A stretch of 35,099 nucleotides of DNA, from contig JALAGF010004364.1 in the NCBI GenBank assembly GCA_030167865.1, positions 1 to 35,099 of the forward strand, written 5' to 3'. Origin of the DNA: Craspedostauros australis. Its lineage: Eukaryota. Made by a program: the position numbers and the translations under genes. Each line of letters starts with the position of its first letter. Positions within the stretch are counted from its first letter, which is position 1. Below, in pieces: positions 1 to 35,099 of this stretch. The notes under the pieces are model-generated. The model did no database searches and was not told the DNA's origin. It saw nothing but the letters and a program-made list of their open reading frames with translations.

Positions 1-399
1 CGTCGCGGATGAGTCATCCCTCGGTCGGACCCATTGGCGGTGGTTGGTCAAGTTCGATTGGTGGCTGCTCGATACGGCTACTCGTACGTTTGATTCAGTT
101 GGTGGTCCTGGTTGAGTGGAAGCTTGGCCTTGTTGTTGATCTTCACCTTGCTCTTTCGGTTCGTTTGGATCTCCCTTCCTCACGTACGAATACGAATACG
201 AGTGCGAATGAGATTGCGGTTGCTGGTGCGACTGCGGATATGGCTGCGAGTGGGAGCGGTTGTTATGATATCCTCTGCGTCCTCGTCCGTTCCCTCGTCC
301 GTTCCCTCGTCCACGCCTACTGTAGCCACCACGGCCACGGAAGGGTCGATGCCCTGAGCCAGAAGACCCTTTGCGTCCAGAGTAGTTGAGGATCGTCAT
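1..399 (-). CDS. RG/RGG-rich protein, N-terminal part only (runs off the left edge of the window)
   Basis: ATG at 399 opens a stop-free frame to position 1: MTILNYSGRKGSSGSGHRPFRGRGGYSRRGRGNGRGNGRGRRGYHNN...HRQWVRPRDDSSAT. It is absent from the ORF track because there is no stop in the window. It lies head-to-head with MRI1 (431 bp apart). Confidence 0.6.
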   Translation of the reverse strand, partial: MTILNYSGRKGSSGSGHRPFRGRGGYSRRGRGNGRGNGRGRRGYHNNRSHSQPYPQSHQQPQSHSHSYSYSYVRKGDPNEPKEQGEDQQQGQASTQPGPPTESNVRVAVSSSHQSNLTNHRQWVRPRDDSSAT

Positions 400-830
400 C
401 GTCTCTCCCTTGCTTCGTTGCGAATGTGAGGGTGGAACGCAACGACTCCACTATACTATGCTTGTGCTTATTCCTATGCTCTGAGTATTGGTATATTGTG
501 AGGTTTGTGATGTGCTGCCTTTTATAATTGTGTGTGACCAAGGCTGCTGCTTCCTGAATCGCCTCTGTTTCGAGTGTGTTTGTGGTGCGTTTCGTTCTTT
601 CGCTTCCATTTCTTTCGTGACGTGGCTATTCAGGACTCGACTCGTGAACCGATTGTTTCCGCACGGAGCGTGTCAACCGTTTCCCTCCAACTCAACTGCC
701 ACCACAATCTTCGTTCCCAAGCGCCAAGAAGCACAACGAAGCCCAAGCAACAGGCCGATCAACGGATCCTCCCACAATCCGGCGCAGCCAGCCAGTCAAC
801 CAGACAAGAGCAGACCAAGTACATATCAAG

Positions 831-2826
831 ATGACAGCAGCAGATAATCTCCGATCCCTCATCTACTCTAACGAGGGAGGAAGCGCTCCCACGCTTTCGG
901 TTCTCGATCAGCTCGTCATTCCGCATGAGAAGACTTATCTCGAGGTTCCTGATGTGGAGACCGCATGGAGCGTCATCCGGAAGATGCAGATCCGAGGTAA
1001 GAAACGAGCATTGTCATATGCACGGTGTTCATGGTAGATTACATTTACATATTCATTTACATCTGCATTTATCATACATCGCTCTATTGCCATCATTTGC
1101 TAACTTCTGCGCATCGTCATCCTCTTTTGTCACTTTCTCACCCAATCTGTTCTTGTCTGCCAATATCCGCGACTGCAACGACGACGACGACAACAATATT
1201 GACCGCCTATCTGCATCTCTGCATCATGATCATCACAGGCGCCCCGCTGATCGCCATCGTTGCATTGCTGGGATTGGCGGTGGATCTCAACTCCAACCCA
1301 AAAGTGGTCAAAGAACTCGACGGTATGGAAGATGCTGCCGTGCACGCCTTCATCCAGAAGAAGATGGAATACCTCAACACATCGCGTCCCACGGCCGTCA
1401 ATCTCGCCAATGCCTTGGCGGAGGCACAAAAGGCGATGGACGATGCCCTGGCAGTGACTTCCGCGGAGGGCGCAACGAATCGTGAGAAGCTGTGCAAAGC
1501 CATCTTGACGTACGCCGAATTCATGCTCGATCGCGACGTTAAGGACAACAAGGCCATTGGCCAGTTCGGTGCCGATGCCATCCTCGCCAAGACCGGTGCT
1601 GCAGAGCGCAAGGTCAACATCGTCACCATTTGCAACACGGGATCGTTGGCGACAGCTGGCTACGGTACGGCTTTGGGTGTTGTGCGCAGTTTGCAGGGCA
1701 TGGACAAGCTCGAAAGCATCACAGCATTGGAAACGCGTCCGTACAACCAGGGATCCCGATTGACAGCGTTCGAAATCATGGAAGAAAAGATGCCAGGTGG
1801 TCGTCTCATTTGCGATTCCGCAGCCGGCGCATTGATGCAGGTAGGTGCAGGAGGTAGTGTTGGTTGAGAATTGGATGGGCGATGTCTCGTGTGGACAAAT
1901 TATTACATGGGTGCTTGCGATGTCGGTAGAGATTCTGCCGGCGCTGCAACTATGGATACGTCGAGATGAAGCTGATGATGTGACAAGCGAGATGAATGCG
2001 CCGAAAACAAAAACTACGCGCTCTATCGAGACGCGGCATCATGGTGATTCGACCGTGGAGTATCCACTGCTTGCACCATACGCCGCATGTTCCTGTCGGT
2101 TGGCGCAAATTGGTTGTTTGCGTGTTTGAGCCAATCGAGGTGCGTGGCGCCGTTGGATTCGCACTTGTCTGCCCCATCTTGCTCAGCATGACTGACCAAG
2201 CTGCTTCATGATTACCTTGCCTTCTTTCGTATAATACCTTTCATCATTCGCAGACCAAGACGGTCGACGCCTGCGTTGTTGGCGCCGACCGTGTGTGCGC
2301 CAATGGTGACACAGCAAACAAGATCGGCACCTACAACCTTTCTCTCGTTGCCAAAGCCCATGGCGTTCCATTTTACGTCGCCGCTCCTATCACGTCATTG
2401 GATGTGACTCTCACGAGCGGCGATGCCATCCCGATCGAGGAACGCAAGGCGGAGGAACTCATTTCCACTGCCAAGGCGCCAGCCGGCATGCCATGCTGGA
2501 ACCCGGCCTTCGATGTCACGCCAGGCGCCAACATCAGCGGTATCATCACCGAAAAGGGCGTCATTGAGCCTGATGCGGATGGCAAGATCGACGTCAAGTC
2601 TTTCGTGTAAGTTGTGTCGCGCGTGCGTGCGTTTGCGTATGTGCGTGCTGCCTTTCTCGTTGGCGCAAATCTCGCCCTATTCCGTTGCGTGCACGTATGT
2701 GAGGTTCCCATGAGCAGCGCTTGCTTTCGATCTGATGTCACTCACATGTTTGCAATTTGGTACCTTGTCTCCTCTCGCTCTGTTATTTCTTTTCTTTCGC
2801 AATCCAGTGAGAAGCACACATCGTAG
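831..2826 (+). CDS. MRI1: Methylthioribose-1-phosphate isomerase (methionine salvage; eIF-2B alpha/beta/delta family), 4 exons, ~379 aa
   Basis: Exons 831-996, 1239-1840, 2254-2606, 2808-2826, joined at GT..AG introns, restore the family motifs [67 protein letters not shown] and NPAFDVTP. The last exon is less certain; the unspliced frame stops at 2610. Confidence 0.95.
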
Positions 2827-3099
2827 AATGTAGTCCCCAACCTGTTGCGTGGAGTTGCCGTGAGCATGCGCAAGCATTAATCGACTAACACTGCAAGACA
2901 AGTACACTCTAGAGGAGAGCGGAGTGGAGTGGAGTGCTCTGAAAGATGATTTCGATCTTGTTCACGTACATGCACGGGCATGCTGATGAACGTCGACGAG
3001 CAGTATACTCGTCGTGCAGTTGTCTCTGTTGATGCGTTGGCATGGATCCACATCCGCCGTATTCGTTGGGGCGTCAAATATCTCCCATCCTACTCTCTA

Positions 3100-3834
3100 C
3101 TATGGGCCATCGGTGTCCTTGCCCGTATCTGTCTGATTGGGGAACTCGTTGGGCCCTGAGGAGACGACGGAGATCTCGTCTTTCCCAACAGTTTCTGGTG
3201 CCGCAGCTGCCTCTGCGGTCGTTGTTGATGTCGCATTGCGATTTTCTGCGCTCTCTGACTCTTCCGTGTGTTGGCCTTCGCTGTCACTATCTTGGCTTTC
3301 GCCGTCGCTGTCGCTGTCGTCACTCTCACTGCCCCCGGCAGTGCCACCGTTCTCTGACGCATCCGCTGTGATATTGATGAGCCCTCCCATCGTGGAAACC
3401 AGATCAAATATCTGCTTCGTATCCAGCACGTCCGTCCGGTCTGCCTTGTAATGCGCGGTGGGTTCATCGTGGACGTGCATCTCGCTGTAGAAGAATAACA
3501 AACCAGGAATCGCCAGGAAGATGAGGCAGATGTATCGCAGCATCTTGGTGGGCATCTGCACCGTGTATCCTTTCTTCTTGGTCTTCGTCTTCGTCTTCGA
3601 CTGGCTTGCTTTGCCTCTCGCAGCGAATCGGAACAATCCGCCGGGACGGGACTTCATGGACTTCATGGTTTTGCTGGCCCGCGTTGATACATTTCCCGAT
3701 GATGACGAGGAGGCCTTCCACACCAGCGGGAGAAAGTCGGTGCCCGTATCCAAGCGCAGGTTGGTCCCCACACCAGTCAACGCCCTCTTCCAGTACAGCC
3801 TCCTCTTTTTGTTGTCATCCTCGCGCGTCGACAT
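3100..3834 (-). CDS. Uncharacterised single-pass (type II) membrane protein, 244 aa
   Basis: The likely start is MSTREDD at 3834, because the upstream ORF extension runs through a microsatellite. It has a basic Lys-rich N-terminus, one hydrophobic helix YICLIFLAIPGLLFFY (3487-3534) and a Ser/Asp/Glu-rich C-terminus. Confidence 0.7.
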   Translation of the reverse strand: MSTREDDNKKRRLYWKRALTGVGTNLRLDTGTDFLPLVWKASSSSSGNVSTRASKTMKSMKSRPGGLFRFAARGKASQSKTKTKTKKKGYTVQMPTKMLRYICLIFLAIPGLLFFYSEMHVHDEPTAHYKADRTDVLDTKQIFDLVSTMGGLINITADASENGGTAGGSESDDSDSDGESQDSDSEGQHTEESESAENRNATSTTTAEAAAAPETVGKDEISVVSSGPNEFPNQTDTGKDTDGP

Positions 3835-3929
3835 GATGCGTTCGCTGTAGGCAGATTGCCTCGGCTGATTGCTTGATTGACCAGATGAAATGGAATGGAA
3901 TGGGATGGGGTGGCTCGTGGGATGGACTC

Positions 3930-3949
3930 GAGAGAGAGAGAGAGAGAGA
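3930..3949. repeat. (GA)10 microsatellite
   Basis: Read directly from the sequence. Confidence 0.95.
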
Positions 3950-4209
3950 CAGGACTCAAGTGAGAGGAGGAGGACGCGGATGAGGATGAGGAGCCTCTGC
4001 GCAACAATGGAGACAAAGGAAGGAAGAGGAGATCCTGTTTGGTCGTGGCGGATGCTGCGGCACGACTGTTTTCCCAAGATTGTGACATGTCGAGCTCTTT
4101 GGTAAATACACTTCGAATTTGCGAAAGCACAAAATGACGAGAGATGTTCTTGGTTGAAGCCATCAAACGCGGTCTACATTCTAGAGTACACACCGGAAGA
4201 ACCTCGCCA

Positions 4210-4212
<3 letters not shown>

Positions 4213-4251
<39 letters not shown>

Positions 4252-4280
4252 AAGACACAGAGAGAGAGAGAGAGAGAGAG
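4213..4280. repeat. (CT)18 and (AG)11 microsatellites arranged as an inverted repeat with a 10-nt spacer
   Basis: (CT)n 4213-4248, spacer ccaaagacac 4249-4258, (AG)n 4259-4280. Confidence 0.95.
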
Positions 4281-5080
4281 AAAGAAAGACGAAGATTCGT
4301 AAGCCCATGCGCTCAAGAGTAGTTCTTTTGAAGATGTGGAACATGAACTATTCCTCAAGACACGCAAAGAAGACCTCAAACTCACCATTTAGTCGGTTTC
4401 GTCCAGCGAGTGGTGCAGTACGCAACTGGTAGCACTACTCCAATAGTCGTACGAAGAGTACTTCTCAATCGAGTTCTCTGCCTATCCTGCAGCAAGAATC
4501 TTCACATCGACGCAAGGTCGAATCTTCTTTGAGCTATCAATTCACACCATCCATCGCGTCGATCTTTACGTATGTTCTTACGTACACTCGCAACTACTCT
4601 ATGCGTACTCTATCATGAATGAGGGTAGGTCGCCACGACCTCGACGTCACTCGGAACGATCGAGAAGAGCGCAGGTTTGGGGTTGAAACGTGGTTTGGCG
4701 CCACAAACGTGCGCACTCCAGTCACTCGCTCGACGTCTGCGCCTCGACCGTTCTTGACATCTCCATGCCAAACAGAACCAAACCAACCAACCCATCACAT
4801 CAAGGCAAGGCATCTCACTGTTGTTGTGGTTGATGAGAGGTGGGCGTATCTTGGGTTCCGCCACTGCCAACATGCCAACAATGCGCATGAGGCGTTGCTG
4901 ATACCATCCGATCTTCCAAATCCTCCATCCTTGACACACAAAAAACAGTGATCGGACGACCTGACAAGATCTCCAAAGTGACACCATCCTCGCCGCCATA
5001 CTCAGCAAATTGCTTCATTCCAAAGACTGCTTCCATACACTCCATTCATACAGAACATCGCAACAGCAAAGAGCATCAAG

Positions 5081-7780
5081 ATGAAGTTCGTCGCAGCAGG
5101 ATTGGCCGCCATTCTGTCCGCCATGCCCCATCCGGGCTTTGGCTTTTCGGTGTCCTCCAACCAGGCCATCAGAGTGCCATCCAGCACAGCCCAATTCATG
5201 TCCAGCGAGGCTGGAGCCAACGCCGATGGACCGGTCCTCAACAAGTACAGCAGGTGAGTTTCATTGCGACGATCGCGCTGTTGCCACCACAGCAGCAACC
5301 AATGCCAACTCGTACCAACCCGTTTGACACGCATCTTCCAATGTGCACAGAATATCAAATGCAAAAAGGAGCACCTCTTCAATCCACATGGTGTGCACAA
5401 GAGGTGTATGCCATATCAAACAGTTGGCGCCATGCTCTCTCTCTCTCTCTCTACATTTTTGGTCCAATTGATGCCGATTTCTCACCACATCGAATGCCTG
5501 CCATCTCAATGTTTCGATGCTTCGTGCAACACAACATCTGATGTATCACTGTAATGCAACGTTGCGTATCCAGCGTCTTGACCCAGCCAAAGTCCCAGGG
5601 TGCCTCCCAGGCCATGCTGTACGCCACAGGCCTCAAGGAAGAGGACATGAACAAGCCGCAGGTTGGCGTGTGCAGTGTGTGGTACGAAGGAAATCCATGC
5701 AACATGCACCTCATGGAGCTCAGCGACTATGTGAAGGAGGGCGTGGAGGGATCCGACTGCGTGGGATTCCGTTTCAACACCATCGGCGTGTCGGATGGTA
5801 TCTCCATGGGAACCACGGGCATGCGGTTTTCGTTGCAATCCCGTGATCTGATTGCCGATTCCATCGAGACCACCATGGGTGCGCAATGGTACGACGGCCT
5901 CATCGCGCTGCCTGGCTGCGACAAGAACATGCCAGGCTGCATCATAGCCATGGGCCGTTTGGATCGTCCCAGCATCATGATCTACGGCGGTACCATCCGT
6001 GCTGGAAAGCAGCCCAGCAGCGGAGCCTCGCTCGACATCGTGTCGGCATTCCAGTCCTACGGTCAATACGTCTACGACAAGATCGACGAGGAGGAGCGCA
6101 AGGAGATCATCCAGCATTCCTGCCCGGGACAAGGTGCCTGCGGTGGAATGTACACAGCCAATACCATGGCAACTGCCATCGAAGCCTTGGGTGAGTGGAT
6201 GCTATGCGATGCTCTGTGAAATTTGCAATTGCAATTGTTTGCCTGTGTGACAGCGTGTACAGGCCAAAGGTTTGTTGGAATTGTGCTTTCGGTACGATTT
6301 ACGCCATGATTCAGACCATCGCGGCATGGCCTCGCATCATTTCACATCACATCTATTGCACCATCTCAAATTCCCCGGTGGGCGCGATGATGCCAGTTCT
6401 ACGAATAATGCCGACGCGCAACTTTTCGTTCTGTGCGATCTTCTCACACAATTTCTTCTCATTGTTCTGAACGCGCATATAATGTTGCTGCTGCCTGCTG
6501 CTGCTCTTGGGTTGGATGATCGAACTTTGGATACTCTACGATGCAATATTCACCACTTGAATGTTGCACTCAAACGTGAACTAATACTAATACGTATACT
6601 GAAACTCCACACAGGTATGTCATTGCCATATTCATCCTCTTCGCCGGCCGATTCGGAAGAAAAGCGTGACGAATGCCGTCGTGCTGGAGAAGCCATGAAG
6701 ACCTTGCTCGAGAAAGACATCAAGCCACGCGACATCATGACGAAATCTGCCTTCGAGAATGCTATCCGCATGGTCATGATGACTGGAGGGTCCACCAATG
6801 CCGTGTTGCACTTGATCGCCATGTCGCGATCCTGCCAGGATCCAAACGTCGCCATCACCCTTGATGACTTCCAACGCATCTCCAACGTCACTCCGTTGCT
6901 CGCCGACATGAAGCCATCCGGTCGCTTCGTCATGGAGGACGTGCAGAATATCGGAGGAACGCCAGGTCTCATCAAGTTCCTCATCGACAACAACATGTTC
7001 GATGGGGATCAGATGACCGTGACAGGAAAGACGCACAGGCAGAACCTGGCGGACATGAACCACCCAGGCCTTACTGCGGGACAGGAGATCATCCGTCCGC
7101 TCAGCGATCCGATCAAGCCGACTGGTCACTTGCAGATCATGTACGGCAACTTGTGCCCAGGAGGTGGCGTCGCCAAGATCACCGGCAAGGAGGGAGAGAC
7201 GTTCACGGGAACCGCGCGCGTGTACGACAACGAGCAGGACATGCTCGAGGGATTGACGAACAAGGAGATCAAGGCCGGCGATGTCGTGATCATCCGCTAC
7301 GAGGGTCCCAAGGGAGGACCAGGATTGCCAGAGATGTTGACACCAACAAGCGCGATCATGGGAGCCGGTTTGGGAGACGTCGTCGCCCTTCTCACCGATG
7401 GACGTTTCAGCGGCGGAAGCCACGGTTTCTGTATCGGACACATCACACCAGAGGCTCAGGTTGGCGGACCAATCGCCTTGGTGAAGAACGGAGATCCAAT
7501 CCGCATCGACGCCACGCCAGAAAAGCGCACGATCGATCTCCTGATCTCCGATGAGGAATGGGAGCAACGACGACAAGCGTGGACGCCGCCGCCGCTGCGA
7601 TCGAGCTCGGGAACCCTCTTCAAGTACATCCAAACCGTCGCCACAGCCAGCGAGGGTTGCGTGACGGACGAAGTCGGAACTGCCAGCGCCGCCGAGATCG
7701 CGCAGGCTGCACCAAAGACACCGGCCATCGCCGAGCTGGAGGCCAAGGTGGCTGAACTTGAGGCCAAGTTGGGACAGTAA
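5081..7780 (+). CDS. ilvD: Dihydroxy-acid dehydratase (branched-chain amino acid synthesis), plastid-targeted, 3 exons, ~651 aa
   Basis: Exons 5081-5253, 5574-6190, 6615-7780 (both introns GTGAGT..CAG) give [89 protein letters not shown] and [11 protein letters not shown]. The N-terminus [24 protein letters not shown] is a signal peptide followed by Phe and a Ser-rich transit peptide. Confidence 0.97.
5435..5452 (+). repeat. (CT)9 microsatellite in DHAD intron 1
   Basis: Read directly from the sequence. Confidence 0.9.
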
Positions 7781-8136
7781 ACGCATCAGTTGAAGTCAGC
7801 ATGGGTAGAGTATGGCGAGTATTTGTACTCGAATGCATTAGTATGATACTCTGCTGCTTTCCAGTTGTCTCGGCATGTTGCTCGGCTAGATGGTATAGAG
7901 CAACTTAACATCAGATATAAACTTAAGTAGGCAAGCATCCACATCAGTATTCGTGGCACGGTCAGACAAAGTTCTCGTGGACGAGCTGTGTGGCAAGGAA
8001 TAGACTAATTTCTTCAGCCAGACCTGCGCAAAGTAGAGCAATGAGGCCGTCTATTCATCACGAATGCTCGTGCACAGAGGAGTACTTTGGGTAGTGTCGT
8101 ACCCGTGCCAGAATTTGGCTCTGTTCACAACAGATT

Positions 8137-10308
8137 TCATCTCGATTTGCCCACCTCCACCAGGAGCTCTGCGAGGATGCGTGAGTTGAGTTCCGCTAAG
8201 CATTCCACAAAGGACTGCTGCGTATCGAATTCTGGGCCCAGTGTGCTCCATCCCGTCGCGATGGACCGCACACATCGCTGCTGCAAGCAGGTCAGTTTCT
8301 TGGCTGATGGGCCATCGTCATCACCACTCCCATGATTCGCATCCTCCATCTCGGCATCCAGCAGCAAGAACTTCATTGCCATTTGGGAAGATGGTAGCTG
8401 TGGCAAGTACTTACGCTGCGTCAGTCGATCAAAATTCCGCCTCTCCATCTTGCGCTGATTTTGGCAGCATCCCAGCACGAGGTTGGCCACGTGCTGTTGG
8501 TGCCGCCGATGTTTCTGTTTCTGCTGCTTGATGCCGTAGTCTTGCTGCATCGTCGCGACTTCCAGTATTTGAAGCAATATCCATGGACGCAGTTTCCCTG
8601 CAAGTTCTGTCGTCAAGGAGCCGAAGCGATTGGCGCATACCTCCACAACCACTCCGATCAATGGCTCGGAGTGCTGGAACTGTTGGATGTGGGACAAGAA
8701 GGGCTGAACCTCGGCCAAGCAAAGGTTGGAACGAAACCAGTTGGCGATGGCCAGGCGCAGCTCCGAAACATCGAAGTACTCGGCATGATTGTACAATCGG
8801 AAGGCTTCGATCGAGGTTTTCAGACGGTCTTGTAGAAACGAGTCCTCAGTAGCATTCGAGGTGGAGTTGTACATATAGTCCAACAAGATGGGTACCAAAT
8901 CAGCGGCACCTTCGGACATCTCCAGTCGCGTCGTCGAGGGCGGGACGGGATGCCGTTTGCTGATGGTGGTGGGGAGTTTGGAGAACTGCGATTCCAAGTA
9001 TTGCGAACGCCGCGGACCAACGCCGACGATCATGCGATGGATGTGGTAAGTGTCCACGACACCCGTGCTTTTCCGCGTAATGCTCAATTGCCAATCGCTG
9101 CGGCTATGGGTTGGATCGTTGCGCCACAAGGATTTGGACGATGTTGACGTGAACGGCGACAGCGGCGATGTTCGTTTTGTTTTCGTGGACGGTTTTGCTT
9201 GTGGATAGAGGCCGGTAATATCGCTGCTGGTGCTTGCAGAGGGTTGAATACGCACTTCCGTCTCGCGGTGCTTGCCACGAGACTGGTGCCTGCCATGTCG
9301 TGCGGGCGAATCGATGACAGCGACGGCTCCCCTTTGCGCCGCTCGGGATGGCGACGGCGATCTCGACGATGACGCCCTTACATGTTTCGTCATTGGGACC
9401 TTCGTTTTGTGCGGACTGGAGATTGTTCGCTTGTGGCTGCCGCTATCCATTTCGCCCATGTTGAAATTGGAGACCTTGGGCGTGGACGGGCCGGGTGACG
9501 TATGGAGCGGGTGTGCGACTTCCTTGCGAACGGATGACGATCGCTGCACGGCACGATGCCTGCCCAGCCTCATGTTTTCCAGCAGACCAGACACGGATGG
9601 ATCGTCACCACTGTACGGTTCCAGATGCAATGAATTCCCCAAGCTGGATATGAAGGAATCTGTGCTCGCTGCCGTCCCAAGGGAGATGTCGTCACGGATG
9701 GACGACGAATTGGATAAGATCATGGTTGGATGCTCCCACGTCGCATCCCTCGCATCTGATGCGCGCCTTGGCTGTGGCGACTCTTGCCTGCTGTCTTCCG
9801 ATGAGCTGTGGTGTTTGTTGGTGTTGTTTGGTGTCGAAGAGGAAAGCGTGGACAGTCCTGTGCCACCACCGCCAGCAATAGCAGTGACGGGAGGTACAGC
9901 AGGGTGCGTGCGATCTTGCTCCATCATCGATCGGGCGTACAACGAGAATGCGTCGTTCGCGGTTGCCGTGTTGGTGGACGCGCTGCTGGTCACGGTTGCA
10001 AGGTTCCGTCTAGGAGTTGCGCGTGGCGGTGTGCGGGGCGAGGCTCTGTCGTGGGCTTTTCCACTCCTCGTTTCCAGCGTTGTTTGGTACTTGTCACTGT
10101 GGTGCGATGGCGGTCGGCTGTGCTGGCGCCGTTGGCTTGGAGAGCTGCTCCTCGTCGATGTGGCGGCAAGCGTGCGGATGCTGCGGGGGCTGTACGAGTA
10201 GGCTGCCGAGGCTCGGGTGGGCGATGCAGGCAAAGTCAAACCCTGGCTGTGGGTGTAGCTTGGCGGTCTTGCGGCAGAGGAGCGGAACTCTCGGCGCCCC
10301 ACTCTCAT
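8137..10308 (-). CDS. BTB/POZ-domain protein with long disordered Ser/Arg/Pro-rich N-terminus, 723 aa
   Basis: Intronless ORF. The segment SDWQLSI..DTYHIHRMIVGVGPRRSQYLESQF..ADLVPILLDYMY..LYNHAEYFDVSELR matches the BTB pattern of the family expanded in diatoms. A helical region ending LTCLQQRCV follows. Confidence 0.85.
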   Translation of the reverse strand: MRVGRREFRSSAARPPSYTHSQGLTLPASPTRASAAYSYSPRSIRTLAATSTRSSSPSQRRQHSRPPSHHSDKYQTTLETRSGKAHDRASPRTPPRATPRRNLATVTSSASTNTATANDAFSLYARSMMEQDRTHPAVPPVTAIAGGGGTGLSTLSSSTPNNTNKHHSSSEDSRQESPQPRRASDARDATWEHPTMILSNSSSIRDDISLGTAASTDSFISSLGNSLHLEPYSGDDPSVSGLLENMRLGRHRAVQRSSSVRKEVAHPLHTSPGPSTPKVSNFNMGEMDSGSHKRTISSPHKTKVPMTKHVRASSSRSPSPSRAAQRGAVAVIDSPARHGRHQSRGKHRETEVRIQPSASTSSDITGLYPQAKPSTKTKRTSPLSPFTSTSSKSLWRNDPTHSRSDWQLSITRKSTGVVDTYHIHRMIVGVGPRRSQYLESQFSKLPTTISKRHPVPPSTTRLEMSEGAADLVPILLDYMYNSTSNATEDSFLQDRLKTSIEAFRLYNHAEYFDVSELRLAIANWFRSNLCLAEVQPFLSHIQQFQHSEPLIGVVVEVCANRFGSLTTELAGKLRPWILLQILEVATMQQDYGIKQQKQKHRRHQQHVANLVLGCCQNQRKMERRNFDRLTQRKYLPQLPSSQMAMKFLLLDAEMEDANHGSGDDDGPSAKKLTCLQQRCVRSIATGWSTLGPEFDTQQSFVECLAELNSRILAELLVEVGKSR

Positions 10309-11375
10309 GTTTCGTTAATGCTGCCGTTCAAGTGAAGGTGTACGCTGATACGGACGGGCGAATGGACGTGCACGTCGATGTGGACGTTGATGTGGGTGCG
10401 CACGACGACCGGCGGTATTGGCTTGTTTGCGTTCGATGATGCCGATGGACGCAGAGCATGGGCGGGCGAAGCTGTGCCTGGGGATACAGCCTAGAAAGGT
10501 AGAGGAGAGCAAAGTACAGCAGAAGAGTGCCAAGGACTTCATGAATACCAATGCTGCTCCACGTCAACAATGATCTCGCTTCAATCGAAGCAACATCCAA
10601 CAAAGCAACCGCACATCCCACGAGGAGCCCACGACAAACGAGACAAACGAGGACAGAGTACTACTACAACTCCTGGCGAAGATGGCATCATTTTTGTGGA
10701 GTGAATTGTGAGCATCAGCGATGCGAAGCACACGGGCCATTTAACGATCGGTGTCACCTCGCGACATGCATGGGACATGCAGACCTCGAATAATCCGACT
10801 ACAATATACTCATGATTGAACCAGTAGTCCCGTGCATTTGAAACAAAATGCGAAGTGACGTTGCGTCAATTGTCGACATCATCACGAACCACGACAAGCA
10901 AATGGAGGCGAACTGGCACGTGTTCGTCAACTGCCCCAACCAGCTCACGGGGCCTTGCGCACGTCACTTTTTGCGTTTGTTCCCGTTCTGCTGGTTCAAA
11001 TTTCGTGTTTTCTGCCTTCTGGTTGTCGTGTTGGCGGAATTGCGGTTAGGGCTGGTTGTTGTGGTTCTCGCAATGAGAATTGCGGGAGCGTTTGCGGTGG
11101 TGCATCTTCGGCCACCTCCGCAAATGAGAAAGTGTGGTTGACAGGGCATTTGGTGGAACGCAACAGAGAAGTCGTAAATGAGAACGCCGCACACAACAGC
11201 GTCGGGATCCGAAGATACGAGAGCATCCCACAAGTGTTGAGATCACAGCCGTGCACAGGAGCGTGACACACAAGTTGAGAAAGAGGACGAGCATACTGGC
11301 ACGGCCGCGGTCACACCAACGGCACTCCACGTTGACACTTGCGACAAGCCACTCATTAACAGCACTCCAGGCGCG

Positions 11376-11759
11376 ATGCCGCGGATACTGAACCGCTCCG
11401 ACCTCATCCAGCCCCGCAGGATGCCGCTGCATCATGCCGCATCCAGTGGCGGCGACGGTGAAACGCGAGCACCGCATGTTGTGTACAGCAGCATGTACGC
11501 GCGCCAGAGGAGGCGGGAGCTGCGTCATGGATCATCGTCATCTTCGTCCGGATCGTCGTCCTCGCACGGGTATGCCAAAGACAAACGCGACCGCAACCCT
11601 GCTGGAGCCGACATGGGCGATTCCGCGGGGATGGCGACCAAAGCAGACGCTCGTTCGATCTACCAGTACGGCGATTACAGAAAAGGAGCCATGGCACGCG
11701 TGCAATCAGGCAACAGCTGGGGGCACTACGTGGACTTTGACCCAGACCACATGACGTAG
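11376..11759 (+). CDS. Small hypothetical protein ending in a WGHYVDF motif, 127 aa
   Basis: ATG-initiated ORF in an otherwise gene-free 2.3-kb gap. It is low-complexity with a terminal SWGHYVDFD motif, resembling the WG(H/Q)(F/Y)VD motif I recall from small stramenopile hypothetical proteins. Confidence 0.5.
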   Translation: MPRILNRSDLIQPRRMPLHHAASSGGDGETRAPHVVYSSMYARQRRRELRHGSSSSSSGSSSSHGYAKDKRDRNPAGADMGDSAGMATKADARSIYQYGDYRKGAMARVQSGNSWGHYVDFDPDHMT

Positions 11760-12678
11760 CTCCAGTTTCCTCCAGTCTCGTCACAGAACGATTCGCCGAA
11801 AGAGTTATGCGTTTCAACATGCTGTTGGTGCGTCGTACTAACTCTTCGATGTTATCGTCATCTTCACACTTGCTGCGTACAAGAGAGCGAAAAGAAGTGA
11901 CAGCACACTTCATGGGCTCTGTACGAACAGCTTGGGAGAGTGTAATACTTGAATGGATGGATATATATGGACCATGCAGCAAACAAGCAAAGGCGAATCA
12001 GAACACGCAGCCAGGGCAGGCGAGAGAGAAAGCATGCGACATGAACCAAACAGACTACCTGACAAGATCTGCGCTGCACAAATGATATCACATCGATTGC
12101 AACGCACACTTCTCTTCAATCCAGGGAGTGCTCGCCACTCGAAAAGACGCAACCGATGCAATGTTTCGCTCGCCGATCGAGCACGAGTCACACTGAGTCG
12201 AAGAAAGGTTGTGGTTCTGTGACGACGTGCGCCCGCGTGGATGGGTGCGCAGTCCTGGACCATGTCAAGGGGGCGAGCGATCCGCAGCAGATGCGATGCA
12301 TTACTCGTACTCGTATGGTACAATCATAGCTCTGACAGAGCAAAAACTCCAGATGAACACGCAAGTGAGAGCCAAGTGCCCTCCCGTACTCCATCGCGAC
12401 CGCGGAAGTTGCCCAACGGAGCACGGGATCCATCGAACCTTCCCAAACGGAACTTGCTAACTCGAGAGTATCACTCTTGTTCTCCTATTATGGTACAATA
12501 CATCCTGGTAATGGACTCACAACTTTGAACACATTCTCATACGTAGCGGAACTCTCGTATCTATTCAACCAATCGTCGATACCGTTGTAGCAGGGACATG
12601 CAATGTTGTTCTATCAAGGACAGAACGAGAGGCAAGACCACTCCACTACTCTACTCTACGAGTATTTTACCCTGTTGG

Positions 12679-14082
12679 TTATTCCTCCACCACTTCAAAT
12701 CCGGGATGAGACTCTATTCCTGCTTCTCGCAGCACACCGATTTCCTTTCGCTCTGCTGCTGGGAGCAGTACGTTGCGCAGCAGCTTATCCTCTGCTTCAA
12801 GCTTGCGCAGGCGCTGGAATTCGGCATCCGCCCGAGCATCAACCGATGAGAACAGCGGCATGGACTTCAACACCAACTGAGCCGTTGAGCGTGGTCGCCA
12901 AAGTTTGCGGGACATGGTCAACCACTTCGAGCCTCCCTTTTCTTCCTCTGCCTCTTCCTCCTGTTGTTGCAGTTGCTGTCGCCCCCGCTGTTTCGCCAGT
13001 CGCTTCAAGTGTGTCTCCCAACGTTTCAGGGCAACATCCATACGCCCGAACTGCGTGCATGCCTCGCCCAGCGCGCCTTCCCGCTGATTGCGTTCATGAA
13101 CCTCGACGAAGCCAACCATGACGGTCCTTCGCCCGGAAGTAACCACGTCTGCACCATGCAAGATCTTGCCACAGTGGAACGTGCAATCCCCCTGTTTGGG
13201 CCGGATCACTCCACCAGGTTGCAGCACGTCAACCGTCTCAAGCTGCTGTTCGTCATCTCGCAGGGCGTCGTAAAACGTTCCGCCACCTTCAAAGTCCGCC
13301 TCATCATTCAACAGCAACGAGAAGGACAGCAGGGAGCCATCGCGATGCGCCTCCAATCTATCCATCGTGTCACCGCCCCCTTCCGTGTCACCGCCTTGCG
13401 CCTGATACTGCGCGCAGAACAGATCTAGGTACTGCATATCCCGGACATCCACGCCGTACAGCTCGCCCAGCCGACCAAAGATGCGGTCATCGAATTGCAA
13501 CTCATCCTGCAGGTAGGATTCCAATTTCGGACATTCCTCGATGGGGAAATCGCAAGTGGAATACACCTCGTGGCGTTGCGTATCGCGTTCATTCCAGCTG
13601 TTCGTGCGGTCGGCATAACTCTTGGCCATCTCATGGCATCGATTGGCCTCGAATCGCGTGAGGACTGGCTCGACGTAAATATGATGCAGGGGGGATGGGT
13701 ACGACTTAACAGCCTTATCGTCGACGTCGTTGTGACCATCATCGTCAGAGAGAAACGGCGGCAGCGTGATTGTGTAGTTGGTTGTCAATGTCGTTTCTGG
13801 GTTGCTGCAGGACCGCGGAACGTTCGATTCTGCGGTTGCTGCTGCAGAATCATCATCGCTGTTTGTGGATCTCAACCGTGTGCTGAGTGAACTGCGCCCA
13901 CCTCTCCCACGGTGCAGGAATGGCGTGTACGTTCTGGGGAAGTCGCAACGATTATCGTCGCTCTTCAGATGAGCATAGCCATGATGACTCAACAGGGAAT
14001 CGCATCGATGGCGGACGATGGGAAGCTGGAAGCTCTCCAACGCATCCACAAACAGGGCGATCCAAAGGATCACGATGATCAT
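12679..14082 (-). CDS. 2-oxoglutarate/Fe(II)-dependent dioxygenase (PLOD/prolyl-4-hydroxylase-like), probably plastid-targeted, 467 aa
   Basis: Motifs RHEVYSTCDFP, DLFCAQY, LEAHRDGSLLSFSLLLN, DFEGGGTFY and HCGKILHGADVVTSGRRTVMVGF give the HxD...H facial triad plus the 2OG-binding Arg. The N-terminus MIIVILWIALFVDALES-FQL is followed by an Arg/Ser-rich stretch. Confidence 0.88.
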   Translation of the reverse strand: MIIVILWIALFVDALESFQLPIVRHRCDSLLSHHGYAHLKSDDNRCDFPRTYTPFLHRGRGGRSSLSTRLRSTNSDDDSAAATAESNVPRSCSNPETTLTTNYTITLPPFLSDDDGHNDVDDKAVKSYPSPLHHIYVEPVLTRFEANRCHEMAKSYADRTNSWNERDTQRHEVYSTCDFPIEECPKLESYLQDELQFDDRIFGRLGELYGVDVRDMQYLDLFCAQYQAQGGDTEGGGDTMDRLEAHRDGSLLSFSLLLNDEADFEGGGTFYDALRDDEQQLETVDVLQPGGVIRPKQGDCTFHCGKILHGADVVTSGRRTVMVGFVEVHERNQREGALGEACTQFGRMDVALKRWETHLKRLAKQRGRQQLQQQEEEAEEEKGGSKWLTMSRKLWRPRSTAQLVLKSMPLFSSVDARADAEFQRLRKLEAEDKLLRNVLLPAAERKEIGVLREAGIESHPGFEVVEE

Positions 14083-14529
14083 AATTGTAGCTTCGATGGT
14101 ACTCTAGTCGCACGCTGGCACGGGTGCGCCTATTAGTGTGCGATGGCGACTTGTGTGTCTGTGTGTGTTGTTGTGTTGCCGATGATGTTCTGTGACATGG
14201 GCGGATACGGAAGATACGGCGATGCCATCAACAGCGATTGATTGGTTTGAAATTCACTGGCATACTTCGGTGCGTCCGTCAACAGTTCTTCACTTTTGGC
14301 TCGGAATAGGTGGGGGCGTCTCCTCTCCCCGTATCGGAGTGGCTCTTAGTCCGCCGAGTAGTCGTATGAGGGCCCACACTTGTTGCGCTGTCCCCCACAA
14401 GCATGGCACACAAGGACAATTTAACTTTGCCAATCTCTCTACCGTGTCCAATATGATATTATGTTATGTTTCATATGTGGAATTGACATTATGCGACACC
14501 CTAATATACTTGATGAGATGCTGTCGGTA

Positions 14530-15840
14530 TCACTTGAAGAACTCAGGCGTGTCGTACTGCTTGCGCAGGAAGGAGTGGAAGTCCTGGACATTGCGGTCTA
14601 GCTCTTGCAGGAATTCGTCGTCTTGGAAATCCACCGGCATGTCGATGGATACGCTGTCGTCCGAATGGATCTTGAAGCAAAAGCCCGTGTCCATGTTGCG
14701 GAGTGTGCGTTTGCGCAATGCTGACGATGAGATGTTGTACGTTCGTGATGGATGCAGCACTATTTTCAACTCCTCCCAGTATCGTCCCATCTCCTCCAGC
14801 TGAAGTTCGTCGAACTGATCGTCGAGCAATCGCAGGATGCGACGGTACGCCACCAGTCTTTCTAGCGGGACGATCTCGACGTCTGTGCCTTGTGCCACCT
14901 GAATGTTGGAGAGTACCTTGGCAATCATGGCACGCCTAAGCTGGGGCGAATTGCGAACCTTGCCAGTCATTTGGATGTCGGCTTCCATGTCGCGGATCGC
15001 AGCATTGTAGGCCTGATCAAACTTGTTCCAATCAATCCGCGCCTTGAATCGGTCGCGGCTGTGCTCCCACTTCGTCTTGGGCCGCCGTTGCTCCATGTGC
15101 CGATTGAGGTCATTCCGGTATGCCGCCTCGTCCATCCATTCGTCGCCTGAGGAAGATCCTGAGCCAAACAAATCACCGTCGACATCGATAGATCCATCCG
15201 GCCCAGTTCGATATCGCTGCTCCTCCCACTCAGGTCGGATCGGCAGACCAGCGATTCGCAGCAGCTTCACAAACTGGGCCCGAGCGTGGAACAGCACATC
15301 GTCCGTGGGTAGACTCGGTGGTGGAATGGCCAGCTCCACCATGCGGCGGGTCGTGGCGGGGTCGGAAGATGAGGCCTTCTTGGATCGCTTCAATGTGCCT
15401 GAAGATGCTGACCTGCCTCCGGACAATGCCAGCACGAAGTCGATCTCGACGACACTCTGCTTCGCATCGAATGGGAATGCAGCTGATGGTTTTTGATGCA
15501 GCCTGACGGAGGCGTCCATGTAGCTGTTCAAATTCTGTATGGCCCCCAGGTTGATGTCACGTGCTGCGTCGGAAAGGTTGTGCTGCTTGGCCATGTCCGG
15601 GTGGCATTTCAAGATGAATGGCTGCACCATGCGCTTCAAGGTAGCTGGAGACAGTTCGTCGGCATCAGCATCAGCCTCGCCATCCATTCTGTCGGTGCCA
15701 TCGTCTCCAAAACGACTTCTCGCTGATGATTCTGTCGAAAAGGATGCGGCGAAGTGTTGGAGCTTGGAGGCAGTGCGAGCGACGAAAGGCTGTTCCAAAC
15801 GCAAGCGGATTTGCACGAGCAGCCTCCGCGATCGAAACAT
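14530..15840 (-). CDS. TCAIM-like (DUF4460) mitochondrial protein with J-domain-like HPD motif, 436 aa
   Basis: The first in-frame ATG is at 15840. The presequence MFRSRRLLVQIRLRLEQPFVARTASKLQHFAASFS is Arg-rich and mitochondrial-type. LKRMVQPFILKCHPDM...INLGAIQNLNSYMD resembles the DUF4460 N-terminal domain. Confidence 0.78.
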   Translation of the reverse strand: MFRSRRLLVQIRLRLEQPFVARTASKLQHFAASFSTESSARSRFGDDGTDRMDGEADADADELSPATLKRMVQPFILKCHPDMAKQHNLSDAARDINLGAIQNLNSYMDASVRLHQKPSAAFPFDAKQSVVEIDFVLALSGGRSASSGTLKRSKKASSSDPATTRRMVELAIPPPSLPTDDVLFHARAQFVKLLRIAGLPIRPEWEEQRYRTGPDGSIDVDGDLFGSGSSSGDEWMDEAAYRNDLNRHMEQRRPKTKWEHSRDRFKARIDWNKFDQAYNAAIRDMEADIQMTGKVRNSPQLRRAMIAKVLSNIQVAQGTDVEIVPLERLVAYRRILRLLDDQFDELQLEEMGRYWEELKIVLHPSRTYNISSSALRKRTLRNMDTGFCFKIHSDDSVSIDMPVDFQDDEFLQELDRNVQDFHSFLRKQYDTPEFFK

Positions 15841-16377
15841 TGCTACTTGTATCCTCGCGAGGAGTATGCTGTCGCCAATGACCGTGGATGCGTAGCTACT
15901 CGTGCTCGTTTTGTGCCGTATTCTACCCTGTGGCTTGCCGCGTTGCGTTGTGATGTGATGTGATGGATTGCGATGTGTTGGATCCTCTTGTCTGTTGCTC
16001 TGTCTGTTGCTCTGTCTGTTCTGCTTCGTCGCTCCTTTTCTGTGTTTCTGTGAGGTTGTGGAATTGCGATGAGAATGGTCATGCCTTCGTCTGCTATTCG
16101 ACAGTTCTCTCGTTATTAGCCTTGTTTGGCGCCAAAAACTCAGCCATTTCTCATGGAGCCCAACAGTATCCAGATCCAATCAGAATCGAACAACATTTTC
16201 GACTTGTGCTCCATCAAGAAGTGAAACTCGACTACATAGTGGAATCGTTGGTGGGAAGAGTCCGGCTTTGAGTTGTGAAAGATTCCTCTCTTGGTGGGTT
16301 GGCGCATCCCAAGCTTTAATAACCATATGCAATATCTTTTCCCATTTCACACTCTCTCTCTCTCCGGAGTGTGTCAT

Positions 16378-19300
16378 CTACCAGAACAGCCCCTGGCTCT
16401 GCGTCTTCCGGTTCAGCTCCTTCGCCATGGATGCAAAGTCTTGGCTGGCATTTACTAGCCGATCGGACTTGTCCGCCAGAGTATTCAGCTTCTCTCCGCG
16501 TTCGTTCAGAGCATCACGGGTTTGGCCAAGCCGTGCTGCCAGCCCGTTGGTTTGGTCCGCCATGTCGTTGCCTCTTTGTGCGGTTTCGTCCACATCGCCG
16601 AAGACTGCCTTGGTCATGTTCTGCATCACTCCATCAAACAAAGATTCTCGTTGGGATGCAGTCTGAGCCTCCAATTTGGCCAACCGAGCATCGACACCGC
16701 TCGTGCTCGTTCTCTTGGATCCACCCACAACAGACGACGTCGACGAAGTTGACGAGATGGCTCTCGAGATGAAAGATGGCTTGGCCTGACTGCTGGTGCT
16801 TGTAACTCCTCCTCCTCGTGCTTGCTGCTGCTGCTGTTGTTGCTGCTGCTGAAGCCTTCGGCTTTCTGCGATCGCGTGATCGGTTTGTGCAAGGATAAAT
16901 TGGCCATCGCTGATACGACACTCCGCCCCATTCTCCACGATGCGCTTGCCAGAGCATTCGTCGCACACATGGCGCGTTGTGACTCTGCATCGGTGCTTGC
17001 GATTCATCAAAGTCCCGAATGCCTTCCAGCAGATGGAGCATGACTTCTCGTCGCTGCCGCCAGGTGCCGCCGAGTCCGGGATCGGCGACTTGTTGTCTTG
17101 ATGAATGACCGCCGTGCCACAGCCAGGCACTGTCTTTGCCGTGCCCCAAATCGTCTGCGCCGCGATGATGCTGCTGCCTCCGAGCATCGATTCGAGTTGC
17201 TTCATGGATGAGATCTTCAGTTTGGAACGGTCAGCGTCGAACATGCTCCCGTTCGTCGACATAGCTTCCGCAGCTGGGGCGAAACTGCAGGGCAGAGTGT
17301 TGCGTGTGGCAGGCCGAGCGAAAGGGGGAGAGTCGAGCAGACGTGCCCCGACCTTGAATAACGCCTCTGCAGCGCTGCCCAGCACAGCCAGCAAGGTCGC
17401 TCGGAGGCCAGCGTCGATGTCATTGGACGCACTTTCAATGTCAAAGATGGCAGCAATTACGATCTGGAGCGGCGAGAATCCGGTGTGCGCAATCAACTCA
17501 TCATCGCCGAAGTAACGATCGCAAAGCCCTTCGATACGCTCGTTTGGTTCGAACCCGCACTTGACCAGTGCTTCCAGCGTCCTTCGAGACAAGAATCGGG
17601 ACGGTTCGAGATGCGATGACGCATGATACCATCCAGATATGCGAGTAGAAAGAAGGGCATGCGATGCAATGGATGTTGAATGTGGTATGACAGAAAAACA
17701 GTAATACGACCACATGCGCAGTGTGAGGAGAGTTGTCGAATAGAGGTTTGATGGCGTGATAGTACTCGTATGATGGTGCAATTCAAAGGCGTCTCGGTGA
17801 GCACTGCATTGAGAATACAGCACTTGACTCCATCGTCGTTTTGCGCTGCGATTAAGCCATGGTCTGTTAATCAGATTTCAGTTTGAAAAATAGCACAGTG
17901 ACAAGCAGCAGCAGAACGACGTCACTGCAAGATACGTGGGGATTTAGCACTCACCCAACGACCGCGTTCTGCTTCGCTCTGATCTTGGGGTCAACTGCAT
18001 GCGTCATCGTTGATTGGATGATCATTCGCCGCAGCGCGATCAAGGCTTGGTGGATCGGGTATTGGTACATGGCGCTGACCGTGATCCCGATCGCTGCGTC
18101 CATGCCCTTCCTCACAGACAGAGGGTATCGGAATGGGATATGGTTCATGAGGACCGAAATGTTCTCATGTTCCCACAGCGACGCCAATTCGCTGACGGGA
18201 TGCTTCTGATTGGATTGCACGTCGAACAGCTTCCCTCCGTGGCTATGCAGAACCGACAAGCACCTATCCAGTGCGTGTGGATCCTTCATGTTGCCTACAG
18301 AACGCCCCTCGGTAATGGCGACGTACATGGGCGTGCGATTGTGCTTGTCGAGGACGTTGGGTCGTTTGCTGGCCTTGAGGATGGTGTCGAGGCTCATGAA
18401 GTCGAGATGGAGCGCGGATAGGTGGATGGGAAATCGGTTGAGATCTCCCACTTGCAAGTACGTGTTGGCCCCAGCATGAACGAGTTCTGTGACAATCTTG
18501 CTGTTGCGGCTGGAGCATGCATAGTGCAATGCGGTCAGGCCCTTCTCGTCCTGCTGGTCGAGTATCTTGGGGTCGAGGAAGTTGAGGGAGCCGCGTTCCT
18601 CCTGAGTCAATTCCAACGATTGCGCACGTTGCTTCTGCTGATCGATGGCCGCGGCGATGGCTTTCCTGAGCCCCTCGAGGTCACCGACCATGACGTAGGA
18701 ATGCAGAGTTCCGAGGATCACCTGATGCTTCCACGACATGTCTTCCGATTTCGCTTTGCTCGTTCCATCCGAAGCGTGCGCTGCGCATAGCGTCTGTTGC
18801 ACGAGAAGCTCGGCCTTGGACGTTTCCAAATGGGCGCCCGAATCACCGAAGTTGGTCAAGGCACGCTCCGCACCAGGTCTCAGCACGACAGCGGACAGGA
18901 CGATGGTCTCCGTCGGTGTGATGAGTTCGAAGCATGATCGACGACGGGAGTCGCTCTCGTCGATGTCCCGTTCGATGGAAGTGACAGTTGTGAGGGGCGA
19001 AAGCCGCAGCTTGCTGGTGTTGGGATCGATGACGCTCTCCACCACCAGATTCTGTTTCATCGCATCGCTTGGCAGGTTCCTTTCCGTCTCGCTGAGCAAC
19101 TGCGCCAGTTCTGCCACATCCTTTGCCGGTCGCACCAACAGCAACAGCAGAGGGTCTTCGTACACGAATAGCTCGCGTGGTTCGTATGACTGCCCACCCC
19201 ACATGAGGATCTTGCGTGTGCGGAAGTACCTGTACGTGGTGATGCCGTAGGTGATCTTGCGCACCCCATTGAGTGACATCCAGCGCAGATTGTCCCAGCC

Positions 19301-20122
19301 ACCGTAGTTCTTTCCGGAATCGGGATGGAACAGAAGCCGCGCACCGACTATCGTATCCTCATGATCACGCAATGACGTGGTCTGAGATGGACCCTCACCT
19401 TCTGTGACGTCGGACGCTTCGTCATTGTTTGCCGTTTCCTCCGGCACGGGCTTCGTTGATTCCTCAGCGACTGGAGCGGGCGCCGCATCATCCTTGGAAA
19501 TGGTGGGCTTGGCAGTGAGCGCGGGCGTGGTTGCCTCTGCTGTTGTAGGTACAGATGTGGTCGACGGAAGGTTCTCTTTTGGAAAGCCTGAGTCTGGACC
19601 GCTTGGCTGTGCGCTGGCTCCGGCGTCCTTTGAACCAACATCGTCCCCTTTCCCTTTGCTATTGGTGCCTTCTGTGTCGCCCTGACTGTCGTTTGACGTT
19701 GGAGGGACTTCCTTCACCGCCGCTGCGTCCTGACCGTCGGTGGCCACCTCCGCAGCCCCAGCATCCATGCTGTGCTTCTCGTTCCCAGCGTCTTCAAAAG
19801 GCGCAGCAATTGAAGCAGTTTCGGTGCCAGACGTGGCTAGTGCTTGTGCCTGATTTCGGCCATCTTCGACTTCGACTCCAATTCCCCCTGCTGCTTCTTC
19901 GCGGTCATCGTCCGGCTTGCCATCGCCCCCTGCGGTATCCTCGGCTTCATCCATCAATGATTTCTCCCTTGCATCTTTGATCACCATGTCTTCGTCCGTC
20001 TTCACCTGTGCCTTTGTTCCAGCCGCTGCTGCTCCTGCTGACGGTGTCTCTGCAGGTGCAGCCACACCTCCCACTTCATCAGGTGAAGATGTCGCCGCGT
20101 TCATGACGTTGTCCTTCGCCAT
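16378..20122 (-). CDS. Multidomain protein: acidic disordered N-terminus, PH-like region, ankyrin repeats, degenerate FYVE finger, C-terminal R-SNARE motif without TM; 2 exons, ~1123 aa
   Basis: Exons 20122-17955 and 17581-16378 join in frame across a GTGAGT..AAG intron (NAVVG-TLEALVKCGFEPNER). Ankyrin repeats: GLTALHYAC..LVHAGAN, RFPIHLSA, RTPMYVAI. FYVE-like: CSICWKAFGTLMNRKHRCR..VCDECS. SNARE: LGQTRDALNERGEKLNTLADKSDRLVNASQDFASMAKEL. Confidence 0.88.
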
Positions 20123-21812
20123 TGTCTTGGTGCAGGCTCTCGGTCTTTGCGGTTGTACTCGTACGTACACTTCGCGTATTCGTACGCGTATAGTAGTTGC
20201 AGATGATCGTCCAGCCCGATCGTACCGTCAATAGGGAGTATTCCTCTGTGTGAATAGTCGTGCTCTGTGTGCAAATACTTGCCTCAGTTTGTTTCTGTTC
20301 TGTTGTTGTGGGAGGAAGGAACTGCAAACATGGCTGGGGTCAGCAACATGCCGTTCAACACAGTGCTCCACGAAACGACCTTGTTTGTCTTGTTGTGCGC
20401 GATTTTCTTTGTTCCATGCAAAAAAGGTGGAGAAAGATCTGACGCCTCCCGAAGTACTTTGTCTGTACCACTCCTTTCGAGTTAGCTGACATCAACTCTG
20501 CTCAAAGTTGGCAGTACTCGAATCCAACTGGTGTACCATGAAAGTAGCGGTGAATTATATATTAGTCGCATAAGCATACATGTATCCAAAGCGAACATCG
20601 CAATGTAATCTGGAGCTGTTTCGTCCGAACGCAATGAAGAGGCACGCATTTGGTGTGAGGAACCTACTGTGGTCCTACGACTCTCCGTACCTCGTGCTAG
20701 TCGCCGTACGGTGCTGAGTTTGAGACCAACATGTTGCGAGTGAAGTCGCGTGTCACCCCTGGGAACTGGCGGATGAGAACAACGCACCCAGAACATGTCG
20801 AGCCCACCTTGATGTTGAATCTTGGATCTTTGTATCTTTATATCTTTACATCTTTGCCTCTCTGTTTCGGTGTCAGAAACAATCCTTCGGAGGCGGTAGA
20901 TGTTGGGCACAGTCCGAGCTCGACCATGGTCTGAGATGCGAAAAGTCGCTTCGTATTCGTTCACAGGGAGTTCCATGACTTTCGCCTTGGATCGCATAGA
21001 TGCGATCAAGGGCGCGTGACTTTCCTCGACCTTCACCGACGATGACGCGTTGTCGAAACCATGGCCAGGTATGGACACGATCCGATTAGTCTGTGTCATG
21101 CACGATCTATCCCCAGCGCTCTGTTTGGACTTGGGACAAGGATTTATTGGTGCAAAGAGCGCCGAAACATTGTAGAAATGGCGTTGCCTTATGCGTGTAT
21201 CATGATTTTGCATGATCGCACTTATGCGACCATGGGCGGTAGAATGCTATAAATCTCAATGGTTGCCAAAAGGTGATGTGCATGGGACCAAGATACGAAA
21301 CCAGTTCTCATAGATGGATGCTCAGTGCAATACCTACCAAGCTTCCACGGAGATTGATGCTCGCACCACGATTGGCATCAAAGTGCCCCCGCGATACACG
21401 CTACCGGAGTCTCGCATCAATCAACGATGGCCGCGTGCTTTCGAAAAGGTGCTCGCATGTCCGCGTCGATGATGAGTGCGATCAAGGCTCAGATAACCTG
21501 CAATCTGAATTGATGAAGGCTCCATCACAAACATTGGCAAGGGCAAAAGCGGCTACGACTGGGGCAAAAACGCCACGTCTACTCGTATCTACATGTGTGG
21601 TATTGGTACGTATCAGTGAATTTACGTACTATTCTATTGTAATATGTGACAACTCTTTGCTTGCACAGAATCCAAAACCAAAGACTCACAATTTTGGCTC
21701 GGTCCTTCTTTGAAAGCACCGGCACTCATTGCAACAGCTAGATCAGCATCAGCATCAACAACACCAGCACCAAGCCACAGAAACACCCGACTGAAAACAA
21801 CCATCAACCACT

Positions 21813-22105
21813 ATGATCGCACTTTCGGCCTTCAGCGGCCGTCTCATTCTCCTTGTGTCCTTCACTTGCCTTATGCTTGTGAGTGGAGACATGGGCAATG
21901 AGATGACCATGTCAACCAAGAGGACGAAGGCCCGCAGGCTGCGACTGGTACGTTCGCCATCAAAGGATACACCGTTGCACCATTTGCTGCCAGGATGCTT
22001 TTGAAGTTACCAATCGATTGTAATTGATGTCATCAATTCACGTTCGTTTCTCTTGCAATATATAATATGTATTCCTGGTCCTTCCCACAGTCGGTAAACT
22101 AACCA

Positions 22106-22148
<43 letters not shown>

Positions 22149-25100
22149 ATGCTACCTATCGTGATTGATGCTTCTGACAAACAGAGAGACTCCACTTCGA
22201 ATACCACCACCTCCGCGAACACCAAGGCCATGCCTTCTCAATCCAAACACGACAAGGCCAAGTCCAAGTCCAAGATCTCGAAGAGCGACACCATGCCTTC
22301 GACGTGCAACCAGGACGAAGCTGGATTATTTTTCGCCGGAGTCACAAGAGCTCTCTCAGCAAGCCCAGGACTGATCGAGATGACGTGGCGTCCTGCCCAG
22401 TTCTTCAACACTACCGAAAACTTCGATGTGGAAACGTGCGAAGACATTGTCTACGAGCTCTTCATCGCAGAAGGGACCGTCAACTTCACAGAGACCCCGC
22501 TTGATGATCTTCGTGCAGATGGCTCCGTTCAGACGTACGAAACCACTGGCCTTGCCTTCACCGCAGAGAATCTCGTCAATGGAGCAATGTACAGCCTCCT
22601 CCTGGTTGCCAAGGTTGGTGATGGATGGGTGTCGTCGAACAGAGACGCTTCTGTGCTCACTATTTCGTCGGCTGATCCCATTATCCGTCAAAGCGTGAAC
22701 GTGGTTGCCTTGGAACACAGTACAAGCCTTGTTCAATACGAAGGCGACTCCTTGGTGAGCGTCCAGGGAGACGACACCGAAGGTCTTGTCGCAAAAACTT
22801 GGATCACAGGACTGGATGTGCTCGGTCAGCCCTACATCGTTCAGCTCATCTCTGTGGATAGCATGAGTGGGCAGGGTAGCAACGGGGCAACTTTTTGGAA
22901 TGTGCGGAACGGCACCCTCGTGGACATCTACGAACGTCTCAGCATTTCTGTGGCAATGGAAGTCCCAAATGACCCAGACGATGACGATGAACAAACCAAC
23001 AGCGGTCGTTCGCTGCAGTCTGACATAGCTGTCCTGGAAACTTTTCGCAGGACATTCAATTTTGAAGCCTCTGAACAGTTTGGTCCCGCGAAGATCGAAT
23101 ACAAAGCCACAACGGTGTTCATGTTGCAACTCAGCTTGGAGATTGACTTCCCCTCCTTATTATCCGCGGGTCAGTTCGAGGTGTCAGTTGAACTCAATGT
23201 CAAGTTGTCACAGACGGCGACTTTCACAGCCGAAGGGTCCATTTCAGAGTCGGTGGATGAAGACGAGGTACTTGTGGAAGGGAGGACCGTCACAGTCAGA
23301 TTCCTGGCTGCAGGAGTCCCAGTGTTCGTCCTCGTCACTCCTGCTATCGATGTCTTCCTCCAGGCTCAATTCGATTTCAATGGCAAGTTGGTGGTGACGG
23401 CGAAGGCGACTGACTCTGTCGGCTGGCGAGTCAAATATTCGCTATTCGATGGGTGGGAGTCCACCCCCATTCTCCCACCCCCGACCAGAGACATCGGGTA
23501 CGAGCTTGACGCGAAGGCGACCTTCGATCTATACGAAGGGGCACGCTTGAGAGTCGACCTACTCATCTACGGAGCCATACTCATATCTCCCTATGTCGAG
23601 AGTGGCCCAGCCATTTCCATCGAAGCCGTGGACAACCCGAATCCGGTGATTAACGACGACCCCATCAATCAACTCTTCCATTTCAACAAATTTGATCTGG
23701 ACCTCAAGGCTGCAATCGGCGTTCGGGGTTTATTCGAGCTGGACCTTCCAATCCTTGGCTTGGTCTCTGTGAGTTTCGATGTCAATGTCCCAGGATCCAC
23801 TCCGTTGCAGTCGCTCCCATCCGCAAAAGTCGTGATTTCCGATTTTATCCAATGCACAGGAGACGATGCGATACAGCTCATGCTCGAGCTGCAGGAGGAA
23901 CCGTATACCCTCCCTTTGGACAATGCACTCGAGGATAGATACAACAGCATCGTATCGCCAGATAATCTTTGGATGCTCGAAGATCAGCTTCCAGATCAGC
24001 CGACGGCGCGGTTGACACTGAAGCGCTCAACGATCGAGATGAATGACTTCTTCCGGCTTCCGAATGGGGAAACGATCTACTTCGTAGCGAGCGCGGATGA
24101 CCCTTCCCTTCCAGTGTTTTCCCTGCTTTTTGAGCAAGCGCTTGGAAGTATCGAAGGACTTCCAGAGCTCGAACCTTTTGACTGCTGCGATGTTTCTGAC
24201 TGCGAACTCAAGTTTTCGGGAGCGGGTATGGATGCAACGCCTTCTTCATGCGTTGATTTCATGTGCATTGAGGGTTCACCTTCTCCAACATCTCCTCTAA
24301 CACCTTCTCCAACTCCTCTCGATGACGATGCTGACGAAGCTGGAGGGTACGGGGATCCACACTTGTTCACCTACGATGGAGTGCAATACTCCTGCCAGGG
24401 AGGTGGAGACTTCGTCTTGACCAAGTCTCTCGATTCAACTCTGATGATCCAAGCTCGGTTCAAGAAGCAAAACCTTCTCGTCTCCTTCATAACGGCGATT
24501 GTGATCAGATCTGGCGACCCAGGGAGTCCGGTTGTTGAAATTGCGATTTCAGAAGACGAAAGCCGGGCCGTCTACATACTAGTGGACGGGAACGTCGCGA
24601 CGCCCACACAAACGCAAACCTCATCCACATCTGTGTACGAAGACCCCCTTGTTCGCATTGAGGCATCCACGCGCAACTACGACGTGTGGTTCAAAGCGAA
24701 CAACTTGCGAATTTTCAATTCTCTGCGGCTCCCATCCAGCTTCCCGCACTTCCAAACTCGCGTCAGTCTTCCAACATCCTTCCGCAACGAACGAATCATC
24801 GGCCTATTGGGATCAAACAACAATGATCCGACTGATGAGTGGAGTGATCGAGACGGGAATGTTCTTCCGCTCGCACCATTCCGATACGGCTCTGATGCGT
24901 ACAACTACTGTGTCCCCAACTGGTGCATCCAAGATGAAACAGAATCGCTATTCAACTACACCGACGAGTATTCCTTCGACTATCACAGTTTCTGCGATGA
25001 TCCCTTCCCAGGAGACGTTGACACCAGCCAAGCATCGCAAGAAATCCTGGATATCTGCGGTCTTGACTTGAGCTGCATCATCGACGGCATCGAGTTGGGC

Positions 25101-26036
25101 GTCGAAGGCTCCTCCAACGCTCTCGAAGCGCAAGCGGAACTCGTGAACACAAACCCTTCATCTCGATTCCAATTCGCCCCGTCATCAATTCAAGCTGGAT
25201 CGCCCAACAACGTACAGATCACCTTGGATTTCAACACCGTCGATAATGGCGCAGATGCGGCACAAGCCGAGCGTTTCAATATCTATCGCATCGATTCCGC
25301 TACCTTCGAAATTGCATCTCCCGTGCTCGTGGCCTTGCGAGATGATGGCGCGGGCGTTGATGATACTGCCGGCGATCTGATTTTCACAAACGTACTGGCG
25401 CTTCTATCGTCCACCGGCGGCGAGGTCTTCAGTTACACTGCCATTCCTGTCATCGGTGGTGTCGAGGTTCCTGACAGCCCCCTTCGCACGACTGCAGCAA
25501 CGGCAGTGATCTCCTTCAGCGTCCAGTCCGGCCTCGGGTCAGTGGGGAATGCTACATTGCAAACACTCGTGGCAGACTCCATCGACGAACTTGTGATCGT
25601 TGTAGAGTACTCTTGGCCCGCCGATCAGTCTGATTTGGATACCGGCACGATCTTTCTGGATGGAGCTGTTGGCTATGATTGCGGTGCAAGTCCGTACATG
25701 TCATTCTCTGGCGACAGCACCGCAACTGGAGGATCAGAAACAGTGAAGATTCGTGTCGGCGATGCCTACAACAATGGCGATTGGGTGGACAGCACAATCG
25801 TGGACATGAATGCAGATTGGTTTTCATCTGCGATGGGCAGTGGTCCAGCCTCCTTGACCGTGTTCATTGAAAGCTTGGACCAAGGCAGTGGCGGACAAAC
25901 CGTGGTCAGTCCAGCGTATTCCTTCGTCATCAATCCTGGCATGGGATCTGGGTGCGCATCGACTGATGCTGCGGTTGCCCTCGTCACGCTCAACGAGGAC
26001 GACGGCCGTGTTGTGATTCTCGTCATCCCAGCGTAG
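21813..26036 (+). CDS. Large secreted mosaic protein: signal peptide, FN3-like domain, beta-rich domain, VWD/GDPH domain, C-terminal beta domains; ~1328 aa
   Basis: Exon 1 (21813-21947) encodes the signal peptide MIALSAFSGRLILLVSFTCLMLVSG and ends at donor GTACGT. It joins exon 2 (22185-26036) in phase 0, with branch CTGAC and a CAG acceptor. The VWD signature is GYGDPHLFTYDGVQYSCQGGGDFVL...IIGLLGSNNNDPTDEW, followed by a Cys-containing segment. Confidence 0.88.
22111..22146 (+). repeat. (CT)18 microsatellite in the intron of the VWD gene
   Basis: Read directly from the sequence. Confidence 0.95.
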
Positions 26037-26451
26037 CAATATATATGACCATAAAGCAGTAAACTCTACCCATTTCGAGCTCCTCTGCGGAAGTCATCGC
26101 GTCATGCCCGTGAACACTGGCATAAACGCTCGTTGGGTACTCTGCTATATGCCAAATGCGCATCGCTGCAGGTGACGATACAGCAATCCATGGGGGTGAT
26201 CACGGCACTGCGCCCGCATTGATCATACCTCTAGCACATCCACGGTCTCTACCAATATGGATGTGTGTACGTATGTACATCATTGAGACAGTACTCGTGG
26301 GGTTGTATTCGTATTGTGTTTGGTAGTGATACACGTTACGTTATGACGATCTGCTTCAAGTCGCTCTTTTCTGTTCGATTGCTTGGGCGCAATGGTGCAA
26401 ATATTGCGTGATGGATTTCAATTTACTCACACGAACATCTTCCATGCTTCT

Positions 26452-28781
26452 CTAGAATTCACCGAATGGGTCACCTGCATTCGGATACATCTGCTGCGCC
26501 TGGCTCGGCGACAAGGCCTGGACGGCGGCTTCACGACGTCGTTCGACGATGGAATTCAATTCTGCGGCGACGGTGAGGACGATGGGCCGCGGCGCCATCT
26601 TGATCAGTGCCACAGTGTCGCCCCACATCATGTTGGTAATGGGACGTCGCAGGTCTACACCGCCAGCTTCTCGAATGATGTCACCGACCTCGATCTTACC
26701 TTTCCGAGCGATGGGAGATCCAGGGACGTCAGGTGAAACATCGATAACACGAACCACGCCATCAGGACCCCGGTTCAGCTTGATGCCAAGCGCTTCGGAC
26801 AAGAACATGACGTCGCGTTCGGGTCCGATTTGGAGGGATACATTCTTCGCCTTCAATGATTGCTGTGGCCATTTCTTTGGCATGCTCGGTAGGTTGTTCG
26901 TCCTTTGCAGCGCCTGTGATTTCCACGGGAGTGCGATTAATGTGGGAGCGTCATGGGGAGATGCACAGAGAGAGAGAGAGAGAGAGAGCAAGACGTGGCG
27001 CGGTACAGAAGTGCGTGAGGAAATGGCAATTCGGACAGCAACGAGGTGAAACCATTGCGCAGTATGCTTGTGCTTGCGCGTGTTGTTTGGGCGCGTGTCC
27101 ATTTGGATCACACCATTGGATTTTTGGTGAAGGAACTCACCTCTTCTCTGGGAACAAATCGCGGCGGTTTCAATTTGGGTATCGTCTTTTGCACGGTCGG
27201 TTGCTGTTGCTGCGGTAGATTGTCGGCCAGTGCCGCTTCGGCTTTTTGCAAATACGCTCGGTCGAACATGCTGAGGGATTGGCCGTCAGGCAACAGGGCC
27301 TTGCATTCTCGGAATGCATCGATGGAGCCGGCGTAGTCCTTCAGGTAAAATAAAGACTTGGCGAGGGTGGAGTACGCCTCCGGCGTGGGCTTGATCTTGA
27401 TGGCGAGTTTGGCATCGATCTTTGCGCTCTCGTGTCGTCTGCTGCCGTTGAGTGCGTGCGCGCGTCCGAGGTGGAGATCGGGTGAGAGGTTGTAGTCGTC
27501 GGGTACCAAAAACAGCGCCGCGGTGTATTCTTCAATGGCGTATTTGTAATTCTTGTTGGCAAGGTACTTGTTGGCACGTTCTTGGATCCGCAGCGCTTCA
27601 TCAAAGTCCGGATCGTCTTCGTTCTCGATCGGTGGCAAGGATTGGTTCGTGCCGGATACGCCTGCGCCCACCACGGCGCGTGCGATGGCGTTGGAATCTC
27701 CGCGGAATCCCAGTGTGTTGACGACGGCGGCCTGCGCGTTTGGATCCGTGGCGATGCTATTAGCAACGGTGCCCTGCATGCTGGATTCTGCCGTGATGAC
27801 GGAAACCTCCTCACCTCTTGACTGCCTCGCCGCCTTCTCGCGCTGGCGTTGTAATTTGGCGGTCGCCTTTTCCAGGTAGGTTTGGGTGACCTTGTTGTCG
27901 GGTTCGTAGTGCAAGGCATCCTGATAGGCGGTGACTGCGCCATCGTAATCCTTGAGGAAGTAAAGCGATTGGCCGAGACGTGCATGCGCCTTTCCGAATG
28001 TTGGAGCCAGGGCAATTGCACGTTTGGCATCGGTTGCTGCCGCCGAGTATCGTTTGAGGGAGAGGAGTGCGGCTGATCTGTTGGACAAGAAGACGTGAGA
28101 TGATGGCCCGACAGGTGATAGCTGCAGCGCTGCTGAATACGCGTTGTATGCCCTTGTGTACTCCTGCGATTGCGTCAAGATGGGCGTTACATGGCGTGAA
28201 GCAATGAATGGTGTGAATTGGTGGTTGTGAATTTGTGAGGGTTATGTATTGCAATGTCATGGCATGCAATAAAATGTGACGACGGAGGAAGAAAGTGTCA
28301 GCATGGGGTTGGACAATCTGACAGCAGAGTGGAGCATTCATCACACGCCGGTGTGCTTGTGGAGATTACTGAGCTGGCTCATCGAATGAAAGATGGAATG
28401 CACTCATGCGGAAACGGAGAGCCTGCCGAACATCCAGCCAGATAGCCAGCCCAAAGCAAGTAGAGTGAAGCAGAATGCTCTGCTCTGTTTGATTGCGTGA
28501 TCGCGTACCTGCGCTGCCATGTGCTTGTTTCCCAACGCCTTCATTCGTTCCGCCTCCTGATGCAACTCCTCGAGCTGCGCCAGATCCAACAGCGCTTCAT
28601 CAACATCGGCAGAATCCTCTGGTTCATTGATGCGATTCTGTGGCTGCGAGTTGGTAGCGTGGGGGTGGAGTTCCTCTCGCTCCCGTTGGTCGGGCTCGAC
28701 GAAGTCAGATCCTGCCTGCTCTTCCTCGTACACGGGTTCCAGCGGGACCTGCCCTCGTCGTAGTGCGGAGGAGGAGGACAT
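26452..28781 (-). CDS. TPR-repeat (two triplets) plus C-terminal PDZ-domain protein, 3 exons, ~585 aa
   Basis: Exons 28781-28509, 28163-27141 and 26913-26452, with phase-0 GT..CAG introns, join three separate track ORFs. TPR: AERMKALGNKHMAAQ-EYTRAYNAYSAALQLSP, FLSNRSAALLSLKRY, FGKAHARLGQSLY. PDZ: ALGIKLNRG..VRVIDV..SPIARKGKIEVGDII..LIKMAPRPIVLTV. Confidence 0.88.
26967..26988 (-). repeat. (AG)11 microsatellite, reading (CT)n on the sense strand, in intron 2 of the TPR-PDZ gene
   Basis: Read directly from the sequence. Confidence 0.95.
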
Positions 28782-30662
28782 GGTGGCTGCGGTTGCGGTT
28801 GCTGCGGGTTGCGTTGGTGTCTGCGCAGCTTTGGATTTTTCCGCAGAGTTGCTGGGGTGGCTTGGATTGCGATAGGAGGTGAAATCGTAGTCGAAATCGT
28901 CGTTGAAATCGTAGTCGGAGCTACTAATCCGTCCAATCCACTCTGAGGTTGTTTCTGTTGCTGTTGCTGTTAGTGTTGATGATAGCTGCGACTGTGCGAG
29001 TACACCTCCACCGATGGCATCACAAATCACCGCTGCTGAATGCCTCTTTTCTCGATTGTCCACGTGATTGTCTGCCCTGGATGTCTGCCCTGGATGCCTG
29101 TGTGGATGCGTCAAGGTGATCCGGAAGAACAGTTCAAAACTCCACAAGTGTTGCGACACTCCTGCTCCTCCGCCCTATCGTCGATGCTTTGCTGTTGGAG
29201 TGATGGCGATGCCTCTGCACACGGATAGAAGAGAGCGACCAGCTTGACTTTGCGCTTTTTTGAGCTGGTGGATAGTCTTCCCTTCCCTTGCCTTTCGTTT
29301 CTTTGGAGTTGCTGTCTCTGCTTCACGAGTATCCGTCTGTTGCGTGCTATGTTTTGCTATGTTGTGTTGATCGGATGAGTGGGAGTTGCACCTGTCGACG
29401 CAATGATGCAAGAAAGCATTGGAGTGGAGCACTCGACTCGACTCTGCTTTATCTCGTTTGGAATGTTGCTGTTTGTGTTCTGTTGTCTACTTTTGGGTGC
29501 TGCTCAGGTGCTTGGCCGATGATGGTGCTATACGGACTGAAGGTGATGAAGAGACGGTCACGACGACAGCGACAGTGACAACCAAAGTGTCGGATGTCGG
29601 AGTGATGGCGAGAGAAGCGACCTTTGGTCGTGTATCTCGGCGAGCCTCACAAGAACAACGCCATGATCTTCGTCTTCACACCAACGCCAACGCCAACCCC
29701 AACAACAAAAATAGCAGCGCGCAGATGACGCGAGGTAGTGGTACAGGACGAGTCCGCGCTCCGCGCGTGTTGTTCGCCGTCGCCTTCATTTCCCATTTTG
29801 ACACGCTACTTCACCTAACGGATGAATTCGGCACTTCCACATGATTCGCGATAACTGGAGACTTGCGCAGCCTCCATCGTCACAAAATTACTACCACGCG
29901 ATTCGTGCGGATTGCCGAAATTCGATTTTCGTGGCGGGTTGGGCGTTTCAGCTTTTGAGCAATTCAACGGACACGTAGCGGTTAGTTCTTGCGCCAGTCA
30001 ACCAATCTACGCCTACATTAGTACTCAAATTCGGATCCTCAACAACCAAAACACAACATCGCCCATCACACATCGAAACTGTTCCGCAAACAGGCTTCCG
30101 GTTCGCGCAACCACCCGCAACAACAAATGACAAATGACAAACAACAGCAGACGGTGGGGAACATCACGAAGTGGGCCATGATGAGTCTATTGCGATCCAG
30201 GGAGAAGGCATCCTCGGCTGGTGCGAGCCATGGTACCATGTATCAAAAACCAGACTGGACGCTTCGTCAACGATCCCAATAGCGAATGCCGTTCTGCGCT
30301 GCGAGGACACTCAAGACGTGATCCAACATCGGCTGTTCTGCGATTCGCGGCCTGCCGCCATTGTCGACCCCTTCGATCGTGTTCCGACTGGATACGCGAA
30401 CCACGCAGCGATGCGAACACCATCCAATGGGATCGGCGCCACGGTTCTGACACCTGCGAGGAGAGAAGACGAACGTGCCATTGCGTCGCGCTCGTATTTG
30501 TTGATGTGTGCTCGAACGAACTACCACACACTCGACACTTCCATGGAGCATAATTATACTCATATATTCCATTACACTTGACACAAGACAGACACAACCA
30601 AACCTGACCATCATTCAGCACGTCTCAGCTCAACCAGAAACAAAGTTGTGCCAACCAACGCC

Positions 30663-31562
30663 ATGTGTGTGATTGGGATCCGATGGGACCCACAAGCGAC
30701 AACCGTAGCCTCCACGAATAGTCGTACAGCCAGCGATGCGGAAGCACCTCAGCAACATGCACAACTCGTCATCATCGCCAACCGCGACGAATACTACGAT
30801 CGCCCCAGCACGAAGGCGCACTACTGGTCTGACGGGGGTATCTTCGCGGGACAAGATCAGCTCATGGGCGGGACTTGGCTGGGTTGCTCCGCATCATCTT
30901 CCGAGACGCAACGGCATCGATTCGCAGTAATCACCAACTACTACGACCCCGCCAAGACCCAAGTTGCATTTGCCAAATCGAGAGGACGAATACCGGTCAA
31001 TTTTCTGGAATCGACACTCACTCCCCTCCAATTCGCACAGCAACTGCAAAGCGACCAAGATGCGTACGACGGATTCAACGCCATCCTCTTCGATGGGCAA
31101 CAGCTGGTGTACTGCAGCAATCGGCATCCCAACTTCCTCAAGGATCTCTCCAACGGCGGCGTCTTTGGTCTCAGCAATCATCTGCTGGACACGCCCTGGG
31201 CCAAAGTGGAGCAAATCAAGTCATTTCTGCGCGAAGGGCAAACATCATCTGAGAAACTGCTGAAGAACATGCAAAGTATCCACAATCCGACCACCAAAGA
31301 CAAGGAACGGATCTTAAAAGACAACATCTTTGTTAGAATGCCCATCCAACGGTACGGCACGCGCACGTCCACGATTGTGAAGTATCGTCCAACTGCGGGA
31401 TTTGAATTCACGGAATACAACTACGTCATGCCATCATCGTCGATCGAACTGGAAAGCTTGGTACGCGAAGTCGTCTCCGGTTCCCACAACTCCAAAAATA
31501 GAGAATGGTGTGGAGAGAAACCAAGTGATGCGTCGCAACGTATCCTTGATAGAGTCGAGTAA
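30663..31562 (+). CDS. TANGO2: TANGO2 / NRDE-family protein, 299 aa
   Basis: It starts with MC, as the family does. Motifs: IIANRDEYYDRP, GQDQLMGGTWLG, FAVITNY, KSRGRIPVNFL, YDGFN, GLSNHLLDTPWAKV, IFV..YGTRTSTIV. Confidence 0.92.
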   Translation: MCVIGIRWDPQATTVASTNSRTASDAEAPQQHAQLVIIANRDEYYDRPSTKAHYWSDGGIFAGQDQLMGGTWLGCSASSSETQRHRFAVITNYYDPAKTQVAFAKSRGRIPVNFLESTLTPLQFAQQLQSDQDAYDGFNAILFDGQQLVYCSNRHPNFLKDLSNGGVFGLSNHLLDTPWAKVEQIKSFLREGQTSSEKLLKNMQSIHNPTTKDKERILKDNIFVRMPIQRYGTRTSTIVKYRPTAGFEFTEYNYVMPSSSIELESLVREVVSGSHNSKNREWCGEKPSDASQRILDRVE

Positions 31563-31827
31563 AGTGAACTAACTCTAAGAACTTTTCCGTTTGCATCGAA
31601 CGATTCGCGCAGCAGAGGAATCTAGAGAGAGTGCGCGACTTGATGCAAAATTCTTCTCTGTCCCTCTCTCTCGAGAAAGAGAGTCTCACTTCTTGGTACT
31701 CATACATTCCGACTAATTTACAAAGGATCAGCCAAGAAGAGACGCAGTTGACACGCGAACACGAGCGTCGGAATCGCCGGCTGCGCAAGTACACACGTAC
31801 TCGACATGTACTCAGCAGCGAGGAATC

Positions 31828-33372
31828 TCATTCGACGACTCTCTCCAGCTGTCCACTCGATACCCGCGACGGCATTCTGTGTTCACCATTCTCGAATGAC
31901 GACGACGGCACGCTGATATCTGCCGACAGATCGGAGTTGGTTTCCCGTATCATCCCGATCTCTCTCCGCAGGCTGTGCCCGCGTTGAAACAGCTTCTGGA
32001 AGGCATCGAAGGACACCTCCTCATGACCTTGCAACATGGATGCGACGACCTTTTTTATGGCGGGAGAATCGCCCAGGATTTTTACCAAGTTTTTCTTGCT
32101 GATGTATCCCGAATGGTCCGTGTCGAGCAAATCGAAAGCCTCTCGGAGCTGGGCGTCGTCCAATTCGCCTTCGACTTCCATGGTGGTGGCGAGGAATTCG
32201 GTGTACATGATGCGGTCGTTGCAGTTGACGTCGAGCTTGTAGTATGCATCCTCCAATTCCTCCTTGGACAGCCCGCTCTGTGCGAAGCCGGTAATGAACT
32301 CTTCTTTGGTGAGGTAGCCCGTGTGACCCAGATCGAGGCGTTGGAAGACTTCGCGATATTTGGAACCGCTGTGCTTCATGGCAAGCACGTTGAGAGCGAC
32401 ACGTTTCAACGGCGACGCACGTTGGAAGAGCGCAAGAGAGACTGCGAGCTCGTTCGGAATGTACTTCTTCTTGTTGGAATTATTTTGGAGCCAGGGATGC
32501 TGCAGCGCCTGCGCTGCCGACAGCCTTGACACTGGGCTTGTGGTTGTGCATTCCATGATGAACTTCTGCGATTCGTCGGAGTGCTTCCATTTACCGAAGG
32601 GTATTCTGGACTTGGTGATCATGTTCTCGTATTCCGCAACAGAGTTGCCCTTGAAAGGCTTTTCACCATCGTTGAGGAGCATGTAGGCGACGACGCCGAT
32701 GGACCACACGTCGCATTTTGGACCGTACCGGCCCTCGATGACCTCCGGCGCCATGGTGTGTATCGAACCTGTCTTTTCTTGCAGATATTTGAATGCCCCG
32801 GGCCTGTCCTTGGGTCTTTCCAATTTCGTGGCACAGCCAAAGTCGATCAATTTGATGCTCGCGTCTGGCGATTTGTCCTCAAACATAATGTTGGACAGTT
32901 CGATGTCGCGGTGGACGATCCCGTTGTGATGAAGGTATGCGATCGCCGAGACGATCTGCCGCATGATGCTGACCACCTTCTCTTCCTTCTTGAATGGCAG
33001 ATTATCCTGCAACGTACCGCCATCGCACAGCTCCAACACCAACGAAGTCTGCTTGTTGGTCTTGGCAACTTCGTACAGCTTCACAACGTTCGGATGGTCA
33101 CATGCCGACAGCAAATTGGCCTCCTCCTTGAGGTCCACAGGCAACGTGGATTTGCCGTCGTACAGTTTGATCGCCACGCTCTTGGAGCGTCTTGTCTTGG
33201 TGTACTTGTAGGCCTTGGACTGACCCCTCCGTATCTGCGTGGATGTACCCGTGGCCAAGACGCTCTGCTCGATCTCGTACGCCTGCTCCGCCTTTCGCTG
33301 TTCGTCTTTGACCAAGTTCTCTTGCAATCGCTCGTGATTGGTGAGCTGTTGTTTGCTCGAGTTGCATCCCAT
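31828..33372 (-). CDS. Calcium-dependent protein kinase-like (kinase domain + EF-hands), N-myristoylation/palmitoylation start, 514 aa
   Basis: The first ATG, at 33372, gives MGCNSSK. Kinase motifs: VAIK, DHPNVVKLYE, HRD, LIDFG, MAPEV, CDVWSIGV, RLSAAQALQHPWL. EF-hand-like loops: DLGHTGYLTKEE, DVNCNDRIMYTE, DTDHSGYISKKN. Confidence 0.92.
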   Translation of the reverse strand: MGCNSSKQQLTNHERLQENLVKDEQRKAEQAYEIEQSVLATGTSTQIRRGQSKAYKYTKTRRSKSVAIKLYDGKSTLPVDLKEEANLLSACDHPNVVKLYEVAKTNKQTSLVLELCDGGTLQDNLPFKKEEKVVSIMRQIVSAIAYLHHNGIVHRDIELSNIMFEDKSPDASIKLIDFGCATKLERPKDRPGAFKYLQEKTGSIHTMAPEVIEGRYGPKCDVWSIGVVAYMLLNDGEKPFKGNSVAEYENMITKSRIPFGKWKHSDESQKFIMECTTTSPVSRLSAAQALQHPWLQNNSNKKKYIPNELAVSLALFQRASPLKRVALNVLAMKHSGSKYREVFQRLDLGHTGYLTKEEFITGFAQSGLSKEELEDAYYKLDVNCNDRIMYTEFLATTMEVEGELDDAQLREAFDLLDTDHSGYISKKNLVKILGDSPAIKKVVASMLQGHEEVSFDAFQKLFQRGHSLRREIGMIRETNSDLSADISVPSSSFENGEHRMPSRVSSGQLERVVE

Positions 33373-33517
33373 TTTCTTCTTCTGCTGCTGCTGCTTTGTC
33401 GTTGCTGTGACTCTGGGGGTTTGTTTCGCTTTGTCTTTTTCTCTGCTGGCTGTTGACTGTGAACGTGCGTCAGTCGGTACAATCGTTGTTGTGTGGATGC
33501 CTTGCGCTGGTTGGTAC

Positions 33518-33559
33518 TGTTGTTGTTGTTGTTGTTGTTGTTGTCGTTGGTGTTGTTGT
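33518..33559. repeat. (TGT/CAA)n trinucleotide repeat upstream of the CDPK start
   Basis: Perfect to about 33544 and interrupted after that; read directly from the sequence. Confidence 0.9.
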
Positions 33560-34807
33560 GAACTTGTCTGCTCTGATCGTAGTCGTGTGATAATTAGTTT
33601 TGTGAGCGCCAGTGTTCGTGTGATAGACAAAGAACAGGCAAGGTGGGATGGGCAGGACCAGTTGTTCGGCAAGCTTCTGCGCGAGGGAAGCAACGAGAAC
33701 GAGCACGCCGCGGTTCGGATTTTTTCCGCTCTGTGCCTATTTCTGCGATCTTGCTTCGCTCTGTGCACTGTGCACTTTCCTCCTTCGGTTCGTGTTGACT
33801 TGTTGCGTGGAGGTGCTTATCTTCTTGCTCCCAATTCGTATTGGTGGATCGTGCACGTACGACGATGATTGTGGGTGTGCCTCTTCTGCCTGGCTCTACG
33901 GTCTATTCTGCTCTCCTCGTGTCACAAGGCTGGTGTTGGCAGATGTTGATTGGTGCTGATTGGATGTGGGGGGCAGTGTGTTTCAAACGCGATGTTCCTC
34001 TGAATGTGGTGGGCCTTTTGCGGTCGCTGTTGTGGGTGATGATGATGGCGCTCTGGCGCTGCTTTCTTTGATTCAACGTTCTCGTGCGTATGGTGCTCCC
34101 CGATCTATTGTACTTGTCCGCGCAGTAGCTTTCGATGCTGGATTGACTCTGTGCACGTGTTTGCAGCTCGTGTGCTTGTAGTTCGTATCCGACTGGTGCT
34201 GCAGAAGATCCCAAGAAGTCCGAGATGGGGAGAGGTATCAGCGCGTAGCGTATGGTATGCCTCTTCGTGCAACACGATCGATGTGGAGGCACAAGACTGG
34301 TCCGGAAGTTGTCGCTGTCGGCGTTGTTGTGTACGAGCGCGCATCGGTGTGGCAATTGGCGCGAGTGTCAACATCTTTCCTCTCTCTGGCAACGTCCTCG
34401 TTGTTCGCGATGTCGTTCTCTGTCTTCTCCGACCCGACTCATCTTCGACACGAATTAACGACAAGCCAATTTCCCACGACCCAAACGAATCTTTCAGTCC
34501 GGAGGAAGATCCATTCCAAGACATTCGGGAACGGCAATGGCAGATTCGGGTTCTCTTCGGTTGCTTGGAGGAGATCGCGAACATCATGTCACGAATGCAG
34601 AGAGAAGGATATGTTGGCATATGCAGCATCTATTACCATTGCATGCTGCCCTTGCCTCGTTTGTGCTGCCTGGTAGTAGTAGTTTGCTGCGTTTTGGTAA
34701 GTTCAGCACAGGAATGAGTGTGGATGGGTCGTTAACAAAGACACGAAATTGGTTTCGATCGTATCCGATGATCCAAGCCTAGCGGCTATTGGCTAATTTC
34801 CGGTTTT

Positions 34808-35064
34808 TTGGTAATTATTGGTAACCATTGGCATATCGCCGACGGCACAAGCTGCCATTTGATGAGTTGATGCCCGTTNNNNNNNNNNNNNNNNNNNNNN
34901 NNNNNNNNNNNNNNNNNNNNNNNNNNNNNNNNNNNNNNNNNNNNNNNNNNNNNNNNNNNNNNNNNNNNNNNNNNTGCCTCTTTTTACCCTTTATCGGCCT
35001 TTTTCGCACGGACGACGTACGGACGCGATTTCGGAATTTTTTCGTTGGTAACCATTGGTAACCA
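34808..35064. repeat. TTGGTAACCA-type 10-bp repeats on both sides of the assembly gap
   Basis: ttggtaatta/ttggtaacca/ttgg at 34808-34831 and two perfect tandem ttggtaacca copies at 35045-35064. Confidence 0.75.
34879..34974. other. Assembly gap (96 N)
   Basis: Run of N characters. Confidence 0.99.
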
Positions 35065-35099
35065 CGTAGAGTCTACGACGTTCTGGTACAGAAATTTGT

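Follow-up and report, generated by a model that had tools for sequence, protein, structure and literature searches.

A predicted secreted, acidic protein with a putative self-cleaving VWD/GDPH cassette and bacterial-type C-terminal domains in the raphid diatom Craspedostauros australis

What is the role of a diatom protein in which a VWD domain with a GDPH motif is combined with modules of bacterial appearance, and where do those modules come from? These questions are raised by a locus of Craspedostauros australis, which we studied in a window of 35,099 nucleotides, the whole stretch of DNA analysed here (contig JALAGF010004364.1, assembly GCA_030167865.1). A first-pass annotation, made from the sequence alone, had proposed a secreted, proteolytically processed mosaic, possibly adhesive and assembled partly by horizontal transfer. 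Starting from the established gene model, spliced transcript, domain folds, family and bacterial relatives, we infer secretion, cleavage, calcium binding and a matrix or adhesive role. We give a probability of roughly 60% to the reading that the gene encodes a secreted, very acidic, modular matrix or coat protein of 1328 amino acids that is self-cleaving at GDPH and is adhesive or cross-linking.

The locus is a nuclear, spliced and expressed gene of this raphid diatom, and the genes adjoining it are ordinary eukaryotic ones. Exon 1 (21813-21947) begins with the ATG at 21813 and encodes 45 residues, MIALS...RRLRL. Exon 2 (22185-26036) is 3852 nt long and corresponds to the 3.85-kb exon originally described. 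The spliced translation of 1328 residues is identical, letter for letter, to P0003, a transcriptome-derived C. australis 'VWFD domain-containing protein' that is present in UniRef, MMETSP and EukProt. In addition, one 5407-nt contig of run X1 (presumed RNA) joins 21946 to 22184 with 0 differences, skipping 237 nt with GT..AG ends. Splicing and expression of the gene follow from these two observations. The features upstream of the VWD domain are:

21813..21887 (+), signal peptide, residues 1-25, with Arg10, a hydrophobic core L11-V23 and V/S/G at -3/-2/-1
21933..21947 (+), RRLRL, an RXL-type site by sequence motif, at the end of exon 1
21948-22184 (+), intron of 237 nt with GTACGT...AAACAG ends, containing a (CT)n run
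22233..22295 (+), Lys/Ser-rich cluster, residues 62-82, with 6 Lys in 13 residues
22308..22691 (+), FN3-fold domain, residues 2-129 of the N-terminal AF2 model, block pLDDT ~66-89
22692..22961 (+), second beta-rich segment, AF2 model residues 130-219, all strands, pLDDT ~71-85
22962..23060 (+), disordered acidic loop with GRSLQ (23004-23018), pLDDT 22-30
23061..24182 (+), long-strand beta region, a fold without known relative, including RFLAAGVPVFVLVTP at 23298
24183..24266 (+), Cys cluster CCDVSDC...C...C, with C712, C713 and C718 invariant in 7 relatives
24279..24317 (+), Pro/Ser/Thr linker PSPTSPLTPSPTP, with longer PT-rich linkers at the equivalent place in relatives

The motifs reported at first pass (RRLRL, GRSLQ, the Cys cluster, GDPH, the Asp loop and others) all lie where they had been placed. 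The signal peptide is predicted to be cut after VSG, and the Pro/Ser/Thr linker is probably O-glycosylated. Minus its first 24 residues the protein has a pI of 4.06. Only two hydrophobic 19-mer stretches occur: the signal peptide, and a stretch at residues 414-437 that is a beta strand in the model and carries a Lys in the relative P0004. No membrane anchor is seen among these 19-mers, which bears out the description of the protein as very acidic and anchor-free. Nor is there a C-terminal hydrophobic anchor, as the protein ends within its last beta strand.

Across the whole protein VWD is the sole Pfam family at E<=1, and the N-terminal half is characterized mainly by its modelled folds. The segment described as FN3-like resembles FN3 by fold, with 50 of the 50 top VIA-align rows being FN3 (Z 6.6-7.5, rmsd mostly 2-3, ~90-100 residues); by sequence, Pfam gives no match to PF00041. 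The second beta-rich segment has no specific match in the structural comparison. The long beta-strand-rich region appears in the model as well, with strands of up to 42 residues, though at pLDDT ~50-75. Foldseek retrieves for it generic multi-sandwich ectodomains only (TMq <=0.15), and the best ESM Atlas score, 0.81, is at chance level. Its homologues occur only in P0004, P0006, P0020, P0030, P0043 and P0047, and the N-terminal AF2 model, built from 7 sequences, is weak overall (pLDDT 66). By sequence comparison, the N-terminal half thus appears specific to a small subfamily, common to only about six other proteins.

Two short motifs bear on how the N-terminus may be processed. RXL is a potential proteolytic cleavage site in diatom frustule proteins according to the accessible part of PMC9650480, which also describes pentalysine clusters as five lysines in 12-14 residues; the Lys/Ser-rich cluster, right after RRLRL, fits that description. 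P0006 has RSL immediately ahead of its own Lys cluster, and Lys clusters stand at the equivalent N-terminal place in both P0006 and P0005. The second proposed RXL site, GRSLQ, gains in credibility from its position in a predicted disordered loop and from the R-x-L kept at the aligned position in 6 of 7 N-terminal relatives. We suggest that RXL proteases would trim the N-terminus and may also cut the acidic loop.

The arrangement of signal peptide, RXL site and Lys cluster could alternatively act like the targeting signals of silaffins and cingulins. In that case the acidic body might be held on the biosilica or on the organic casing, at the raphe or girdle for instance, and the protein would be a frustule-associated surface protein and not a trail adhesive. 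Arguing for this are the two motifs and their counterparts in P0006, as well as the fact that the protein is not among the 8 trail proteins listed in the accessible text of a preprint on C. australis trails (10.1101/2023.03.06.531300). Counter to this, pentalysine targeting was demonstrated in a centric diatom and for silaffins, the remainder of the protein is strongly acidic with no silaffin or cingulin-like repeats, and P0043, P0047 and P0020 are without an N-terminal Lys cluster. We consider a frustule role distinctly unlikely. In the preferred reading, the protein would serve for adhesion or cross-linking within the extracellular matrix or the coat of the cell surface.

A four-domain cassette of VWD with GDPH, C8, Ig-like domain and TerD-like sandwich makes up the C-terminal 570 residues; AF2 models this cassette with a pLDDT of 94.6 and a pTM of 0.91. 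Its features are:

24348..24857 (+), VWD domain, PF00094, E 1.5e-7, 32.3 bits against a gathering threshold of 22.9, residues 722-891 of P0001
24351-24362 (+), GDPH, residues 768-771 (Asp769-Pro770), between the first two modelled strands (5-11, 15-17)
24858..25157 (+), C8-like helical module on the VWD, model residues ~181-280
25164..25526 (+), Ig-like domain with Asp loop, model residues 283-403, generic Ig/FN3 matches at Z ~6-7
25335-25388 (+), Asp loop LRDDGAGVDDTAGDLIFT, with LRDDGAGVDD at 25335, in the Ig-like domain
25578..26033 (+), last domain, an unnamed beta sandwich, TerD-like by fold, no Pfam family, YSWPADQ at 25608

The VWD domain is genuine, so that an acidic mosaic in which a signal peptide (predicted secretion) is joined to VWD/GDPH was rightly proposed: the Pfam match is above the cut-off, and VIA-align recovers VWF (8d3c, Z 23.6, 227 aligned, rmsd 2.6) and the MUC2 C-terminus (7qcu, Z 17.5). 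RGMB (7ne0) follows at Z 10.7. Matches to the VWF/mucin D assembly span model residues 4-280, and C959, C982, C1003 and C1009 of the C8-like module are invariant in 6 sequences. The VWD-C8-TIL-E order of the gel-forming mucin/VWF D assembly is not reproduced, and Pfam gives no TIL match.

Does the GDPH motif mark a cleavage site? In FCGBP D10, mutation of the Asp or His abolishes cleavage and mutation of the Gln at +14, which contacts the Asp there, has a partial effect (PMC10880436, accessible part). The known determinants of Asp-Pro autocleavage appear complete here: Asp and His are present, Q783 lies at D769+14 and is invariant in 6 sequences, and GDPH sits between the first two strands. 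Within the secretory pathway, the Asp769-Pro770 bond would self-cleave as in MUC2, FCGBP and RGM. This would leave an N-terminal fragment of ~80 kDa attached to the cassette only via the last beta strand that it contributes to the VWD sheet, and Cys parity suggests that no disulfide bridges the two fragments.

Alternatively, GDPH may be kept for folding only, being uncleaved or cleaved without functional change, in a protein that acts as a passive matrix component or in bacterial recognition. Of 50 cassette rows aligned across the site, 6 are without D-P-H and 17 have TDPH in place of GDPH. Cleavage of FCGBP is described as mainly stabilizing the domain (PMC10880436, accessible part), and a vWD family of Seminavis robusta is up-regulated under bacterial-interaction conditions according to the accessible text of PMC7335047. 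Against this, 44 of the 50 rows retain D-P-H, which is accompanied here by the Gln at +14, and an Asp-Pro in such a context was cleaved in every VWD tested in the cited work, including PMC10880436, as far as its accessible part extends. A role in folding only seems to us unlikely. D-P-H is lost in P0020, P0030 and P0047, the closest N-terminal relatives, and thus cleavage is not essential for the subfamily. Self-cleavage at GDPH remains part of our preferred reading for the C. australis protein.

The two domains that follow raise the question of origin. The Asp loop had been likened to choice-of-anchor X, and a match to choice_anch_X (NCBIfam NF041940) is indeed present, but at 16.5 bits (E 0.005) it falls below the 25-bit cut-off. 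Of nine other diatom cassette proteins, five match at 14-20 bits, all below the cut-off, and in P0006 the Asp loop is deleted. Bacterial relatives do carry the motif domain: seven of eight proteins with the bacterial-type last domain match at 22-26 bits, three of the eight above the cut-off. The 'choice-of-anchor' name implies association with a bacterial sorting anchor. Such an association is described for the CAA family in the accessible text of the trail preprint (10.1101/2023.03.06.531300).

For the last domain, the proposed likeness to YfaP/DUF2135 found no support in Pfam or hhalign. Pfam gives no PF09906 match for the protein at E<=1, nor for any of 23 members of the last-domain family at E<=10. 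In hhalign, comparison with E. coli YfaP yields a probability of 1.5% over 18 columns, and the sole trace of DUF2135 is a rank-28 ESM Atlas lead at 0.88. The best structural match is instead TerD. In the cassette model (residues 421-572), TerD entries are the top non-VWD rows, with 2qz7_B at Z 8.8 (125 aligned, rmsd 3.2) and 2kxt at Z 8.1 (127 aligned), just above the usual VIA-align background of Z 7-8; one of these entries is titled for calcium-binding properties. TerD (PF02342) is absent from the Pfam matches of the 23 members at E<=10, and a profile search of PDB sequences with the last domain gave no TerD match. Seventeen positions reach 85% conservation or more in the diatom-type as well as in the bacterial-type set; among them, D1195, D1197, D1222 and E1230 reach 92% or more in each. 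We suggest that these four acidic residues may bind Ca2+.

Relatives of the last domain were found at 5 loci in PVC genomes (Pirellulaceae, Planctomycetaceae, Verrucomicrobia and Victivallales), with 35-49% identity and on contigs of up to 1.64 Mb. Partners in the 85 last-domain proteins scanned include CARDB (10), Calx-beta (4), FG-GAP (3), DUF6973 (3), RTX and Peptidase_M23. The Ig-like and last domains co-occur in proteins of Planctomycetota, Verrucomicrobiota and Lentisphaerota, and in ORFs of Victivallales and Pirellulaceae the last domain is accompanied by an Ig domain of the LYDDG...GD..AGDGIYSN type. In the tree, the 32 bacterial rows all lie on one side of a well-supported branch (SH-aLRT 98) and the 63 cassette rows all on the other. 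The tree is unrooted, its backbone forks are below 80 support, and midpoint rooting nests the bacterial set among cassette rows. The idea of bacterial-like modules is therefore upheld, as bacteria clearly possess counterparts of both the Ig-like and the last domain, but the tree settles no direction of transfer. The pair is homologous to that of PVC surface proteins, and we envisage that bacteria and raphid diatoms exchanged it once, long ago, in either direction.

It could be argued that PVC bacteria, for instance alga-associated ones, obtained the pair from diatoms, or that it is ancient and was widely lost; in either case, horizontal transfer from bacteria would have had no part in assembling the diatom protein. 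With the tree rooted at its midpoint, the bacterial rows, a single cluster, indeed fall among cassette lineages, the last domain is rare in Planctomycetota (1 of 201 sampled genomes, that one being the centre genome itself), and the cassette family in diatom-type proteins is large. However, choice-of-anchor X is an NCBIfam bacterial family that the bacterial copies fit better than the diatom ones, bacterial last domains have many different bacterial partners across three phyla, and the weak backbone and missing root limit what midpoint placement can say. We doubt this alternative, and retain an exchange without a fixed direction.

How does the cassette relate to the diatom GDPH proteins? The cassette family has 329 representatives at E<=1e-3; among the best 150 of these, which were examined, the cassette occurs in more than 50 diatom-type proteins, whose N-termini differ. 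Of the 60 proteins P0004-P0063, 40 have a Pfam VWD match, and the members with a named source come from raphid diatoms (Cylindrotheca fusiformis and a Bacillariaceae sp.), none from Amphora. As Lachnit and colleagues reportedly found in 2019, the conserved GDPH domain of the Amphora proteins lies C-terminally. The accessible text of the trail preprint (10.1101/2023.03.06.531300) places GDPH-domain proteins in Amphora trails, and vWD/GDPH proteins are expanded in S. robusta (PMC7335047, accessible part). From the proteins compared here, we tentatively equate the 'GDPH domain' known from proteins of diatom adhesive trails with this cassette or a part of it. None of the 8 C. australis trail proteins in that preprint has a GDPH domain as far as its accessible text shows, and the species is called 'lacking GDPH-domain bearing proteins'. 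Thus either the cassette is not that GDPH domain, or the protein is not abundant in trails.

More tentatively, the diatom GDPH domain may be a fusion of an autocleaving VWD-C8 with a choice-of-anchor-X Ig/TerD-like, calcium-binding pair that passed a single time between PVC bacteria and raphid diatoms. If so, the choice-of-anchor-A Trailins would be joined by a second, independent case, bacterial surface-adhesin modules would again be part of the diatom gliding and adhesion toolkit, and C. australis, thought to be GDPH-free, would have at least one GDPH protein.

The protein can be compared with several known systems. With MUC2, MUC5AC, FCGBP and RGM it has in common the VWD and C8 fold (Z 17-24; RGMB Z 10.7-12.4), the position of GDPH between the first two strands, and the Asp, His and Gln at +14. 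It differs from these in having no TIL or E modules, the Ig-like and TerD-like domains following instead. Compared with mucin-type VWDs, identity is only 12-20%, cysteines are far fewer (6 in VWD and C8), and none obviously bridges the two fragments. TerD, a tellurite-resistance, calcium-binding protein (2kxt, 2qz7), is the best structural match and covers the whole last domain, and both have conserved acidic clusters; TerD is cytoplasmic and bacterial, whereas the diatom domain is probably extracellular.

In the PVC surface proteins, exemplified by MCA9079117.1 (Planctomycetaceae bacterium) and the ORFs L001:1835-4405 and L002:1346-4441, both C-terminal domains are homologous and the Ig motif LxDDG...D..AGDxI(F/Y)SN is shared. 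There, however, ~280-300 residues separate the Ig domain from the last domain, and this interval holds a caspase/CHAT-like block with His and Cys (SHGD...G[AS]CR). On the N-terminal side these proteins have bacterial partner domains (FG-GAP, CARDB and others) and no VWD.

Among diatoms, the GDPH trail proteins (for example Ac629 of Amphora coffeaeformis; Lachnit et al. 2019) are secreted proteins of raphid species, with a conserved domain named for Gly-Asp-Pro-His, and GDPH co-occurs with vWD in Seminavis according to the accessible text on that species. The Trailins of C. australis trails, choice-of-anchor-A proteins ascribed to bacterial horizontal transfer in the accessible part of the preprint, come from the same species. 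In the protein described here the choice-of-anchor X motif lies in an Ig-like domain and not in a CAA beta-helix, Pfam gives no match to the CAA domain (PF20597), and, unlike Trailins, it is absent from the trail list as far as that list is accessible. From what is accessible on Trailins, both would nevertheless be extracellular proteins in which a bacterial module of the 'choice-of-anchor' type is used without a bacterial anchor.

The gene at 21813-26036 on the plus strand encodes an uncharacterised member of a diatom VWD/GDPH protein family, with an N-terminal half that is specific to its subfamily. The long frame is open from 22098 to 26036. Upstream of it, an ATG at 21813 begins a 45-codon exon closed by a GTACGT donor, and the acceptor AAACAG at 22184 defines an in-phase intron of 237 nt that contains a (CT)n run. 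This microsatellite comprises about 20 units (22108-22147) and lies just 5' of the acceptor region. After splicing, the translation matches residue for residue P0003, the database copy of the product (a 'VWFD domain-containing protein' of 1328 aa from Craspedostauros australis in UniRef, MMETSP and EukProt). A 5407-nt contig from the public sequencing run X1, which we guess to be RNA, bridges exactly the 237-nt intron with GT..AG ends and 0 differences. The same contig extends more than 1.1 kb beyond 26250, over a convergent minus-strand PDZ-domain ORF (26452-27111); this overrun might represent a long 3' UTR, or overlapping convergent transcripts merged by the assembly.

The neighbours in the window (EF-hand kinase, TANGO2, TPR, PDZ, FYVE/synaptobrevin, ankyrin and dihydroxy-acid dehydratase) are all ordinary eukaryotic genes, and no paralogue of the GDPH/VWD gene was found within the window. 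The following neighbouring ORFs appear to be ordinary nuclear genes unconnected with it:

16378-17823, minus strand, FYVE + synaptobrevin-like protein
30648-31562, plus strand, TANGO2 protein
31828-33768, minus strand, EF-hand kinase (CDPK-like)

The motifs listed in the first-pass annotation, from the signal peptide and RXL-type sites to GDPH, were all found where it had placed them, and its observations are confirmed overall. Without its first 24 residues the product has a pI of 4.06 and a mass of 140.7 kDa; the complete sequence has 17 Cys and 6 sequons for N-glycosylation. Hydrophobic 19-mers occur at only two places, the signal peptide and residues 414-437. Because the latter form a strand in the model and include Lys in the relative P0004, we see no membrane anchor, as had been claimed.

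After the signal peptide comes RRLRL and then a Lys cluster (6 Lys within 13 residues); in the full-length relative P0006 an RSL likewise precedes a Lys cluster at the matching position. RXL has been described as a potential cleavage site and the silica-targeting pentalysine cluster as five Lys in 12-14 residues (PMC9650480). In an AlphaFold2 (AF2) model of residues 86-756, built on 7 sequences (pLDDT 66, pTM 0.58), residues 87-214 adopt an FN3 fold, with FN3 domains in 50/50 of the top 50 VIA-align rows (Z 6.6-7.5). A second modelled beta segment follows directly, and then a disordered acidic loop (pLDDT 22-30) that holds GRSLQ; R-x-L recurs at the aligned loop position in 6/7 relatives. Beyond the loop the model shows a region whose strands reach 42 residues in length, and the N-terminal half ends in a Cys cluster and a Pro/Ser/Thr linker. 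The long-strand region had no specific Foldseek match, and its ESM Atlas score of 0.81 is at chance level. For the N-terminal half overall, Foldseek and VIA returned FN3 and generic sandwiches and nothing else, and a word-index search with residues 41-700 found no match beyond the protein itself. This half is common only to P0004, P0006, P0020, P0030, P0043 and P0047.

The C-terminal cassette (residues 757-1328) is modelled from 64 sequences as four domains, with pLDDT 94.6 and pTM 0.91. VWD, which is above the Pfam threshold, and C8 together match in the model the D assemblies of VWF, MUC5AC, MUC5B, MUC2 and FCGBP (Z 17-24), the GDPH-bearing C-terminus of MUC2 (7qcu, Z 17.5) and RGMB (Z 10.7-12.4). 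The Ig-like domain gives generic Ig/FN3 structural matches (Z ~6-7). For the last domain the top two structural matches are TerD, 2qz7_B (Z 8.8, 125 aligned, rmsd 3.2) and 2kxt (Z 8.1, 127 aligned, 18% identity), whose entry title mentions calcium binding; these Z scores are just over the usual background of the aligner and came from the wide VIA search only. TerD was absent from the top 1000 Foldseek chains. By sequence, it gave no Pfam match at E<=10, and a profile search of PDB sequences was empty. Since the Z scores are near background and sequence support is absent, we grade the likeness as probable rather than established: by fold, the modelled last domain is probably TerD-like. The DUF2135/YfaP likeness proposed in the first-pass annotation found no Pfam match and an hhalign probability of 1.5% against Escherichia coli YfaP, and we replace it by 'unnamed, TerD-like'. 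The Asp loop (GVDDTAGD), source of the choice-of-anchor-X match, is deleted in P0006 (aligned to window 25335-25388), so the fold can do without it.

Used as query in a full HMMER scan, the C-terminal 314 residues recovered 329 representatives at E<=1e-3, of which 188 reach <=1e-10 and 52 reach <=1e-30; the best 150 of the 329 were examined. The top-ranking ones are VWD proteins matched over the entire query, with Pfam VWD in 40/60 of P0004-P0063. Their N-termini differ; P0008, for instance, is PTS-rich there and P0007 Cys-rich. Most cassette proteins are nameless; those with names come from Cylindrotheca fusiformis and a Bacillariaceae sp.

Among 50 aligned rows that cover the GDPH position, D-P-H is kept in 44 (GDPH 22, TDPH 17, other xDPH 5) and lost in P0020, P0030, P0047, P0018, P0054 and P0057. 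The first three keep the N-terminal half, have T[NS]PY in place of GDPH/TDPH and give no Pfam VWD match; this one subfamily branch appears to have lost the cleavable bond. In the query, GDPH lies between the first and second modelled strands, and Q783, at position +14 from D769, is the same in all 6 sequences compared. For the D10 assembly of FCGBP, cleavage is reported to be abolished in Asp and His mutants, with a partial effect of the +14 Gln (PMC10880436). The mature chain carries 8 Cys before the cleavage site and 8 after it. Even counts on either side mean that all Cys could pair within their own fragment, which suggests that no disulfide bridges the two fragments.

Judged from these features, the probable path is as follows. 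The protein would enter the secretory pathway, where VWD would cut its own Asp769-Pro770 bond, and the N-terminal fragment would stay held by its own last strand within the VWD sheet. RXL proteases would then remove the N-terminal propeptide, and perhaps cut the acidic loop too. The PT linker would be O-glycosylated, the last domain would bind Ca2+ via four invariant acidic residues, and the protein would finally be incorporated in an acidic, Ca-dependent extracellular matrix or surface coat. When MUC2 is cleaved, the new end is reactive and can form cross-links.

The lower-scoring HMMER matches among those examined cover the last domain alone, for which no Pfam family exists. Bacterial partner domains in the 85 scanned proteins include CARDB (10), Calx-beta (4), FG-GAP (3) and DUF6973 (3), as well as RTX, Peptidase_M23, Big_13, DUF1573, DUF5122 and DUF1833. 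P0063 is MCA9079117.1 of a Planctomycetaceae bacterium. When a single genome from each prokaryote species was searched for the pattern DLDTGTxFL[GD], 24 stretches matched. Of these, 5 were confirmed, on contigs as long as 1.64 Mb, and they come from genomes of Pirellulaceae, Planctomycetaceae, Verrucomicrobia and Victivallales (two genomes); a profile search recovered 5/5 of these genomes. The Victivallales and Pirellulaceae ORFs have an Ig-type domain with LYDDG...D..(A/T)(G/D)D(G/S)IYSN, and the last domain ~280-300 residues downstream. Between the two lies an SHGD...G(A/S)CR(S/T) block (L001:1835-4405 and L002:1346-4441, the bacterial loci), whose conserved His and Cys look like a caspase/CHAT-type peptidase core; P0069 has a weak CHAT match (E 0.013). 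NCBIfam choice_anch_X matched 7/8 bacterial-type proteins at 22.0-26.1 bits, 3 of them over the 25-bit cut-off, and 5/9 diatom cassette proteins at 14.2-19.9 bits (query 16.5 bits). In the last domain 17 residues are >=85% conserved in both diatom and bacterial sets, including D1195, D1197, D1222 and E1230. The earlier interpretation, a mosaic with mainly bacterial modules, is thus partly supported: the last two domains are shared with bacteria of the Planctomycetota, Verrucomicrobiota and Lentisphaerota, and the DUF2135 label falls.

An unrooted 'quick' tree made with IQ-TREE covers 156 last-domain rows; cluster duplicates (P0156-P0164) and matches of <100 profile positions were excluded. One branch with SH-aLRT 98 separates 71 rows (all 32 with bacterial names or bacterial partners, plus 39 unlabelled) from 85 rows (all 63 cassette rows, plus 22 unlabelled). 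The data fit one exchange between domains of life. We place the probability that it ran from bacteria to diatom at about 0.5, because choice-of-anchor X is a bacterial family that the bacterial copies fit better, and because these copies occur in varied architectures in three phyla. Midpoint rooting nests the bacterial set within cassette lineages, with backbone forks <80. The last domain is sparse in bacteria, found in 1/201 sampled Planctomycetota genomes, that one being the centre genome itself. Nameless P0074, P0089, P0121 and P0072 carry 2 to 5 tandem copies each, and the first three form the most divergent tree group. P0148 (190 aa, last domain only), a possible contaminant from a red-alga transcriptome (Eucheuma denticulatum, EukProt), is placed outside the bacterial cluster.

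C. australis serves as the laboratory model in work on how diatoms glide and adhere under water. Our literature search, with most subscription journals outside its scope, found no description of the protein or of the four-domain dissection, so novelty is unproven. Seminavis robusta has been credited with 61 vWD proteins that also have a GDPH domain (PMC7335047) and with 87 GDPH proteins (PMC8027222). In a study of adhesive trails, Amphora trail proteins bear a diatom-specific GDPH domain, C. australis is described as 'lacking' GDPH proteins, with the domain in 0/8 trail proteins, and its Trailins have domains of the choice-of-anchor-A (CAA) type ascribed to bacterial HGT (10.1101/2023.03.06.531300). 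Raphid diatoms are currently split there into users of GDPH proteins and users of type-1 CAA Trailins. If the cassette is the published GDPH domain, the gene is in tension with the 'lacking' statement, and such a protein would blur that split. It also offers a transformable system in which to ask whether self-cleavage at Asp-Pro is of importance to diatom matrices. Dissection into four folds yields the hypotheses of a Ca site at the four invariant acidic residues and of fragments coupled by a beta strand only, and defines the last domain as an unnamed family, without a Pfam model, common to diatoms and the three bacterial phyla. Compared with its bacterial relatives, the diatom cassette is without the His/Cys block and has instead a VWD of the autocleaving type upstream.
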